Assembly (NCBI GenBank): GCA_018826905.1
Contig: JAHJYC010000002.1
Coordinates: 14,786-78,785 of the forward strand
Direction: 5' to 3'
DNA from: Patescibacteria group bacterium
Lineage (GTDB): Bacteria; Patescibacteriota; Minisyncoccia; Phycocordibacterales; Phycocordibacteraceae
DNA length: 64,000 nt
Part shown: one piece after another, positions 1 to 64,000 of the stretch
How the letters are laid out: every line of letters begins with the position of its first letter
How positions within the stretch are numbered: the stretch's first letter is position 1
Made by a program: the position numbers and the translations under genes
Notes under the pieces: model-generated
What the model saw: the letters and a program-made list of their open reading frames with translations, nothing else
What the model was told of the DNA's origin: nothing
Database searches by the model: none

Positions 1-1
1 T

Positions 2-445
2 TCATTCGCCGTTATGTTTGGCTTCCAGCGCCAGAACAAGCTTACCGGTTCAGCTGAGCAGATTCAGTACATCATGCGAGACGAGAGCCAGCACTTGAAT
101 TTCGGTATTAACATGATTAATGCCATTAAGCAGGAGCAGCCTGAGTTGTGGACTCCAGAGTTCCAGCAGCGCATTGTTGACCTTGTGAAGCGTGCCGTGG
201 TGCTTGAGTACACCTTTGCTACAGAAGTGTTCCCTAAGGGAATCTTCGGTATGAATGCTGCTGGGTTCAAGCAGTATATTGAGCACATTGCAGATCGTAG
301 ACTTGCATCGGTAGGACTCCCAGCTCAGTACAATGTAGAGAACCCATTCCCATGGATGGGAGAAGCAGTGGACCTCAACAAAGAGAAGAACTTCTTTGAG
401 ACTCGTGTAACAGAGTACAAGACAGGAGGGCAGTTGAGTTGGTAA
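2..445 (+). CDS. Ribonucleotide reductase small (R2/beta) subunit, C-terminal fragment (5' end outside window)
   Basis: Frame is open from window start; translation ...IMRDESQHLNFGINMINAIKQEQPELW...FPWMGEAVDLNKEKNFFETRVTEY resembles the conserved C-terminal ferritin-like region of class I RNR R2. Confidence 0.75.
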   Translation, partial: SFAVMFGFQRQNKLTGSAEQIQYIMRDESQHLNFGINMINAIKQEQPELWTPEFQQRIVDLVKRAVVLEYTFATEVFPKGIFGMNAAGFKQYIEHIADRRLASVGLPAQYNVENPFPWMGEAVDLNKEKNFFETRVTEYKTGGQLSW

Positions 446-548
446 AAGGGCTGATACAAAAAGGACTCTGCATATTCAGCAGAGTCCTTTTTGTATATGA
501 AGAAACCCCGCAAGAGAGCAGGGCTCTCCACGGGGTTGGTTGCGGGCT

Positions 549-758
549 CTAGTCAGCGTCGGGAAGAAACCTCTCGACCTGTCTCTCAACAAAGGTCACC
601 AGGGAGATCGCGACGATCATCCCCAGAAGGCCTGCCCAGAGCGAACCGGAAAGTTCGCCGACAAGAAGGCCGCAAGCGACTATCCCGCCCATAATGATCC
701 ACAACTCTGCCTTCATTGGATCATGCGACGAGGATTTGGTAACTGATTCGGTCATCGT
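549..758 (-). CDS. Small hypothetical membrane protein (start taken at internal Met, MTESVTK...)
   Basis: ORF has one hydrophobic TM stretch (IIMGGIVACGLLVGELSGSLWAGLLGMIVAISLV); no recognisable family. Confidence 0.35.
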   Translation of the reverse strand, partial: TMTESVTKSSSHDPMKAELWIIMGGIVACGLLVGELSGSLWAGLLGMIVAISLVTFVERQVERFLPDAD

Positions 759-838
759 GTTCTCTCGCTGTTCGCAGCTGTGCTGCAAGGACTGTACTAA
801 TGCAATGTATAGCATATACATTGCATTATGTCAAGTTT

Positions 839-1141
839 CTATTTCTTCCCCCATCTCCACTCTGGCTTCTCTCCAAACCGGGTACAAACCCTAAAGAGGG
901 AATAGGAGAGGAGTGCGAGTACGATAAGGAACTCAAGGACCCCAAATACTGCTTCCCGTAGGTCTGCATTAGCCTCAACAGCAGCCCCAGCCCATGCACC
1001 GAAGATAAGGACGGTGGAGGTGAAAGCAATCGCGTACAGGGCAGTTATTACCCAGCCTTGCCAGGTAATAGGGTACCAACCGTACCCATAATCTTTGGCA
1101 CGAAACCAGAGTTTTCTTTCTTTCCTTGTTGCCTTGCTCAT
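839..1141 (-). CDS. Hypothetical membrane protein (2 TM)
   Basis: 100-aa ORF with two hydrophobic segments; Trp/Tyr-rich N-terminus; no family assignment. Confidence 0.45.
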   Translation of the reverse strand: MSKATRKERKLWFRAKDYGYGWYPITWQGWVITALYAIAFTSTVLIFGAWAGAAVEANADLREAVFGVLEFLIVLALLSYSLFRVCTRFGEKPEWRWGKK

Positions 1142-1241
1142 GGTCTGATCATACAGTATTTAGGCCATATTTCCACTCTTTTCGTCTCTTGACTTCCTAA
1201 AATGAGGGGACCCTAAACATGAAGAAATTGCTTCACAGCTC

Positions 1242-1919
1242 TTGACAAGCCTTGTCAAGTCTGCTACTATGGCCCTGTTAGGCCGTCCTTCGGGTCGGCT
1301 TTCATTTATGCCAGTAATTGCAGTAGTAGCCCTTATGGGCTTCTTGTTTTTACCGGGTAGCGCAGGCGCGCCGGCACATGCAGAGACGATTTCTGCGCCG
1401 GTAGTTGCTAGCGGGGAGGCTGAAGAGCCTTCTAAACGCCTGGCAACCTCTCTGGAGGTTGCCCAGACCTACACGGTAAGTATGACCGCTTATAATGCCG
1501 TCCCGGCGCAAACGGATGCCAACCCATTCGTGACCGCCAGCGGCTTAGCCTCTAACCCAGAGGTAGTGGTTGCTCGTTCACGCGACATGGCTGCCGAACT
1601 TCCGTTCGGTACAGTGATTCTCCTAGAACGCTCAGCGAAGGACACTCCTTCGTGTAGGTTCACTGAAGTTGAACATCTTATTGGATACCGTGTTGTTGCA
1701 GATACTATGCACCAACGATGGGTACACAAGATTGATGTGTTGTTCCCTACGCACGATACTGTCTCAGTAAACGGACGTGAGGTGAACCCTGCAATCGCAC
1801 TTGGTGTGTGTGGTCAGGTAACAGCAACAGTAGTCGGACGCCTTGATCTTAAGGATGTTCCTGCAACTCAAGCAGAACTTGCTGCTATGTTCAGCGCTCC
1901 TTCACTTGCTCTAAGATAA
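1242..1919 (+). CDS. Secreted 3D-domain (MltA/YuiC-like) cell-wall-binding protein
   Basis: N-terminal hydrophobic signal/anchor (alternative start at 1308, MPVIAVVALMGFLF), then TAYNAVPAQTDANPFVTASG and downstream D-rich segments typical of 3D domains. Confidence 0.55.
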   Translation: MTSLVKSATMALLGRPSGRLSFMPVIAVVALMGFLFLPGSAGAPAHAETISAPVVASGEAEEPSKRLATSLEVAQTYTVSMTAYNAVPAQTDANPFVTASGLASNPEVVVARSRDMAAELPFGTVILLERSAKDTPSCRFTEVEHLIGYRVVADTMHQRWVHKIDVLFPTHDTVSVNGREVNPAIALGVCGQVTATVVGRLDLKDVPATQAELAAMFSAPSLALR

Positions 1920-2006
1920 AATAGAATTTCTCCACAGTTTTCATGAAGACCCGCACTCCTGTAAGGACGCGGGTCTTCGTACGTTTGTTATAGTAGCTAC
2001 ATACAT

Positions 2007-3263
2007 ATGAACAGAAACACTCTTATCTCTGCGACACTCCTTGCTGTATTTGCATCAAGTACTGTGTTGCCAGCGACAACACTCGCCGCAACAGCAAAGA
2101 AGGCAAGCACTACGCCACTTGAAATCTCTGGATGGATTCCCTACTGGAGAACAGAGGCAGGCACAAAAGATGCGAAAGCACATCTCTCTCAGTTGACGGA
2201 GGTTAATCCGTTTGGCTACACAGTTAAACTAGACGGCTCCTTACACGACGCCATGAGGATCGGAGGAAGCGACTGGAAGAGTCTTATAAAAGAGGCAAAG
2301 AAGAAAAGGGTACGTGTAGTACCTACAATTATGTGGAGCGACACTAACTCAATCCACTCAATACTTTCAGACCCCAAGAAGCGTGCCACTCACGTTGCTG
2401 GCATTGTGAAGATGGTCAAAGACAACAACTTTGATGGAGTTGATATTGACTACGAGGGCAAGCTTGCAGAGACTCGCCCCTACTACACTCTTTTCCTAAA
2501 GGAGCTTTCTGAAGAGCTGAGTAAGAAGAAGGCTAACAAGTGGCTTATGTGTACCATTGAGGCACGTATGCCGCTGGAATCTCGCTACGTAGGTACACCA
2601 CCTCCAGGTATTGAGTATGCGAATGATCTCCCAGAGATAAACAAGTACTGCGATCGCGTGCGCATTATGACCTATGATCAGCAAACAGCAGATGTTCGCC
2701 TTAACAAAGAAGCGAGAGCTGCAGGAGAATTCTATGCACCGGTAGCAGACAAGAAGTGGGTAGAGTGGGTTATTGAGTACATGGCTAAGGATATAGATAA
2801 GAAAAAGATGGTCATTGGTATAGCAACCTATGGCTATATCTACCAGCTCATGCCACACACGGATGGTTCAGGATACACCTATACAAAGCTGGAAGCTTTT
2901 AACCCGGGCTACGCTGTTGAACTTGCGAAGCAATACGGCATAACGCCAACAAGAAACCGTGCAGGAGAACTTTCTTTCACCTACGTGCCAAAGGAACAAA
3001 CAGCATTGCTTCCAACGCAAAGCGCACTCGCTGCACTCGCTCCTCGTGGAACAACGTCAGCAAACCTTGCGGCAGCAGGTGCAATCGCTCTAGCTAAATC
3101 AAAGGCAAGACAAGCGCCAGTACAGATGCTGTGGTGGAGTGATGCCTCCGCTATTGGAGACAAAGTAGATCTAGCACGAAAGCTCGGTGTGAAAGGAGTA
3201 GCCGTCTTTAAGATTGACGGAGGCTCTGATCCTAAGATGTGGGACGTTTTAAAGAAGAAATAG
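2007..3263 (+). CDS. Glycoside hydrolase family 18-like (chitinase/peptidoglycan hydrolase-like) secreted protein
   Basis: Signal peptide; GH18 catalytic motif FDGVDIDYEG (DGxDxDxE); length 418 aa. Confidence 0.75.
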   Translation: MNRNTLISATLLAVFASSTVLPATTLAATAKKASTTPLEISGWIPYWRTEAGTKDAKAHLSQLTEVNPFGYTVKLDGSLHDAMRIGGSDWKSLIKEAKKKRVRVVPTIMWSDTNSIHSILSDPKKRATHVAGIVKMVKDNNFDGVDIDYEGKLAETRPYYTLFLKELSEELSKKKANKWLMCTIEARMPLESRYVGTPPPGIEYANDLPEINKYCDRVRIMTYDQQTADVRLNKEARAAGEFYAPVADKKWVEWVIEYMAKDIDKKKMVIGIATYGYIYQLMPHTDGSGYTYTKLEAFNPGYAVELAKQYGITPTRNRAGELSFTYVPKEQTALLPTQSALAALAPRGTTSANLAAAGAIALAKSKARQAPVQMLWWSDASAIGDKVDLARKLGVKGVAVFKIDGGSDPKMWDVLKKK

Positions 3264-3271
3264 TGTAAAAG

Positions 3272-3300
3272 AAAAGACCCGCGAGAGCGGGTCTTTTCTT
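3272..3300. terminator. Bidirectional rho-independent terminator
   Basis: Hairpin agacccgc-gaga-gcgggtct flanked by A-run and T-run, between convergent genes. Confidence 0.7.
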
Positions 3301-3637
3301 AGTTGCCCTCAATATTTTCTTCTTTGAAAGAATCAATGAGATCTAAATAGGCAACAAACACAGCAGGGTTGGTTCGCCACATGGCTTCAGTACTGTTGTT
3401 GATTGCTTGTATGGCGTGGCCCGGCGCATGACTAGATACAAGCATCTTTGCCTCCTTTATAGACTGATCGTTCAAAAGAGACATATCACCTGAGCGGGCA
3501 ATCTCGTCTATGGTGTTTCGTAATGTACGCTCCTTACCCACATCAAGTAACACTGGCCCTGTCTCGTGCTTGAGGGACGTAGTATCTGGCGCTTCATTAT
3601 CATTTGCTGCCTTTGGGGGAGGTCCTTCTGTAAACAT
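3299..3637 (-). CDS. Hypothetical protein
   Basis: 112-aa ORF, hydrophilic, no recognised motif. Confidence 0.4.
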   Translation of the reverse strand: MFTEGPPPKAANDNEAPDTTSLKHETGPVLLDVGKERTLRNTIDEIARSGDMSLLNDQSIKEAKMLVSSHAPGHAIQAINNSTEAMWRTNPAVFVAYLDLIDSFKEENIEGN

Positions 3638-3661
3638 ATACGGATACTATATCATCACTGT

Positions 3662-4534
3662 TTAATCAAAAATATCAGCCAAATACTCATCAATTTCTCT
3701 CTGGTCTAGGTCATAGAAATACTTCTCATCTCGGTGCAGTTGTCGCGCGAGGTCCTTTCCAACAAAGCGCCAGTGCCACGGCTCGTATTGGTAGTATGCG
3801 TTTCCTTTAGGGTAGGAGAGTACGAACCCATATCTCCAAGCGTTTTCAGTAAGCCACTTGAATGCCTCTGTCTGGTCAAATCCAGTGAAGGTAGCACCAA
3901 CTGCTGGAGTTGTTATATCAACCGTTGTACCTAACTGGTGTTCTGAATACCCCTGGTCTGCAGAGAATGTGTTCGCGCCTGATCCATACGTAACGCGATA
4001 GCTATTCTTTAGTGCTGTCTGTGTTCCAAAAGAGCGGTATGCAGAGATAATCAATAGAGAGATATCGTCCTCCTTAGCGGCATCCAATAATTCTTCTAGG
4101 TGTGGTTGTACAGCCGCATGGAGTGTGAGGAGACGATCTTTTTGATACAGGTACTCTTCTGGAATAGGGGAGAGTGCTGGAGGAGAGTAGTTCTCGTTAA
4201 GAAAAAATACTTTGGAATACTTTGCGAGGAGTTCCGGGTCTGTTTTTGCGAGTTTCTCCAGGACTCCCACAGTTCCGGAGATTTTTGCTATCTGATTCTC
4301 AAATACACTGTTTTTGTTCCGTTCGTTTGAAAGTGCTTCTTCTAGGCGCGCAATATACTCTTTTGCTTCTGAGAGTTGCTTAGAAAGAGTGCCTGACTGA
4401 GCCGTCTCTTCTTGGAGAGCTTGTTTAGAGTCGCTTAAATCAGCGGAGAGCGTGGTGTACACATAAGCGCCATATACAGACGCTCCAAGAACGAGAACAC
4501 CTGTCACTGCTAGAAGTATTCCCGTTCGTCCCAT
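3662..4534 (-). CDS. D-alanyl-D-alanine carboxypeptidase, VanY / peptidase M15B family, with N-terminal membrane anchor and coiled coil
   Basis: Start placed at MGRTGILLAVTGVLVLGAS (TM); C-terminal SAYRSFGTQ...HQLGTTVDI...YEPWHWRFVG matches the VanY/M15 zinc-binding fold (H..D, H motifs). Confidence 0.8.
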   Translation of the reverse strand: MGRTGILLAVTGVLVLGASVYGAYVYTTLSADLSDSKQALQEETAQSGTLSKQLSEAKEYIARLEEALSNERNKNSVFENQIAKISGTVGVLEKLAKTDPELLAKYSKVFFLNENYSPPALSPIPEEYLYQKDRLLTLHAAVQPHLEELLDAAKEDDISLLIISAYRSFGTQTALKNSYRVTYGSGANTFSADQGYSEHQLGTTVDITTPAVGATFTGFDQTEAFKWLTENAWRYGFVLSYPKGNAYYQYEPWHWRFVGKDLARQLHRDEKYFYDLDQREIDEYLADIFD

Positions 4535-4560
4535 AGCCCTATTGTTACATATCCCCAGAA

Positions 4561-5019
4561 ATGAGGCGACTTGATGGAAGTCCGGAATACAGTACGATAC
4601 GAGCACCTATGCCACAGAATAAATTTGTTCCGGGAAACTGGAAGCTTCTCGTTAAACGTTCCTCAACGGGACTCGGTCTTTTTGCCGGAGAGGCTATTCC
4701 TAAAGGAGCGTGTGTTATTGAGTACGTGGGGCGCACCATCTCTAACGAGGAGGCACTCACTAGCAAGAGTAAGTACCTATTTGAAATAAGTAAGAAAAAA
4801 ACGATTGATGGGAAGCCAAAAAACAATAAGGCAGGGTACATAAATCACGCATGTACACCAAACTGCGAGACGGAAATACACAAAGGCCGAGTCTTTGTGC
4901 TCACGCTTCGCGCCATCAAGGAAGGAGAGCAGCTAACGTATGACTACGGGAAAGAGTATGTAGATGAGTTTATAAAACCTTTCGGTTGCAAGTGCGATTC
5001 TTGTCTTAAGAAAGCGTAG
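4561..5019 (+). CDS. SET-domain protein (putative protein lysine methyltransferase)
   Basis: GLGLFAGEAIPKGACVIEYVG (GxG), YLFEI, NHACTPNCE (NHSCxPN), GEQLTYDYG (ELxxDY) and post-SET CKCDSC; alternative start 4609 (MPQNKF). Confidence 0.8.
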   Translation: MRRLDGSPEYSTIRAPMPQNKFVPGNWKLLVKRSSTGLGLFAGEAIPKGACVIEYVGRTISNEEALTSKSKYLFEISKKKTIDGKPKNNKAGYINHACTPNCETEIHKGRVFVLTLRAIKEGEQLTYDYGKEYVDEFIKPFGCKCDSCLKKA

Positions 5020-5527
5020 CGTACGCTCCGTTCCAATACGCAGTTGGATCAAATGTATTATTTGCATCGTTGCGATCATAGTCTCTGTATCCTAGAAGTC
5101 CTTTTTTAACGCGCTTAGGTGCGATATGAACATGAGGGCCAGTGCTTTTTCCTGTACTGCCTCCATACGCAAGCACGGCCCCTACACCAAGGCGCATTCC
5201 TTTTCGTACAGGAGTTCCAGACAAATGCATAAAGGATAGCTCTACTCTTGTGCGTGCACCGTCAGGGAAATCATATTGAGCGTTTGATAGGACACATACA
5301 AACAGACCAGATCCTTTGGGATGGTTGCCAACGAGAGTAACGGTGCAATCAAACGGTGCACGAATCTCCTGGCCAACTGAAAGTGCGAGATCTACACCAT
5401 TGTGCTTTTTGAATCCAAACTCTGCATACAGTTCGTCTTCAACACCCCATCCCCTTGTAACAGTGTGTGGAGAGACAGGATAAAAGAGTGAAAGTGGCGT
5501 CATGAATAAAGCATACCAAGCGTTCAT
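5006..5527 (-). CDS. M23 family metallopeptidase (LytM-like peptidoglycan endopeptidase)
   Basis: HNGVDLA...D and STGPHVHI motifs (HxxxD / HxH zinc ligands). Confidence 0.85.
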   Translation of the reverse strand: MNAWYALFMTPLSLFYPVSPHTVTRGWGVEDELYAEFGFKKHNGVDLALSVGQEIRAPFDCTVTLVGNHPKGSGLFVCVLSNAQYDFPDGARTRVELSFMHLSGTPVRKGMRLGVGAVLAYGGSTGKSTGPHVHIAPKRVKKGLLGYRDYDRNDANNTFDPTAYWNGAYATLS

Positions 5528-5551
5528 GAGGTCTTCACTACTTTTCTGTCA

Positions 5552-5935
5552 TTGTCTGCGTATAGCACTAATCTCACATCTATGGACTCATACGCTGCAC
5601 GAAGCACAAAACCCCTTTACAGAGGCACACAGGCAGTCTGGTACCTCCTTGGGCTGCTTGAGGCACTCCTAGCGTTTCGTTTTGTGCTTAAACTTCTCGG
5701 TGCAAACCCTGGAGCAGGATTCACTGACTTTATCTATTCAGTGACATATCCATTTACGCTCCCATTCTCAACAGTCTTTGGTGTCTCACAAGTTGCAGGA
5801 AATGTGTTTGAGTGGACGACACTCCTTGCAATGGTGGTGTACTGGCTTATAGCTATTGGTCTGCTGAAGCTTCTTCTTATGGGGAAGTCAGTATCAACGC
5901 CAGAGGCAGCCGCAAAGCTAGAGGCTTCAGAATAA
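5552..5935 (+). CDS. yggT: YggT family membrane protein
   Basis: FRFVLKLLGANP...FIYSVTYPFTLPF pattern typical of YggT/Ycf19; immediately upstream of a DUF167/YggU gene. Confidence 0.65.
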   Translation: MSAYSTNLTSMDSYAARSTKPLYRGTQAVWYLLGLLEALLAFRFVLKLLGANPGAGFTDFIYSVTYPFTLPFSTVFGVSQVAGNVFEWTTLLAMVVYWLIAIGLLKLLLMGKSVSTPEAAAKLEASE

Positions 5936-5981
5936 TCAGCATATTCGCCTAGAAATGCGGAACTCGGTATACTGAAGATAT

Positions 5982-6488
5982 ATGATGATCCGCTCCAGTC
6001 ACTTCTTTATTCTTGTTACTATATCGCTCGTATTCCTTGCGGCAGGCCTGTACTACGCATTCGTGGTGATGGCCCCTGCGCAGGTCGCAGTGCCTGTAGA
6101 GGAAGTAGTCCCTTCAACTGAAATAGCGGATGGAGAGTACTTCGTTACGGTTGTCTCTGTTATTGAAAGCACTGGGGAGACGCAGCTCTCTATGGAGCAC
6201 GTAACTTATTTTGAAGGAGAGGCAGCAGCTTCTTCCGCTGAAGCTGAGGTTGAGTGTGGTGCTGCTATTGAAACTTGCGTCCCTACGCTTGAAGAGGGGT
6301 ATTACGTTCGTCCAAGTGGCGCTCCTTCATTCAAGGCAACACTGCAGCCTGAAACAACGTATGCGCTCCTTGATCCTAACGAGCCAACACTTGCTGCGCT
6401 CAAGAAGCTATTGTTCTCAAGTGATCCGGTGTTTGTTGTAACGGTAAAGGAGGGAGAGATAACGCGAGTAGTACAAAAAACTTCCTAG
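5982..6488 (+). CDS. Hypothetical membrane-anchored protein
   Basis: N-terminal TM, acidic ectodomain; no family. Confidence 0.5.
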   Translation: MMIRSSHFFILVTISLVFLAAGLYYAFVVMAPAQVAVPVEEVVPSTEIADGEYFVTVVSVIESTGETQLSMEHVTYFEGEAAASSAEAEVECGAAIETCVPTLEEGYYVRPSGAPSFKATLQPETTYALLDPNEPTLAALKKLLFSSDPVFVVTVKEGEITRVVQKTS

Positions 6489-6709
6489 TGTATATTCACG
6501 CACGAGTAACGGCTGGAGTTCGTAAGGAAAGCTTTGAAGAAGTCTCTCCTGATCACTTTCTTATCTCAGTACGAGAGAAACCTGAACGAAACGAAGCAAA
6601 TAGAGCAGTCTGCGAGCGTATTGCGCTCCATTTTAAAGTTCCCCCGTCAAAGGTACAGATTGTAAATGGACATCAAAGTCCATCAAAACTTCTCTCAGTG
6701 CGTCTTTAA
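6488..6709 (+). CDS. yggU: DUF167 (YggU-like) protein
   Basis: 73 aa; ...ISVREKPERNEANRAVCERIALHFKVPPSKVQIVNGHQSPSKLL fits DUF167 consensus (V.A.P..GKAN..L...L...V....V.I..G..S..K). Confidence 0.65.
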   Translation: MYIHARVTAGVRKESFEEVSPDHFLISVREKPERNEANRAVCERIALHFKVPPSKVQIVNGHQSPSKLLSVRL

Positions 6710-6957
6710 GAAACGCGAGTGTGCGCTGGAAGCCAGTCCATCACTTTCTTGCGATGCTGGTCTAGGGACCAGGTACGCACCTGCTTAAAGAGGGCAGTGT
6801 TTTGCTTCTTGAATTCTACAAGAAGTTCAGCGGTTGCCTTCGGGAACTGTTCTGGCAGATCCTCGTTATATGCTTCAAGAAAAGCGGGCATGCTGAGCTG
6901 TTTTTCACAGCGAATACGATCAACGTCAGGAGACCTCATTACTTCGTACAGTACCAT
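6706..6957 (-). CDS. Hypothetical protein
   Basis: 83-aa hydrophilic ORF convergent with yggU; overlapping opposite-strand ORFs judged spurious. Confidence 0.35.
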   Translation of the reverse strand: MVLYEVMRSPDVDRIRCEKQLSMPAFLEAYNEDLPEQFPKATAELLVEFKKQNTALFKQVRTWSLDQHRKKVMDWLPAHTRVS

Positions 6958-6981
6958 AAATTGGTGCTGAGCGCAAGAAAC

Positions 6982-7012
6982 ACAACAGACGCCCAGTGGG
7001 CGTCTGTTGTGT
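6982..7012. terminator. Bidirectional terminator hairpin
   Basis: acaacagacgccc-agt-gggcgtctgttgt perfect 13-bp stem. Confidence 0.6.
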
Positions 7013-7016
7013 TGGC

Positions 7017-7124
7017 CTATTTGCCTGCCTCCTTCCTCGCTTTCTTGATTGCAAGACGTTTTGCCGTCTTTTGTGGGTGCTTCCGAGGTTTCTTCGGACT
7101 CACGCCGTGACTGTTTGCTGCCAT
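7017..7124 (-). CDS. Small very basic peptide (35 aa), possible ribosome-associated/nucleic-acid-binding protein
   Basis: ATG..TAG ORF MAANSHGVSPKKPRKHPQKTAKRLAIKKARKEAGK lies just outside the terminator hairpin; pI very high; below ORF-track size cutoff. Confidence 0.3.
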   Translation of the reverse strand: MAANSHGVSPKKPRKHPQKTAKRLAIKKARKEAGK

Positions 7125-7231
7125 ATATGATGCGTACTAGTAATGATACCTACACGATACTACGCATTTGAATAAATTGCTCGGATTTGTGAGGCACCCC
7201 GCTTTAGATATGTGGATGGTAGGATATTCGT

Positions 7232-7978
7232 ATGTCAGAGAAGCATTCACAGAAGTGGAAGAGTGCTGAGTCAGAGCCACTTCCTGTACCCATTCTTGTT
7301 ACAGGGATTGATGAGATAAGGGAATACACAAAGTACGCAGATTCTGTATTTGGTGTGGACGAATCTGATCCCACGCTTGAGCGATGGACTCCAGAGTACA
7401 TTGCGACACACACTGATACTGTGGGACTGTTTGTTGCGTATGGATCAGATAAAGAAATAAAGGGCGGAGGGCTAGTTACCATCCTTTCAAAGGCGGAAGC
7501 GCTAGAAAAGCTTTTTAATCAGTCTTATCTCACAAAAGAAAAAATTGCTATTTTTGAATACCAAGTAGTGAGGGAGGAGGATAGACGCAAGGGTCTTGCA
7601 AGAGAGCTTACAGAAAAGCGCCTACAATGGGCACGTGAACACGGAGCTACTCTTGCTCTTTCAGAGATAGAAACAGTGAATCCTATCTCTGCGCATGCAA
7701 AAACCCGAGAAGGGTTTGTATTTATTGGAATACAAAGTGACGAATATAGTGATGCGCCTCTTCTAGTTGCAGTAAAACCACTCGTAGAGGCAGAGGTCTT
7801 TGGAGAAAGTATCAAAAATACAACACCGATATACGAGCACGTAGTAATGAGTGTAAAAGAAGATTCGCACAGCGAACTAGACGCTTTGTTTAGAGAGGGA
7901 TGGATAGGAATTGATGCACAGGTCGGAGAATCCGAGGAAGAGATTGTGCTCACACTGCGAAGAGCAAAGCTCTCCTAG
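7232..7978 (+). CDS. GNAT-like acetyltransferase-fold protein (hypothetical)
   Basis: YQVVREEDRRKGLARELTEKRLQWAREHGA resembles GNAT motif A (Q/RxxGxG/A). Confidence 0.5.
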   Translation: MSEKHSQKWKSAESEPLPVPILVTGIDEIREYTKYADSVFGVDESDPTLERWTPEYIATHTDTVGLFVAYGSDKEIKGGGLVTILSKAEALEKLFNQSYLTKEKIAIFEYQVVREEDRRKGLARELTEKRLQWAREHGATLALSEIETVNPISAHAKTREGFVFIGIQSDEYSDAPLLVAVKPLVEAEVFGESIKNTTPIYEHVVMSVKEDSHSELDALFREGWIGIDAQVGESEEEIVLTLRRAKLS

Positions 7979-7980
7979 TT

Positions 7981-8334
7981 CTATAGGTGCGTCTCTAGTG
8001 ATTTCTTCAATTCTTCCACGCCCACAGGCTTTGTTATGTGTGCCGTAAATCCTGCTGCGAGGGCTTTATCTACATCTTCCTTTTGTCCGTATCCGGTTAA
8101 CGCTATTGCAGGGAACTCATGTCCTGCTGCCCGAAGAGCTACTACCGTTGCGTGCCCGTCCATATCAGGCATTCCAATATCAATGAATGCGAGTGCAGTT
8201 GAGTTGTCTTTTACGTACTCAAGTGCTTCCTTGCCTGAATACTGAGCTGAAGCACTCCATCCAAGTACCTTTAGAAGACGGACAATACCGTCTGCTGCAG
8301 CGTGATTATCGTCTACGATGAGTATATGCTTCAT
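7981..8334 (-). CDS. Single-domain response regulator (CheY-like receiver)
   Basis: ILIVDDN...FIDIGMPDMDG...KP receiver signature (DD, phospho-acceptor D, K); overlaps upstream IMPase gene by 4 nt (ATGA). Confidence 0.85.
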   Translation of the reverse strand: MKHILIVDDNHAAADGIVRLLKVLGWSASAQYSGKEALEYVKDNSTALAFIDIGMPDMDGHATVVALRAAGHEFPAIALTGYGQKEDVDKALAAGFTAHITKPVGVEELKKSLETHL

Positions 8335-9098
8335 ACAGAAGGAGCTATAAGCGTAAGCAATTTTTCATGAAATTCTGGTGTACAGGAAGACACCAGTCCT
8401 GTTGTATCTACATCGTATCGCTGTGTATTGCCATGAATGTCTGAGGTAGTGCCTCCAGCCTCGTCCACAATAATCTTCGCAGCAGCTGCGTCCCACGGAC
8501 TTGTGCGGGGGAACACCACGCCTTGAATTTGTCCGGTCGCAACAAGCATATGCGCGTACACGGTTGAACTGAATGAGAGAAAACGTACGTTAGCTGCAAG
8601 TGCTCGCTCAAAGAAAGAAAGATTCTTAAATCCGCTATGTCCGTCTGTTTCAATATAGCTATGTGCAAGCTCTGTATTCTCAGCACTTAAGATTGGTGCT
8701 CCGTTCATGAATGCGCCCCCGCCTTTAATTGCAGTGTAGAGCCGATCCAGGTGTGGGTCGTATACCACACCAACCTGCGGCTCTCCCTCAACAACAAGCG
8801 CGAGAGAGAAGACGCTAATAGGGATCCCTCGCATGAATGCAGCGGTGCCGTCTATTGGGTCACACACCCAGGTATGTTCTCCTGTCTGCATCTCTCGTCC
8901 TTCTTCTCCAAGTACACTGTGCGTAGGAAAAGCCTGTTTGATGCGCGTAATAACAAGCTCATTTATTCGGCGATCTGCATCAGTAACAGGGGAGTGATCA
9001 CTTTTAACAGTGTGAGCTACCCCCTGTGCAAACACCTCTTTCATTATGGCGCCTGCTTCGCGGGCGACTATAGTAGCTACCTCTAGATACTGTTGCAT
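8331..9098 (-). CDS. Inositol monophosphatase family protein (SuhB/IMPase-like)
   Basis: HSVLGEEG...WVCDPIDGTAAF metal-binding motifs. Confidence 0.85.
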   Translation of the reverse strand: MQQYLEVATIVAREAGAIMKEVFAQGVAHTVKSDHSPVTDADRRINELVITRIKQAFPTHSVLGEEGREMQTGEHTWVCDPIDGTAAFMRGIPISVFSLALVVEGEPQVGVVYDPHLDRLYTAIKGGGAFMNGAPILSAENTELAHSYIETDGHSGFKNLSFFERALAANVRFLSFSSTVYAHMLVATGQIQGVVFPRTSPWDAAAAKIIVDEAGGTTSDIHGNTQRYDVDTTGLVSSCTPEFHEKLLTLIAPSV

Positions 9099-9157
9099 TT
9101 AGACTAAGTATACCAAAACAAAAAAGTATAGAAAAACAGACGCGGATGAGGCGTCTG

Positions 9158-9796
9158 TTATTGTGTTGAGAAGGCACGAATGGTTGTTTCCACCCACGCT
9201 TCGTTATCATTTGCCGGACTCTTGCTACCGAAGTCCTTCATAACAACGAGGTCTCCGGGACTGAATCGCGTGCTTATGACTTCTCCGCGGAGTGTCGTGA
9301 CGTGTGTCTCAACGTCCCTGTAGACCGTGGAGTCGTAGGTGCTAATGATCTCACCACCACCTTCCTCCCAAAATTTGAATTCATCCCCGATGGGAACAAA
9401 GCCAAGTTCTTCTTGAAGCCCGCGAAGCGCACATTCCTCGGGGGTCTCCCCGCGTTTGCGTGTCTCGCGAATCGTGAACTCTTGCAACTTCTTGATACGC
9501 TTGCCGCTTGGGTATGCACGTTCAACTTCAAGCCAGGTCGTGAAGATCTCCGGATTTGATACCAGGATAGTCACGTTCTGAGAGATGCGATGGATGCGAC
9601 AGGTATCTGGATCGCGCTGCACAATGACGTCCCGTTGCTGGGTTTCTTCGTACAGGTCTCGGAGTGTCTTTGCGCTGTTGCGCACGAACGCTTCAAGATT
9701 TATTAGCTTTCCAGTTTTAGTCTTTCCCGCGCTCATCAGACGCAAAAAGTCCTCGTAGGAGGACGTGTGGTCAATCGTTGGAATAAGATATCCCAT
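9158..9796 (-). CDS. Hypothetical protein with divergent Nudix-box
   Basis: RKRGETPEECALRGLQEELGF is close to the Nudix box Gx5Ex7REUxEExGU (compare MutT GETPEQAVVRELQEEVGI) but with RE->RG and first G replaced. Confidence 0.5.
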   Translation of the reverse strand: MGYLIPTIDHTSSYEDFLRLMSAGKTKTGKLINLEAFVRNSAKTLRDLYEETQQRDVIVQRDPDTCRIHRISQNVTILVSNPEIFTTWLEVERAYPSGKRIKKLQEFTIRETRKRGETPEECALRGLQEELGFVPIGDEFKFWEEGGGEIISTYDSTVYRDVETHVTTLRGEVISTRFSPGDLVVMKDFGSKSPANDNEAWVETTIRAFSTQ

Positions 9797-9875
9797 GGCC
9801 GTCCTCCTTTCTTTCTAATGGCGGTCCGGGGATATGGTACTCCTAACCCTTTCTTTTTGCAATTTATGTTGTCTT

Positions 9876-11501
9876 CTATGTGTTCTCTGCAAGAGGGAGC
9901 TCAACGATGAACTCACTTCCTTTTCCTAGGCCTTTGCTCTCAGCTTGGATTGTTCCTTCGTGTACTTCTGTGAAGCTTTTAACGAGTGCAAGTCCTATAC
10001 CTAAGCCCTTCTTTGTTCTCTCAGTGTCTCCAATCTGGTGAAAGGGAGTAAAGATATTCTCAAGACCTTCGGGAGAGATACCAATACCATTATCTTTAAT
10101 AGTTATTCGGGCAGTACCCTTCTTTTTCAGAAGGGTAATAGTAATAGCGTCTCCAGAGTCTGAGTACTTAGACGCATTAGTTATAAGATTTGAGAATATC
10201 TGTTCCAAACGAACAGCATCTCCATTAACAAACAGAGATTGAGAGAATCCCTTAAGGACAAGTGTCTGGTGCCGCTCTTTAATGTAATGGTCAGTGGCTT
10301 CCATTGCGCGCTTCAGGGTATCTGTAAGGGAGACTCGCTCTTTTGCGATGCTTATCTTTCCCTCTGAAATGCGAGAGACATCTAAGAGGTCATCTAGTAG
10401 ACGTCGTACTGTTCCCATACGACTGTGCATCACCTCAAGAAGTTCTTCATCTTCTTTGTCTGCAGTGCCTTTAAGTTTGAGAAGGTCAATGCCGCTCATG
10501 ATAGGAGCGAGCGGGTTGCGTAGTTCATGCGCGAGGATTGCGATGAAGTCATTCTTTGCTTTTGATTCTGTACTAATGCGCGCAATGGCGTTTTCAAGAG
10601 TAGCTAACTGCGAACGCATGAGGTTAGTGTTTAGTCTGCGGTCTTCCTCAAGAGACACAATTACATAGAAGATAATGGAGATTGTTATGAGGAAGGTCTC
10701 TGTCTCAAAAAGTACCTGAGGGAGTTCAGTGTCTGCTGTATAGAGGAGCGTGCTTAGGATAGCAAAAGCTGAGGTTATTAAAACAGCGAGTGTTACAAAA
10801 CGCGGACGGAGGCGGAGAGCAATCCAGAAGAAGGGAATGAAGATGAAATATAACAGTGGGATACCAAGAATAGTCTCCGTACCTCCAATAAATAGGAAAT
10901 AGTTAATAACTATAAGAATCGCAAACACAGCGAGTGTCTCAATGAGCTCAATAAGATGTCTTCCAAAAGCAGGTTTCGCACACCAGCGCAGTACAAAGGG
11001 GGTTGTTGCAAGCAGTACAAACAAAAGTGCTACATACCCACGCCCCCATTCAGCAGCTGAGACCGGTACGCCGTTCAGTACATACCAAGCAAGCAAAGCC
11101 GTTGGGGCTATAAAAGAAACCAACGCAAGCGTGGTTATGGTTCCAAAAGTATCCCTGTACCTTCTGAACAAAGGATCTATGTGCATCTTGCGGAGCAAGA
11201 AGGCTCCTGCAATTGCTTGAAACGTTTGAATAACAGCAATGCTTGTTGCCATGAGTAGTGAGAGATCTGCGTAGAGGCAGGCAAGCAGGGTACCTATGAA
11301 GATGAACGGCCAAAGACGTATACCACTAATAAAAAGACCTCCAAGTGCAATGCCCGCAGCAGGGAACAGAAACGCACTTGCGGGTAAGAATGCGAAAGCC
11401 GTAACGGCAACTGCTGTATAGGTGAGAAAGAGAAAGATTCCCTGAATAGACGTGCGAGGAGTGTAGAGGTAAGTGCTGAGATGGTTCACGAGGAAGCGCA
11501 T
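9876..11501 (-). CDS. Sensor histidine kinase with multi-TM N-terminal sensor domain
   Basis: ~9 predicted TM helices, then HisKA H-box ILAHELRNPL and HATPase_c N/G boxes (DNGIGI..., GLGIGLALVKSF). Confidence 0.85.
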   Translation of the reverse strand: MRFLVNHLSTYLYTPRTSIQGIFLFLTYTAVAVTAFAFLPASAFLFPAAGIALGGLFISGIRLWPFIFIGTLLACLYADLSLLMATSIAVIQTFQAIAGAFLLRKMHIDPLFRRYRDTFGTITTLALVSFIAPTALLAWYVLNGVPVSAAEWGRGYVALLFVLLATTPFVLRWCAKPAFGRHLIELIETLAVFAILIVINYFLFIGGTETILGIPLLYFIFIPFFWIALRLRPRFVTLAVLITSAFAILSTLLYTADTELPQVLFETETFLITISIIFYVIVSLEEDRRLNTNLMRSQLATLENAIARISTESKAKNDFIAILAHELRNPLAPIMSGIDLLKLKGTADKEDEELLEVMHSRMGTVRRLLDDLLDVSRISEGKISIAKERVSLTDTLKRAMEATDHYIKERHQTLVLKGFSQSLFVNGDAVRLEQIFSNLITNASKYSDSGDAITITLLKKKGTARITIKDNGIGISPEGLENIFTPFHQIGDTERTKKGLGIGLALVKSFTEVHEGTIQAESKGLGKGSEFIVELPLAENT

Positions 11502-11566
11502 GATGGGGAAAGTATAGCAAAATAAAATACCCCACTACGAGAGCGGGGTATGAGAGCAAGGAGCGG

Positions 11567-11989
11567 CTAGACTTGAATGAAGATGGCCATGCCGGGGCGA
11601 GAAAACATTTCTTCGTCCAGGTAAATGCCCCAGTCATCACAAAGGATTGCTCCTGGTGCCTGGGCGACTGGATTGGTTTGGCTAAGGCTTTCGCCGAGCA
11701 TCATTTTGGCGATAGCCAGATGGAGGTGGATCTGACGATGCGAATCATCAATTCCGACGTTGCTTCCGAAGGGAAGGCCACTCGCGTCGTGCAGTGCCTT
11801 GTGTGCTCCGTTCGCAGCCTCCAACAGGCTGTACAACTGCCGCTCATAGTCGGATAATTCTCCGACCTTACGACCTCCTTCAGGAGGCTTTGACTTTGGC
11901 GGCGTGTATTGATCAGGCGTGATCGTCTTCAGTTGCTCCGCGAGCGAGATGAGCGCATCTTCGCCAAACTTGGTAACTTCTTGGGTCAA
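11567..11989 (-). CDS. Hypothetical protein (locally elevated GC ~53-55%)
   Basis: 140-aa ORF; no motif recognised. Confidence 0.4.
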   Translation of the reverse strand: MTQEVTKFGEDALISLAEQLKTITPDQYTPPKSKPPEGGRKVGELSDYERQLYSLLEAANGAHKALHDASGLPFGSNVGIDDSHRQIHLHLAIAKMMLGESLSQTNPVAQAPGAILCDDWGIYLDEEMFSRPGMAIFIQV

Positions 11990-12079
11990 ATCATTTCCTC
12001 CAGCCCAACAGTTGCGGTGTGGGTCCAGTGAATTTATAACACAAATAATGCTGTTGGCAATGAATCTGCACGTTGGTGC

Positions 12080-12667
12080 TTACTTGTGCCCCCGTGCACG
12101 ACGCCTGGTAAAGACAATGTGTTCAAAGAGAAATGCCGCACAAACTGCACAGACAAGGAATATGGCGTAGATACTAACTGCCTCAGTGTAAGACATTGAA
12201 ATAGGAGGAAGAATAGCGAGTGAGATCGCTGAGGCCCAAGAGGTGATGGAAATAGCTCCAAGGGTGAACCCAAGTCGTCTGAGGCCTCGGGCACGTTTGT
12301 TGGTGAGTATCTTCTTGTCTCCAAGGCGCGGGAACACATAGCGATGCAGGAGCCAACCATTTCCAGTAAGTACTAGAACAACGGTCATCTTGGTGAGGAA
12401 TTTTGAAGATGCCAAATAACCCTCTGGATTGGAAAGGAATATAAGTGCCCCTGTTGTGATTATGACGAGGAGGGTGAAGGTAACGACGCGCGAGAGGAAA
12501 CGCAAGGTTGTAATTTCAAATCGTGAAAGAATACGATTGAAGCCAAAGCGGAGGGCAAGGATATCAGCTGAAATAGCAGCACCCATACCAGTGACCACCG
12601 CAAGCACGTGGGCAATAACAAATACGAACTTATATTCTGCAATGAAAACGACAGGTTCTAGCAGCAT
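12080..12667 (-). CDS. Hypothetical integral membrane protein
   Basis: 195 aa, ~5 TM segments. Confidence 0.5.
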   Translation of the reverse strand: MLLEPVVFIAEYKFVFVIAHVLAVVTGMGAAISADILALRFGFNRILSRFEITTLRFLSRVVTFTLLVIITTGALIFLSNPEGYLASSKFLTKMTVVLVLTGNGWLLHRYVFPRLGDKKILTNKRARGLRRLGFTLGAISITSWASAISLAILPPISMSYTEAVSIYAIFLVCAVCAAFLFEHIVFTRRRARGHK

Positions 12668-12735
12668 GACTTTACAATAGTATGTACTAAAGAGCGCATA
12701 ATTTCTACACGGTTACGTGAGTAGTATACAAGCGG

Positions 12736-13218
12736 TCACGGTGTTGGATTCTCTTTTACCTTAGCAAGAACGAGCCGTGGCTCTCCGTCACCCCAATAGT
12801 TTTCTTTACGTTCTTCCACTGTAAACCCGAGGCCTTCATATAGTTTAAGAGCCGGATTGTCTGGGTGCGTTACGAGATCTATGCGCTCTGCATCAGGGTA
12901 CTTTGCAAGCACTCCCTTAATTGCATTTGTAGCAATACCTCTTCCTTGGTATTCAGTCCGAACAATAATACCGCTTATATAAATATGATCAGGAGACTTC
13001 TCTTCGTACGCAATACTTCCAACCGGTGTGTCTCCGAGTTTGAGTATCTCTACTATATTTTCAGCAAGTTCTTTTTTCCACGCATGTTCAGTAACCATCG
13101 GGGAGTAGATCCTTGTCTTCTGCACACTTTTCTCAATATCAATAAGAACTGCAATATCAGCCTCTGATGCTTTACGTGTAGAGAGAGTAGGCTGTTCGTG
13201 CTTTTCCATACTATTCAT
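12736..13218 (-). CDS. GNAT family N-acetyltransferase
   Basis: IVRTEYQGRGIATNAIKGVL (motif A Q/RxxGxG/A) and downstream motif B. Confidence 0.8.
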   Translation of the reverse strand: MNSMEKHEQPTLSTRKASEADIAVLIDIEKSVQKTRIYSPMVTEHAWKKELAENIVEILKLGDTPVGSIAYEEKSPDHIYISGIIVRTEYQGRGIATNAIKGVLAKYPDAERIDLVTHPDNPALKLYEGLGFTVEERKENYWGDGEPRLVLAKVKENPTP

Positions 13219-13333
13219 ATACGGGTAAGAATAGCATCTGTCTCTGGGAGTTTAATCGGGCGGCTACACTCACGCTCGCTTCATGGGCGGCATGTCACTC
13301 TGTACGTATATCGTAGCTATAAATTCTTTTTAA

Positions 13334-13837
13334 ATGAAACTACCTGAAAAACTATCGCACTATAAAAGCAAAAGAATGCTGTTGCTTGTGTCTGGCAAGC
13401 AGGAGATGCTGATCTACACATTGAAGGATGCAGAAATAGAAGAGAGAAAGCATTTTAGAATAGAAAACCCCACGTATTCTGATAATGAGGGACACTTTAA
13501 AGTCCGCACTGGAGGGAAGGTAATGCGCTCCGGAAGTGTGCGTGAGACTGATGATCGCGAGATTATCGTAAAGTTTAAGAATGAGATAGCAAGCAATCTT
13601 GATGAAATAAAACAAACCTTTGATGAGGTGTATATCTCAGCACCAGGAAAAACAAAGAATGAAATTCTAGAAGCGCTCCCAATAGATATAAAGGAGAAGG
13701 TAACAAAGACTATTGTAGGGAACTATTGCTCTCTTTCTCCAATTGAAATATTGGATCTGTTTTCAGAAGAGGAAGAAGATGAGATCCAAGAAGCTGAAGT
13801 ACGGAAGATTCTCAAGAAGAATAATCAGGTTACGTAG
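13334..13837 (+). CDS. Hypothetical protein adjacent to island boundary
   Basis: 167 aa, acidic C-terminus; followed by hairpin gccaatcta-agattc-tagattggc at ~13845-13868. Confidence 0.5.
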   Translation: MKLPEKLSHYKSKRMLLLVSGKQEMLIYTLKDAEIEERKHFRIENPTYSDNEGHFKVRTGGKVMRSGSVRETDDREIIVKFKNEIASNLDEIKQTFDEVYISAPGKTKNEILEALPIDIKEKVTKTIVGNYCSLSPIEILDLFSEEEEDEIQEAEVRKILKKNNQVT

Positions 13838-13930
13838 GGTTTTGCCAATCTAAGATTCTAGATTGGCATCTTAAAACTATTTAGTAGATAAAGACGAAAC
13901 CGGCGTTTTCACGTCGGTCCGTTCTACTTT

Positions 13931-13961
13931 GCTCCGCGGGCAGGGCAGTTTTCGAACCTGG
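13931..13961 (-). repeat. Degenerate copy of the 3' end (acceptor + T-arm) of tRNA-Asn: distal att-like repeat
   Basis: CTCCGCGGGCAGG + 5-nt insertion + TTCGAACCTG matches plus-strand tRNA-Asn 18876-18900; preceded by ctactttg also present in second copy. Confidence 0.6.
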
Positions 13962-14125
13962 AATTGGGCAGAAATATATCCTGATCTTGACTACACCCTT
14001 AAAGAGATTGGCGCCCCGCTGAGTATTTGAGACCCGCATAACGCTTAAATGAAGTCCGAGGATGTTACAGGCTATGCAGAGTCTGACATCGCTGATTTCG
14101 TGTGCTCGGTGCTACACTTTTCCCT

Positions 14126-16861
14126 ATGATCAGTTTGAATGAGATACGGTCCCGAGCGCGAGCATTTACGATTGAATGGAAGGAGGAGGAGCGAGAAGAT
14201 GCCGAGGCAAAGTCATTCTGGGATGAGTTTTTTAATATATTTGGTGTATCTCGTCGTCGTGTCGCTTCTTTTGAATATTTTGTGCATAAGCAAGACGGCG
14301 CACAGGGCTTCGTTGACGTTCTATGGAAGGGTGTAATGCTCGCAGAGCATAAATCCAAGGGCATGAGCCTGGACAAGGCCTATACTCAGGCAAAAGACTA
14401 TTTTCCTGGCTTGAAAGATGCTGAACTACCTCGCTATGTTGTTGTATCTGACTTTGCACGCATACGGCTATATGACCTCGAAGAAGGTACGCAAGATGAA
14501 TTTCCGTTAGATGACCTGCATAAGCATGTTGAACAATTCGGTTTTATTTCTGGATATGAAGTGCAACGTTATGAAGAGGAAGAAGCCGCCAGTATCAAAG
14601 CTGCTCAACTCATGGCTGAATTCCACAACGAGATTGCCAAAACTGGATACCAAAGGCATGATCTCGAAGTATTTTTGGTGCGCATTCTATTCTGTCTTTT
14701 TGCTGATGACACAGAAATTTTTCCACGAAATCACTTCCGTACATACATTGAACAGCGAACGAATGAAGATGGTAGTGACTTGGGAAGCAGGTTGTTAGAG
14801 TTGTTCGATATCCTTAACAGACCTGAAGACCAGCGGCAGACAAACATTGATGAACAACTAGCCGCATTCCCGTACATCAACGGAGCGGTCTTTGGTGAAA
14901 GAATTGCATCTATATCTCTCGATAGAGCTGCACGAGAAACGTTACTAAAGTGTTGTGCGTTTGATTGGTCAGCAATTTCTGCTGCAATCTTTGGGTCTCT
15001 CTTCCAGGGTGTGATGGATGATGAGGAGCGTCGCCAATTGGGAGCGCACTACACTTCAGAAATTAACATTCGTAGAGTAATTGAGCCTCTATTTCTGGAC
15101 GAGCTATACAATGAATTCGATAGAGCTAAAAGGAGCCAGCAAAGACTAGAGACATTCCATAAAAAGCTAACCAACCTGAAGTTCCTTGATCCCGCCTGCG
15201 GCTGCGGAAACTTTTTGGTGACCACTTATCGTGAACTACGTAAATTAGAGCTGCAAATTCTAAAAAGACTTCGGAAACCTAAAGAAATGAGCCTGGCTAT
15301 GTTTGGTGCAGACGAGCTGTCTAAAATTCATGTAAATCAATTCTATGGTATTGAGATTGAGGAGTTTCCAGCACTAATTGCACGTACTGCAATGTACCTT
15401 GCCGATCATCAGGCAAATCAGGAGCTTTCCAAAGAGTTTGGGGTTATCTTTGCGCGCATCCCGTTGGAGGAGCCTGCGACCATAATTAATGATAATGCTC
15501 TTACTGTTGATTGGTCAGAAATAGTTAGTCCAAAGAACCTCAGTTACATAATCGGCAACCCTCCTTTCTATGGCGCAAGATTCATGAACAAAGCGCAAAA
15601 AGCAGACTTAACTGCAGTCTTTCCAAAGGGAATGAAGAAGGTTGGCGATCTAGATTTTGTTACAGGATGGTATGCAAAGGCCTCAGAATACATCCAAGGT
15701 ACCCAAATTGGAGTAGGTCTAGTGTCAACCAACTCAATTACCCAGGGTGAACAGGTTGCAACCCTTTGGGGCTATCTTACCGAGAAGTTTGACATACATA
15801 TCAATTTTGCTCACCGAACCTTCAAATGGACGAATGACGCTAAAGGGAAAGCGGCCGTACATTGTGTGGTGATTGGATTCAGTTGCGTAAATGCTGAGAA
15901 GAAATACCTTTATGAATATCCATCAATAAGCGGCGACCCTGTCGAAAAAGAAGTCGAGACAATAAATGCATATCTAGTAAATGCAGCACAAGTGCTGGTT
16001 ACTGGTAGAAGGAAGCCTCTTTGCGACGCGCCTTTGATGGCCATGGGCAACCAGCCTATTGATGAGGGTAACTATATTTTTACAACTAAAGAAAAAGATG
16101 AATTTCTTGCCAAGGAACCTGGAGCAGAAAAATTCTTTTATAAATGGCTGAGCTCCTACGAGTTTATTAATGGTTATGAAAAATGGTGTTTATACCTAGG
16201 TAAAGCCGATCCAAGCGAATTAAGACAGTTGCCATTTGTATTAGAAAGAATTGAAAATGTAAGGAACAGTAGGTTACAAAGCAAAAGAGAGGCGACACTG
16301 AAACTGGCTTCTACACCAACCAAATTTCAGACAGAAAACATTCCTACAGAATCGTATATGGTTATCCCTGAAGTGTCTTCGGAGAATAGGCGCTACATAC
16401 CAATGTCCATGTTGCCACCTAGTACTCTTGTGAATAACAAGTTGCGTATTATCAGGGATGCTTCCTTATTCCACTTCGGAGTGCTTACTTCAGAAATGCA
16501 TATGGCTTGGACGCGGGCGGTAACAGGAAGATTGAAGAGCGACTTTCAGTACTCAATATTTATTGTTTACAATAATTTTCCATGGCCTCCTCGCACAGAG
16601 TTAGGTCATCTCTATGAGCAGGCAAGGATGAGAATTGAGGCTGCTGCTCAAGAGGTGCTGGATGCGCGCAGCTTGTTCCCAAGTTCATCACTCGCCGACC
16701 TATACGATTCAAATACAATGCCACCTGAACTTACAAAGGCTCATGACAGGTTGAATCGAGCTGTTGATGCCGCTTATGGATTCAATTCTAGAAAAAGCGA
16801 ACCAGAGAGATTGGAATTCCTTTTTGATCTATATACGAAGTACCTTACTGACAGCTCTTAG
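14126..16861 (+). CDS. MmeI-family Type IIL restriction-modification enzyme (fused PD-(D/E)XK endonuclease + gamma-class N6-adenine methyltransferase + TRD)
   Basis: Collinear similarity to MmeI recalled from memory: N-terminal D-X9-E-X-K (FVDVLWKGVMLAEHKSKG); LVRILFCLFADDTEIF; AFPYINGAVF; SAM motif I FLDPACGCGNFL; motif IV IIGNPPFYG; C-terminal TRD. Start chosen at MISLNEIR (14126) by alignment to MmeI N-terminus; ORF opens at 14102. Confidence 0.9.
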   Translation: MISLNEIRSRARAFTIEWKEEEREDAEAKSFWDEFFNIFGVSRRRVASFEYFVHKQDGAQGFVDVLWKGVMLAEHKSKGMSLDKAYTQAKDYFPGLKDAELPRYVVVSDFARIRLYDLEEGTQDEFPLDDLHKHVEQFGFISGYEVQRYEEEEAASIKAAQLMAEFHNEIAKTGYQRHDLEVFLVRILFCLFADDTEIFPRNHFRTYIEQRTNEDGSDLGSRLLELFDILNRPEDQRQTNIDEQLAAFPYINGAVFGERIASISLDRAARETLLKCCAFDWSAISAAIFGSLFQGVMDDEERRQLGAHYTSEINIRRVIEPLFLDELYNEFDRAKRSQQRLETFHKKLTNLKFLDPACGCGNFLVTTYRELRKLELQILKRLRKPKEMSLAMFGADELSKIHVNQFYGIEIEEFPALIARTAMYLADHQANQELSKEFGVIFARIPLEEPATIINDNALTVDWSEIVSPKNLSYIIGNPPFYGARFMNKAQKADLTAVFPKGMKKVGDLDFVTGWYAKASEYIQGTQIGVGLVSTNSITQGEQVATLWGYLTEKFDIHINFAHRTFKWTNDAKGKAAVHCVVIGFSCVNAEKKYLYEYPSISGDPVEKEVETINAYLVNAAQVLVTGRRKPLCDAPLMAMGNQPIDEGNYIFTTKEKDEFLAKEPGAEKFFYKWLSSYEFINGYEKWCLYLGKADPSELRQLPFVLERIENVRNSRLQSKREATLKLASTPTKFQTENIPTESYMVIPEVSSENRRYIPMSMLPPSTLVNNKLRIIRDASLFHFGVLTSEMHMAWTRAVTGRLKSDFQYSIFIVYNNFPWPPRTELGHLYEQARMRIEAAAQEVLDARSLFPSSSLADLYDSNTMPPELTKAHDRLNRAVDAAYGFNSRKSEPERLEFLFDLYTKYLTDSS

Positions 16862-16996
16862 GGACTGGCCGAGACCAACATAGCGTTACAAGAGAAGGTG
16901 TCTTTGATTCGTAAGATGTCCTCCGCTCAATGCAAGTTCGAACCATAGAAATCTTTGCAAACAAAGGGCAAGAGACGGCTTCCGCCGCCTCTTGCC

Positions 16997-17030
16997 CTAC
17001 TTTGCTCCGCGGATGGGACGTGTTTGGAAC
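16997..17030 (-). repeat. Second, more degenerate tRNA-Asn 3'-end-like repeat between the two islets
   Basis: ctactttgCTCCGCGGatgggacgtgTTTGGAACtc: shares exact 16-mer ctactttgctccgcgg with the 13923-13938 copy; nearby 16932-16948 gcaagttcgaaccatag is T-loop-like. Confidence 0.45.
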
Positions 17031-17085
17031 TCTAGATTGGAGAAAATCAATAGTGATCTTGGCTTTTATAAGCCATTCTTTGGTC

Positions 17086-17796
17086 CTATGGCTCAACCGT
17101 AAACTCTCCCTGAACAATTGGACACATCTTTTGTACTTCTTCTAGTTTTTTAATAAAGAGTGTCTTCCAGTCTTGGAATATCGGCTTAATGATTTCCTCC
17201 CATTCAAAAATAGATATTACAGGTAATTGTGATACGTGTGGCGAAAACCCGCTGAAGAAATTATCTCCGAGAGTTACTTTTGTAGGTCCTGGGAAAAGAT
17301 TTAGAATTGATCTAACTATAGTCTCCGGGTTGTCGTCTTTAAAAGAGTAAGTGTATGCGGTATGAGCAATTACCTTATTTCGGAAGGTTCGGACGGGTTT
17401 AAACCTCTTCTTGAGTGTTTTGCATGCATCATCCGTTAAGTTCACTTGTCCGGCTGATGCTTCTTTCAAAAGAGTAGACATTCGATCGTATTCAAAAATA
17501 AGAATATCCTCCATTAAACAGAGCTGATTCACATATCCCTGAGTCCTCGATCCTAGTCTAATTCCAAGTCTGTCTATATCGTCTATGTTCTCTTGAGAAT
17601 ATCCATGCTCATTTCTGCGGGATTTAACTGCCGTATGGGTCTTGTTGAAATCTTCAAGCGCCTCACCAAATAACCAATTTGTGGCATCAAAGAGTTTCTC
17701 TAAGGGATCCATAGAGATAATATTTGGAACATAGATGACGGTATTCTTTGAACCATCACGAACCTTGATCTTATATTGGTCGATTTCTCTGAACAT
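17086..17796 (-). CDS. HEPN-like (Abi-like) protein with Rx5H motif
   Basis: 236 aa; ...RTFRNKVIAHTAY... fits HEPN Rx4-6H motif (as in AbiD/F/U2-type proteins); 3 nt downstream of the Ymh-like gene (operon). Confidence 0.55.
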   Translation of the reverse strand: MFREIDQYKIKVRDGSKNTVIYVPNIISMDPLEKLFDATNWLFGEALEDFNKTHTAVKSRRNEHGYSQENIDDIDRLGIRLGSRTQGYVNQLCLMEDILIFEYDRMSTLLKEASAGQVNLTDDACKTLKKRFKPVRTFRNKVIAHTAYTYSFKDDNPETIVRSILNLFPGPTKVTLGDNFFSGFSPHVSQLPVISIFEWEEIIKPIFQDWKTLFIKKLEEVQKMCPIVQGEFTVEP

Positions 17797-17799
17797 TAT

Positions 17800-18513
17800 T
17801 TATTTGATAGATTCCACAATGCGCAGAAGTTGATTAGCAATATGGATTATATCTGCCGCTTCTTTAGGGTCTTCAAATGTAACGTCGCGGTGGCTTGAAG
17901 GATTTTTGTACGTTCCGATTGCCCCTGAAAAAAGATCCATCCGAGCCTGCTGTTCACCGGGATGAGATAACCTATCAACGAGTGGGGCTGAGGGAGGGCC
18001 AAATGCCTTTTTCATTAGATCAACCCCAATCTCCTTATCCGAAAGACCTGACTTTGCTCGCACACGCACCTCAACCTCTTTAAATGCTTGGAAGACAGCA
18101 GTGTCGTAGTCGCCACTTATAAAGGATTGTTTTACCTTTCTTACAAGTATTGGGTCCAAGCCCTCGGACGGAAGAAGGTAGCCTTTCTTGTAGGTCTCAA
18201 AATCTTCGGACTCAAGTACTTTCTTACCTCGCGGAGTTATAAAAGCCCATTCGCCTCCTGCGCCTGGTTGCGGAGCTACGAAAAGCTCCTTCTCAAGCCA
18301 CATCCATGCCATCGCAAAACGTTCCATTATTCGGTCTCTGTTACCGCCTGACCAACTTATGAAATCGGAGTCCGTACCAAGCAGGAAGTTGTAGCGATTC
18401 AGTTGACCGCGCCCTGCCTGACTTAAATGTTTTAAGACTAGTGGCCCAAGATCTTCCGGTTCCATATCAATAACGACTTCCGGGAGTGGAAAAGTCTCTG
18501 AGTAGTGAGCCAT
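17800..18513 (-). CDS. Hypoth_Ymh / TIGR02391-like protein (HEPN superfamily, RM/Abi-associated)
   Basis: 237 aa; C-terminal GAIGTYKNPSSHRDVTFEDPKEAADIIHIANQLL resembles the conserved C-terminal block of the Ymh family. Confidence 0.5.
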   Translation of the reverse strand: MAHYSETFPLPEVVIDMEPEDLGPLVLKHLSQAGRGQLNRYNFLLGTDSDFISWSGGNRDRIMERFAMAWMWLEKELFVAPQPGAGGEWAFITPRGKKVLESEDFETYKKGYLLPSEGLDPILVRKVKQSFISGDYDTAVFQAFKEVEVRVRAKSGLSDKEIGVDLMKKAFGPPSAPLVDRLSHPGEQQARMDLFSGAIGTYKNPSSHRDVTFEDPKEAADIIHIANQLLRIVESIK

Positions 18514-18875
18514 GATTGAATAGTACGTCGGTGTAAACTAAAGTAAAGTGATACGACGCAAAATGAGATAGTTGAATTCTCTACAGGTGAATTACTAAGG
18601 ATGTCTATGACAGAAAATTGAAGGAAAAGCAGTACGACATAAACATTCAGATTGAGGACCATACCCAGGCAGACGAAACCTATTACGTGATCGCATCTGC
18701 AGTGTTTAATCTGGCAAAGAACGCTTTCAATCTATTTGAAAGTTCGGAAGTGCCAGAGAAACGAGCACCTCTGAATTACCTACTTCAGAACTACATTGTA
18801 AACAGAAAAACGCCAGCGTTTAGCTTGCGTTCTCCGTTCGACACTATCCTTTCTGTATCTACTCAACCTATTGAG

Positions 18876-18947
18876 CTCCGCGGGCAGGATTCGAACCTGC
18901 GACCAATCGATTAACAGTCGACCGCTCTACCGCTGAGCTACCGCGGA
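18876..18947 (-). tRNA. tRNA-Asn (anticodon GUU)
   Basis: Cloverleaf folded by hand: acceptor UCCGCGG/CCGCGGA, D-arm GCUC-AGCGGUA-GAGC, anticodon arm GUCGA-CUGUUAA-UCGAU, T-arm GCAGG-UUCGAAU-CCUGC, discriminator G; CCA not encoded. Confidence 0.9.
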
Positions 18948-19059
18948 ATGCACTCGTATGTCGGAGGACATACGAACTAGGCCATTCTAGCCGAAATCCA
19001 CCATTCAGCAACCTGGGGTCTTGGTATACTGAGTGTATACAAGCTAACTGCACCCTCTT

Positions 19060-19302
19060 ATGCCAATACTCTATGTTAAAAACGGATGCGCATTCTGCGC
19101 CCGAGTACTCCAAACCGTTGAGGAAATGGGCCTCTCATTGGATATACGTAATATTGCAGATCCTGGCATTGCAGAGGAGCTGGTAGCACACGGCGGAAAA
19201 CGGCAGGTCCCTTATCTGATTGATGAAGAGCACAACACCGCCCTGTACGAATCAGACGATATTATTGAGTACCTTCACCGAACCTTTACTGCAAATACGT
19301 AG
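19060..19302 (+). CDS. Glutaredoxin-like protein (CxxC thioredoxin fold)
   Basis: 80 aa, CAFC active-site motif near N-terminus, ...VPYLIDEEH... Confidence 0.7.
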   Translation: MPILYVKNGCAFCARVLQTVEEMGLSLDIRNIADPGIAEELVAHGGKRQVPYLIDEEHNTALYESDDIIEYLHRTFTANT

Positions 19303-19349
19303 AATAAGGAAACAGCAAGACTTACTCGCCTAAGCGCACCCCCTACAAT

Positions 19350-19709
19350 ATGGAGATACATTTCAAAGGCACCAATTATGAACTCCCCGCATCAGTAAGT
19401 AAGTATGCGCAACGAAAGATAGGATCCCTTAAAAAGTATGTGAAGAAAAGCGAAGAAGTAGTTCAGGTGTATGTAGAGTTGGAGAAAGAAGCACACACCT
19501 CAGGACCAACCTGGCGCGCTGAAATCAACTTTGATCTAGACGGAGCTCTCTTCCGTGCTGAGGCACTTGAAGAGAGTATTGAGAAGGCAATAGATACAAC
19601 AGTACAAGAACTCTCAACAACACTGAGAAGATCACAAAAGAAGAAGCAAGACCTCGCTCGGCAAGGAGGAGCGACAATAAAATCCTTGCTACGTGGGTTT
19701 GGCTCTTAG
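19350..19709 (+). CDS. hpf: Ribosome hibernation promoting factor / RaiA (S30AE family)
   Basis: MEIHFKGTNYELPASVSKYAQRKIGSLKKY... typical YfiA/HPF N-terminus. Confidence 0.85.
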   Translation: MEIHFKGTNYELPASVSKYAQRKIGSLKKYVKKSEEVVQVYVELEKEAHTSGPTWRAEINFDLDGALFRAEALEESIEKAIDTTVQELSTTLRRSQKKKQDLARQGGATIKSLLRGFGS

Positions 19710-20566
19710 TTCGGTATCCAGCCTGTGTGTAAGAGATCCTGATACGCCATCTCCTTCTTGCCCTCAGGAACAACACGCACTGGAGTAAAGACATTGTTCT
19801 CAAAGACAGCAGACAACAGCTTCACACGAAGCTGTTTGTCTTCTTTGGACATAAAGAAATGAGTGCCGGGAGACTCGGCGAAGGCACGGTATATATTCCA
19901 GTTCTGCTTGGGATCTCCTAAGAGAGAAAGTCTTCCGTCTTCTTTGCGAAGCTTTCCTGAGAATGTTGCGAGTGTCTCGTCCTGTACTGTGCCAACTAAA
20001 GATCCAGATTCAAAATCAGGAAGAAGAGATACAAGCAGACGAGCGCCGATGATAACAAGACGTGCACGTAGTTCCTTTGTTGTCTCTGTGGGAAGAATAG
20101 CTACTTTCTCAGTGCCAAGTACTTCTCCAGCATCCAGCTTTAGTACCATCTTCTGTACAGATACTCCGGTCTCTGTTTCTCCGTTCAGGAGTGCCGTTTC
20201 AACTGGAGATGCTCCTCTGTACGCAGGAAGAAGGGAATAGTGCACGTTAAGAACGCCCTGAGGAAAGGAGTCTATGAGTGGTTGTGTGAGTAGCTTTCCG
20301 TAGGCAACAACTATTGCGTATTCAGCACCATACTTTGAAATCTCTTCCCGTACGGAAGCAGTGAGCTTCTCTGGTGTTAAAACAGGAAGCCCGCGTTCAG
20401 ATGCCCATACGTTTGTCTCAGAAGGAGTGAGGGTGAGTCCGCGTCCCTTTGGCGCGTCTGGGGAGGTAACCACGAGAGAGGGAACATACCCCGCCTCAAC
20501 AAGCAGTGCGAGAGTGTCTCTTGCAACAGCTGGAGTCCCAAAGAATACAAATGATTTATGTGTCAT
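19706..20566 (-). CDS. fmt: Methionyl-tRNA formyltransferase
   Basis: FFGTP..A...L; VLNVHYSLLPAYRGASPVETALLNGETETGVSV formyltransferase core; overlaps def by 11 nt. Confidence 0.9.
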   Translation of the reverse strand: MTHKSFVFFGTPAVARDTLALLVEAGYVPSLVVTSPDAPKGRGLTLTPSETNVWASERGLPVLTPEKLTASVREEISKYGAEYAIVVAYGKLLTQPLIDSFPQGVLNVHYSLLPAYRGASPVETALLNGETETGVSVQKMVLKLDAGEVLGTEKVAILPTETTKELRARLVIIGARLLVSLLPDFESGSLVGTVQDETLATFSGKLRKEDGRLSLLGDPKQNWNIYRAFAESPGTHFFMSKEDKQLRVKLLSAVFENNVFTPVRVVPEGKKEMAYQDLLHTGWIPN

Positions 20567-21083
20567 TGTCTTTCGTGCGGTCTATTTCAATAAGATCAGT
20601 AGCATGATCAATGAAAAGAATACCGTCTAGGTGATCATTCTCATGCTGGAATATCTGCGCAAGTATCCCGCCCCCGCCACGCTCAAAAGAAGTGCCGTTC
20701 TCTGTGCGAGCACGCACAGTAGCGCGCTCATGCCTGCGTGTCTTCCCGTATATCTTACGCACAGATAAGCACCCCTCATCCATCTCAATACGTCGTTGAG
20801 AGGTACGCACAAATTCAGGATTTATATACACACCGACATCGGGAGGAAGTTCAGGATCGTCCTCAGAATCTCTCGGAACAATACGGTCGTACCGCACGAT
20901 AAATATGCGATAGGAGATACCTATCTGTGGTGCAGCCAACGCCACACCATCCGGCTGAACGTCCAGTGCGTCCTCCATTGATTGGAGTATCTTCTTTAAC
21001 TCAGGTGTACCAAAAAGCTCCTCAGGAAGCAGGGGGGCTACTTGTCTGAGTACCGGGTCTCCGTTCTGAACGATTGAGCTCAT
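20556..21083 (-). CDS. def: Peptide deformylase
   Basis: EGCLSV and QHENDHLDG (HExxH) motifs. Confidence 0.9.
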   Translation of the reverse strand: MSSIVQNGDPVLRQVAPLLPEELFGTPELKKILQSMEDALDVQPDGVALAAPQIGISYRIFIVRYDRIVPRDSEDDPELPPDVGVYINPEFVRTSQRRIEMDEGCLSVRKIYGKTRRHERATVRARTENGTSFERGGGGILAQIFQHENDHLDGILFIDHATDLIEIDRTKDNDT

Positions 21084-21139
21084 ATGTGGACTATAGCAAA
21101 AAAGAAAAAACCGACCACGCCGTGATCGGTAGAAAGGGC

Positions 21140-21330
21140 AGGGGGTGCCGCTGAAGGGACCATTGTCTCTATTCCTGTCCGGGTTGCCGAACGCAGAACG
21201 AGGGCGACTATCGCAGTCAGCGGCACTATGTGCTGGTGGGAGGAAGCTTCACCCGCACATCCTCGGGAGTGTGAAACCAGAGGATTCCCCAACACCGGAT
21301 GAGGCTGAGCACCCGATGTCCCTTACTTGT
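21140..21330. ncRNA. Candidate structured RNA in 248-nt def-priA intergenic region (identity unresolved)
   Basis: 11-bp long-range pairing ggtgccgctga (21145-21155) / tcagcggcacc-like (21216-21226); GGAGGAAGC-containing segment; no coding potential; higher GC than surroundings. Confidence 0.2.
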
Positions 21331-21331
21331 A

Positions 21332-23143
21332 TCACTGCAGGGAATCTGGGTCAATAAGGACACGAAAAGAGGGGGGAAGTCCAGAGAGCTTTCTTGAAAG
21401 GGCCTGATCTGGCCACGCACCCTCAGGAAGCTGCAGTACCCATGTACGGCTTGTCTGAGTGCCTGTTTGCTTCTCAGGAAGTGCGTAGACACTGTATGGC
21501 TCTGCCATTTTTGTAATGGAAGAAGCTGCAGCCTCCATATGTTGTGCGTTCCCAACAGTTGCAATGGTAATAAGAGCTCCATGGGGAGGGTATTCAAGAG
21601 CCTTGCGAAGACTTCGCTCCTCTTCAAAGAAAGTTTCTTCTTCAGGATGCTCAGCTCCCACGAGCGCACTCTCATCCATACGTCTTGTTGCAACGATGGT
21701 ATGTATTGCGCGCTCCCGGAGCGTAAGTAACAAACGAAGGAATCGTTCCCGACTCCTCCAAAAAGGAAGTGCAAGCAAGCTGTCTGCTGAGGCAACAACC
21801 GCCAAGGCAAGAGGCATGCTTGTTGAAAGCCACGGAAGTATAAATTCTGTGCCAACAATAATCCCTCCAGATTCTTCAAACAACGCGAGTGTCTTTCGTG
21901 CCATTGCAGGAGTGCGAATGGTATCGGTATCAAAACGAATCAGCTGAGTCTTTGGAAACAGCACAGCGAGTTCTTCCATAACGCGCTCAACACCAATTCC
22001 AAGAGGAAGCAGGTTCCAACTCTCACAGACATCGCATACTGCATCTGCTTCCTTTATAGTGTTCCCATCAGCTGAACGCAGTACACGCTCTCCTTTATAG
22101 GTTGCAAGCGCGAGAGCTCGTCCTTGAGCATCTCTCACACTAGCGCCGCAGGTTCTGCAGACAACTGCAGGAGCATACCCCTTACGTGCAGACAGGACAG
22201 CAACACGCCCTCCTTTTTCCAGTGCTTCTTTTATGGATTCAAAAAGAGGATCGGGGATAGCCTTGAACGTTGCTCCTTGTTTCTCTTCTTCTGCCTTCAC
22301 ATCAACAATTGAAAGTGTGCCCAGTCCTTCGTCTGAAAGCGGTTGCAGAGAACGAAACTCTAGAGGAAGAGGGAAGTCTCCATATGTAAGAGGAATGTTT
22401 CTTGCTTCTGTAACATACTGCGCAGCAACAACAGCATGTACGTAGGGACGCTTTGGAAAACGATATGCACCTGCGCTTACGCGGTCTAGGATCACTCTCT
22501 GAAGTGCAGGGATTGGTGTTGCAATGTATGCAGGGGTAGCGAGTACTAGCGAAGGAGACGCGAGCGCCTTTCTTAGTGCGTGCGCACGAGTTGCAGATGC
22601 TTTCGCTCCTGACAGCACGACAGGCTTAAAAGAACTGAGACTCTCTTTCATACGAGCAAGTTCTGCAAGAGTTGGAACAATTATGAGAGTGGTACCAGAG
22701 GTCTCCTGGATCAATTCTCTATATCTCTCTATACGAGTCTCGTACGGAGCCTCAACAAGAACTATTTCATGGCCTGCTCCTTCTTGTAGTTGTTCAGGAA
22801 TCTCCTCCGCTATAAGTGCTCCAAGCAACTGCATATATACAGCTCCAAGAGGGGCAGCGTGATAGAGGGCAGTTGCTTCAATGCCCTTCCGAAGCGCTTC
22901 GGGGAGCATCCCTGCAACTTCAATATTTCCTGAAAGAGAGAAGTCTGCGCGCTTAATAAGTGCTTTCGCATCACGAACTGAATTGCATGCAACAACAAGT
23001 CCTCGGACCCGCTTCTTCCTAAGCGGGACAGTAACAAGCGTCCCCGGAGTAAGAGAGTCAGTACTCCTATAGGAAAGAGCTCCAGCAGGTGCTCCAGGCG
23101 CAAACGGAATAACGTCTATGACGTACATAGCTCTACTGTACAC
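21332..23143 (-). CDS. priA: Primosomal protein N' (PriA) homolog with degenerate helicase motifs
   Basis: N-terminal 3'BD-like region, Cys-rich CxxC...CxxC zinc module, C-terminal PriA-type tail; Walker A position reads EAPYETR and DExH position reads LDRVSAG. Confidence 0.75.
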   Translation of the reverse strand: MYSRAMYVIDVIPFAPGAPAGALSYRSTDSLTPGTLVTVPLRKKRVRGLVVACNSVRDAKALIKRADFSLSGNIEVAGMLPEALRKGIEATALYHAAPLGAVYMQLLGALIAEEIPEQLQEGAGHEIVLVEAPYETRIERYRELIQETSGTTLIIVPTLAELARMKESLSSFKPVVLSGAKASATRAHALRKALASPSLVLATPAYIATPIPALQRVILDRVSAGAYRFPKRPYVHAVVAAQYVTEARNIPLTYGDFPLPLEFRSLQPLSDEGLGTLSIVDVKAEEEKQGATFKAIPDPLFESIKEALEKGGRVAVLSARKGYAPAVVCRTCGASVRDAQGRALALATYKGERVLRSADGNTIKEADAVCDVCESWNLLPLGIGVERVMEELAVLFPKTQLIRFDTDTIRTPAMARKTLALFEESGGIIVGTEFILPWLSTSMPLALAVVASADSLLALPFWRSRERFLRLLLTLRERAIHTIVATRRMDESALVGAEHPEEETFFEEERSLRKALEYPPHGALITIATVGNAQHMEAAASSITKMAEPYSVYALPEKQTGTQTSRTWVLQLPEGAWPDQALSRKLSGLPPSFRVLIDPDSLQ

Positions 23144-23160
23144 CCCAAAGGAGTGAAGCC

Positions 23161-24471
23161 TTAAATGGACTCAATATGCGCACCAATGGCCTTCAGGCGG
23201 GGAACCAAGTCCTCATATCCACGATGGATGTTGTATACGTTGCGGAGTGTTGAGCGTCCTTCGGCGCCAAGCATACCAATAAGAAGAATGGTGGCGGGGC
23301 GAAGTGCTGGAGGCGCTACAATCTCAGCGCCCTTCAAGCGGTGTATTCCTGAGATCTGAATACGGTGCGGGTCTAGAAGCAGGGTGTCTGCACCCAAGCG
23401 ATCAAGCTCAGTGTAATAAATGGCACGCTTCTCATACACCCAGTCGTGGATAAGCGTGTCTCCTTCTGCTTGTGTAGCAATAACTGCAAAGAAAGGAAGA
23501 TTGTCTATATTAAGACCAGGATAGGGGCGTGCATGAATCTTCTCTGGGAACGCAACGAGGTCAGACGGTTCAATCTGAATGTCTGCGAGTTTGGTGATGC
23601 CATTCTCTGAAATGCCTGCATCAGTAATAGTGAAGGAAAGTCCCATCTTCTCAAGCACAGCAAGTTCAACTTCAAGGAACTCAATAGGGGCGTTTCGTAT
23701 AAGAAGTGAAGAACGTGTCGTTATCGCTGCAGCGATAAAGAACATTGAATCAATAGGATCTTCTCCAACAGAGTAGGTAACGTCTGTACTGATATCCTTT
23801 TTCCCTGTGATAGTGAGGGTGGTTGTTCCGATACCCTCAATTGAAATTCCCAGTGCTTGTAGGAATCCACAGACTTCCTGTACTTGGTAGTTGGCTGAGG
23901 CGTAGCGAATAACGCTGGTGCCCTCAATTCCTGCCGCTGCAAAAAGAGAGTTGATGGTTGCGGTGTCGCTAGACTCATACAGCACTACTTCAGCAGGAGA
24001 GAGGTCATCGTGTGAGATCTGGAAACGGTCAGTGAGTGTCTCAATTGCAACACCAAACTTCTCAAGTGCCCAAAGGTGAGGACGTACAGAGCGCTGGCCC
24101 AACGTACAGCCTCCCGACTGCGGAAGTTCAAAGGAAGGGAACTGGTGCAGTAGGGGGCCAATGAACATGAGGATGCTGCGGGTGCGGACTGCAGCGGCAC
24201 TATCAATAGTATCCAAAGAAAGTGTCTCTGGGGTCTTGATACTCAGATCCTTCTCTTGCCACTCAATAGAAACACCAATAGAACGAAGGACTTCAATGAG
24301 GCGGTGTACCTCCTCAATGCGAGGAACACGGCGAAGTGTTGTCGTCCCTTTATTTAGGAGGGAGGCAGCGAGTAATGCAACAGCGCCATTTTTAGAACAA
24401 TTAGTAACAACAGTGCCTGAGAGGGTGTGTCCGCCGTCTACGACGAAGCTGCTTTCTTCGGTCTTGGTCAT
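23161..24471 (-). CDS. murA: UDP-N-acetylglucosamine 1-carboxyvinyltransferase
   Basis: EPT fold; catalytic-loop SGGCTLGQRSVRPHL with Cys; C-terminal IHRGYEDL (MurA IDRGYE). Confidence 0.9.
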   Translation of the reverse strand: MTKTEESSFVVDGGHTLSGTVVTNCSKNGAVALLAASLLNKGTTTLRRVPRIEEVHRLIEVLRSIGVSIEWQEKDLSIKTPETLSLDTIDSAAAVRTRSILMFIGPLLHQFPSFELPQSGGCTLGQRSVRPHLWALEKFGVAIETLTDRFQISHDDLSPAEVVLYESSDTATINSLFAAAGIEGTSVIRYASANYQVQEVCGFLQALGISIEGIGTTTLTITGKKDISTDVTYSVGEDPIDSMFFIAAAITTRSSLLIRNAPIEFLEVELAVLEKMGLSFTITDAGISENGITKLADIQIEPSDLVAFPEKIHARPYPGLNIDNLPFFAVIATQAEGDTLIHDWVYEKRAIYYTELDRLGADTLLLDPHRIQISGIHRLKGAEIVAPPALRPATILLIGMLGAEGRSTLRNVYNIHRGYEDLVPRLKAIGAHIESI

Positions 24472-24550
24472 GGGGCGTATTCTATACTGCTTCGTTTGGT
24501 TTTCCTACGTTTTGCGCGTACCCGTGGGGACGGGGTATAGTACCTCTTAC

Positions 24551-25561
24551 ATGTCTCTTTTCTCGCCCCGCATCGGTATTGATCTTGGCACTACGAATGT
24601 CCTCGTCTTCGTTCCTGGAAAAGGAGTAGTTCTAAATGAGCCATCAGTTGTTGCAGTCTCTACTGAAAACAATAAAGTGCTGGCGATTGGTACTGAAGCG
24701 AAAGCAATGGTGGGGAGGACCCCCGACTCAATCAAGGCGTATCGCCCTATGAAGGATGGAGTTATTGCAGACTATCGTGTGACTGAAGCAATGCTCCGCT
24801 ACTTCATTAAAAAGGCTCTTGGAAAGAATATTTTTAAGCCAACAGTTCTTATCTCTGTTCCTGCAGGAGTTACGTCAACAGAGAAGCGCGCAGTTATTGA
24901 AGCGGCAGTAAAGGCTGGAGCCGCTGATGCGTATGTAGTTAAGGAACCTATTCTTGCTGCTATTGGTGCAGGGATTCCTATCCAAGAAGCACTCGGAAGA
25001 ATGGTTGCAGACATTGGAGGAGGCACCATTGACGTGGCGGTGATTTCTTTGGGAGGCATTGTTGCGTCTACTTCTGTAAAAGTAGCAGGCAACAAACTAG
25101 ATCGCGCCGTTATTGATTACGTGAAGAAGCAGTACAACCTGGCTATTGGAGACAAAACTGCAGAGGAGATAAAGATTCAAATTGGGTCTGCGGTCCCTGT
25201 AACGGAGGAGATGACCATGTCTATTAAAGGACGAGATCTTGTTTCAGGCCTTCCTCGCACAGTTGAGTTGCGTACAAACGAAGTTGTGCAAGCAATGAAC
25301 AGAGAACTCAGAGAGATGATGAATGCCGTACGAAAGGTATTGCAGGATACTCCTCCAGAGCTTGCCTCAGATATTATTGATAATGGCATTATGCTAACGG
25401 GAGGCACCTCTCAACTCCGCAATCTTCCTGAACTGGTGTATCGCCGTACAGGAGTAGAAGCGAAGCTCGCTCAAGATGCCTATTATTGTGTTGTGCGCGG
25501 CACAGGTGTGGCACTCAAACATTTAGATACGTATAAGAAGAGCATTATTTCTAAGAAGTAA
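24551..25561 (+). CDS. mreB: Rod shape-determining protein MreB (stand-alone paralog)
   Basis: IGIDLGTTN...DIGGGTID...GIMLTGGTSQL actin-fold motifs; the track ORF 24161.. is a spurious N-terminal extension, true start ATG 24551. Confidence 0.9.
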   Translation: MSLFSPRIGIDLGTTNVLVFVPGKGVVLNEPSVVAVSTENNKVLAIGTEAKAMVGRTPDSIKAYRPMKDGVIADYRVTEAMLRYFIKKALGKNIFKPTVLISVPAGVTSTEKRAVIEAAVKAGAADAYVVKEPILAAIGAGIPIQEALGRMVADIGGGTIDVAVISLGGIVASTSVKVAGNKLDRAVIDYVKKQYNLAIGDKTAEEIKIQIGSAVPVTEEMTMSIKGRDLVSGLPRTVELRTNEVVQAMNRELREMMNAVRKVLQDTPPELASDIIDNGIMLTGGTSQLRNLPELVYRRTGVEAKLAQDAYYCVVRGTGVALKHLDTYKKSIISKK

Positions 25562-25565
25562 TTAA

Positions 25566-25600
25566 AAAGGCCCCACGCATCGCTGCGGGGGCCTTTCTTG
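25566..25600. terminator. Rho-independent terminator after mreB
   Basis: aaaaagg-ccccacgc-atcgct-gcgggggcc-tttctt. Confidence 0.7.
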
Positions 25601-25615
25601 GTTTCGGATTTGCGA

Positions 25616-26047
25616 TCAGTTGGTCGCGATGCCGTAGTAGGTGGCGACCTGGCTGGGCTCCAGAACGGTGAAGCCCTGCGGACCCAGTTCCTCGCGCAGA
25701 CAGGTCAGGTAGATCTGGCTGCGATAGGAGTAGACCTGGTGCACGCGTTCCGCGCACAGACGCTCGGCGAACAGAATGCGATCGTCGCTGGTGAACGGCT
25801 GTTGTTCGCAGCCGGCGACGCCGTGTTCGTACGCGCACGTAACGTTGTCCATGGCCCGCTGCCGTTCGGCGATGCGCTGCTCGGCCAGATTGGTGCGCAC
25901 GAAGCGAACCGGCGGCGGAGAAAACTCCTGGCCGGTCGGCTCGTGCACGAACTGGATATTGGCCGGCGGACGATCCTGGGCGCAGGCGACGCTCGCGATG
26001 CCGATTGCGGAACCGAAAACAAGAATGGAAAGGACACTGGTGCGCAT
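25616..26047 (-). CDS. High-GC small secreted Cys-containing protein (hypothetical; likely horizontally acquired)
   Basis: Signal peptide MRTSVLSILVFGSAIGIASVACAQD; GC3-rich codon usage (segment GC ~62% vs ~48% backbone); 4 Cys. Confidence 0.6.
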   Translation of the reverse strand: MRTSVLSILVFGSAIGIASVACAQDRPPANIQFVHEPTGQEFSPPPVRFVRTNLAEQRIAERQRAMDNVTCAYEHGVAGCEQQPFTSDDRILFAERLCAERVHQVYSYRSQIYLTCLREELGPQGFTVLEPSQVATYYGIATN

Positions 26048-26111
26048 TGGAATTCTCCTCTGAAGGCGCGGACGATATCAATATTATACTACAATAGTGG
26101 CATCAGTGTCA

Positions 26112-26148
26112 AAGCAAAAAGGACCCGCATGTAGCGGGCCTTTCTTGC
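26112..26148. terminator. Rho-independent terminator
   Basis: aaaaagg-acccgc-atgtagc-gggcc-tttctt. Confidence 0.65.
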
Positions 26149-26162
26149 TGTAAGCAATTCCT

Positions 26163-26624
26163 TTAGTTAATTCTCCTAAACTCCAACACACCATTTCCTG
26201 AGAGATAGATCATGCTGAGTTCAGTCTCTGAAAGATTCGTAATAGCAAAGTAGAGTGCTTCTTCTGGGAACTGAATCCTCAGCACCTGAGCATCTTGTAT
26301 TACTGGAAGTCCTGCAGGAGCTTGGCTCATATCAGTGACGAGACTCCACTCTCCGGTAACGGTTGCATTTTCAATTCCTTCGTAGCTATCTGTAACGGTA
26401 CCGTTAGCATTAAATGCACGGACGAAGTTTGCATCCTCTGTACTCTCCCACGTGCCTACAAGTGCCGCGTTAATCTCAGCATCTGATTGGGCCACATCAT
26501 TCACGCTCTCTTGCGGGATAAGTCCTTGTTCATTTTGGATTGGTGCCATCATTGCCCAGTACCACCAGCCCACGACGAGAAGTGCGAGTACGACAACTAT
26601 TCCTGTTACTACCTTTGTATTCAT
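26163..26624 (-). CDS. Hypothetical membrane-anchored protein
   Basis: N-terminal TM (VVTGIVVVLALLVVGWWYWAMM), acidic ectodomain. Confidence 0.5.
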   Translation of the reverse strand: MNTKVVTGIVVVLALLVVGWWYWAMMAPIQNEQGLIPQESVNDVAQSDAEINAALVGTWESTEDANFVRAFNANGTVTDSYEGIENATVTGEWSLVTDMSQAPAGLPVIQDAQVLRIQFPEEALYFAITNLSETELSMIYLSGNGVLEFRRIN

Positions 26625-26681
26625 AGATATGAGTGCGTTACCTCCTATACAGATAGTCTAGCACCAGGGTATCCTAATGAA

Positions 26682-27383
26682 ATGACCCACCATGCATATG
26701 TCTATGCAGGCCCAAAAGAAGAGGGAATAGAAGCCTCGTACGTCTTTTGCGAGCGAGAGCTTGGACTCACGCGTAGCGCTGGCTCAGATATAACTCTCTT
26801 TGATCACGAGCTTCTCTCCGTTGAAGAAGCGAGACGTATTGGCACCTTTGCTGCCCAGGCCCCTGTTCAAGGAGACAAGAAGGCAATTATTATTGCAGCA
26901 GGAAGACTTTTTCATGAGGCGCAGAATTCATTCTTGAAACTTTTTGAGGAGCCTCCTCAGGGAACAACTCTCATACTAGTTGTTCCTGCGTACGGAATGC
27001 TGGTGCCAACACTCCGTTCTCGCCTGATGCGCCTTGAAGGGGAGGTCGCCGTAGAGGCTGGGGTATCAGTTTTAGTAAATGAGTTTCTGAACGCCAGTAA
27101 GACTGAGAGAGAAAAGATCGTAACTCGCATTGTGAACGCAGCTAAGTCTGAGAAGGATACAGATAAGCAACGTGCACGACTTGAGGCAATTGCACTTGTG
27201 CATGGACTCACCACTTTCTTTTACGAAGCCCAGAAAAATCTCCAAGGAAAGGAAAAGGAAGACATCCAGATCCTTCTACAGGAGCTTGATACCTTTATGC
27301 CAATTCTGCATGAGCGTTCTCCCGCTCTTAAACTTATCTTTGAGCACCTCCTACTTGTTTTGCCGGAGAAAGTAGGGAAGTGA
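26682..27383 (+). CDS. holB: DNA polymerase III delta' subunit-like (clamp-loader AAA+ fold)
   Basis: HAYVYAGP, FLKLFEEPP and TLRSR (sensor) motifs; start moved to MTHHAYV (26682) from track ORF 26487. Confidence 0.7.
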   Translation: MTHHAYVYAGPKEEGIEASYVFCERELGLTRSAGSDITLFDHELLSVEEARRIGTFAAQAPVQGDKKAIIIAAGRLFHEAQNSFLKLFEEPPQGTTLILVVPAYGMLVPTLRSRLMRLEGEVAVEAGVSVLVNEFLNASKTEREKIVTRIVNAAKSEKDTDKQRARLEAIALVHGLTTFFYEAQKNLQGKEKEDIQILLQELDTFMPILHERSPALKLIFEHLLLVLPEKVGK

Positions 27384-27398
27384 TACACTGATGACTAT

Positions 27399-27953
27399 AT
27401 GGCATCATTTGATTTTTCTAAGTTAGACGCAAGCATTAAAGAGACTGAAGAGTGGCTCGTCCGCGAGCTTTCTAGCGTACGCACTGGGCGCGCAACCCCT
27501 TCTATTTTAGACACCGTAAAGCCAGAGGTGTATGGCTCTCGCCAAGCAGTGCACCAAGTTGCATCAGTCACTATTGAGGACGCACGTTCGTTGCGTATTG
27601 TGCCGTGGGACAAAACTCTCACAAAGAGCATTGAAAAGGCAATTACCGATGCTGATCTTGGAGTAGGTCTTGCGACAGATGACCAGGGACTTCGCGTTAC
27701 GTTCCCGGAACTTACGAGCGAGCGTCGCACCATGCTTCTTAAGGTTGCAGGGGAAAAGGTAGAGCAGGCCCGCATTACGCTTCGTGGACATCGCACGGAT
27801 GCAATTAAGGCAATTGATGCTGCTGAAAAAGAAGGTGGTATGGGTAAGGACGACGTTACTCGGTTCAAAGAGGAAGTACAGAAGAAAATAGACAAAGCAA
27901 ACGAGGCGCTAGATGCGCTCGGAAAGCGCAAGGAAGCTGAAGTCTCACAATAA
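27399..27953 (+). CDS. frr: Ribosome recycling factor
   Basis: Full-length RRF similarity incl. ...LRVTFPELTSERR... Confidence 0.9.
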   Translation: MASFDFSKLDASIKETEEWLVRELSSVRTGRATPSILDTVKPEVYGSRQAVHQVASVTIEDARSLRIVPWDKTLTKSIEKAITDADLGVGLATDDQGLRVTFPELTSERRTMLLKVAGEKVEQARITLRGHRTDAIKAIDAAEKEGGMGKDDVTRFKEEVQKKIDKANEALDALGKRKEAEVSQ

Positions 27954-29044
27954 TGACTATTGCCATTTTCGTCCTCGTGCTCGTTGCACTCATTGTTGTC
28001 CATGAGTTTGGGCATTTTGTTGCTGCAAAACTGTCTGGGATGCGGGTGGATGAGTTTGGTATTGGGTATCCGCCAAAGGCTCTGGGAAAGAAGATAGGGG
28101 AGACAGAGTACACGCTCAATTGGCTGCCGTTTGGTGGATTCGTTAAGATCTTTGGAGAAGATCCTGAGCCGGGTGCGGTGCGAGATCCAAGAGCATTCTC
28201 GTCTCGTCCTCGTATTTTGCAGGCACTTGTTCTTGTGGCGGGTATTGGTATGAACCTTCTCTTCGCGTACCTTCTTATCTCCATGACGCTTACTATGGGC
28301 ACCACTCGTGCACTTAGTTCTGAGGAGATTGCTTCAGCTCCAGATGCGCAACTTGCTGTGGCGAGCGTTCTTCCTGATTCGCCTGCAGCGAGGGGAGGAC
28401 TTGCGCAGGGAGATATCATTCTCTCAGCAAAGACAGCAGATGCTGAGTATAGAGGAGCAGACCCTGAAGTATTTACCTCACTTATAACTGAAGAGGGTGG
28501 CCCTGTTACCCTCTCTGTTTTGCGTGCTGATCAAACTGAACAGATTGTGGTGACGCCTGAGTCCGGTGTTATCGCCGGCCAGCCAGAGCGTCGTGCGCTC
28601 GGGGTCGGACTTGCGGCTATCGGAACAGTAACGGTCCCTCTTTGGGAAGCACCTGTACAAGGAGCAGTACTTACATGGGAACTCACAAAGCAGACGGCGA
28701 TAGCGCTCTTCCATTTCTTTGCTGCACTCTTTACCTTCAGTGCTGATCTTTCGCAGGTATCTGGCCCTGTTGGTATTGCGGGAGCTGTTGGAAACGCTTC
28801 ATCTAGCGGACTTGCCTCGCTCCTTGCTATTACGGCACTAATCTCAATTAACCTGGCGCTCATTAACTTGCTGCCGGTGCCAGCACTTGATGGAGGGAGG
28901 CTTCTCTTCGTTATTATTGAGGCTATAACACGGCGCCCCATACCTCCTATTGTTGCAAACGGTTTTAACACTGTTGGATTTGGTCTTCTTATTCTCCTTA
29001 TGCTTGTTGTTACGGCAAACGATATTTTTAGGATAGTGAGTTAG
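27953..29044 (+). CDS. rseP: RIP zinc metalloprotease RseP (site-2 protease, M50) with PDZ domain
   Basis: HEFGHF (HExxH) in TM1, PDZ region, NLLPVPALDGG (LDG motif). Confidence 0.9.
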   Translation: MTIAIFVLVLVALIVVHEFGHFVAAKLSGMRVDEFGIGYPPKALGKKIGETEYTLNWLPFGGFVKIFGEDPEPGAVRDPRAFSSRPRILQALVLVAGIGMNLLFAYLLISMTLTMGTTRALSSEEIASAPDAQLAVASVLPDSPAARGGLAQGDIILSAKTADAEYRGADPEVFTSLITEEGGPVTLSVLRADQTEQIVVTPESGVIAGQPERRALGVGLAAIGTVTVPLWEAPVQGAVLTWELTKQTAIALFHFFAALFTFSADLSQVSGPVGIAGAVGNASSSGLASLLAITALISINLALINLLPVPALDGGRLLFVIIEAITRRPIPPIVANGFNTVGFGLLILLMLVVTANDIFRIVS

Positions 29045-29046
29045 CC

Positions 29047-29652
29047 ATGAAGCAGCTTGTATTTATCCATGGAGGGGAAACCTTTGATACGTACGATGCA
29101 TATCTAGAAGCTCTGAAAGACTGGACGTACGAACCATTTAAAGAGTTCGGAGAGAGATGGAAGGCAACGCTTGGCGACAAGCTGGGAGAAGAGTGGGAAG
29201 TGTTCACTCCAACAATGCCGTCAAAGTACAATGCTAAATACATTGAGTGGTCTATTTGGTTTGAAAAGGTACTTCCGTATCTAAATGATGGTGTGTCGTT
29301 TGTTGGGCACTCCTTAGGAGGAATTTTCCTAGCGAAGTATCTAAGCGAACACACGCTTCCCGTTTCTGTTCATACTGTATGGCTCATTGCAGCACCCTTT
29401 GATGCAGATGATTCAGAGTACTCACTTGCAGACTTCGTTCTGCCAGAGTCTCTTGAGCTGTTTTCAAAACAGGTACAGCACATATTTGTGTATCACAGCG
29501 AAGACGATCCCATCGTTCCATTCTCTGCACTACAGAAATATACAGACAAATTGCCAGGGGCCATAGCAAGAGTATTTTCAGACAGAGGGCATTTTTTGCA
29601 GCCGGAGTTTCCAGAACTTATAGAAAGTATAAAAGAAACACCGCCTTCCTAG
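29047..29652 (+). CDS. Alpha/beta-fold serine hydrolase (RBBP9/YdeN-like)
   Basis: VFIHGG...; nucleophile elbow FVGHSLGG; Asp/His downstream. Confidence 0.7.
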   Translation: MKQLVFIHGGETFDTYDAYLEALKDWTYEPFKEFGERWKATLGDKLGEEWEVFTPTMPSKYNAKYIEWSIWFEKVLPYLNDGVSFVGHSLGGIFLAKYLSEHTLPVSVHTVWLIAAPFDADDSEYSLADFVLPESLELFSKQVQHIFVYHSEDDPIVPFSALQKYTDKLPGAIARVFSDRGHFLQPEFPELIESIKETPPS

Positions 29653-30248
29653 GAAAGCGGTTGAATGCCGAGACGATGCAGGATACGTCTGGCAGTGTGT
29701 TCTGGGCTCACGTTGTTCCGCACGAACTGGAAGCAGACGGGACTGTTTCTGGCCTCCTGGTACCAGCTCTTTTCTTCAAAGAGTCGTTCCGGAGTGCGTC
29801 GGTCCTTGTACAAAAGACCAGTTGACCATCTGCGGCGCATCAGGCTCTCGTGTGCTGACAGAACATAGAAGGGCATATACCACACCGGCCCTCCTTTCAT
29901 TGACTCAGCAGCTTCCTGCAGCTGCTCTGCAACACTCGGAACGATAGAAGTAAGGCCGATAACGAGTTCGTCTCTCCCGTTGGCGAGCGCGAACTCAAGC
30001 GAGTCTATACTCATGCCGTAGTCGTTACCTGCGTAGCGCGTGCTCCACAAGAACGACCCGCGCGTTTTCATGGCTTCGTACGCAGCCTTCGTGTGCGACC
30101 AACTCACGTTCCGTACGTCGCTGTGGCGGATGCTCTTGGTGGTTTCTCCCCGAGCGAAGCGCGTGACTCCAGTGAGCCGTTGCAGTTCGCAGAGGATTTC
30201 ATCCTTCTGTGTCCCGGTGCGACCCGAGAGCGAAATCAAAAGTCTCAT
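29649..30248 (-). CDS. Hypothetical P-loop-like kinase fold protein (degenerate Walker A)
   Basis: Start at MRLLISLSGRTGTQKDEI preceded by ggagagggaga RBS; Walker-A-like GRTGTQKD lacks canonical GK[ST]. Confidence 0.45.
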   Translation of the reverse strand: MRLLISLSGRTGTQKDEILCELQRLTGVTRFARGETTKSIRHSDVRNVSWSHTKAAYEAMKTRGSFLWSTRYAGNDYGMSIDSLEFALANGRDELVIGLTSIVPSVAEQLQEAAESMKGGPVWYMPFYVLSAHESLMRRRWSTGLLYKDRRTPERLFEEKSWYQEARNSPVCFQFVRNNVSPEHTARRILHRLGIQPLS

Positions 30249-30347
30249 GATGGTTCTCCCTCTCCAAATAGACCCTACACCCTGAGGATATATCGTCAAA
30301 GAATAGCTTTTGCTCTCACGTACGGAGAGTCGTATACTGGAGGAACT

Positions 30348-31592
30348 ATGCGTCAGTCCAGCCTATTTACGAAGACTCGTCGGGAAGCTCCTAAGGATGA
30401 GCTCGCCAAGAACGCACAACTCCTCATTCGTGCTGGATATGTACACAAAGAGATGGCTGGAGTGTATGCGTACCTCCCGCTTGGCCTCAAGGTGGTGGAG
30501 CGTATTAAAGCTATTGTCAGGGAAGAGATGGAAGCTATTGGAGGGAACGAGCTTCTCATGACAAGTCTTCAGAGCAAAGAGTTGTGGGAGAAGACTGATC
30601 GTTGGGACGATAAGAATGTGGACGTATGGTTTAAGTCTGTTCTTAAGAACGGGTCTGAAGTTGGGTTCGGCTGGTCTCATGAAGAGCCGATAACTGAGCT
30701 CATGACAGAGTATCTTGCGAGTTATCGCGATCTTCCTGCATATGTCTACCAATTTCAGACAAAGTTGCGTAACGAACTACGCGCCAAGTCAGGAATCATG
30801 CGAGGAAGGGAGTTTGTTATGAAGGACATGTATTCCTACACTACCGATGAGGAAGCACATCTAAAGTTTTATAACGCAGCTATTCAGGCATACCACAATG
30901 TCTTCATGCATGTTGGTCTTGGGGAGCTGACCTACCTGACGTTTGCATCAGGAGGTGCATTTACACAGTTCAGTCATGAATTCCAGACGGTCTCAGAAGC
31001 TGGCGAGGATACTATTTACGTACACAAGAAGAAGAGACTTGCGGTGAACAAGGAGGTACTCACTCCAGAGGTACTTGAGAAGCTTGATGTTAAGAGAGAG
31101 GAACTTGTAGAAGAGAAAGCTATTGAAGTAGGAAACATTTTTAGTTTCGGGTCCATAAAGTCTGAACAGCTTGGACTTAAGTACAAAGATGAAGAGGGGA
31201 CAGAAAAGCCAGTTATCCTGGGTTCCTATGGTATCGGCATCACTCGCCTCATGGGTACTATCGTTGAGTCCTTTGCAGACGAGAAGGGAATTGTCTGGCC
31301 AGAGGCAGTTGCTCCTTTTGCCTATCATCTTGTCTCACTTGCTGGAAACAATGGAGACGTTGCCGCGTATGCAGAGAGTCTCTATGAAGAGCTTACAGAC
31401 GCAGGGAAGTCGGTTCTCTATGATGATCGTGACGTACGTGCAGGAGAGAAGTTTGCAGACTCAGATCTTATGGGGCTGCCGTGGCGCATTGTTGTTGGGA
31501 AAGACACTCTCTCTAGCGGACAGTTGGAACTCGTACATAGGAAGACAGGAGAAACCACACACCTTACTCGTTCTGAATTGCTCGCACGTTAA
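30348..31592 (+). CDS. proS: Prolyl-tRNA synthetase, short form lacking editing insertion
   Basis: Class II motifs (FRNE-like RNELRAKSGIMRGREFVMKD; GSYGIG), anticodon-binding domain; start ATG 30348 with ggagg RBS (track ORF 30093 over-extended). Confidence 0.9.
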   Translation: MRQSSLFTKTRREAPKDELAKNAQLLIRAGYVHKEMAGVYAYLPLGLKVVERIKAIVREEMEAIGGNELLMTSLQSKELWEKTDRWDDKNVDVWFKSVLKNGSEVGFGWSHEEPITELMTEYLASYRDLPAYVYQFQTKLRNELRAKSGIMRGREFVMKDMYSYTTDEEAHLKFYNAAIQAYHNVFMHVGLGELTYLTFASGGAFTQFSHEFQTVSEAGEDTIYVHKKKRLAVNKEVLTPEVLEKLDVKREELVEEKAIEVGNIFSFGSIKSEQLGLKYKDEEGTEKPVILGSYGIGITRLMGTIVESFADEKGIVWPEAVAPFAYHLVSLAGNNGDVAAYAESLYEELTDAGKSVLYDDRDVRAGEKFADSDLMGLPWRIVVGKDTLSSGQLELVHRKTGETTHLTRSELLAR

Positions 31593-31594
31593 GT

Positions 31595-32650
31595 ATGGCT
31601 AAGAAATTTTCAAAGAACTCTTTGTTCTCAACTGATATTGGTATTGATCTGGGGACAGGAAACACGCTCGTATACGTGCGTGGGCGAGGGATTGTTATTG
31701 CAGAGCCGTCTGTTGTTACGGTGAACGAAAAGACCGGGCAGATGGTAGCTGTAGGACAAAATGCAAAGATGATGCTTGGGAAAACACCTCCGCACATTCG
31801 TGCAGTTCGTCCGCTTTCTCATGGTGTTATTTCAGACTTTGAAGTAACGGAAGAGTTGCTTGCGTACTTTATTAACAAAGCACAAGGGGGACGCTCTCGT
31901 TTGTTTGGTCCCCGTGTTGTTGTTGGTGTTCCTACGGGTGTTACTAACGTAGAGAGTCGTGCAGTGAGAGACGCTGCGCTCACTGCTGGTGCTCGTGAGG
32001 TGTATATCCTAGAAGAGCCTATGGCAGGTGCTATTGGTGCAAAGCTTCCTGTTATGGAGGCGCTTGGCACCATGGTGCTTGATATTGGAGCAGGAACAAC
32101 TGACATAGCGGTTATCGCGCTCGGAGGTACCGTTGCTTCAAAAAGTTCTCAGGTAGCGGGAGACCGCTTTAATGACAACATCATTGACTACGTACGAAGC
32201 GAATTCCAGCTCGCTATTGGAGAGAAGACTGCAGAGGATACAAAGATTGCCATAGGGGCAGTGCTCCCGCTTGAGACTGGTCTTGAAAGGGCGATTCGTG
32301 GACGTGATCTTGCAACAGGTCTTCCAAGAGAGATTATTCTCACGGATGCGCATGTGCGAGAAGCGCTCGCTCCTTCAATGGACTCGCTTATGGAAGCGAT
32401 GAAAGATGTTATTGAACACACACCTCCCGAGCTTCTCTCAGACGTACTTGAGCGCGGAGTTACTGTTTTTGGTGGAGGAGCTTTAGTCCGTGGACTTCCT
32501 GAGCTACTAGCTAAAATGCTCGGTGTTCCCGTACATGTTGCAAGCGATCCCCTTACTGCTGTAGTTCGTGGTACGGGTATAGTAACTGAAGACCCTCGTC
32601 CGTGGGCGGACGCATTTATGCATGAAGACGCAATTCTCCCGAAGACGTAA
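31595..32650 (+). CDS. mreB: Rod shape-determining protein MreB (in mreBCD-mrdA cluster)
   Basis: IGIDLGTGNT...DIGAGTTD...VFGGGALVRGL. Confidence 0.9.
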   Translation: MAKKFSKNSLFSTDIGIDLGTGNTLVYVRGRGIVIAEPSVVTVNEKTGQMVAVGQNAKMMLGKTPPHIRAVRPLSHGVISDFEVTEELLAYFINKAQGGRSRLFGPRVVVGVPTGVTNVESRAVRDAALTAGAREVYILEEPMAGAIGAKLPVMEALGTMVLDIGAGTTDIAVIALGGTVASKSSQVAGDRFNDNIIDYVRSEFQLAIGEKTAEDTKIAIGAVLPLETGLERAIRGRDLATGLPREIILTDAHVREALAPSMDSLMEAMKDVIEHTPPELLSDVLERGVTVFGGGALVRGLPELLAKMLGVPVHVASDPLTAVVRGTGIVTEDPRPWADAFMHEDAILPKT

Positions 32651-33407
32651 TTTTGTTATTGGCAGGTCCTGGATGGGACCACTGTCTCTCTCTTTGATTG
32701 GCATTGCTATGCTGTTTTTTATAGTGCGGGTTTTTGCTCCAGGAGTTATTGCGTTCGTTGCCACTCCTCTTTGGAGTGTGGGGACCACGCTCTCGGCGTC
32801 TGCCTATACTGCTGGATCTTTCTTTGGGAATCCCGCAGCACTTACAAAGGAGCGAGACCAGCTCCTTAGCGAGAACGCAGCGCTTCGTACTGAGCAACTG
32901 GGTCTGTATGCACAGGTACAGGATCTAACAAAGCTCATCGGAACACGTACAGAGCCAGGAGAGGGAATCCTGGCACAGGTGGTAGTGCGTCCTCCTGTTT
33001 CCCCGTACGACACATTTGTCCTTGATCAGGGAAGTGATGTCGGAGTACAGCCTGAGATGCGTGTCTTTGGTCCAGGAGGAGTGCCTTTAGGAACAGTTGA
33101 GAGTGTTACCGGTTCTTCTGCACGAGTACTGCTGTATTCAGCACCAGGACGAGAAACTGAGAGTTGGGTAGGGGAGGAGCGTCTCGCTCTTTCACTAATA
33201 GGAAAAGGGAGCGGTGCCTTTACTGCAACAGCTGCACGTGAGGCGGGGGTGAAGGAAGGAGATTTTGTATACACTGCTGGACCTTCTTTTGCACCCATTG
33301 GGGTAGTGGTATCTGTTCAGAATGATCCTTCTTTGCCTCGTGCAGGGGTTGGTATTCGGCCTTACTTTAATCCATTCTCAACTCCTTGGGTAACGATTGA
33401 GCCATGA
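32622..33407 (+). CDS. mreC: Rod shape-determining protein MreC
   Basis: TM anchor, coiled-coil (LTKERDQLLSENAALRTE), beta-rich C-terminal domain; alternative start 32673. Confidence 0.75.
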   Translation: MKTQFSRRRNFVIGRSWMGPLSLSLIGIAMLFFIVRVFAPGVIAFVATPLWSVGTTLSASAYTAGSFFGNPAALTKERDQLLSENAALRTEQLGLYAQVQDLTKLIGTRTEPGEGILAQVVVRPPVSPYDTFVLDQGSDVGVQPEMRVFGPGGVPLGTVESVTGSSARVLLYSAPGRETESWVGEERLALSLIGKGSGAFTATAAREAGVKEGDFVYTAGPSFAPIGVVVSVQNDPSLPRAGVGIRPYFNPFSTPWVTIEP

Positions 33408-33652
33408 TTCGTATACTTGTTTTGCTGGCAACATTGTTCTCTCTCTTTTTCTTTCCGTACGTAGTCTCTGTAGTACTTATTCTCGTCTCTGCACTCACGC
33501 TCCCTTTTTCAGGTATTGCCTTTGGTATCCTTGCTGACGCGCTGTACTACTCTCAAGGTTCAGGAATTCCTTGGTGGACTATTGTAGGGGCAGGAGCGAC
33601 CCTTTTGGCACTCCTCGTGCATCGTTTCGTGAAGACGCGTATCATAGAGTAA
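33404..33652 (+). CDS. mreD: Probable MreD (short, 2-3 TM)
   Basis: 82-aa membrane protein in canonical position, overlapping mreC (ATGA) and mrdA (TAATG). Confidence 0.5.
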   Translation: MIRILVLLATLFSLFFFPYVVSVVLILVSALTLPFSGIAFGILADALYYSQGSGIPWWTIVGAGATLLALLVHRFVKTRIIE

Positions 33653-35325
33653 TGCTATTTGGGAGACGAAGAAAACGGCGTAGGGAGCGAGAACTTGATC
33701 CAGATGAGATTTTTCTGGACTCGTCTAACCTATCGGATTTTGATACTGGCCAGCTAGAGGGGCGTCTAGAAAAGCCCATTGAACGAAACACCTTTGCAGG
33801 AATAGGGGTGGTTGCACTGATTATTGGAACAGCACTTGTAGCACAGGCAGCGAATCTCCAGATGATTCAAGGAGAACGCTACTCAGCACAAAGCGAGCGG
33901 AACCGCCTCCGCCCGCAAGTATTATTTGCTGAGCGTGGCGCTATTGTGGACAGGAATGGATTTGCTCTTGTCTATAACGAAGCAGGAGACGACGGATTTG
34001 TAACGCGTAAGTATGAGTCTCCAGGATTTGCACACTTGCTTGGATACGTCTCATACCCAAGACGAGATTCTTCGGGCAAGTTTTATGATACAGAAATAAC
34101 TGGGCTAAGTGGTGTTGAGTCTGCAATGAATGATGTGCTGTCTGGAAAGAATGGAACTCTTCTTGTTGAGGAGGATGCGCTTGGAAAAATTCAGTCTTCA
34201 GGAACGGTGAAGCCAGCAGAAAAGGGACAGACGGTAACACTCTCCATAGACGCGAGAGCACAGCGCGCGTTTGCTCGTTCAGTTAAATCGCTCGCAGACA
34301 GTGTTCCTTTTAAGGGCGGGTCTGCAATTTTGATGGACGTAAACACGGGAGAGGTCCACGCACTTGTCTCGTATCCTGAATATGACTCCAATGTTCTTTC
34401 TTCAGGAGGACCGAGCGAGGTTATTGCGGGATATCAAAAGGATACACGGCAGGTGTATTTGGATAGAGCAGTTTCAGGATTGTACACACCCGGATCAATC
34501 GTAAAGCCGATGGAGATAGCAGGTGCACTAACAGATGGGATCGTAACTCCTGAGACAGTTATTGTTTCAAATGGATTTATTTCAATTCCAAACGCGTATG
34601 ATCCGTCACGTCCTACAATCTTTAAGGATTGGAAGATACTGGGGCCAATGAACGCACGAAGTGCAGTTGCATGGTCTTCTGATGTGTACTTCTACACGAT
34701 TGGGGGCGGGTTCAACGGTATTAGGGGTCTTGGCATTGAGCGACTTAAGTATTGGTACGACCTGTTTGGATTTACCTCAAAGACAGGCATAGAGCTTGAA
34801 GGAGAAGCAGAAGGTTTTGTTCCTACTCCTGCGTGGAAGGAAGAGCGGTATGGAGATCCGTGGCGTGTAGGAGACACGTACAACACTGCTATTGGGCAGT
34901 ACGCGATGCAGGTAACTCCTCTGGGGGCTGCGAGGGCTGTTGCTGCTGTTGCAAACGGAGGGAAGCTAGTGCGCCCAACCTTGGTGAAGGATGCTCCCCT
35001 ACAAGGAAAAAGTATTCCCGTAGACCAAGCAGCACTACAAGTTGCGCAAGAGGGAATGCGCCTTGGAGCAACTGAAGGAACTTCTAAGGGATTGTCTGAT
35101 CTTTCCTTTGTTAAAGTCGCAGGAAAGACAGGAACAGCACAGCTTGGAGTGAACAACGAATTCCATAGTTCGTGGGCAGTAGGGTACTTCCCTTATGACA
35201 ATCCAAAGTATGCGTACGTTGTCGTTATGGAGCGAGGACCTGCTGCAAACCTTGTGGGTGGTATCTATGTTACGTATCACGCACTAAGAGAGCTGTATCA
35301 GACTGCTCCAGAATATTTTGAATAG
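33652..35325 (+). CDS. mrdA: Penicillin-binding protein 2 (elongasome transpeptidase)
   Basis: SxxK (GSIVKP), SxN (SSDVY), KTG (KTGTAQ) motifs; N-terminal TM; start ATG 33652. Confidence 0.9.
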   Translation: MLFGRRRKRRRERELDPDEIFLDSSNLSDFDTGQLEGRLEKPIERNTFAGIGVVALIIGTALVAQAANLQMIQGERYSAQSERNRLRPQVLFAERGAIVDRNGFALVYNEAGDDGFVTRKYESPGFAHLLGYVSYPRRDSSGKFYDTEITGLSGVESAMNDVLSGKNGTLLVEEDALGKIQSSGTVKPAEKGQTVTLSIDARAQRAFARSVKSLADSVPFKGGSAILMDVNTGEVHALVSYPEYDSNVLSSGGPSEVIAGYQKDTRQVYLDRAVSGLYTPGSIVKPMEIAGALTDGIVTPETVIVSNGFISIPNAYDPSRPTIFKDWKILGPMNARSAVAWSSDVYFYTIGGGFNGIRGLGIERLKYWYDLFGFTSKTGIELEGEAEGFVPTPAWKEERYGDPWRVGDTYNTAIGQYAMQVTPLGAARAVAAVANGGKLVRPTLVKDAPLQGKSIPVDQAALQVAQEGMRLGATEGTSKGLSDLSFVKVAGKTGTAQLGVNNEFHSSWAVGYFPYDNPKYAYVVVMERGPAANLVGGIYVTYHALRELYQTAPEYFE

Positions 35326-35393
35326 AGCATGATTTGACGGCTCAGAAGGAGCCCGTAGAATACAGGTACACACACTCATCATTCACTACATAC

Positions 35394-35864
35394 ATGACCG
35401 ATCAGGAAACCGTTGTTAGCCAAGAGAAGTTTGACGAAATGCTTAAGGAGCTAGAAACCCTTAAGACCGTACGACGTACAGAGATTGCAGAGAATCTGGA
35501 ATACGCCCGCTCTCTTGGAGATCTGTCAGAGAATGCTGAATACCAGGAAGCGCGAGAGTTGCAGGCTGCAACTGAGGAGCGTATCCGCAAGCTAGAGGAG
35601 CTCGTGAAGAAGGCGAAGATTGTTACTGATGGAAAGAAGAAAGATGTTGTTGGTTTTACTTCAACAGTAACAATCAAGAAAGAGGGAAGTACAGAAGCAC
35701 ACGAGTACACTATTGTAGGAAGTGAAGAAGCAGATATGCGTGTCCATAAACTTTCACACGTCTCTCCACTCGGAGCGGCGCTCATGGGGAAGAAAAAAGG
35801 AGACAGCTTTACTTTTGAAACTCCAAACGGAAAGCAAACCTACACGATTGAGAAGGTAGCGTAA
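35394..35864 (+). CDS. greA: Transcription elongation factor GreA
   Basis: Coiled-coil N-domain with SLGDLSENAEYQEARE, FKBP-like C-domain. Confidence 0.85.
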   Translation: MTDQETVVSQEKFDEMLKELETLKTVRRTEIAENLEYARSLGDLSENAEYQEARELQAATEERIRKLEELVKKAKIVTDGKKKDVVGFTSTVTIKKEGSTEAHEYTIVGSEEADMRVHKLSHVSPLGAALMGKKKGDSFTFETPNGKQTYTIEKVA

Positions 35865-35865
35865 G

Positions 35866-35900
35866 AAAAAAGGCGGTCCCGAAGGATCGCCTTTTGCTTT
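35866..35900. terminator. Rho-independent terminator
   Basis: aggcggtccc-gaa-ggatcgcct + ttttgcttt. Confidence 0.7.
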
Positions 35901-35904
35901 ATCT

Positions 35905-36354
35905 TCATCCAGCGTGCACCATTCCGGCACAAACGCTTGAGGAGAAGTAGCCAGAATGTCTTCCCTTGCGCACTCGCTTTCTGCGAGCGGCTGGAATACT
36001 CAGATACCCCCTGATGGCGTCTTCAAGCCCAGGCAGATCCCTGGCCGAATAGCACCCATTGCTATCCAGTCGAGCAGGATTGATCAGTGTGAGCGAGCGA
36101 GCCTTCAGCGCGAATCCCGGCAGGATGAATCCACGCTTTTCTGCGTGAACTACACGCTCCTCCAGGTTATCCGGCAGGTTCTTCAAGTACCTGCCAGTAT
36201 GTCTTCCGGTCTGCACCAGGAGAAGGAGGCGAGAGTCAGAAGGCCATTGTTCCGGCATTCTTGCCAGGTGTGTGTGAACACCAAAACGGAGAAGGATTGT
36301 GGCAATCTGCAGCGAAGCTTGCTGGTCCGAAAAAACAGTAACAGACGCAACCAT
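35905..36354 (-). CDS. Hypothetical protein
   Basis: Start at MVASVTVF with cctggagg RBS; no family recognised (weak HxTx-like motifs noted, not convincing). Confidence 0.4.
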   Translation of the reverse strand: MVASVTVFSDQQASLQIATILLRFGVHTHLARMPEQWPSDSRLLLLVQTGRHTGRYLKNLPDNLEERVVHAEKRGFILPGFALKARSLTLINPARLDSNGCYSARDLPGLEDAIRGYLSIPAARRKRVRKGRHSGYFSSSVCAGMVHAG

Positions 36355-36642
36355 GGTAGCTATCCTCCAGGAATAGTGAGACGTAGGCAGTGTCTCAGGT
36401 GAAAAGAGCAGTATTCGTCGCCTAAACGAAAACGAGCCCCCAGACTTTTGGTCGGGGGCTCGTTTCAACTTTCTTCTTTAAATCTTCTGAGGAGAAAGCT
36501 CAAGCGAAACCCCGACCTTTGTAAAAAGGCCGAGGACGTAGACGGTAATAATCTGCTGAATCGCTTGATGCATGTAGAGGAAGGATAGTCTCAAAGTGAG
36601 AACGTGTCAAAGGCTTGTTATGCACAGTTATCTGAAGGAAAC

Positions 36643-36698
36643 GTGAGGGATGTGGGGCAAAGTGTCATATACTTAGCTATTAGTGGGATGAAGTGGGA
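36643..36698 (+). promoter_or_regulatory. Putative MraZ operator: direct GTGRG/TGGGR repeats with ~10-nt period upstream of mraZ
   Basis: GTGAGGG(36643) GTGGGGC(36652) ... GTGGGAT(36683) GTGGGAA(36693), 33-88 nt upstream of mraZ ATG. Confidence 0.4.
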
Positions 36699-36730
36699 AT
36701 ACTCATCTTTCTCCTACGCCACTACTTTCT

Positions 36731-37165
36731 ATGTTCATCGGAGAATACCGCCACACCTTAGACGCAAAGAACCGCGTATCTCTTCCGGCAAAGTTCCGGA
36801 AGGAGCTCGGTTCGTCTGTCATTGTGACGCGCGGATTGGATCACTGTCTCTTTGTGTATCCAAAAGCAGCATGGAAGAAGGAGGCGCAAAAGTTTGCACA
36901 ACACTCGTCCGGAGGTGCAGCAGGACGAGCATTTGCTCGCTTGATGCTTGCGGGAGCAAATGAAGCTGATGTAGATAGCGCGGGACGTGTGCTTGTTCCT
37001 GATTACCTTCGTACCTACGCAGGTCTTTCAGGAAAGTGTGTTGTTGCAGGAGTTTCAGATCGTGTTGAGCTCTGGGACGAGCCGGTATGGGAGCAGTACA
37101 CCACTGATATTGAACGAGATGCTGATCAGTTCGCTGAGACGCTTGGCCAGAAGAACCTCACCTAG
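36731..37165 (+). CDS. mraZ: Transcriptional regulator MraZ
   Basis: MFIGEYRHTLDAKNRVSLPAKFR... duplicated SpoVT/AbrB-like halves. Confidence 0.9.
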   Translation: MFIGEYRHTLDAKNRVSLPAKFRKELGSSVIVTRGLDHCLFVYPKAAWKKEAQKFAQHSSGGAAGRAFARLMLAGANEADVDSAGRVLVPDYLRTYAGLSGKCVVAGVSDRVELWDEPVWEQYTTDIERDADQFAETLGQKNLT

Positions 37166-37168
37166 CGT

Positions 37169-38119
37169 ATGGAAGTCCGCCACGACACCGTCCTATTGCA
37201 AGAATCAGTTGATGCACTCTCACTGCACGCAGACGACGTTGTTGTTGATGCAACACTCGGCGGTGCGGGACATTTCCGTCTCTTGCTTGAAACACTAGGA
37301 AAAGAGGGAACACTTGTTGGTATTGATGCAGATGCTGAGGCACTGGTACGTGCACAGGCAGTGGTGAATGAGGTGCCAGAAGGGAAGCGACCCGATGTGC
37401 GTCTGGTGAATGGAAACTTCCGTGATCTTGCAGAAATTATGGATGAGCAGAAGCTCACTCCCACAAAAGTACTGTTTGACCTTGGGTGGAGCGGGTTCCA
37501 GCTCGCAAATGGCCGTGGGTTTTCATTTCGTGCTGATGAGCCACTCCATATGACATACGGAGACCCAGAGACGGCAACAACAGCTGGGGATCTCGTAAAT
37601 CATCTTTCTGAAGAATCTCTTGCAGATTTGCTTTGGTCTCTAGGGGAAGAGCGGTTTGCTCGCAAGATCGCTAAAAGCATTGTGGACATTCGTGAGGAGT
37701 CTGAGATTACAACAACTCATGAGTTGGTGGCTGCCATTGAGGCAGGAGTACCTACCTGGTATACCCATCGCCGCCTGCACCCAGCTACAAAGACGTTCCA
37801 GGCACTTCGCATTGCAGCAAATGATGAGCTTGGTGCGATTCGTGAGGGAGTAGGAGCTGCACTGGAGCGAGTCCCTGAGGGAGGCCGTATTGCAGTTATT
37901 ACCTTCCACAGTATTGAGGACAGGATTGTAAAAAATATGTTCCGTGATGCTGCACAGGCTGGGCAGGGCACACTCGTGTCTCGTAAGCCCCAGGTGCCTT
38001 CTCCAGAAGAGACTAAGGCAAATCCCCGTGCGCGTAGTGCAAAGTTGCGTGTCTTTGAAGTAGGAACCACTGCTCCAAAGAAATCTATTAATCTTCATTC
38101 TTTCCCTGTGTATGCCTGA
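37169..38119 (+). CDS. rsmH: 16S rRNA (cytosine1402-N4)-methyltransferase
   Basis: HDTVLLQESVDAL...VDATLGGAGH...FDLGWSGFQL. Confidence 0.9.
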   Translation: MEVRHDTVLLQESVDALSLHADDVVVDATLGGAGHFRLLLETLGKEGTLVGIDADAEALVRAQAVVNEVPEGKRPDVRLVNGNFRDLAEIMDEQKLTPTKVLFDLGWSGFQLANGRGFSFRADEPLHMTYGDPETATTAGDLVNHLSEESLADLLWSLGEERFARKIAKSIVDIREESEITTTHELVAAIEAGVPTWYTHRRLHPATKTFQALRIAANDELGAIREGVGAALERVPEGGRIAVITFHSIEDRIVKNMFRDAAQAGQGTLVSRKPQVPSPEETKANPRARSAKLRVFEVGTTAPKKSINLHSFPVYA

Positions 38120-38390
38120 CCGAACTATTTCAATTCTAGGATATTCTTGTGCTGTGCTTGTTGTGGCATACCTGGGTCTCATCATTGTGACTGTGTCTCT
38201 TGCTGCCTGGCAGACTGATCTTGCTGTTGAGGTGCATGTTACTGAAGGGGAAATTGCACTACTTGAGAATACGTACTACCAAATGGTCTCTGAGATTGAT
38301 GCTGCAAAGCCAAGTTCTCTTGGGCTTGTCGCTCCTGTTGCCGTAAGTTACGCAGTTAAGGCGCAAGCGCCAGCACTTTCGCTTCGCTAA
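38112..38390 (+). CDS. ftsL: FtsL-like small bitopic division protein
   Basis: 92 aa, single TM, in canonical position between rsmH and ftsI. Confidence 0.5.
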   Translation: MPDRTISILGYSCAVLVVAYLGLIIVTVSLAAWQTDLAVEVHVTEGEIALLENTYYQMVSEIDAAKPSSLGLVAPVAVSYAVKAQAPALSLR

Positions 38391-38394
38391 CTCT

Positions 38395-40128
38395 ATGCGT
38401 AGGGCGATACGTGGACGATTACGCATACTTTCTCTCGCGCTTTTCCTAATTGCCGCGCTTCTTATTGTTCGTCTTTATTTTGTACAAGTAGTGCACGGTG
38501 CTGATTTCGCACTTCGTGCCGAGCGTCAGTATATTTCAGCTAGTCAGGAGCTGTATGATCGCGGAAGTATTTATTTCACTAGAAAGGATGGAACCATTAT
38601 TTCAGCGGCAACACTTTCAAATGGCTTCACGATTGCCATGACACCAAAGAGACTCACTGATCCAAGCGCAGCCTTTGCTGCGCTTTCAACTGTCCTTACG
38701 CTTAGCGAAGAAGACTTTATGAAGTCCGCAGCGCGCTTAGACGATCCGTATGAGGTTGTGGCTAGACGAGTTTCAGAAGAGCAAGGGAAGGCGATTGAGG
38801 CGCTTGATATAGACGGGATACAGCTGGAACGTGAACGATGGCGCTCTTATCCAGGAAGTACTCGTGCAGCGCAATCTATTGGGTTCGTTGCGTTTGATGA
38901 TGATGATACGCTCGCGGGCAGGTTTGGGCTTGAGCGTTATTACAACGACGTACTGAGTAGAGGATCAGTTGGATTGTTTGGGAACTTCTTTTCAGAGTTG
39001 TTTGCCAATATTGATAGTGTTGTGGTTGACGCACGTGAGACGCGCGAGGGAGATCTGATAACCAGCATAGAGCCAGTGGTACAAGAGAAGCTGGATCAAA
39101 TACTCCTTAGTGTGAACACTCAGTATGGAAGTAGAGAAACAGGAGGAATTATTATGGATCCAAAGACTGGAGAGATTATAGCTCTAGATACTGCTCCTTC
39201 ATTTAACGCAAATGATTTTGCGAATGGGGATTCAACACACTTTGGAAATCCACTTGTTGAACACCGATACGAGTTTGGATCCATTGTTAAGGCCCTTACC
39301 ATGGCAGCGGGTCTAGATTCTGGTGCAGTTACCGCAAACACCACCTACAACGATACTGGGTGTACGACACTCAACAATAAAAAGTTCTGTAACTATGACC
39401 TTAAGGCACGTGGCGTTACGCCAATGCAGGAGGTGTTGTCCCAGTCTCTTAACATGGGTGCTGCCTTCATTGCACTTAAGGTGGGGCATGAGAGGATGCG
39501 ACACTATTTTAAGGATCTCGGCATGGGAACTGAGACAGGGATAGATCTGCCGAGTGAGATTTCAGGAAGTCTTTCAAATATTGAAACCAGTCCTCGCGAT
39601 ATTGAGTATGCAACCGCTTCCTATGGACAGGGAATTGCACAGACACCTGTTGAAATGGTGCGAGCTCTGGGAGCACTCGCAAACCAAGGACAGATTGTTA
39701 CCCCTCACCTCGTGCGTTCGGTGCGTCTGGAGTCTGGTATTGAAAAGAAACTCTCTTGGGGAGCTCCTAAGCGAGTATTTAGTGCCGTAGCTACTGAAGA
39801 AACTACGCGCATGCTGGTGAATGTTGTTGATCTTAAACTTGCAGAAGGCAAGGTGCGCATTCCTGAAATGAGTGTTGCTGCAAAGACGGGAACAGCACAG
39901 ATTGCGGGCCCCGGGGGCAAGTACTCTGAGGATAGATACTTCCACTCATTCTTTGGGTATTTCCCTGCGTATGATCCACAGTTTATTATTCTCCTCTATA
40001 CAAGAGAGCCACAGAACGTAAAGTATGCCTCAGAGACTCTTACACACCCCTTCATGGATCTGACACACTTTTTAATTAACTATTATGCTATTCCGCCAGA
40101 TAGGGCAGAATATCCTTCTACTATATGA
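38395..40128 (+). CDS. ftsI: Penicillin-binding protein / FtsI-type transpeptidase
   Basis: SxxK (GSIVKA), SxN (SQSLN), KTG (KTGTAQ). Confidence 0.85.
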   Translation: MRRAIRGRLRILSLALFLIAALLIVRLYFVQVVHGADFALRAERQYISASQELYDRGSIYFTRKDGTIISAATLSNGFTIAMTPKRLTDPSAAFAALSTVLTLSEEDFMKSAARLDDPYEVVARRVSEEQGKAIEALDIDGIQLERERWRSYPGSTRAAQSIGFVAFDDDDTLAGRFGLERYYNDVLSRGSVGLFGNFFSELFANIDSVVVDARETREGDLITSIEPVVQEKLDQILLSVNTQYGSRETGGIIMDPKTGEIIALDTAPSFNANDFANGDSTHFGNPLVEHRYEFGSIVKALTMAAGLDSGAVTANTTYNDTGCTTLNNKKFCNYDLKARGVTPMQEVLSQSLNMGAAFIALKVGHERMRHYFKDLGMGTETGIDLPSEISGSLSNIETSPRDIEYATASYGQGIAQTPVEMVRALGALANQGQIVTPHLVRSVRLESGIEKKLSWGAPKRVFSAVATEETTRMLVNVVDLKLAEGKVRIPEMSVAAKTGTAQIAGPGGKYSEDRYFHSFFGYFPAYDPQFIILLYTREPQNVKYASETLTHPFMDLTHFLINYYAIPPDRAEYPSTI

Positions 40129-41396
40129 AGCGTCTCCTCAAAGCACCTGTAGCCATGGTTCTCGCAGTTCTTGCGAGGGCGATTCTTAAGAAATATGCGC
40201 CTCAGATCATTATGGTTACGGGAAGTGTGGGAAAGACTTCAACAAAGGATGCGCTTGCAGCTGCGTTCGCAGAGACACATTTCCTTCGTGCGAGTGAGAA
40301 GAGTTACAACAGCGAGTTCGGTCTCCCCCTTACGGTTATTGGTGCAAGGAATCCGTGGGAGAATCCTGCTGCATGGTTCGGTGTCTTCCAAGAAGCTCTC
40401 GCACTTATTATGTTGCCGAGCCACTATCCAAAACTTCTTATTCTTGAAGTAGGAGCTGATAGGCCAGGAGACTTGGCGCGAATTTTACGCATTGCGCATC
40501 CTGATGCTGTTGTTGTTACAAGACTTCCTGATGTGCCAGTGCATGTGGAAGCGTATGAGGGACCACAGGCAGTTAGAGATGAAGAGTTTGCTCCTGCCTA
40601 CGCACTCTTGCCACAAGCTCCTCTTATAATCTGCGCTGAGGATGTGTACGCTCGCACTATGGCAGCGAGACTTCCGGTTTCCATAACAACGTTTGGATTT
40701 TCAGACGATGCAGATGTTTCAATAGCAAATGAAGAATTTTATGTAGATGGAGAGAAGAGCGGTATGCGTGCTGACGTTGGAGGGAAGAAGGTGTGTGTTG
40801 AGGGGGCACTTGGGCGTCCTCAATTGTATGCGCCAGCCGCGGCACTTGCTGTTGCAAAGGCACTGAACATATCTGAAAAGGCAGTGCGAGCAGGACTTAA
40901 GACATACGTAGCTCCGCCAGGACGTGCGCGGGTGCTTCTTGGTGTTCGCAACTCCTATATTATTGATGACTCATACAACGCATCTCCTGCAGCAGCAGAG
41001 GAGGGACTTAACGCACTCTCCTTAATTCCTAAGAAGGGAAGACGTATAGCAGTACTTGGAGACATGTTGGAACTTGGGCGGTATTCGCAGGAAGAACACG
41101 CTCGTATAGGGACATTGGTAGAGGAGAAGGCAGACATGCTTATTGCTGTTGGTCTTCGCTCTCGTGCTACATACGAAGCCGCTAGAAAGGCAGGACTTTC
41201 AGAGGACACTGCGTTTGCGGTTGATACAGCAACCGATGCAGCTGAAATACTCCAAGAACTTGTTCAGGAAGGGGATGTTGTTCTCGTTAAGGGATCTCAG
41301 TCTATGCGCATGGAGCGGGTGTCTGAGGCTCTGTTGAGGAATCCAGAGGATAGCCAGCGTTTAGTACGTCAGGAGCGTGAATGGAAGCGTAGATAG
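40125..41396 (+). CDS. murF: UDP-MurNAc-tripeptide--D-alanyl-D-alanine ligase
   Basis: Mur ligase P-loop VTGSVGKTSTKD; IIDDSYNASP and GDMLELG typical of MurF rather than MurE. Confidence 0.8.
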   Translation: MKRLLKAPVAMVLAVLARAILKKYAPQIIMVTGSVGKTSTKDALAAAFAETHFLRASEKSYNSEFGLPLTVIGARNPWENPAAWFGVFQEALALIMLPSHYPKLLILEVGADRPGDLARILRIAHPDAVVVTRLPDVPVHVEAYEGPQAVRDEEFAPAYALLPQAPLIICAEDVYARTMAARLPVSITTFGFSDDADVSIANEEFYVDGEKSGMRADVGGKKVCVEGALGRPQLYAPAAALAVAKALNISEKAVRAGLKTYVAPPGRARVLLGVRNSYIIDDSYNASPAAAEEGLNALSLIPKKGRRIAVLGDMLELGRYSQEEHARIGTLVEEKADMLIAVGLRSRATYEAARKAGLSEDTAFAVDTATDAAEILQELVQEGDVVLVKGSQSMRMERVSEALLRNPEDSQRLVRQEREWKRR

Positions 41397-41439
41397 GTCT
41401 AGCGCGCCAGGCTTGATTCTGGTATAAATGGCCTACGAC

Positions 41440-41511
41440 GGCCTCATCGTCTAACGGTTAGGACAGATCCCTCTCACGGATCAAATCGGGGTTCGATTCC
41501 CCGTGAGGTCA
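41440..41511 (+). tRNA. tRNA-Glu (anticodon CUC)
   Basis: Acceptor GGCCUCA/UGAGGUC, D-arm GUCU-AACGGUUA-GGAC, anticodon arm GAUCC-CUCUCAC-GGAUC, T-arm CGGGG-UUCGAUU-CCCCG, discriminator A. Confidence 0.9.
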
Positions 41512-41575
41512 CAAAGTTGTTCTAGTGCAACCAGCACCCAAAAGGAGTCTCAACTGGATGTGCTAGCATATTTGT

Positions 41576-41941
41576 ATGAAAATCCTTGTCTCTCACTCCA
41601 GCAGTTACGATTACGAAACTGAGCTGTACGAGCCACTTAAGCAATCAGCTCTTGCTGAGAAGCATACCTTCATATTCCCGCATGATGTAGAAAACGTTGA
41701 GATTGAAACAAACTCTCATATTCCAGACACTGATCTTTTGCTTGCAGAAGTTTCGTATCCTTCAACGGGAGCTGGTATTGAAATAGGTCTCGTTCAAGCC
41801 GCAAACGTCCCAACACTCTTTCTGTACAAGAAGGGAACAACTCCGTCTTCAGCACTTAAGTTCTGCAAAGGGAAGCAGACTGAGTATACAGACAGTGCTG
41901 ATCTTGTCTCAAAAATAGAAGAGTATGTTGCGAGCAACTAG
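41576..41941 (+). CDS. Nucleoside 2-deoxyribosyltransferase-like (Rossmann-like) protein
   Basis: AEVSYPSTGAGIEIGLVQAANVPTLFL fits D/SxGT..E.G.A.A.gKP motif of the NDT-like fold. Confidence 0.45.
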   Translation: MKILVSHSSSYDYETELYEPLKQSALAEKHTFIFPHDVENVEIETNSHIPDTDLLLAEVSYPSTGAGIEIGLVQAANVPTLFLYKKGTTPSSALKFCKGKQTEYTDSADLVSKIEEYVASN

Positions 41942-42735
41942 TTCTTTCTAGACAACCAAAGCCCAAACACACTTCCAATCCTCGTCCTATGAATAGAAAG
42001 GGCAACACCTTTTGTTCCTAAGACCTCTCCAATACGCCCTGCAAGTGTCCGCATATACGTCCCCGATGCACACGATACTCGTAGCGTATGAATTTGGTAG
42101 GTTCTTTCTCCTTGAGCTGTAAACAATTTCTCCCAACATTCTCGTACTGCATCCTGTCTAAAGTCTGCGCCCAACTGCTTTGATGCTTCTTCTGTGCGGG
42201 GAACTAAAGAAAGCGTTTTGAATACTCTTTCCTTAAGCTGAGGCAAAGACACCGTCTCTGTATTCAAATGCGTAATGGAGTACACTTCTTCCGTATGTGT
42301 AGGAATCTCTATTGAATCCAGGGTCCCTTCAAGCGCATACATAAACAACGGCTTTCCATTAACTGTCTTAGAAGAAAAGACAGGGTAGGGGACATCTGCC
42401 TTTCCTGTAACAGACGTAAGTGCTCTTTTTATTTCTTCCTTAGAGAAAGCAGATACTGTATCTGCTCCGGAACTTACACCAAGCACATCTCCGGTATCAG
42501 TTCCTATATCAAGGAGTACTTCAATAACATACTCCTTATCTAGTCCATGGTACTTCTTTTGCTTTTTGCACTCCTCTCCAATAAGAACAAGGAGTTTTCC
42601 TGAGGCCATAGGATCAAGTCTGCCTGCATAACTTAAAGGAACATCCTTATATATAGGAGATCTCTCCTGAAACAACCGAAGTGCTTCAAGGGGAGTTTGT
42701 CCTACCGGCTTTTCCAAAACCACATACTTTTTCAT
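41938..42735 (-). CDS. truB: tRNA pseudouridine(55) synthase
   Basis: AGRLDPMASG catalytic Asp motif; KKYHGLDKEY...GTDTGDVLG. Confidence 0.85.
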   Translation of the reverse strand: MKKYVVLEKPVGQTPLEALRLFQERSPIYKDVPLSYAGRLDPMASGKLLVLIGEECKKQKKYHGLDKEYVIEVLLDIGTDTGDVLGVSSGADTVSAFSKEEIKRALTSVTGKADVPYPVFSSKTVNGKPLFMYALEGTLDSIEIPTHTEEVYSITHLNTETVSLPQLKERVFKTLSLVPRTEEASKQLGADFRQDAVRECWEKLFTAQGERTYQIHTLRVSCASGTYMRTLAGRIGEVLGTKGVALSIHRTRIGSVFGLWLSRKN

Positions 42736-42782
42736 ATGTTCATCCTATAGAAGAAAAGGAAAACACACCAACAAGTGGTGTG

Positions 42783-43118
42783 TCAGGCAACCTTCCGTCG
42801 TCTAAATCTGCGTTCGGGGATTGGAGCAAGCTCCAGCCCCGTACACATATCCAAAAGACAAAGAAAGTCATTCATCTCGCTCCACATATCAGGACCACGA
42901 ATCGCGGAGCAGACGTATCCTTCAATGAGAAGAATCTGGTCATGATACGAAAGCGAGAGTTGTTGTTCCAATTGTTCCTGGGCCCTCAGAAGGCCGTACG
43001 CAAACGACATAGGATCCTTGCGGATCTTCTGCAGTCCACTTGGAAAGACGCGAATGACGAGCTGTGCTCCTTTAGCTACGTCAAACACCTCAGGGTAAAT
43101 AACATAGGCATCAGTCAA
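42783..43118 (-). CDS. Hypothetical protein
   Basis: 111-aa ORF; no motif. Confidence 0.3.
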   Translation of the reverse strand: MTDAYVIYPEVFDVAKGAQLVIRVFPSGLQKIRKDPMSFAYGLLRAQEQLEQQLSLSYHDQILLIEGYVCSAIRGPDMWSEMNDFLCLLDMCTGLELAPIPERRFRRRKVA

Positions 43119-43198
43119 CAGTGTTACTCCACATAGGAAAGAGGAGAGGACACCATCACCATCCCAGATCTGTTGTCTGGGTCAGGAGAAACTTAGCA

Positions 43199-43654
43199 CT
43201 AGCGAAGCAATGAGTCCACCACTTCCTTCACATCTGCGCCGTCTGCTTTTCCCTTTAGGTCTTGCATAAGGGCACCAATAAATCTGCCAGTATCTTTCTT
43301 TTCAGTAATATTCATATCCTGCATCTTCTGTGAAGCAATTGCATGTATCTCTTCCTTGCTCATAAGCTCGGGCATGAATGATTCAATAACCGCTAGCTCT
43401 TCAATCTCAGGCTCGGCAAGTTCAGTGCGTCCTGCTGCAGTAAATTGCTCAATGGAGTCTTTTCTTTGGTTGGCAGCTCTTTTAACGACAACCAATGCCT
43501 CTTCATCAGTTAAAAACTCATCTGGCTTACGTTTTTTCGCTACCACCTCGTTTGTCATAGCACTTGCAAGCGAGCGAAGGGTGCGGAGTCGCACTGCGTC
43601 TTTAGCGCGAAGGGCGTCAGGAATACCTGCCTTTATAGTTTCATGTAGGGTCAT
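43199..43654 (-). CDS. GatB/YqeY domain protein
   Basis: MTLHETIKAGIPDALRAKD...RLRTLRSL...; YqeY family signature. Confidence 0.8.
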   Translation of the reverse strand: MTLHETIKAGIPDALRAKDAVRLRTLRSLASAMTNEVVAKKRKPDEFLTDEEALVVVKRAANQRKDSIEQFTAAGRTELAEPEIEELAVIESFMPELMSKEEIHAIASQKMQDMNITEKKDTGRFIGALMQDLKGKADGADVKEVVDSLLR

Positions 43655-43702
43655 GGAAAAATCCTACCACACGAGTAATCGCTTGGTATACTCCAAGTAT
43701 CT

Positions 43703-46381
43703 ATGCTTATTTCAGAACATTGGCACGCCCGTACTATCAAAGAAGTGGAGGAACACCTCCACACAAGTCTTACTAAAGGATTAACAAGAAAGGAAGCCGC
43801 AGACCGTCTAGAAGAGAAGGGAGCAAATAGCATGCCTGCTCCCGAGAGAGACGGGCTATTTATGAAGCTTCTAAATCAGTTCAAGAGCCCCATCACGTTT
43901 GTGCTTGTGCTTGCGGTTATCGCAACCTCTTCTCTCGCGCACTATACGGATGCGCTCGTTATCTCTGCAGCACTCTTGCTGAATATTGTTATGGGCCTGG
44001 TGCAGGAAGGGAGAGCTTCAAAAGCTTTTGAAGCACTTAAGAAAGGAGAAGCACAGTATGCAGTTGTTTTTAGAGGCGGAGAGCCATTAAAGATCTCTGC
44101 GAATGAGCTTGTTGTTGGCGATGTTGTTGTTCTGTCTGCAGGAAACGCTATTCCAGCAGACATGCGTCTTATTGAAGTGCATGGACTCACGATTAACGAG
44201 TCAGCACTCTCAGGAGAATGGCTTGCCGTTGAAAAGAATACTGAAAAAGCAGGAGAGGAATCTCCGCTTGTTGAGCGAAGTGGGATGGCATATGCAGGAA
44301 CACTGGTTGCGTCTGGAGCAGGGAGGGGAGTTGTTGTTGCTATAGGGGGAGACACTGAGATCGGGCGTATTGCTGTTGAGCTTGGGAAGAAAGATGAGTC
44401 TGTAACGCCGCTCATGAAAGATATACGGCAGGTAGCGAAACTCATCCTGATCGCCGTTGCTTTCATTATGGTAGGTATTTTCGCACTCGGCACAGCGCGA
44501 GGGCTCCCATTTGATGAAACACTCTTTACGGCTATCGCACTTGCTGTTGCGAGTGTGCCTGAAGGACTTCCTGCAGCAGTTACCGTAGTGCTCGCACTCG
44601 GGATGGAGCGCATTCTAAAATCTGGCGGCCTCGTACGAAACCTGCTTGCTGCAGAAACACTTGGCACCACCAGTATCATTTTGACTGATAAGACCGGCAC
44701 CCTTACGGAGGGCAGAATGACACTTGAGTCATACGTAAGTTTGAACGAAGTACATGACAATGCAGACAAAGGAGAAGCGAGAACTCTCTTAACTGCTGCA
44801 GTGCTTGCGTCTAATGCATACGTAGAGGAACGCCCAGAAGCAGAAGGAGACGAGAAACTTGTGGTACATGGCAGACCTATTGAACAAGCTATTGTACTTG
44901 CTGGTCTTAAGACAGGTATCTCTCAGCAAGCGTGCCTGAGTGCGTACCCACGTCTAGACGAGTTGCATTTTGACTCAGCACGCCGCTTCGGGGGTATGCT
45001 CGTACAAAACGAGAAGAATCCCGTTGCCTATATCACTGGCGCCCCTGAGTTTCTTCTCGGCAGTATGTCTTTAGTTGTTGGAGCAAATGGCGACGCAGAG
45101 ACCTTGACCGACAGTATGCGCACGCACTTCTTGCGGTCGCTTGAAACAGCAGCGAGGGACGGGAAGCGTGTTATTGGAGTTGCTCGTGTTGAGAAAGACT
45201 TAAAGGCATTTCCTCCTGAAAAAGAGTTGCTTGGATACCTTGGTGCCGGCGCCCTCGTTGGATTCCTTATCTTCTCTGATGTTATTCGTGAGGAAGCAAA
45301 GAGTGCTATTAAGGACATGCAAGATGCAGGGGCTCGCGTCCTCATGCTTACGGGAGACAACCCCGAAACAGCACTCGCCATAGCAAAAATTGTAGGGATT
45401 GCAGAAGAGGGAGAACGAGCGTACACGGGAGCAGAACTCTCTGTCCTCACCGATGCTGAGCTTCTAGAGGTACTTACTACACATACAGTATTTTCTCGTG
45501 TTGCTCCTGCTGAGAAGCTTCGTATAGCGAACGTGCTCCGGGATGCAGGAGAGGTGGTGGCGATGACAGGAGACGGAGTGAATGACGCACCCGCCCTAAG
45601 AGCAGCCGCTATTGGTGTTGCTGTCGGGTCTGGAACAGATGTAGCAAAGGAAGCATCTGATCTGGTGCTTCTTGATAACGGATTCTCAGTTATAACTTCA
45701 GCCATTCGGGAAGGCAGAAGGCTTAGAGAGAACTTCAAGAAGATCTTTGCGTACATGCTCTCCACGAACTTCAGCGAAGTTATCCTCATTGGGTTTGCGC
45801 TTGTTGTTGGACTCCCGCTTCCGATTCTTCCTACGCAGGTACTCTGGTCTAACCTAATTGAGGGAGGATTTATGAACTTTGCGTTTGCTTTTGAGCCGCT
45901 GTACCCGTCTGCAATGAAGCGAAGTCCAAAGGATCCTGAAATCGCACGCGTGCTGTCTCCGAAGCTCATTAAACTTATTGTGCTCGTTGGTTCCGTAACA
46001 GCGACAATACTCATTGGTATCTACCTCTTCCTCCTTTCTCTTGAGTTGCCGCTTGATGAGATTCAGACACTCATGTTCGTTGCAGTATCGGTGAACTGTA
46101 TCTTCATGGCATTCTCAATGAAGAGTCTTGGAACTCCGCTATGGAGACTGCCATTATTCTCTAACCGCTTCTTGCTAGTCTCGTTAATTGGAAGCGTTGC
46201 CTTCTTGTTTGGTGCCCTCTACATTCCATTCCTACAGGTACTGGTACATGTAACAGAACCAAGCATGCTCCAGCTCGCTATTCTCTTTGGGTTTGGACTC
46301 ATAAACCTCGCTACGATTGAGATTGCGAAGTGGATCTTCTTTATTCGTGAGCCTAAGGAATCACGTATACTTACTGCATGA
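43703..46381 (+). CDS. P-type ATPase, cation-transporting (Ca2+/Mg2+ type IIA/IIIB-like)
   Basis: DKTGTLT phosphorylation site, TGDN, GDGVNDAPAL, 10 TM topology, N-terminal cation_ATPase_N. Confidence 0.9.
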   Translation: MLISEHWHARTIKEVEEHLHTSLTKGLTRKEAADRLEEKGANSMPAPERDGLFMKLLNQFKSPITFVLVLAVIATSSLAHYTDALVISAALLLNIVMGLVQEGRASKAFEALKKGEAQYAVVFRGGEPLKISANELVVGDVVVLSAGNAIPADMRLIEVHGLTINESALSGEWLAVEKNTEKAGEESPLVERSGMAYAGTLVASGAGRGVVVAIGGDTEIGRIAVELGKKDESVTPLMKDIRQVAKLILIAVAFIMVGIFALGTARGLPFDETLFTAIALAVASVPEGLPAAVTVVLALGMERILKSGGLVRNLLAAETLGTTSIILTDKTGTLTEGRMTLESYVSLNEVHDNADKGEARTLLTAAVLASNAYVEERPEAEGDEKLVVHGRPIEQAIVLAGLKTGISQQACLSAYPRLDELHFDSARRFGGMLVQNEKNPVAYITGAPEFLLGSMSLVVGANGDAETLTDSMRTHFLRSLETAARDGKRVIGVARVEKDLKAFPPEKELLGYLGAGALVGFLIFSDVIREEAKSAIKDMQDAGARVLMLTGDNPETALAIAKIVGIAEEGERAYTGAELSVLTDAELLEVLTTHTVFSRVAPAEKLRIANVLRDAGEVVAMTGDGVNDAPALRAAAIGVAVGSGTDVAKEASDLVLLDNGFSVITSAIREGRRLRENFKKIFAYMLSTNFSEVILIGFALVVGLPLPILPTQVLWSNLIEGGFMNFAFAFEPLYPSAMKRSPKDPEIARVLSPKLIKLIVLVGSVTATILIGIYLFLLSLELPLDEIQTLMFVAVSVNCIFMAFSMKSLGTPLWRLPLFSNRFLLVSLIGSVAFLFGALYIPFLQVLVHVTEPSMLQLAILFGFGLINLATIEIAKWIFFIREPKESRILTA

Positions 46382-47439
46382 ACACGCTCACTATTGCACT
46401 CATAGTGCTCGGCCTCGTCTTCCTTCAGGGAGTAGGACTTTGGCTTATCTTGAGGCGTAAAGAGAATCAGAAGGACCCCTCTCCTGAATCAGGAGGAATG
46501 TTGCTCCTCCAGAAGCAGATAGAGAATCTAGAACGCTCTCTAGACTCCCGCATGCACGAGTCTTCTAAACAGGTGAACGAAACAATGCGGAGCCAGTTAG
46601 GAGAGTCTTCTCGTCTTATCCGTGAAATAACGGAAGAGATAACAAGTGTGAAAGAGATCGGAAGGGAAACAGGGAAGTTTGCAGAGCAACTTAAGAACCT
46701 GCAGGACATTTTAAAGAATCCAAAACAACGCGGAATTCTTGGAGAGTACTACCTAGAAACAGTGTTGAAGAACGTCCTTCCTCCTGGCATGTATCGTATG
46801 CAGCATCCGTTTGAGAACGGAGAGATTGTAGACGCTGCAGTCTATGTAAACGACAAGATTGTCCCTATTGATTCCAAGTTCTCTTTGGATAACTACAATC
46901 GGTATATACACGCAGAGGGAGCTGAGCGTATCGCCCTTGAGAAGACATTTGTTAATGACCTGAAGCTAAGAATCACTGAGACCGCTAAGTACATTCGTCC
47001 TGAAGAAGGGACTATGGATTTTGCCTTCATGTTTATCCCTTCAGAGGGTATTTATTATGATCTCCTTACGAATCAGGTGGGGGCGGGGGAGGACGAGAAC
47101 CTAATCCAGCGAGCGGCCTCTAAAAGCAAGGTTATTATCGTTTCGCCAACCTCATTCCTAGCCTACCTCCAGACTGTTATGCAGGGCCTAAAAGCCCTTC
47201 AGATTGAGAAGCAGGCAGAGGAGATACAAAAGCGTGTGGGAGAGCTCGGAAAGCACCTAGGAGCCTATCAGGAGTACTACAGGAAGCTTGGGACAGCCCT
47301 TGGAACCTCTGTTTCCCATTACAACAGCGGAATGAAGGAATTGGGCAAAATAGACAAGGATGTATACCGTATTGCAAAAGAGAGGGTAGGGATTGAGTTG
47401 GAGCTTTTGGACAAGCCTGGAACAGGGGACGAGGACTAG
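46378..47439 (+). CDS. rmuC: DNA recombination protein RmuC
   Basis: TM + coiled coil + C-terminal RmuC nuclease-like domain (QRGILGEYYLETVL, VIIVSPTSFLAYLQ). Confidence 0.85.
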   Translation: MNTLTIALIVLGLVFLQGVGLWLILRRKENQKDPSPESGGMLLLQKQIENLERSLDSRMHESSKQVNETMRSQLGESSRLIREITEEITSVKEIGRETGKFAEQLKNLQDILKNPKQRGILGEYYLETVLKNVLPPGMYRMQHPFENGEIVDAAVYVNDKIVPIDSKFSLDNYNRYIHAEGAERIALEKTFVNDLKLRITETAKYIRPEEGTMDFAFMFIPSEGIYYDLLTNQVGAGEDENLIQRAASKSKVIIVSPTSFLAYLQTVMQGLKALQIEKQAEEIQKRVGELGKHLGAYQEYYRKLGTALGTSVSHYNSGMKELGKIDKDVYRIAKERVGIELELLDKPGTGDED

Positions 47440-47486
47440 AAAGGCTCCCTTGCTTTTTACTTTAAACAGGCTAGAATGGCCCTACT

Positions 47487-47816
47487 ATGGAACTCGCAGT
47501 TATAAAGACCGGTGGAAAGCAGTACGTGGTTGCTCCCGGCGCAACCGTTACGATTGAGAAACTCGGTCGGGGTGCTGCTACTCAGGATGTGAAGAAGGGA
47601 GATACGGTCACCTTTGATCAGGTGCTTATGACCGATAACGGAACTCTCACCATTGGGACTCCTGTTGTTTCTGGAAAGACCGTTACTGGAACAGTGCAGT
47701 CTGTTGGACGCGCTAAGAAGGTTGAGGTAGTTAAGTACAAGGCGAAGAGTAACTATCTAAAGCGTCGCGGACACCGCCAGCCGTACGTTAAGGTAAAGAT
47801 TGATTCAATCGCATAA
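47487..47816 (+). CDS. rplU: 50S ribosomal protein L21
   Basis: MELAVIKTGGKQYVV...KRRGHRQPYVKVKI. Confidence 0.9.
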   Translation: MELAVIKTGGKQYVVAPGATVTIEKLGRGAATQDVKKGDTVTFDQVLMTDNGTLTIGTPVVSGKTVTGTVQSVGRAKKVEVVKYKAKSNYLKRRGHRQPYVKVKIDSIA

Positions 47817-47819
47817 ACA

Positions 47820-47856
47820 AAAAGACCCTTTCTCTGAAAGGGTCTTTTTGTTTATG
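47820..47856. terminator. Bidirectional rho-independent terminator
   Basis: aaaaagaccctttc-tctg-aaagggtctttttg. Confidence 0.75.
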
Positions 47857-48457
47857 TTTCCTTCCTGTTTCTTAGTGCTGCTGAAAGGGTAGGAGAGTCT
47901 GCGTATTCAAGTTCAGAGCCTGTAGACAGCCCTCTTCCAAGTTCCGTGAGTGTCATGGGACCGCGTAGTGGGGTGAGTATCTCACGTACGCGATCTGCAG
48001 TATGTTCGCCTTCAGAGGTTGCTGAAAGCGCGAGGACAATCTCAGAGAGCCCTGCTGCTGCTCTACGCTCAACAACGCGTACAAGATCTCGCTCGCGAAT
48101 AGCTCCCTTGCCTGAAAGGGTAAGAACACCCCCAAGCACAAAGTATCTGCCCTTGTATGCTCCAGCTCGCTCAACAGCTGCAAGGTCTTGGTCCTTCTCA
48201 ACAATCATAAGAAGACTGTTGTCTCTTGAGGTATCTGCACAATACAGACACAGGGTTTCGCTATTGGTCTGTGCAAAGCGCATGCAAAGTGTGCACTGCC
48301 TAATATCGTTAGAGAGGTTAAGTACAAGATCAGCAAGGCGTGCCCGCTCTTGAGGAGCAGCAGACAAAAGATGATATACAAAGCGCTTCGCCTGGCGGGG
48401 TCCTATGCCAGGGAACTTCGTGAACGCAGCAGAAAGTTCTTCAATACGGTCTCGCAT
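47852..48457 (-). CDS. recR: Recombination protein RecR
   Basis: HhH N-term, C4 zinc finger (CTLC...CLYC), Toprim domain. Confidence 0.9.
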   Translation of the reverse strand: MRDRIEELSAAFTKFPGIGPRQAKRFVYHLLSAAPQERARLADLVLNLSNDIRQCTLCMRFAQTNSETLCLYCADTSRDNSLLMIVEKDQDLAAVERAGAYKGRYFVLGGVLTLSGKGAIRERDLVRVVERRAAAGLSEIVLALSATSEGEHTADRVREILTPLRGPMTLTELGRGLSTGSELEYADSPTLSAALRNRKET

Positions 48458-48458
48458 A

Positions 48459-49823
48459 CTAGAACTCAGAGGCTAGATCCCCATATCCTGATTTATCCAT
48501 CGGCATGAAGCTGGTGCGCTTCTCATCAAAGTACAGTTCAATTTTTCCTGTAGGGCCGTTACGATGCTTCTCTACAAGAATCTCTGCGATATTTGGACGA
48601 TCACTGTCTTTATTCTGTTTGTCCTCACGATGGATAAACATAACAACGTCCGCATCCTGCTCAATAGATCCTGAGTCACGAAGATCAGAAAGCCTTGGCT
48701 TTCCTCCACGTTGCTCAACGGCACGAGAAAGCTGTGAAAGGGCTATCACGGGTACTTCAAGCTCGCGAGCAAGAGACTTAAGGGAGCGAGAGATCTCTGT
48801 AACCTGCTGCACCATAGAATCTGACGCCTTGGTGTTTGTGGGTGCCATAAGCTGGAGGTAATCAACGACAATGAGTCCAATACCACGCTCTCGCTTTAAT
48901 CTGCGAGCAACAGCACGCATGGAAAGAATATTCTGGGCAGGCTTGTCATCAATATAAATAGGGGCCTTGGACAAACTTTCCAACGCATCTCTAATCTTTC
49001 CAAAGTCTTCCTCTGCGTGGATAGCCCCTGTGCGCATCTTCCATGAGTTAACAAAGGACTCTGCAGAAAGCATACGGTCTACAAGCTGTTCCGAGCTCAT
49101 TTCAAGAGAGAAGATACCAACCGGAACGTCGTGCCTCACTGCTGCATTGCGAGCGATATCAAGTGCAAGCGAGGTCTTTCCCATGGAAGGACGAGCTGCA
49201 AGGATAATGAGGTCTGATTTATGGAGTCCCGAAAGAAGCCCATCCAAATCAGGAAAACCGGTTGAGACACCACGAATGGCATCTTTGTTCTTGGAAAGCT
49301 GTTCAATACGCTCCCAGGCATCGTCTACTTTGTCTGCAATTGCAACGAACTTGTGTACGGCAGAGGCATTTCCAATAGCGTAAATAGATTTCTCCGCCTG
49401 ATCTAAAAGAACAGCAGTATCAGTTGATTCGTCATACGCAGCTTCTGTTATGTCGTGCGCTGCATCAATCAAAGAACGCATGAGATGCTTTCGTACGACA
49501 AGATCGGCGTAATGGTTGTAGTTGCCAGGGGTAGGGGCGCTTCCTGCAAGTTCTGCAAGATAGGCACGTCCTCCTGTTCGCTCAAGTTTGCCTTTGGATT
49601 GAAGGTGCTCTCCAAGCGAAAGAATATCAATAGGTTCTCCGCGCTCGGCAAGCTCACGCATGCTTTCAAAGATGAGGCGATGCTTCTCTGCATAGAAGGA
49701 ATCGGGACGGACAAGGTCCGCGATATCATGCAGGGCATCAGGCTTAAGGAGAAGTGCTCCTAAAAGCGCACGCTCTGAATCAAGACTCTGGGGAGGGATG
49801 CGCGTCACGCTTGAGGAAGCCAT
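48459..49823 (-). CDS. dnaB: Replicative DNA helicase DnaB
   Basis: Walker A ARPSMGKTSLAL, full-length DnaB N- and C-domains. Confidence 0.9.
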   Translation of the reverse strand: MASSSVTRIPPQSLDSERALLGALLLKPDALHDIADLVRPDSFYAEKHRLIFESMRELAERGEPIDILSLGEHLQSKGKLERTGGRAYLAELAGSAPTPGNYNHYADLVVRKHLMRSLIDAAHDITEAAYDESTDTAVLLDQAEKSIYAIGNASAVHKFVAIADKVDDAWERIEQLSKNKDAIRGVSTGFPDLDGLLSGLHKSDLIILAARPSMGKTSLALDIARNAAVRHDVPVGIFSLEMSSEQLVDRMLSAESFVNSWKMRTGAIHAEEDFGKIRDALESLSKAPIYIDDKPAQNILSMRAVARRLKRERGIGLIVVDYLQLMAPTNTKASDSMVQQVTEISRSLKSLARELEVPVIALSQLSRAVEQRGGKPRLSDLRDSGSIEQDADVVMFIHREDKQNKDSDRPNIAEILVEKHRNGPTGKIELYFDEKRTSFMPMDKSGYGDLASEF

Positions 49824-49836
49824 TCCCTCTATTCTA

Positions 49837-51300
49837 TCAACCAGGACGGGTGGTGACTATGGGGCCAGAAGGGCCGTCTTCAACATGATATCCACTGTTT
49901 GCTATGTGGATACGTAATGCGTCTGCAGTAGCAAAATCACGATTCCGTCTTGCTTCTTCGCGCTTTTCTATCAATCTTTGTATTTGTTCAGGAACTTCAA
50001 TCTGTACTCTAGGTGTGAGCAAGGATAATCCGAGTACTGCATCAGCCGCCTGTATAACACCCAACTGTTCGGCACGCTCCATATCCTCGTCTCGTACTGC
50101 TTCCCAAAGGAGTCCAAGTGCGGCAGGTGTTGCGAGGTCGTCTCGCAAAAGCGCAATGATACGTCTGCTGGTGTCTGTAGGAACAGCCTTGTACTTCGCC
50201 TCCTCAGCAATACGACGAGAGAGACGAGTGAGTCGCTCAAGTGCTTCGTTCGCAGCAGCAAGTGCCTCCCACGAGAACGAAAGGGGAGTCCGGTAGTGCG
50301 CTTGCAGGAAGAAGTAGCGAAGGGCAAGCGGAAGGTATCCTCGTTCGCTTATGTCAGAAACGTACACATCGTTGCCTAGGGACTTTGAAATCTTCTCTCC
50401 TTGAAGTGTGAGGAAGGCTTCGTGTATCCAAAAGCGCGCAAGAGGCTTTCCAAACGCACACTCAGACTGCGCAATCTCATTCGTATGGTGTACAGGAATG
50501 TGATCCATGCCCCCCGTATGAATATCAATGGGTTGTCCAAGCAGCGCTCTCGCCATTGCAGAGCATTCAATATGCCACCCAGGGAACCCAATACCCCAAG
50601 GAGAGCTCCACTCTTGTTGCCTACGTGCACCAAGTGGAGAGAACTTCCACAATGCAAAGTCTGCAGGATGGTGCTTGTCCTTGTTTGTTTTGATTCTTCT
50701 TCCAATCTCCGCAAATGCTTCCTCCTTTAGCTTTGGTCCGCCATGGTCTAGGACTCCATAGTTCGGATACTTCTGTGTATCAAAATAAATACCGTCACTT
50801 GTTTTGTAGGTGAACCCTTTCTCCTCAAGAAGTTTAATTATAGAAATCTGCTCTTTTATATATTCAGTAGCACGCGGGAATTGAATACTCTTCACATCAA
50901 TATTGAGTTTTGTCAGGTCATCAATAAAGAGCTTTGTGTACTTTGAGGCAATAGCATCTGCATGAAGTCCTTCCTTTTTCGCCCCTGCTTCCATTTTGTC
51001 TTCGCCCTCATCTCCGTCTCCCTGAAGGTGTCCAACATCAGTTATATTTATGACCCTGCGTACACGGTACCCATTCTCAGTAAGGACACGTGCTATGAGG
51101 TCTGAAAATACATATGCGCGCAAGTTTCCAATCTGCGCCTTGCTATAGACGGTTGGTCCACAGGAATACATCGTTGCTTGTCCTGCAGTAATAGGAGAAA
51201 AAAGCTCCTTCTTTCCAGAGAGCGTGTTGGTGAAGAAAAGAGGTGCATCACTCGTGAGTGGTTGTGGAGCGCGAGTAAAGAGACGAGAAAACCAAGACAT
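49837..51300 (-). CDS. cysS: Cysteinyl-tRNA synthetase
   Basis: Class I HIGH-region (CGPTVYSKAQIGNLR), KISKSLGN (KMSKS). Confidence 0.9.
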   Translation of the reverse strand: MSWFSRLFTRAPQPLTSDAPLFFTNTLSGKKELFSPITAGQATMYSCGPTVYSKAQIGNLRAYVFSDLIARVLTENGYRVRRVINITDVGHLQGDGDEGEDKMEAGAKKEGLHADAIASKYTKLFIDDLTKLNIDVKSIQFPRATEYIKEQISIIKLLEEKGFTYKTSDGIYFDTQKYPNYGVLDHGGPKLKEEAFAEIGRRIKTNKDKHHPADFALWKFSPLGARRQQEWSSPWGIGFPGWHIECSAMARALLGQPIDIHTGGMDHIPVHHTNEIAQSECAFGKPLARFWIHEAFLTLQGEKISKSLGNDVYVSDISERGYLPLALRYFFLQAHYRTPLSFSWEALAAANEALERLTRLSRRIAEEAKYKAVPTDTSRRIIALLRDDLATPAALGLLWEAVRDEDMERAEQLGVIQAADAVLGLSLLTPRVQIEVPEQIQRLIEKREEARRNRDFATADALRIHIANSGYHVEDGPSGPIVTTRPG

Positions 51301-51318
51301 ACGTCTATACTATCGCAC

Positions 51319-52257
51319 TTATACCCAGCGGTTAAAGCGAGCAATTAAGAAGAGGAAGAAGGAAGAACCGAGCATAATAGCAACTACCCAAAGGAAATCA
51401 TTCTGAGCTCCTACAATAGGAAGGTCAGTACGCATCGCAAAGATAACGGCAAGGAGTGGCGGTGGGTAACTCACAAAAGTAAACACCATAAGTCTTCGTA
51501 TGATGCGGTCCTGAGAGGAAGTCAAAAGAGAATCGTTCGTAATGCGTAGTTCGGTTGCAGTAGAGCGGTACGCACTCACCATAGCTGCCGCATGATCTCT
51601 TCCTCCTTCAATGTGCGCAGCGTATTCATCAAACTTTGTTCCAAAGAATGCAGGGGACCCGAGGAAGGTGAGAAAGTCTGAAAGCGGTGCACTGTGTCGT
51701 GCTAGTGCTGTTTCAAATCTAAGAAGTACTCGTGCAGTGTCTGAAATGGTGCGCACTGCTTCTCTTTCTTTCCCTGAGAAGATATCTCGCTCAATACGGT
51801 CAAGACGATAGCCGACTTGCTCAATCTCGCTACTGATACCCACATACATACGATCCATGATGCGAGAGAGGAGCTCCTCAATCTTAAATGGTTTTTGTTT
51901 TGTTGAGAGCAATTCTTCAGCCTCAAGTACTTTGTGCAGGGTGTGTATCTGGTCAATAACTTCGTAGCGGGCAGTGATTACGAAGTTTTTTCCAACAATG
52001 AAATCCACTTCCTGCACTTTGGCGCCTGCAACAGCGTCAGCAGTAGGGAAGTGAAGAACGAGGTAACAGTAGCCAGGGAATGCAACAGTAAAGGGATAAG
52101 GGGTAGGAGTGAGAATTTCTTCTCGTACACGCTCATCAATCTGAAACTCACTCATTACTGAGAGGAGCTCCTCCTCAGTAGGGTATTCCAGATCTATCCA
52201 CGTGGTTTTCCCGCGGGTGTGTCGCGTTATCATCTTGTCTTTAGTATACCCGGCCAT
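51319..52257 (-). CDS. CorA-like divalent cation transporter with non-canonical GMN motif
   Basis: Cytoplasmic CorA-like N-domain and two C-terminal TM helices; signature position reads FAMRT instead of YGMNF. Confidence 0.65.
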   Translation of the reverse strand: MAGYTKDKMITRHTRGKTTWIDLEYPTEEELLSVMSEFQIDERVREEILTPTPYPFTVAFPGYCYLVLHFPTADAVAGAKVQEVDFIVGKNFVITARYEVIDQIHTLHKVLEAEELLSTKQKPFKIEELLSRIMDRMYVGISSEIEQVGYRLDRIERDIFSGKEREAVRTISDTARVLLRFETALARHSAPLSDFLTFLGSPAFFGTKFDEYAAHIEGGRDHAAAMVSAYRSTATELRITNDSLLTSSQDRIIRRLMVFTFVSYPPPLLAVIFAMRTDLPIVGAQNDFLWVVAIMLGSSFFLFLIARFNRWV

Positions 52258-52309
52258 CCACAGTGTTTACGCGATACATGGGCATAAGAGTGCGTGCTAC
52301 ACTACATCC

Positions 52310-53575
52310 ATGACACTGGAACAAGAAGAAAAAGATACCCAACCAAAGCCACTAGGGAGGTTTGCAAAGCTAGGAATTGCATTTGCGCTTGTGCTTGCAA
52401 TTGGTTTTGCGGGAGGCGTTTCAGTTGGTGCTGCAGGAGGGAATACTATCTTTTCAAATCTCCCGCTTCTAGGAGACGGACTTGATGCAACTCCAGACGA
52501 GTCTGTTAACTTAGACCCTTTCTGGAAAGCATGGAATGCACTTAATGGACGATTCGTTGAGACACATGCCTCTTCAACAAGTCCAACAGCAAAGGAGAAG
52601 CTTTGGGGTGCTATTCAAGGACTCACTGCCTCCTATGGCGACCCTTATACTGTTTTCCTCCCGCCGGCAGAAGCTAAGGTATTTCAGGATGACATAAAGG
52701 GAAACTTTGAAGGCGTGGGAATGGAGATTGGAATAAAGGAAGGATTGCTTACTGTTATAGCCCCACTAAAGGGCACACCAGCTGAACGTGCAGGCATCCG
52801 TTCGGGTGACGGTATTCTTGCAATTGACGGAGCCTCAACTGAAGGACTCTCAACAGACGAGGCAGTTAAGAAAATTCGTGGAGAGAAGGGAACAACCGTT
52901 ATTTTCACTATGCTTCGTGATGGAGAAGCAGTTGAAATAGCTGTAGTGCGCGACACCATTGCTGTACCAACCATAGAGAATACATATGACCAGGAGACAG
53001 GAATCTATACGATTGCTCTCTACAGCTTTACGGCGAATTCCTCTCAGCTGTTTTCTAAAGCACTTGCTGAGTTTAAGACAACAGGATCAAAGAATCTGAT
53101 AATTGACCTTCGTGGAAACCCAGGAGGATACCTTGAAGCAGCTGTGTCTATGGCAGGCAATTTCCTTCCACGAGGAGCAGTTGTTGTAACGGAGGACTAT
53201 AAAGGAAAGCAAGAGAATGTTGTCCATAGGAGTAACGGAAAGGGAGGTGTTCCAGAGGGCACAAAGATAGTTGTCCTAATGGACCAAGGTTCAGCGTCTG
53301 CCTCAGAGATCCTTGCGGGGGCGCTCCAGGACGCAGGTGTAGCTACACTCATAGGAACTCGTTCCTTTGGAAAAGGTTCAGTCCAGGAACTCGTTGATAT
53401 CAACGGGGGAGCACTAAAAGTCACTGTAGCTCGCTGGGTAACTCCTTCGGGTCGCTCTATCTCTGAGGGAGGACTTACTCCAGACATTAAAGTGGAGGTA
53501 GTGAAAGAGGATATTGCTGCTAAGAAGGATCCTCAGAAAGCGAGAGCGGTTGAGTTTCTTAGAACAGGGAAGTAA
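52310..53575 (+). CDS. ctp: C-terminal processing peptidase (S41, Ctp/Prc)
   Basis: PDZ domain; LIIDLRGNPGG; catalytic Ser in GSASASEI and Lys downstream; track ORF begins at upstream GTG 52202, ATG 52310 preferred. Confidence 0.85.
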   Translation: MTLEQEEKDTQPKPLGRFAKLGIAFALVLAIGFAGGVSVGAAGGNTIFSNLPLLGDGLDATPDESVNLDPFWKAWNALNGRFVETHASSTSPTAKEKLWGAIQGLTASYGDPYTVFLPPAEAKVFQDDIKGNFEGVGMEIGIKEGLLTVIAPLKGTPAERAGIRSGDGILAIDGASTEGLSTDEAVKKIRGEKGTTVIFTMLRDGEAVEIAVVRDTIAVPTIENTYDQETGIYTIALYSFTANSSQLFSKALAEFKTTGSKNLIIDLRGNPGGYLEAAVSMAGNFLPRGAVVVTEDYKGKQENVVHRSNGKGGVPEGTKIVVLMDQGSASASEILAGALQDAGVATLIGTRSFGKGSVQELVDINGGALKVTVARWVTPSGRSISEGGLTPDIKVEVVKEDIAAKKDPQKARAVEFLRTGK

Positions 53576-53634
53576 ATAAAACTTGGACGGACAGCTCCTT
53601 GCATGGTATAATGCGGGGAGCTGTTCTTCTTAAT

Positions 53635-53684
53635 CGTTCGTCACAGCAGAAAGAAGCTCCCGGCTCTTTTCTGCTGTGACGAAC
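53635..53684. repeat. Near-perfect 19-bp inverted repeat (hairpin) at left edge of high-GC islet
   Basis: cgttcgtcacagcagaaag-[aagctcccggct]-ctttctgctgtgacgaac; no flanking T-run. Confidence 0.5.
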
Positions 53685-53717
53685 TCAATCGTCTGCAGTG
53701 TATTGAGGAGGAATATC

Positions 53718-54245
53718 ATGACTCATCTGGCATTGGTGGAGAAGAAGCGCCAAACACAACGGGCGTTTCTGAAACACCCGGGCTTTTCCGAAGGGGATGG
53801 TCCGCACGCCTTGATCGGCGCACCCGTGCGGATTTCCCCGGCGGTGGTGCACTGGCTCAAGTCGGCGCAGAAATCACTGCTCCAGCCGGACCCCCTGACG
53901 GTGACGGCGATCATGCCGTGCGCCTCGGTTCCCCAGCAGCAGTGCCTGACCGGTGACGATCTGCTGAGTCGCGTGAAAGCGCTCTGCAGCTCGCCTGGTA
54001 CGGCCGGCGACCCGGATCTGTTCGTGCGGCTGCTGCTGCACGACATGCAACAGCCCGAGGTCATCCTGCAGGACAACGGCCAGCCGAACCTGCTTCTGGT
54101 CAGTGACGAGCAGGCCATCGACCTCTGCTACATCGGCCACTCCCGGGGCACCAAGCCCTACTGGGACGTGGACATGGTCAGGCTGAATGGCCGCGACGGC
54201 AAGTGGGCCGAGGCCCGCGTGATCGTCATCGAGCGGCGACATTAG
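53718..54245 (+). CDS. High-GC hypothetical protein (likely horizontally acquired)
   Basis: Start ATG 53718 preceded by gaggagg RBS; segment GC ~63% with GC3-biased codons, unlike flanking genes. Confidence 0.6.
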   Translation: MTHLALVEKKRQTQRAFLKHPGFSEGDGPHALIGAPVRISPAVVHWLKSAQKSLLQPDPLTVTAIMPCASVPQQQCLTGDDLLSRVKALCSSPGTAGDPDLFVRLLLHDMQQPEVILQDNGQPNLLLVSDEQAIDLCYIGHSRGTKPYWDVDMVRLNGRDGKWAEARVIVIERRH

Positions 54246-54339
54246 GGACTACGTCGTCCCTGCCAGCACCCCTCTCTTCTTCGGAAGGGCGGGGTGTTTA
54301 ATTTGCGCTGAATCTGCTTTCTCTGTAGGATAGCTCTAT

Positions 54340-54765
54340 ATGAAAGTCGTACTACTTAAAGACGTGAAGAACACTGGGCGCGCAGGAAGCATTATTGAGT
54401 GTGCGAGTGGTCATGCCCTTAATTTCCTTATTCCTCGTGGCATGGCAGCTCCAGCAACCCCCGCTAATGTAAAGCAGGCTGAGCTTCGTGGGCAGCAGTC
54501 AAAGGACCGTAAGGAGCTAGACGCAAAGCTTGTTGCAGACCGTATTGCAGCACTTGCTGAAGAGCGCATTGTTATCAAAAAGAAGGCAAACGAGAAAGGA
54601 CATTTGTACGACGCTGTTGATGCTGCTGAGATTGCTGAGGCAACAGACCTACCTGTTGAGGCAATCAAGCTCGAGAAGCCTGTTAAAGAGCTCGGCACTA
54701 TTGAAGTACCAGTTGCTATTAACGAAGTATTTGGAAAGATCTCAGTTATTGTTGAAGCTGAATAA
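54340..54765 (+). CDS. rplI: 50S ribosomal protein L9
   Basis: MKVVLLKDVKNTGRAGSIIE... Confidence 0.9.
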   Translation: MKVVLLKDVKNTGRAGSIIECASGHALNFLIPRGMAAPATPANVKQAELRGQQSKDRKELDAKLVADRIAALAEERIVIKKKANEKGHLYDAVDAAEIAEATDLPVEAIKLEKPVKELGTIEVPVAINEVFGKISVIVEAE

Positions 54766-54780
54766 GAGGAAGTTCAAAAA

Positions 54781-54816
54781 GAAAAGACCCGCACAAAGCG
54801 GGTCTTTTCTTTTTAG
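54781..54816. terminator. Bidirectional rho-independent terminator
   Basis: gaaaagacccgc-acaaa-gcgggtcttttcttttt. Confidence 0.75.
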
Positions 54817-54828
54817 TAGGAGAGTTGC

Positions 54829-55107
54829 TTATGCAGCAACAACGTCAACAACTTTCTTGCTGACAACACGACCATCAAAGTTGGTCTTGCGTCGGTTACG
54901 GAAAGATACGATTCCCGTAACTACAGAGTAAAGGGTGTGGTCATGACCAACCTTTACGCCCTTTCCGGCCTCAATCTTCGTACCGCGTTGGCGAACGATA
55001 ACCATGCCTGGGCGTGCAGCCTGACCATCAGCAACCTTAACTCCGAGATACTTCGGTCCTGAATCGCGCCCGTTTTTTGTTGAACCCCCGGCTTTTGTAT
55101 GTGCCAT
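54829..55107 (-). CDS. rpmA: 50S ribosomal protein L27
   Basis: [24 protein letters not shown]... Confidence 0.9.
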
Positions 55108-55170
55108 ACACGTAGTAAATCAGGGGAGGGGATTAGATCCCTTCACGCCTGTTGAAGACTATATACTGAT

Positions 55171-55575
55171 ATGTATATGACTATACCAGGCCTTATACAG
55201 AGGAGCAAGGCCCTTTTAAGTCGTATTCCTACAGATGTATTGTTGGTTCTGGTACTCCTTGGGGCTGTTTCAGCTGCCTTTGGACTTGGATTTCAGGCAG
55301 GGAAGGATCAAATCTCTGAGGAGGGTAAATCAGACATGTCTATTGAGCAATTTCTTGTTCCTGAGGTTCCTTCTGGAGGAGGTCCTGCCGCTGCTGCAGC
55401 AGCCCCAAAAGCAACTACAGGTACTTATATGGCCTCTAAGAATGGTACTAAGTACTATCTGCCAACCTGCAGTTCTTCAAACAGGATAAAGCCAGAGAAT
55501 AGGGTGTGGTTTAAGACAAAGGCTGAAGCTGAGGCAGCCGGGTATGGGCCTGCTGCAAATTGTCCGGGTCTCTAG
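55171..55575 (+). CDS. Membrane-anchored protein with C-terminal Ada-like / sunset-type Cys-containing domain
   Basis: TM near N-terminus, Ala/Pro linker, C-terminal YMASKNGTKYYLPTCSSSNRIKPENRVWFKTKAEAEAAGYGPAANCPG (Y..C...I...N...F....A..AGY.P..C pattern). Confidence 0.5.
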   Translation: MYMTIPGLIQRSKALLSRIPTDVLLVLVLLGAVSAAFGLGFQAGKDQISEEGKSDMSIEQFLVPEVPSGGGPAAAAAAPKATTGTYMASKNGTKYYLPTCSSSNRIKPENRVWFKTKAEAEAAGYGPAANCPGL

Positions 55576-55589
55576 GGTACAATGCACGC

Positions 55590-56189
55590 ATGATTGTTCT
55601 AGACGTTGAATCAACCGGTCTTGTTCCAGAATCGCACTCCATTCTCTCTATTGGAGCGTTGGATCTGGGCGACCCAACCAACCAGTTTTATGAGGAATGC
55701 CGTATTTGGGAGGGGGCAGCTGTTGACGAGGATGCGCTTCGTATAAATGGCTTCACAGAAGAGGAGATAACCTCACCGAGCAGACAGACAGAGGAAGGAC
55801 TTATACGAGCATTTGTTGCGTGGGCAACAGATCGCCCCAAAGATAGAACACTCGCAGCACAGAACCCATCTTTTGATCTAGAATTTGTTCAAGCAGCATG
55901 CAAGCGTGCAGGTATTGAGTGTCCGTTTGCAAAGCGCACCATTGATGTCCATACGCTCGTATGGATGCATATGACAGAAAGGGGGGTGGAGCCACCACAA
56001 AAGCATGCACATTCTGCAATTAATTTGGACTTCGCACTTCAGTATTGCGGTATTCCTGAAGAACCAAAACCACATAACGCACTCACCGGAGCGTTTTGTC
56101 ACGCAGAGGTTATCTCACGCATAGCGTATAATAAAAAGACATTGCCCGATTTTAATGTTTACGATATTCCATGGGAGACGAACCAATAA
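55590..56189 (+). CDS. DEDDh 3'-5' exonuclease (DnaQ/epsilon-like)
   Basis: Exo I LDVESTG, Exo II AQNPSFDLEF, Exo III H...D region; alternative TTG start 55560. Confidence 0.8.
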   Translation: MIVLDVESTGLVPESHSILSIGALDLGDPTNQFYEECRIWEGAAVDEDALRINGFTEEEITSPSRQTEEGLIRAFVAWATDRPKDRTLAAQNPSFDLEFVQAACKRAGIECPFAKRTIDVHTLVWMHMTERGVEPPQKHAHSAINLDFALQYCGIPEEPKPHNALTGAFCHAEVISRIAYNKKTLPDFNVYDIPWETNQ

Positions 56190-56959
56190 TTTCAACACCA
56201 ACAGAAGACCTCACTATTCCTGATCCAGCAGACACACCAGAACGTCATCGTGAGATGGGATCAGTACTTGCAAGAGCTATTGAAGAGGGGAGACATGATG
56301 TGCCACAAAACCCTGCACCGCTTGTCTGTAAACCAAAGAAACTTGAGAGCTGGAGGGTGTTTAAGATCATGGCTGAGTTTGTAGACGGCTTTGATCTCCT
56401 TAAAGATTACGGACTTACTGCAACTTTCTTCGGAAGTGTTCGCACGCAACCTGGAGATCCTTATTACGAAGCGGCTGTTGACCTTGGGGCGAGACTCGCA
56501 AAATCAGGATTCGCTATTGTTACAGGCGGTTCTGCAGGGATTATGGAGGCAGGGAACAAAGGCGCGTACGATGCAGGAGGCTCTTCCGTTGGTCTTAATA
56601 TCAGACTCTCGGATGATCAGTCTCTTAACAAGTACATAAATAACTCGTTCACTTTTGATCACTTCTTTGTGCGCAAGGTGATGCTGGCATTTGCGTCTCA
56701 GGTGTATGTGTACTTCCCGGGAGGATACGGAACGCTAGATGAGTTCACTGAGATTCTTACACTCGTTCAGACAAAAAAGATTAAGGAAGTTCCTATTCTT
56801 TTGTATGGAAAGGACTATTGGGATCCAATCGTTGATCTCTTCAAGAATCATCTTTATGCAAAGTTCCATAACATTGATGAGGCAGACCTAAATCTTTTCC
56901 ATGTTGTTGATTCTGTGGAGGAAGCGCATGAATACATCACGAAGAATGTAACCTGCTAG
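56171..56959 (+). CDS. LOG family protein (TIGR00730; cytokinin riboside 5'-monophosphate phosphoribohydrolase-like)
   Basis: FFGSVRT..., VTGGSAGIMEAGNKGA, PGGYGTLDEF motifs. Confidence 0.85.
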   Translation: MGDEPIISTPTEDLTIPDPADTPERHREMGSVLARAIEEGRHDVPQNPAPLVCKPKKLESWRVFKIMAEFVDGFDLLKDYGLTATFFGSVRTQPGDPYYEAAVDLGARLAKSGFAIVTGGSAGIMEAGNKGAYDAGGSSVGLNIRLSDDQSLNKYINNSFTFDHFFVRKVMLAFASQVYVYFPGGYGTLDEFTEILTLVQTKKIKEVPILLYGKDYWDPIVDLFKNHLYAKFHNIDEADLNLFHVVDSVEEAHEYITKNVTC

Positions 56960-56961
56960 TT

Positions 56962-57102
56962 ATGGATTACAGCCAGAAGCGACTTCTCGGAGGTGCACTT
57001 CACAACAAGAAGAACAAGAGATTGCAAAAGTATGCGTTCCTTACTGGAGTTATGAGTATGCTTATTTCTCTTGTGCACCTTATCGTTACTGCTATTAAAT
57101 AG
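56962..57102 (+). CDS. Small tail-anchored peptide, paralog 1 (46 aa)
   Basis: MDYSQKRLLGGALHNKKNKRLQKYAFLTGVMSMLISLVHLIVTAIK: basic N-half + C-terminal TM; ATG 3 nt after LOG stop; not in ORF track (<60 aa). Confidence 0.4.
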   Translation: MDYSQKRLLGGALHNKKNKRLQKYAFLTGVMSMLISLVHLIVTAIK

Positions 57103-57123
57103 CTGTGATATTCTTTTTGGTAT

Positions 57124-57249
57124 ATGGCACGCGCCCACAAGAAAAGAAAAGCAAAAGACCAGCCAGGTCTTGAGGTCTATGCATTTTGGACTGGGTTTGC
57201 GAGTACGATGATTAGTCTCGTTCAGGTTTTGATTCTGGCAAGCAAATAG
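57124..57249 (+). CDS. Small tail-anchored peptide, paralog 2 (41 aa)
   Basis: MARAHKKRKAKDQPGLEVYAFWTGFASTMISLVQVLILASK shares YAFxTGxxSxxISLVxxxxxAxK with paralog 1. Confidence 0.4.
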   Translation: MARAHKKRKAKDQPGLEVYAFWTGFASTMISLVQVLILASK

Positions 57250-57261
57250 GGAAGGGAAAAG

Positions 57262-57292
57262 TAAAGACCGTCGCGAGAGCGACGGTCTAATG
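57262..57292. terminator. Bidirectional terminator
   Basis: agaccgtcgc-gaga-gcgacggtct followed by aatggtattttt. Confidence 0.7.
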
Positions 57293-57520
57293 GTATTTTT
57301 CCCTCCGGTGTTCAATCACCTTTGGAACAAGCCAGTCCATGTACAGACCCCCGCCAATTAGAAAGGGGGCGAGTGCAAGGTACAGAACTTCCGCACTGCA
57401 ATGTGCCTCCCCGTGTTCATAGATGTACGCGAGGTTAAAGAGGCCGAGAAATCCAAACAGGATAAAAGAAGCAGAGGCAGCAATGAGCAAGATCTCACAC
57501 AGTATAAGAAACTTCTTCAT
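57287..57520 (-). CDS. Small membrane protein (2 TM)
   Basis: 77 aa, MKKFLILCEILLIAASASFILFGFLGLF... ; no family. Confidence 0.45.
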   Translation of the reverse strand: MKKFLILCEILLIAASASFILFGFLGLFNLAYIYEHGEAHCSAEVLYLALAPFLIGGGLYMDWLVPKVIEHRREKYH

Positions 57521-57670
57521 GACAAAGACCTCCTCCCTCTACGTGGCGCAGGGTGCCGTGTCGGGTATGTCCTTAGGATGTCAGAGATATGAGATTATCT
57601 CAAGCTCACAAAAATAAAAGAAAGCCGCGCTTAAACGAGGAATTATTAAGCGCGACAGGGTAGGGCATTT

Positions 57671-57925
57671 TCATGCCTGACCATTTGTAAAGGGCGGAAG
57701 AATTTTTTGAGGGCTGGCATCGCTGGGTTTGTACAGGGTAATAAACGCGATGACAAAGAACACCAGGCTGGCTATAAAAAACCACCCCGCACGTTCCTTG
57801 TCGCCAGAATTGACCGACAGGTTCATGAGCACGATGGCTACCACAAACGAGCCGGCACAGATCCATCCGTTCTTAGACATGACAAAGAACCTTTCTTCTA
57901 TAGCTTGATTGCTAAAACAGCTCAA
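57671..57925 (-). CDS. Small membrane protein (2 TM); alternative start 57880 (MSKNGW)
   Basis: Two hydrophobic helices separated by NLSVNSGDKERAG loop. Confidence 0.45.
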   Translation of the reverse strand: MSCFSNQAIEERFFVMSKNGWICAGSFVVAIVLMNLSVNSGDKERAGWFFIASLVFFVIAFITLYKPSDASPQKILPPFTNGQA

Positions 57926-58413
57926 TTAAAGTTTGCCAGATGTACAGACCGTGTCAATTCAAGTCTAAAGTGGAAAGGGAATTGAATGCAAACTAGCCTG
58001 CTATGGCCACAATCCAAAAACCACTCCCCTAGCATCCAAAATCCCAAATCGGGGAAGGGGTCTCTTTTTGTTTTATTAAGCGCAAATATTATTTACAAGC
58101 CTTGAAGCGAGACACAGGTCGCCTGATAGAAAACAGATATACGTCTCAATAGGGGATAGAGAAGTCTGGATAAGGACTCAAGGCAGATTAAGTAATAACC
58201 GTGCAGAAGCCTAGATTCTTAATGTGCGCACAATATACCTTTTACGATAAACAAACAAACCTTTATATACAACGCGCCTGGGCTGCGAGCTATTTAGTTC
58301 GCTCTTCTTTCCTTCTTTGGATGCATCTACGCTTGCGTACGGGCTCCTGAGGCTGGCAGGAGATGGTGATCTCTCCCTTTCTATGCGTGCCGGCTATTTT
58401 CTCTATAAAAAGA

Positions 58414-58460
58414 CACTCCCCCGATACGTCCCAAATCTGAGTTTGGGTATCGGGGGAGTG
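58414..58460 (-). terminator. Long near-perfect hairpin terminating the LapA-like gene
   Basis: cactcccccgatacgtcccaaa-tctgag-tttgggtatcgggggagtg (~20-bp stem, one small bulge), T-run on minus strand. Confidence 0.55.
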
Positions 58461-58478
58461 GTACTTCCCTATTCTTTT

Positions 58479-58817
58479 CTACATTGCTGAAGGGTGAGTT
58501 GGTGGAGGTGTTGTTGCATTAAGACGTGCAGTTGCTTCCTGGGCAGTGTGCAAGTATTCCTGAGTCTCTTCTTGAAGCGATTTGTTCTGCTTCTTAAGTC
58601 TTGATATAGCCATGCTGCTCCTTACAGCACTTGGAATTGAAGCTAGGAGACTGAATACAATACCAACAAGCATTGAGAGCATAACGACAATTGCGAGTGA
58701 ACTCTCAAACTGCCAGCCAATAAATGAGAGTGCAACAGTAGCGGTGTTTTGAAGAATAAAGATAATCGCACCAGCACCGATAACGAATCCGAGTATTAGA
58801 GAAAGAATCATGCTCAC
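58479..58817 (-). CDS. LapA-domain (DUF1049) inner-membrane protein
   Basis: Two N-terminal TM helices followed by coiled-coil (RLKKQNKSLQEETQEYL). Confidence 0.55.
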   Translation of the reverse strand: MSMILSLILGFVIGAGAIIFILQNTATVALSFIGWQFESSLAIVVMLSMLVGIVFSLLASIPSAVRSSMAISRLKKQNKSLQEETQEYLHTAQEATARLNATTPPPTHPSAM

Positions 58818-58852
58818 AGTCTACCGTGAGTAGAGTGAAGCTTTCATGAAAC

Positions 58853-59722
58853 CTATGCAGTCGCTACTTTTGTTTTACAACTCTCAGAGCAGTACGTTCC
58901 TTCTTCAGACTGACAGCTCTCGCAAGCAAGAAAATGGAGATGGCATAAATCATTTTTACAGTTCACATAGAGCTCTGTTGTTTCAGAGCATAGATGGCAG
59001 ACACCAACGACAGTGCGGTCCCCACCAAAGTCCATTGTTTTTCGTCTATCAAAGGTATAGAGAGCACCTTCAAAGTCTTTGCCTGGGAACTTTTCCATGT
59101 AGGAATGGATCCCATTCTCCAATTGGTACACATCCTCAAACCCGTGTTCAAGCAAAAAGGCAGACATCTTTTCGCAACGAATGCCTCCCGTACATACCGT
59201 AAGGACCGTCTTGTCCTTAAGAGACTCAAGTTTTGGGAGTGCCTTAGGGAGATCACGAGAATTCTCAAGACCTGGATTTATAGAATCCTTGAAGTGCCCA
59301 GACTGATACTCATAGTCGTTACGCATATCAACGACAACAAAATCTCGTTGTTCTTCGTACCAGGTGCGGAGCTCTTCAGCAGAGAGACGCTTTCCAGTTC
59401 TTTTTGTAGGGTCAATCTTCTTATCAAACTTTGTTCCAACAATCTCTTCACGAACCTTAACGGAAAGCTTTGGGAACGAGTCTCCGGTACCCACACTTCG
59501 CTTTACGTTCATGTCTTTAAATAAGGAATAGGAAAGGAGGGCAGAGGCAAACTGCTCTGTTTGTTCTACTTCCCCTTCTACAGTGCCGTTAATTCCCTCC
59601 TCAGCGATAAGAATGCGACCAACTAGGGAATGTGCAACAGCAAGATCCCGTAGCTGCTCCTTAAGAAGCTCGGGATCTTGAATAGATACGTATTTGTAGA
59701 ACAGAAGCACTTGATGCGTCAT
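58853..59722 (-). CDS. trhO: Rhodanese-domain tRNA uridine(34) hydroxylase (UPF0176/YceA, TrhO)
   Basis: N-terminal UPF0176 domain, rhodanese active site CTGGIRCEK, C-terminal Cys cluster. Confidence 0.85.
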   Translation of the reverse strand: MTHQVLLFYKYVSIQDPELLKEQLRDLAVAHSLVGRILIAEEGINGTVEGEVEQTEQFASALLSYSLFKDMNVKRSVGTGDSFPKLSVKVREEIVGTKFDKKIDPTKRTGKRLSAEELRTWYEEQRDFVVVDMRNDYEYQSGHFKDSINPGLENSRDLPKALPKLESLKDKTVLTVCTGGIRCEKMSAFLLEHGFEDVYQLENGIHSYMEKFPGKDFEGALYTFDRRKTMDFGGDRTVVGVCHLCSETTELYVNCKNDLCHLHFLACESCQSEEGTYCSESCKTKVATA

Positions 59723-59758
59723 ATGGCCCTGATTCTACACTAGACTAGAGCTTTCTGG

Positions 59759-60613
59759 CTAGAAGCCGAGTCTCCAGGTGGTGCCACGTATAGGGAAGGC
59801 TCCGTATACGTCTGCTCCAGTGTCTATAGAATCAACGTCTAACATAAGCGTCTGCCCCGCTTCCCCGCTAGCACTAGAGCTCAGGTTGCTCTTAAGTGTA
59901 AAGATACGGAATGAACGCGGGCTCATAACCGCACTCAGTGGAACGTACACTTCGTTGCCATCAAAATCAGAAGTAACAGTTGTGCGTGAACCGCCCTTGT
60001 CATCATTCGTTGCGAAGCTGGTTATTACGTCTGTGTCAGCGGACCCGTTTTGTACAAGAGTAAATCCATTTATGAGAGCAGCCTCTGAACTCGTGTTCTC
60101 AACTTTAATGTAGGCAACAGGGACAGATGCGCCTCTTGCTGCAACACCTCCAGTGAGGAGTGGTATTGAACTAACTGAAAGTACCCCAGCATCCTCATCA
60201 ATGTCTGAGACATCTACGGTGCTTGTTTGTTGCCCAGCAATTTGTAACTCTGCAGTACACGTCACTTCATCAGAGCCCTTCTCAAAGGTAAAGTCGTACG
60301 AACCACTTCCCTCTGCATTTAGGATGCGAAGTCCGATGGTTGCTATAGCTTTCCCTTCCCGATCTTTACCAGATTCAGCATTGATACCGATCCACGCAAG
60401 GATAACTCGCTCTCCTGTACGAATCTCAACTTCCTTAGATCCTTCAAACACCTGGTATCCACGAGGTGTGCTTGTTATAAGCAAACATCCAAGATCGTCA
60501 TCAGCTGCCTGTGCAGCCGTCGGAGTTAGTAAAAGCCCTACAATAAATAAGAGAATGAGGGGGGCGCTTAGTGCGCGCGAAAAGATCGTAGTCATATGTA
60601 AGTAGTCTAACAA
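59759..60613 (-). CDS. Hypothetical secreted protein
   Basis: Signal peptide ...LLTPTAAQAADDD; beta-rich; no family. Confidence 0.5.
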   Translation of the reverse strand: MLDYLHMTTIFSRALSAPLILLFIVGLLLTPTAAQAADDDLGCLLITSTPRGYQVFEGSKEVEIRTGERVILAWIGINAESGKDREGKAIATIGLRILNAEGSGSYDFTFEKGSDEVTCTAELQIAGQQTSTVDVSDIDEDAGVLSVSSIPLLTGGVAARGASVPVAYIKVENTSSEAALINGFTLVQNGSADTDVITSFATNDDKGGSRTTVTSDFDGNEVYVPLSAVMSPRSFRIFTLKSNLSSSASGEAGQTLMLDVDSIDTGADVYGAFPIRGTTWRLGF

Positions 60614-60734
60614 GTAATGCTCTTTACGTATAGTAATAAATGTCGCGTAATCTTCATGAAGATGAAGATGCTAACGAGACAGGCCTTCTGCACATGTGCA
60701 GAAGGCCTGAAGCTCTAAAATGTAAACAAAGTGA

Positions 60735-60971
60735 TTACACTCCGTTCACACGGTCTCCTACTACTTCTGAGTCTGTTGAACTGTTGATCAACATAACGCC
60801 ACTGTGTGTACCAATATTTGGAGCAGTCATGATTGCTGCTGAGGGTGTTGCTGCCTCAGTGGTCATAACTTCACCAGCCTGATTAACATATGCGAATGTT
60901 GCAGCTAGCGAGAGGCTTGGTACTGCGATAATTGCGGCAAGTGCTGCCATTCCGAGGAAAGTTGTTTTCAT
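60735..60971 (-). CDS. Small secreted hypothetical protein
   Basis: 78 aa with signal peptide MKTTFLGMAALAAIIAVPSLSLA. Confidence 0.4.
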   Translation of the reverse strand: MKTTFLGMAALAAIIAVPSLSLAATFAYVNQAGEVMTTEAATPSAAIMTAPNIGTHSGVMLINSSTDSEVVGDRVNGV

Positions 60972-61061
60972 GTGTAGTGTCTTAGGGATTAATAATCCTC
61001 TGTCACTATATAGAAGACCCCATGAACGTAAGATGAAGCGTTCATCCTCAATAACTCCAGA

Positions 61062-61319
61062 TTACGCCTGATCAGCCAGATGACGAGTAAAATGCTGCTT
61101 AATAGTGGCGTCTAGTGCGCGACTGAATTCAATGGCGTGCTTCGGCGACAGTGCTATCTCAGATACCAATTGCCCTGTTTCTGAGTTGGGGCGTACGTAG
61201 GCAAATTGAATTAATACTGCATCGTCCGATACCGTCACCTGTGTTGCGTTTACGAACTCTGCCTTCGCATCTGTCGGAAGAACAATAGATATTTGTTTTT
61301 GTTTTACTTCTCCTTCCAT
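61062..61319 (-). CDS. DUF3467-like small protein
   Basis: 85 aa; ...AEFVNATQVTVSDDAVLIQFAYVRP...LSPKHAIEFSRAL pattern. Confidence 0.45.
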   Translation of the reverse strand: MEGEVKQKQISIVLPTDAKAEFVNATQVTVSDDAVLIQFAYVRPNSETGQLVSEIALSPKHAIEFSRALDATIKQHFTRHLADQA

Positions 61320-61321
61320 AC

Positions 61322-61516
61322 TTAGAATATATTCTTAATAGACTGAATAAGTCCTGCTATCCAGACAACGAGTATCTCCCATCCGTCCTTGATGTGTGCC
61401 CAGACAAAACTAAAGTTGTCCTGGCCTGTTGGAGACTCAACGATATTACGTATTGAAATCCCAAAATATGAGAGTGCCAAGACGAGAATAATGAGCAGGA
61501 TGATGAACCTAACCAT
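61322..61516 (-). CDS. Small membrane protein (start at MVRFIILLIIL)
   Basis: Only the C-terminal 65 aa of the track ORF look protein-like (2 TM); upstream part overlaps the AlkA-like gene and is Cys/His-rich low-complexity. Confidence 0.3.
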   Translation of the reverse strand: MVRFIILLIILVLALSYFGISIRNIVESPTGQDNFSFVWAHIKDGWEILVVWIAGLIQSIKNIF

Positions 61517-61531
61517 AGATTTCAGTATACT

Positions 61532-62176
61532 ATGGCAATGTCTGTCAAAAAGGTGAACGCAGTGGATGCTGCCATGCTCCATCTGAAGCAAGTAGACCCA
61601 GTGTTGTACGCTGCCGCACTCCCCCATGTCGCCCACCTTCGTGGCAAAGCGGTACGAAGATGGAAGACGGATAACGCACTCTTTGCTGAGCTCGCAAGCT
61701 CTGTAACAGGACAGCAACTCTCCACAAAAGCTGCAGATACTATATGGCAAAGACTCGTACTCGCCTGCAAAGGTGAAGTAACTCCAGAAGCGATCTCTAA
61801 GCTACGCGTCCCCACGCTCCGCAAGGCAGGACTCTCTGCAGCAAAGGGTAAGACTCTAAAAGAGTTGGCTAAAGCAGTACAAGCAAAGGAACTTGACTTG
61901 TCTCTATTAAAGAAGCTTCCAGAAGAGGAAGCAATTATTCAACTCTCTTCAGTATGGGGTATTGGAAGATGGACCGCTGAGATGTTTCTCATGTTCGCGC
62001 TCCACAGAGAGGACGTCTTTTCTCCTGGAGATCTCGGTCTTAGGAGGTCTATAGAACAACTATATGGTCTGGAGAAAGATGTGCATCAAAAAGAGCTAGA
62101 AGCTATCTCAGTACTGTGGTCTCCACATAGGACGTTTGCGTCTAGAGTGCTGTGGAGGGTGCGGGATGATCTGTAG
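61532..62176 (+). CDS. HhH-GPD superfamily DNA glycosylase (AlkA/Mag-like 3-methyladenine glycosylase)
   Basis: HhH LSSVWGIGRWTAEMFLMFAL and catalytic Asp in FSPGDLGLRR. Confidence 0.8.
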   Translation: MAMSVKKVNAVDAAMLHLKQVDPVLYAAALPHVAHLRGKAVRRWKTDNALFAELASSVTGQQLSTKAADTIWQRLVLACKGEVTPEAISKLRVPTLRKAGLSAAKGKTLKELAKAVQAKELDLSLLKKLPEEEAIIQLSSVWGIGRWTAEMFLMFALHREDVFSPGDLGLRRSIEQLYGLEKDVHQKELEAISVLWSPHRTFASRVLWRVRDDL

Positions 62177-62193
62177 CAGCAGTTCTGATGGAA

Positions 62194-63531
62194 CTACAGA
62201 TATGACATTGGATTCAAGTACGCGTCCTTAGGCGCAACAGGCATTGTTGCATTTGCACATCCTGTAGTAGCACCTCTGTATTGTGCGAGTGTCATAATCT
62301 GAATACCTGCCGACGCGTATACTCCAAAGTGAAGGTGTGGTCCTGTTGCGTAGCCAGTCATACCAGAGTTCCCTAAGAACTGACCTGTCGTTACACTTTG
62401 CCCTGAAGACACTGCAATGGAGGAAAGATGTGAATACAACGTTGAAAGTCCATTCGGGTGCTTCACAACAACCCACTTTCCGAATGAATAACAGCCGGGT
62501 ACTGCGTCTGTGTTCCCTGTTGCGGTAACTGTTCCTGAAAGTGCCGAGAGCACTGGAGTTCCCGTCGGCATACCAATGTCAATTGCGTTGTGTCCTGAGC
62601 CGTTATAGATCTGGGCATTTGCTGTTGCGAAGGCAGTGTTCCCAAAGTACTGCGTGATGCAGCGAGTATTGCCGAGTGCACTTGCCTTCCCTGCGCACGA
62701 TGCTGCAAAAGTAGAAGAGTATGGCCACGCAAGAACTCCTGTTTGTGCTGAGGGAGCGGCGCCCTTTCCAATAGACGCAAGACTATTTTCAAGACTTGAG
62801 AGCGCGGACTCAAACAACTTCTGCTCTGCACGCTTTTTTGTAATAAGTGCCTGGTAGGTGCTTTCCTGATTTTTTGTCTGCGTTAGAAGCTTATCCTTCT
62901 CGCTTTTTGCAACGTCTAAAGACTTCTTCTGGTTTGAAAGTTCTCCCTGAAGCGAAGTAAGTTCATTTTTCTTTGCGCTTACATCTTGCTTCTGCCCGGT
63001 GAGCTCTTCTTTTGCTTGAGAGAGGTTCGCCACATTTGCACGAAGTGCATCGTTAATGGCAGCCGCGTCGTCCATGGCAATCCATGCTGCTGTTAGGTTG
63101 TCAGCTGCGAACACCTGCTCAACTAGTGAGATATCACCCGTCTCTGCCATAGTACGAATAGATTTCTCTAGAGTTCTCTTGTCTAGGGCAATAAGTTGTT
63201 CGGTGTCCTCAATATCGTATGAAAGTTTGTCTAACTTCAGGTTTGTTGAAGAGATCTTGTTCTGCGTAAGATTAATTTGGGTGGAGGTTTGTTGACGAGA
63301 AATGTCCAACGTCTTAATTGCAGACTGTAGTGTCTGCTTCTGTCCAGACACAACATTAAGTTGCTTCTGGTATTCGTTAATTTCTTTTTCTAGTTCCTGA
63401 ATCTTTCCGTTGTGTTCTTCAATTTGGGATTTAATCTCGTCCACACTCTGTGCAAAGACATCGTTCGCAACGCCAGAAAGCGCAAGCCCGAGTACGCAGA
63501 TTGAAAGAAAGAAAAGACGGAACTTCAACAT
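62194..63531 (-). CDS. M23 peptidase with long N-terminal coiled coil (EnvC/NlpD-like)
   Basis: Signal peptide, ~250 aa coiled coil, C-terminal HNAIDIG...D, ATGPHLHFG (HxH) M23 motifs. Confidence 0.85.
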   Translation of the reverse strand: MLKFRLFFLSICVLGLALSGVANDVFAQSVDEIKSQIEEHNGKIQELEKEINEYQKQLNVVSGQKQTLQSAIKTLDISRQQTSTQINLTQNKISSTNLKLDKLSYDIEDTEQLIALDKRTLEKSIRTMAETGDISLVEQVFAADNLTAAWIAMDDAAAINDALRANVANLSQAKEELTGQKQDVSAKKNELTSLQGELSNQKKSLDVAKSEKDKLLTQTKNQESTYQALITKKRAEQKLFESALSSLENSLASIGKGAAPSAQTGVLAWPYSSTFAASCAGKASALGNTRCITQYFGNTAFATANAQIYNGSGHNAIDIGMPTGTPVLSALSGTVTATGNTDAVPGCYSFGKWVVVKHPNGLSTLYSHLSSIAVSSGQSVTTGQFLGNSGMTGYATGPHLHFGVYASAGIQIMTLAQYRGATTGCANATMPVAPKDAYLNPMSYL

Positions 63532-63534
63532 CCG

Positions 63535-64000
63535 CTACAGTATAGCAAGTGCAGAGCGAAGTCGTGAAGAGGACTCAGGAACGCCAAGTATGGATATAAG
63601 CGTGAAGGGGTCCGGAGACTTCTCAAGACCAGAAAGAGCGTATCGCGTTGGCCATAGCACACCGCCTCTTCCGCCCTTCCCTTTCTCTTCCTCCGCGTCA
63701 GCAATTGGCATAAGAAGTGCCTTCGCTTCATCAGCTGAAAGTGTGTCTGGAGCAGCCTCCAGAGCCCCTAAAATGCTCTCCAGGGCCTGTTTTGTAAGGT
63801 TTGCGCGCTCTGCTGGCTCCTTGGCAACCAATAGGTCTTTTTGGGGTGTGGGAGCTTCCCACATGCATGAAAGCTCTCCTTTGAGCATCTCTCTCGCCTC
63901 TCCAAAGGTATGGGTGCGTTCTCGCAAAAGCGGGACTGCTTTGCGAAGCTTCTCGGAATCAGGTGCAACAAGCAAACCACGTTCTATGAATGCTTCATCA
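63535..64000 (-). CDS. gltX: Glutamyl-tRNA synthetase, C-terminal (anticodon-binding) fragment; 5' part beyond window end
   Basis: ...GGVLWPTRYALSGLEKSPDPFTLISILGVPESSSRLRSA typical GluRS C-terminus; ORF open to window edge. Confidence 0.75.
   Translation of the reverse strand, partial: DEAFIERGLLVAPDSEKLRKAVPLLRERTHTFGEAREMLKGELSCMWEAPTPQKDLLVAKEPAERANLTKQALESILGALEAAPDTLSADEAKALLMPIADAEEEKGKGGRGGVLWPTRYALSGLEKSPDPFTLISILGVPESSSRLRSALAIL

What the first reader, a model, noticed from the sequence alone, without database searches (positions are those of the whole stretch)
13925..18947. Integrase-less tandem defence islets inserted at the 3' end of tRNA-Asn(GUU)
An intact tRNA-Asn sits at 18876-18947 on the minus strand. 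Two degenerate direct copies of its 3' end lie at lower coordinates: 13931-13961 (CTCCGCGGGCAGG, a 5-nt insertion, then TTCGAACCTG) and 16997-17030 (CTCCGCGG followed by a decayed T-arm). Both copies are preceded by the identical 16-mer ctactttgctccgcgg. The bona fide tRNA reads ctattgagctccgcgg at that position, so the two copies resemble each other more than they resemble the tRNA. That is the scar pattern expected if the same element family integrated twice in tandem and duplicated the tRNA 3' end each time. Cargo 1 is a stand-alone MmeI-like RM enzyme; cargo 2 is a two-gene HEPN-like cassette. No integrase or excisionase ORF is present, and the 360 nt between cargo 2 and the tRNA is non-coding, so the islets look fixed or decayed.
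Basis: seen in the sequence. Interest (0 to 1): 0.75.

Follow-up and report, generated by a model that had tools for sequence, protein, structure and literature searches.

The report
Decayed serine-integrase defence islets at tRNA-Asn
A 4.9-kb block of two small anti-phage gene islets sits beside a tRNA-Asn gene in a Patescibacteria genome, left by two serine-integrase elements that integrated in tandem and then lost their integrase genes, which is an ordinary kind of island built by an unusual integrase family.

Summary
tRNA-Asn(GTT) lies at 18875-18947 (-). Two tRNA-3'-like repeats sit at 13932 and 17005, each preceded by an identical 16-mer (0 expected by chance). The cargo is an MmeI-type RM enzyme plus two HEPN-like genes.

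A distant relative (L021) has an empty site: h167, 171 nt, tRNA-Asn, HPF, Fmt. The window therefore carries 4.9 kb of low-GC inserted DNA.

The locus is not integrase-less. Positions 18591-18914 (+) are the last ~105 codons of a large serine recombinase (LSR) gene that reads antisense into the tRNA. Full-length relatives sit at tRNA-Asn in many Patescibacteria, with RM or other defence cargo and an attL site 7-10 kb away.

The two "tRNA copies" are not duplicated tRNA ends. They are the elements' own attP P' half-sites. A profile built from unrelated loci picks them as the top two hits in 64 kb. Their 5-nt "insertion" is the canonical 5-bp attP/attB spacing shift of serine integrases.

Verdict: two tandem, decayed LSR defence elements. 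This is a new variant of a known kind.

One puzzle remains. Independent truncations of this integrase in many genomes begin at the same codon.

The parts
13838..13931 (.). Spacer between the 167-aa flank gene and the island. It is the B arm of the outer attL: the terminator hairpin of the 167-aa gene, then a tRNA-trailer-like segment (A-rich tract, imperfect hairpin about 13895-13926, CTACTTTG).
   Evidence: About 80% identical to the trailer of an intact tRNA-Asn in L012. In the empty-site relative L021 the equivalent spacer is 171 nt.
13932..13975 (+). Copy 1: P' half-site of the distal element E1 (the attL junction). Sequence CTCCGCGGGCAGG + GCAGT + TTTCGAACCTGGAATTGG.
   Evidence: Second-best hit in the window to the P' profile, full length, E = 0.038. 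Gapped match to the tRNA 3' end with z of about 8. Translates to ..LRGQGSFRTWNW, like the free-form integrase tails.
14102..16861 (+). Cargo of E1: MmeI-like Type IIG/IIL restriction-modification enzyme. 919 aa from the GTG start; 911 aa from the ATG at 14126, as annotated.
   Evidence: Pfam MmeI_N, MmeI_hel, MmeI_Mtase, MmeI_TRD and MmeI_C are all far above threshold. PADLOC REase_MTase_IIG scores 1191 bits. D-x9-E-x-K, FLDPACGCGNF and NPPF are visible in the translation.
16862..17004 (.). Remnant of the P arm of E1, meaning the last codons of a second, L010-type serine integrase. It contains a strong minus-strand terminator hairpin at 16965-16998 and ends in CTACTTTG.
   Evidence: tblastn places L010 integrase residues 498-520 on 16951-17019 (57% identity, E = 0.01). 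Aligns with the L010 and L012 tRNA trailers. The terminator scan finds 15 pairs plus a T tract.
17005..17047 (+). Copy 2: P' half-site of the proximal element E2, forming a hybrid P(E1)-O-P'(E2) junction. Sequence CTCCGCGGATGGGACGTGTTTGGAACTCTAGATTGG.
   Evidence: Best hit in the 64-kb window to the P' profile built from 18 other loci, E = 3.3e-6. Translates to ..LRGWDVFGTLDWRKSI, matching free-form tails such as ..LDTFGTVDWQEIK in L050.
17086..17796 (-). Cargo of E2: 236-aa AbiU2-like (HEPN-like) protein.
   Evidence: Sub-threshold HEPN_AbiU2 hit, also seen in 14 of 21 homologs. R139-x5-H145 is invariant. Found alone beside other RM or defence genes elsewhere.
17800..18513 (-). Cargo of E2: 237-aa protein with a C-terminal Hypoth_Ymh/TIGR02391 (HEPN-type) domain.
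   Evidence: Pfam PF09509, 89 bits against a cut-off of 25. NCBIfam TIGR02391, 69 bits against a cut-off of 39. Weak PADLOC hits to PD-Lambda-3_B and Aga_HEPN.
18591..18914 (+). Pseudogene remnant of the E2 integrase: the last ~105 codons of a large serine recombinase, from the coiled-coil tip to the stop. It forms the P arm of attR, reads antisense into the tRNA, and carries the tRNA's terminator in antisense at about 18800-18830. A stop codon lies just upstream and there is a 9-nt in-frame deletion.
   Evidence: tblastn to phage-contig LSRs, E = 3e-9. Aligned to the C-termini of full-length LSRs. 71% identical to the family consensus. The nearest full-length relative is L025. No N-terminal part is found anywhere in the window.
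18875..18947 (-). Intact tRNA-Asn(GTT). It is the B' half of the original attB. Crossover is inferred within its last ~6 nt.
   Evidence: ARAGORN. Free and integrated integrase genes are identical through ..GGCTCCCC and then diverge. The conserved part of the attL sites begins at CTCC.

Best explanation
The region 13932-18875 is a 4.9-kb composite genomic island. It was built by two successive site-specific integrations of small elements that encode a large serine recombinase (LSR). Both integrated at the 3' terminus of tRNA-Asn in a Paceibacterota (Patescibacteria) chromosome.

Each element carried a defence cargo. Its integrase gene pointed toward the tRNA, so that the last codons of the integrase form the P arm of attP.

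Integration joins the P arm to the intact tRNA (attR). It leaves the element's other half-site (P') at the far end (attL). P' is a tRNA-3'-end look-alike whose TTCGAACC motif lies 5 bp further from the crossover than in the tRNA.

- Copy 1 (13932) is the outer attL: native trailer joined to P' of element E1, which carries the MmeI-type RM enzyme.
- Copy 2 (17005) is the hybrid junction between the P-arm remnant of E1 and P' of element E2, which carries the two HEPN-like genes.
- The tRNA side is the attR of E2.

Both integrase genes were later deleted. E1 was cut down to a few dozen codons and E2 to its last ~105 codons, so the islets are now fixed.

Shown: the inserted nature of the block, the LSR remnant, the identity of the copies as P'-type sites, the architecture of intact relatives, and the defence cargo.

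Inferred: the order of integration, the assignment of E1's integrase to the L010 type, the exact crossover position, and the loss of mobility.
For: Empty site. L021 has the h167 homolog (60% identity), then 171 nt, then tRNA-Asn(-), HPF, Fmt, Def and the h603-like gene. The window has 5037 nt in the same interval. Island GC is 43.2% against 48.0%, lower than any non-overlapping window of the same size.

Integrase remnant. tblastn gives E = 3e-9 to 522-533-aa ORFs with Resolvase, Recombinase and Zn_ribbon_recom domains, whose 3' ends overlap antisense tRNAs.

Sister species. UBA6241 (L010) has an intact 527-aa LSR ending ..LRGQDSNLRPID* at the same tRNA-Asn, next to grx-HPF-Fmt. Its cargo is a Septu-like AAA_15 + HNH pair and a Dam methylase.

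Related loci. A metagenome scan found 53 loci with N-terminal LSR homology directly upstream (26 ORFs extracted: 487-541 aa). In seven, a P' site lies 7-10 kb upstream in the same orientation; five end at a called tRNA-Asn (L030, L040, L048, L058, L096, L098, L028). Cargo is Type III RM, a fused RM enzyme or TPR-PIN.

Profile test. A P' profile from 18 other loci hits copy 2 (E = 3.3e-6) and copy 1 (E = 0.038) as the two best hits in the window. The real tRNA scores only E = 19. 61 of 64 P' hits in 810 kb lie on the integrase strand, and arrays of several P' sites are common.

Spacing. The 5-bp shift of the distal motif between P' and the tRNA equals the attP/attB ZD-motif shift described for serine integrases (PMC3783163).

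Crossover. Free and integrated forms diverge right after CTCCCC, and the conserved part of attL starts at CTCC.

Reconstruction. Joining the window's P arm to copy 2 gives ..TQPIELRGWDVFGTLDWRKS, which fits the family's free-form tail.
Against: - Canonical serine integrases do not recombine attP with attL or attR. A second integration next to the first therefore needs a B-like P arm, a different integrase specificity, or another route. This was not resolved.
- Copy 1's profile hit is marginal (E = 0.038).
- The L010-type assignment of the sequence left of copy 2 rests on a 23-aa match (E = 0.01).
- That same sequence is also a good terminator for the HEPN genes, and it could be native trailer.
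- The empty-site relative is distant (Fmt 35% identical).
- No recombination was observed. No excised or empty variants were found among the exact-match contigs.
Confidence: 0.75

Rival explanations
1. The islets are not decayed autonomous elements. They are integrase-less cassettes that keep only a cis-acting att module (a P' site plus a P arm of 30-300 nt). An LSR encoded elsewhere inserts them in trans, giving an integron-like cassette array at tRNA-Asn.
For: Arrays of 2-7 P' sites separated by 0.5-3 kb, without integrase genes between them, occur in several loci (L057, L103, L075, L092, L073). Twenty-three loci (about 18 distinct) carry only the C-terminal module, and most of these begin at one codon. 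A 22-mer at that boundary is conserved even at synonymous sites.
Against: The truncated copies are polyphyletic, each nearest to a full-length gene. They therefore arise repeatedly from autonomous elements rather than forming a cassette lineage. No circular or free cassette was seen. No LSR is present in the 64-kb window. The window copy carries a premature stop and an in-frame deletion, as expected for decay.
Confidence: 0.15
2. This is a classical tRNA island made by a tyrosine integrase. The two copies are direct repeats of the tRNA 3' end, duplicated at each integration and since mutated, including a shared 5-nt insertion.
For: It sits at the 3' end of a tRNA. Copy 1 shares 13 + 10 nt with the tRNA. 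This is the commonest architecture for tRNA-linked islands.
Against: There is no tyrosine recombinase or remnant of one. The only recombinase remnant is of the serine type. The copies match an LSR P' profile better than the real tRNA does. The +5 spacing is shared with dozens of P' sites in unrelated loci. Free and integrated forms show no block of identity inside the tRNA beyond about 6 nt.
Confidence: 0.04
3. The copies are leftovers of duplicated tRNA-Asn genes (pseudo-tRNAs with their terminators). The cargo arrived by unrelated events such as homologous recombination in the flanks.
For: Each copy is preceded by a trailer or terminator-like hairpin similar to the trailers of intact tRNA-Asn genes (L012, L010).
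Against: Only the 3' 20-25 nt are tRNA-like. The sequence to the right matches element P' tails, not tRNA body. The same site type bounds intact LSR elements elsewhere.
Confidence: 0.04

Closest known systems
Large serine integrase systems (phiC31, Bxb1, A118/LI integrase) and their attP/attB/attL/attR logic
   Same: The recombinase has Resolvase, Recombinase and zinc-ribbon domains in full-length relatives. The att sites are short. The distal (ZD) motif lies 5 bp further from the centre in attP half-sites than in attB half-sites (PMC3783163). There is no target duplication.
   Different: The target is the 3' terminus of a tRNA gene, with the T-loop sequence TTCGAACC as the likely ZD motif. 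attP lies inside the 3' end of the integrase ORF, so the protein has different C-terminal tails in the free and integrated states. The hosts are Patescibacteria. The elements are small (7-10 kb) RM or defence carriers, not phages. None of this was tested biochemically.
Tycheposons and tRNA-linked island accretion in Prochlorococcus (bioRxiv 10.1101/2020.12.28.424599)
   Same: Successive integrations at one tRNA push older elements inward. They leave partial tRNA-like repeats and fragmented integrases, and the cargo includes defence genes.
   Different: About 97% of tycheposons use tyrosine recombinases, and their repeats are true partial tRNAs. Here the recombinase is an LSR and the repeats are P' half-site mimics.
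SCCmec-type elements (CcrA/CcrB serine recombinases)
   Same: NCBIfam's best (sub-threshold) matches for a full-length family member are CcrB, CcrC and XisF. From my own knowledge, untested here: SCC elements integrate at the 3' end of a conserved gene (rlmH/orfX), and tandem or composite arrays and integrase-less pseudo-elements are known.
   Different: The target gene, host phylum and recombinase subfamily all differ, and there is a single recombinase gene. Scores are far below the family cut-offs (81 bits against 900).
MmeI-family Type IIG/IIL restriction-modification enzymes
   Same: All five MmeI domains are present, with the endonuclease D-x9-ExK and methyltransferase NPPF motifs in one polypeptide.
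   Different: The recognition sequence and activity are unknown. Here the enzyme is carried as the single cargo gene of a decayed LSR element.

Membership tests
Large-serine-recombinase integrative element | A recombinase gene with Resolvase catalytic, Recombinase and zinc-ribbon domains inside the element | tested here: not met
   The window holds only the last ~105 codons (18591-18914). No N-terminal homology exists anywhere in the 64 kb. The feature is met in relatives L010, L025, L030 and others. The window element is therefore a remnant, not a functional member.
Large-serine-recombinase integrative element | attL and attR junctions made of one B-type and one P-type half-site, with the distal motif 5 bp further out in P-type half-sites | tested here: met
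   The distance from CTCC to TTCGAACC is 14 nt in the tRNA (B') and 19 nt in copy 1, and the same in the P' sites of other loci. P' profile hits are at E = 3.3e-6 and 0.038. The rule comes from PMC3783163.
Large-serine-recombinase integrative element | An unoccupied attB in related genomes | tested here: met
   L021 has the h167 homolog, 171 nt, tRNA-Asn, HPF and Fmt with no island. The relative is distant.
Large-serine-recombinase integrative element | Recombination at a defined central dinucleotide, and excision to a circle | not testable with these tools
   Comparison of free, attR and attL forms narrows the crossover only to the ~6 nt CTCC(G/C)C at the tRNA 3' terminus.
MmeI-like Type IIG/IIL RM enzyme | MmeI_N (nuclease), helical spacer, gamma-class N6A methyltransferase, TRD and C-terminal domains in one chain | tested here: met
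   All five Pfam models score 84-310 bits against cut-offs of 27. The PADLOC IIG model scores 1191 bits over its full length.
MmeI-like Type IIG/IIL RM enzyme | Catalytic motifs D-x9-E-x-K and NPPF/Y, and cleavage about 20 nt from the recognition site | tested here: inconclusive
   The motifs VD-VLWKGVMLA-EHK and IIGNPPFYG are visible in the translation. That these are the MmeI catalytic positions rests on my memory of the MmeI literature. Activity cannot be tested here.
HEPN superfamily, Hypoth_Ymh/TIGR02391 | Match to the family model above the curated threshold | tested here: met
   PF09509 scores 89 bits (cut-off 25). TIGR02391 scores 69 bits (cut-off 39.45). Both matches are for the 17800-18513 protein.
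HEPN superfamily, AbiU2 | Match to HEPN_AbiU2 above threshold, and a conserved R-x4-6-H motif | tested here: inconclusive
   The hit scores 18.5 bits, below the 26.8 cut-off. 14 of 21 homologs give the same sub-threshold hit. R139-x5-H145 is invariant.
Tyrosine-integrase tRNA island (P4/SaPI/tycheposon type) | A tyrosine recombinase, and direct repeats that are true copies of the tRNA 3' segment | tested here: not met
   No such recombinase or remnant is present. The repeats fit the LSR P' profile better than the tRNA does.

The most novel reading that the evidence does not exclude
Many independent N-terminal truncations of this integrase share essentially one end point. That point is the coiled-coil-tip codons, marked by a 22-nt stretch conserved even at synonymous sites. 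Arrays of P' sites without integrases also occur.

Together these could mean that a site-specific process acts inside the integrase gene. It could be a second recombination site, or a replication or transfer nick site that produces one-ended deletions. Such a process would generate minimal, trans-mobilisable att modules. tRNA-Asn in Patescibacteria would then act as an integron-like, serine-recombinase-driven platform for collecting defence cassettes.
Probability: 0.15. Interest if true: 0.75.

Novelty: new variant of a known kind. Interest (0 to 1): 0.45.

Why it matters
- It shows how defence genes (an MmeI-type RM enzyme, HEPN proteins, Type III RM, Septu-like pairs) move into the tiny genomes of Patescibacteria. 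They arrive on 7-10-kb serine-integrase elements that target the end of tRNA-Asn and pile up in tandem.
- It supplies, from sequence alone, dozens of natural integrase/attP/attB/attL/attR sets. Their geometry follows the structural model for serine integrases, with the tRNA T-loop as the likely zinc-ribbon motif. These sets could be tested as integration tools for a phylum that has almost no genetic tools.
- For annotation, tRNA-like "scars" with a +5-nt spacing flag serine-integrase half-sites rather than decayed tRNA duplications.
- The island in this window is itself a fixed relic and is biologically ordinary.

Tried and rejected
1. A conserved domesticated small ORF. The first protein search returned only short homologs (61-172 aa), all starting at RITKDDYD. 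dN/dS was 0.06-0.16. That suggested a functional mini-protein. I rejected this because the DNA-level metagenome scan found 53 loci with N-terminal LSR homology directly upstream of the module, that is full-length or near-full-length genes of the same family. The truncated copies are also polyphyletic, each nearest to a full-length gene. The purifying selection therefore belongs to the parents, and the word-indexed search had missed the long proteins.

2. Crossover in the T-loop (TTCGAA palindrome) or in the anticodon loop. I rejected both for normal integration. Free and integrated forms diverge right after CTCCCC, and a T-loop crossover would leave a tRNA with a +5 T-arm.

3. Split integrase gene, or an element inserted into the integrase. 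No N-terminal LSR part was found within 64 kb, or upstream in ten truncated loci.

4. Tandem copies of the C-terminal module. No self-similarity was found upstream of the breakpoints, apart from weak hints in L037 and L059.

5. Searches that led nowhere:
- PHROGs and PADLOC gave nothing for the remnant.
- The viral-contig scan gave only two loci.
- Literature searches found no description of tRNA-targeting LSR elements in Patescibacteria.
- The L010 element's far end lay beyond the 10-kb flank.
- The Rep_trans-like hit in one element is weak (E = 8e-4) and absent in the others.

Full report
**1. Checking the observation**

ARAGORN places tRNA-Asn(gtt) at 18875-18947 on the minus strand.

| Position | Sequence |
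|---|---|
| 13924 | CTACTTTGCTCCGCGGGCAGG |
| 16997 | CTACTTTGCTCCGCGGATGGG |
| 18868 | CTATTGAGCTCCGCGGGCAGG |

The 16-mer CTACTTTGCTCCGCGG occurs exactly twice in the window, against 0.00 expected in shuffles.

Copy 1 gives a gapped local score of 37 against the 31-nt tRNA 3' end. The null is 18.8 +/- 2.3, with a maximum of 26. Copy 2 alone does not exceed chance against the tRNA. It aligns with copy 1 in the same register over 34 nt (76% identity), and the similarity continues to the right.

The cargo calls hold up:
- The 919-aa ORF has all five MmeI domains and matches the PADLOC IIG model over its full length.
- The 237-aa protein passes Hypoth_Ymh/TIGR02391.
- The 236-aa protein is only a sub-threshold AbiU2-type HEPN. 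It has an invariant R-x5-H motif, and 14 of 21 homologs give the same weak hit.
- Two homolog contexts lack a Ymh neighbour, so the two genes are not an obligate pair.

**2. Whose genome, and is the block inserted?**

Exact-protein look-ups place the window on contig JAHJZS010000003.1 of MAG GCA_018826145.1. The same arrangement occurs in every other contig that carries these proteins. Relatives found through the Fmt protein are Patescibacteria/Paceibacterota.

A homolog of the left-flank 167-aa gene (60% identity) lies on a JGI contig, L021. It is followed after 171 nt by tRNA-Asn(-), and then by HPF, Fmt, Def and the large membrane protein. This is the window's right flank, so L021 is an empty site. 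It is a distant relative (Fmt 35% identical).

In the window the same interval is 5037 nt. The island (13932-18875) has 43.2% GC against 48.0% for the rest. No non-overlapping window of equal size is as low.

**3. The locus is not integrase-less**

The plus-strand frame through 18591-18914 reads ITKDVYDRKLKEKQYDINIQIEDHT...TQPIELRGQDSNLRPID*.

tblastn against phage records hits two human-gut contigs (E = 3e-9). The matching ORFs there are 533 and 522 aa with Resolvase, Recombinase and Zn_ribbon_recom domains. Their 3' ends overlap tRNA-Glu and tRNA-Leu genes on the opposite strand. The window fragment aligns with their last ~105 residues.

In the sister species UBA6241 (L010; Fmt 79% identical), an intact 527-aa LSR ends ..LLRGQDSNLRPID* inside the same tRNA-Asn, next to grx-HPF-Fmt. 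It is followed by a Septu-like AAA_15 + HNH pair and a Dam methylase.

No N-terminal LSR sequence exists anywhere in the 64-kb window.

**4. A false lead, corrected**

The word-indexed protein search returned 26 homologs of the fragment. All were short and all began at RITKDDYD. The DNA homology among four loci starts sharply at ATTACTAAGGATGA, and dN/dS is 0.06-0.16. This looked like a conserved mini-gene.

The metagenome scan with the family alignment changed the picture. Of 76 usable loci, 53 have N-terminal LSR homology directly upstream of the module. The 26 ORFs I extracted are 487-541 aa. The 23 loci scored as truncated (about 18 distinct after duplicate contigs) are scattered through the tree. 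Each is nearest to a full-length gene: L027 to L030 at 4% divergence, L018 to L033 at 2%, and the window copy to L025 at 17%. The selection signature therefore comes from functional parents, and the window copy is a pseudogene remnant. It also has a stop codon at the boundary and a 9-nt in-frame deletion.

**5. What the two 'tRNA copies' are**

Full-length genes occur in two states:
- Next to a tRNA-Asn, the ORF ends ..LRG(Q)DSNLRPI(D/A)*, which is the antisense of the tRNA.
- Elsewhere it continues ..LP-x-LD-x-FRT(L/V)(D/N)W-x-x-IK.. (L043, L050, L051, L059, L060, L105 and others).

The window's copies translate in the same frame to ..LLRGQGSFRTWNWAEI (copy 1) and ..LLRGWDVFGTLDWRKSI (copy 2).

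I built an nhmmer profile from 18 such sites in other loci and searched the window. Copy 2 (17005-17044, E = 3.3e-6) and copy 1 (13932-13974, E = 0.038) were the two best hits. Both are on the plus strand and match the profile over its full length. The real tRNA scores E = 19.

The same profile marks a site 7-10 kb upstream of the integrase, in the same orientation, in seven integrated full-length elements: L030, L040, L048, L058, L096, L098 and L028. Five of these end at an ARAGORN-called tRNA-Asn (L030, L040, L048, L058, L096); in L098 and L028 the integrase tail reads as tRNA antisense at the locus edge but no tRNA was called. Of 64 hits in 810 kb, 61 lie on the integrase strand, and several loci have arrays of 2-7 sites.

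These are therefore the P' half-sites of the elements' attP, seen as attL or as junctions between tandem elements.

**6. The 5-nt 'insertion' and the crossover**

In the tRNA, TTCGAACC starts 14 nt after CTCC. In copy 1, and in P' sites generally, it starts 19 nt after.

Rutherford et al. showed for serine integrases that the zinc-ribbon (ZD) motif occupies positions 16-24 of attP half-sites. In attB half-sites it is shifted 5 bp toward the centre, to positions 11-19 (PMC3783163).

In one subfamily, free and integrated genes are identical through ..AAAAACTGGCTCCCC and then diverge. The conserved part of every attL begins at CTCC, with unrelated sequence to the left. The crossover therefore lies within the last ~6 nt of the tRNA gene.

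With the centre there, TTCGAACC falls at about positions 12-19 in the tRNA and 17-24 in P', matching the published geometry. That TTCGAACC is the ZD motif is an inference.

Two consequences follow:
- Integration does not duplicate the tRNA.
- The copies resemble each other more than they resemble the tRNA because both are P' sites.

**7. Anatomy of the window island**

| Coordinates | Feature |
|---|---|
| 13838-13931 | h167 terminator, then a trailer-like segment about 80% identical to the trailer of an intact tRNA-Asn in L012. This is the B arm. |
| 13932-13975 | P'(E1). |
| 14102-16861 | MmeI-like enzyme. |
| 16862-17004 | A-rich tract, a 15-bp hairpin (a minus-strand terminator) and CTACTTTG. 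|
| 17005-17047 | P'(E2). |
| 17086-18513 | The two HEPN-like genes. |
| 18591-18914 | Remnant of the E2 integrase, the P arm of attR. |
| 18875-18947 | tRNA-Asn. |

The 16862-17004 segment translates to ..ANKGQETASAASCPTLLRG. This resembles the L010 integrase tail ENKGENTLSGASSPVLLRG (E = 0.01). I read it as the P-arm remnant of E1, whose integrase was of the L010 type.

A junction of the form P(E1)-O-P'(E2) is what tandem integration predicts, whichever element came first.

Joining the window's P arm to copy 2 reconstructs ..TQPIELRGWDVFGTLDWRKS. This fits the family's free-form tail.

**8. What the intact elements are**

Between attL and the integrase, the relatives carry:
- Type III RM (Mod + Res) in L030 and L028, with similar ORF sizes in L048 and L058.
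- A fused HsdR_N-N6_Mtase-Methylase_S enzyme in L096.
- A TPR-PIN protein in L098.
- Transport and methyltransferase genes and a Bro-N protein in L040.
- Unannotated 370-410-aa proteins. One of them has weak Rep_trans and Phage_CRI hits.

No virion genes were seen. These are small integrative, probably replicative, elements, and most of them carry RM or other defence genes. The window's MmeI and HEPN cargo fits that pattern.

**9. Weak points**

- Canonical LSRs do not recombine attP with attL or attR. How the second element entered is therefore unexplained. Possibilities are a B-like P arm, a different specificity for the two integrase types, or integration of a pre-formed composite.
- The copy 1 profile hit and the L010-type assignment are both modest.
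- The empty-site relative is distant.
- Nothing here demonstrates recombination.

**10. An unexplained regularity**

With full-length genes as queries, homology in about 18 truncated loci starts within -5 to +1 residues of the same codon (R|ITKDDYD), the tip of the coiled coil. The exceptions start at -31, -38, -40 and -105. One copy (L073) is an internal deletion joining residue ~30 to this point through a TACT microhomology.

The upstream sequences are unrelated to one another. The 22-mer ATTACTAAGGATGACTATGACA is conserved even at synonymous positions.

Possible explanations, none tested:
- A cis-required outer limit of a larger functional attP.
- A secondary recombination site.
- A replication or transfer nick site that produces one-ended deletions.

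**11. Comparison with known systems, and verdict**

The logic is that of serine integrases (phiC31, Bxb1, A118). The island-building pattern is that of tRNA-linked accretion as described for tycheposons: successive integrations, partial tRNA-like repeats and fragmented integrases (bioRxiv 10.1101/2020.12.28.424599).

The differences are these:
- An LSR targets the 3' terminus of a tRNA.
- attP is embedded in the integrase's own 3' end.
- The scars are P' mimics rather than tRNA duplicates.
- The host is a member of the Patescibacteria.

I found no paper describing this, but the search library is incomplete.

The window's island is a fixed relic. I rate it a new variant of a known kind, of moderate interest.

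Noticed in passing
window 18585-18612; also L018 10034, L020 2232, L027 7568, L029 823, L036 1220, L059 5845, L105 10001 and others: Independent (polyphyletic) N-terminal truncations of this serine integrase in about 18 loci all begin within a few nucleotides of the same codon, the coiled-coil tip ..|ATTACTAAGGATGACTATGACA. The upstream DNA is unrelated from locus to locus. The 22-mer is conserved even at synonymous sites. The mechanism is unknown.
   Followed up: partly
L043 4268-4378, L050 2306-2395, compared with L052, L035 and window 18875-18914: The integrase ORF crosses attP. The protein ends ..LRGQDSNLRPID* (tRNA antisense) when integrated, but carries a different 25-40-residue tail (..LPMLDVFRTLNWASIKSELQF..) when free or at tandem junctions.
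   Followed up: partly
L008 (MT836653) 1741-3342 with tRNA-Glu 3279-3353; L009 (MT837677) 835-2403 with tRNA-Leu 2302-2389: Human-gut phage contigs carry related large serine recombinases whose 3' ends overlap antisense tRNA genes. The same architecture therefore exists outside Patescibacteria and at other tRNAs.
   Followed up: no
L063-L065 (tRNA-His), L087, L093 and L095 (tRNA-Gln): Members of the same integrase family abut tRNA-His or tRNA-Gln instead of tRNA-Asn, which suggests target switching among tRNA 3' ends.
   Followed up: no
L057 124-4650; L103 4419-8310; L075 3546-7013; L073 8713-10142: Arrays of 3-7 P'-type sites in direct orientation are spaced 0.5-3 kb apart, mostly with no integrase gene between them. 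This looks like a cassette array.
   Followed up: partly
L010 13240-20042; L012 7504-9857: The tRNA-Asn site in related species holds other defence cargo. L010 has a Septu-like AAA_15 + HNH pair, a 511-aa unknown protein and a Dam methylase. L012 has a Beta_protein (PF14350) gene with two unannotated neighbours and no integrase.
   Followed up: partly
L004 (starts inside the tRNA) and L007 (ends inside the MmeI gene), both from GCA_018828265.1: A second assembly of the same organism breaks its contigs at the tRNA-Asn and inside the MmeI gene. This could reflect strain heterogeneity at the island or simply a fragmented assembly.
   Followed up: no
(a point of method): The word-indexed protein search returned only short homologs of the integrase fragment. 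The DNA-level metagenome scan found 53 loci with N-terminal LSR homology directly upstream of the module, that is full-length or near-full-length genes. Conclusions drawn from an absence of long homologs in the first tool would have been wrong.
   Followed up: yes
window 13334-13837: The 167-aa flank gene gives weak, sub-threshold hits to Host_attach and baeRF_family12. It is syntenic with tRNA-Asn and HPF in distant relatives (L021, L022).
   Followed up: no
window 41440-41512: A second tRNA gene, tRNA-Glu(ctc), lies in the window. I did not check it for adjacent islands or P'-type sites beyond the profile scan, which found none.
   Followed up: no
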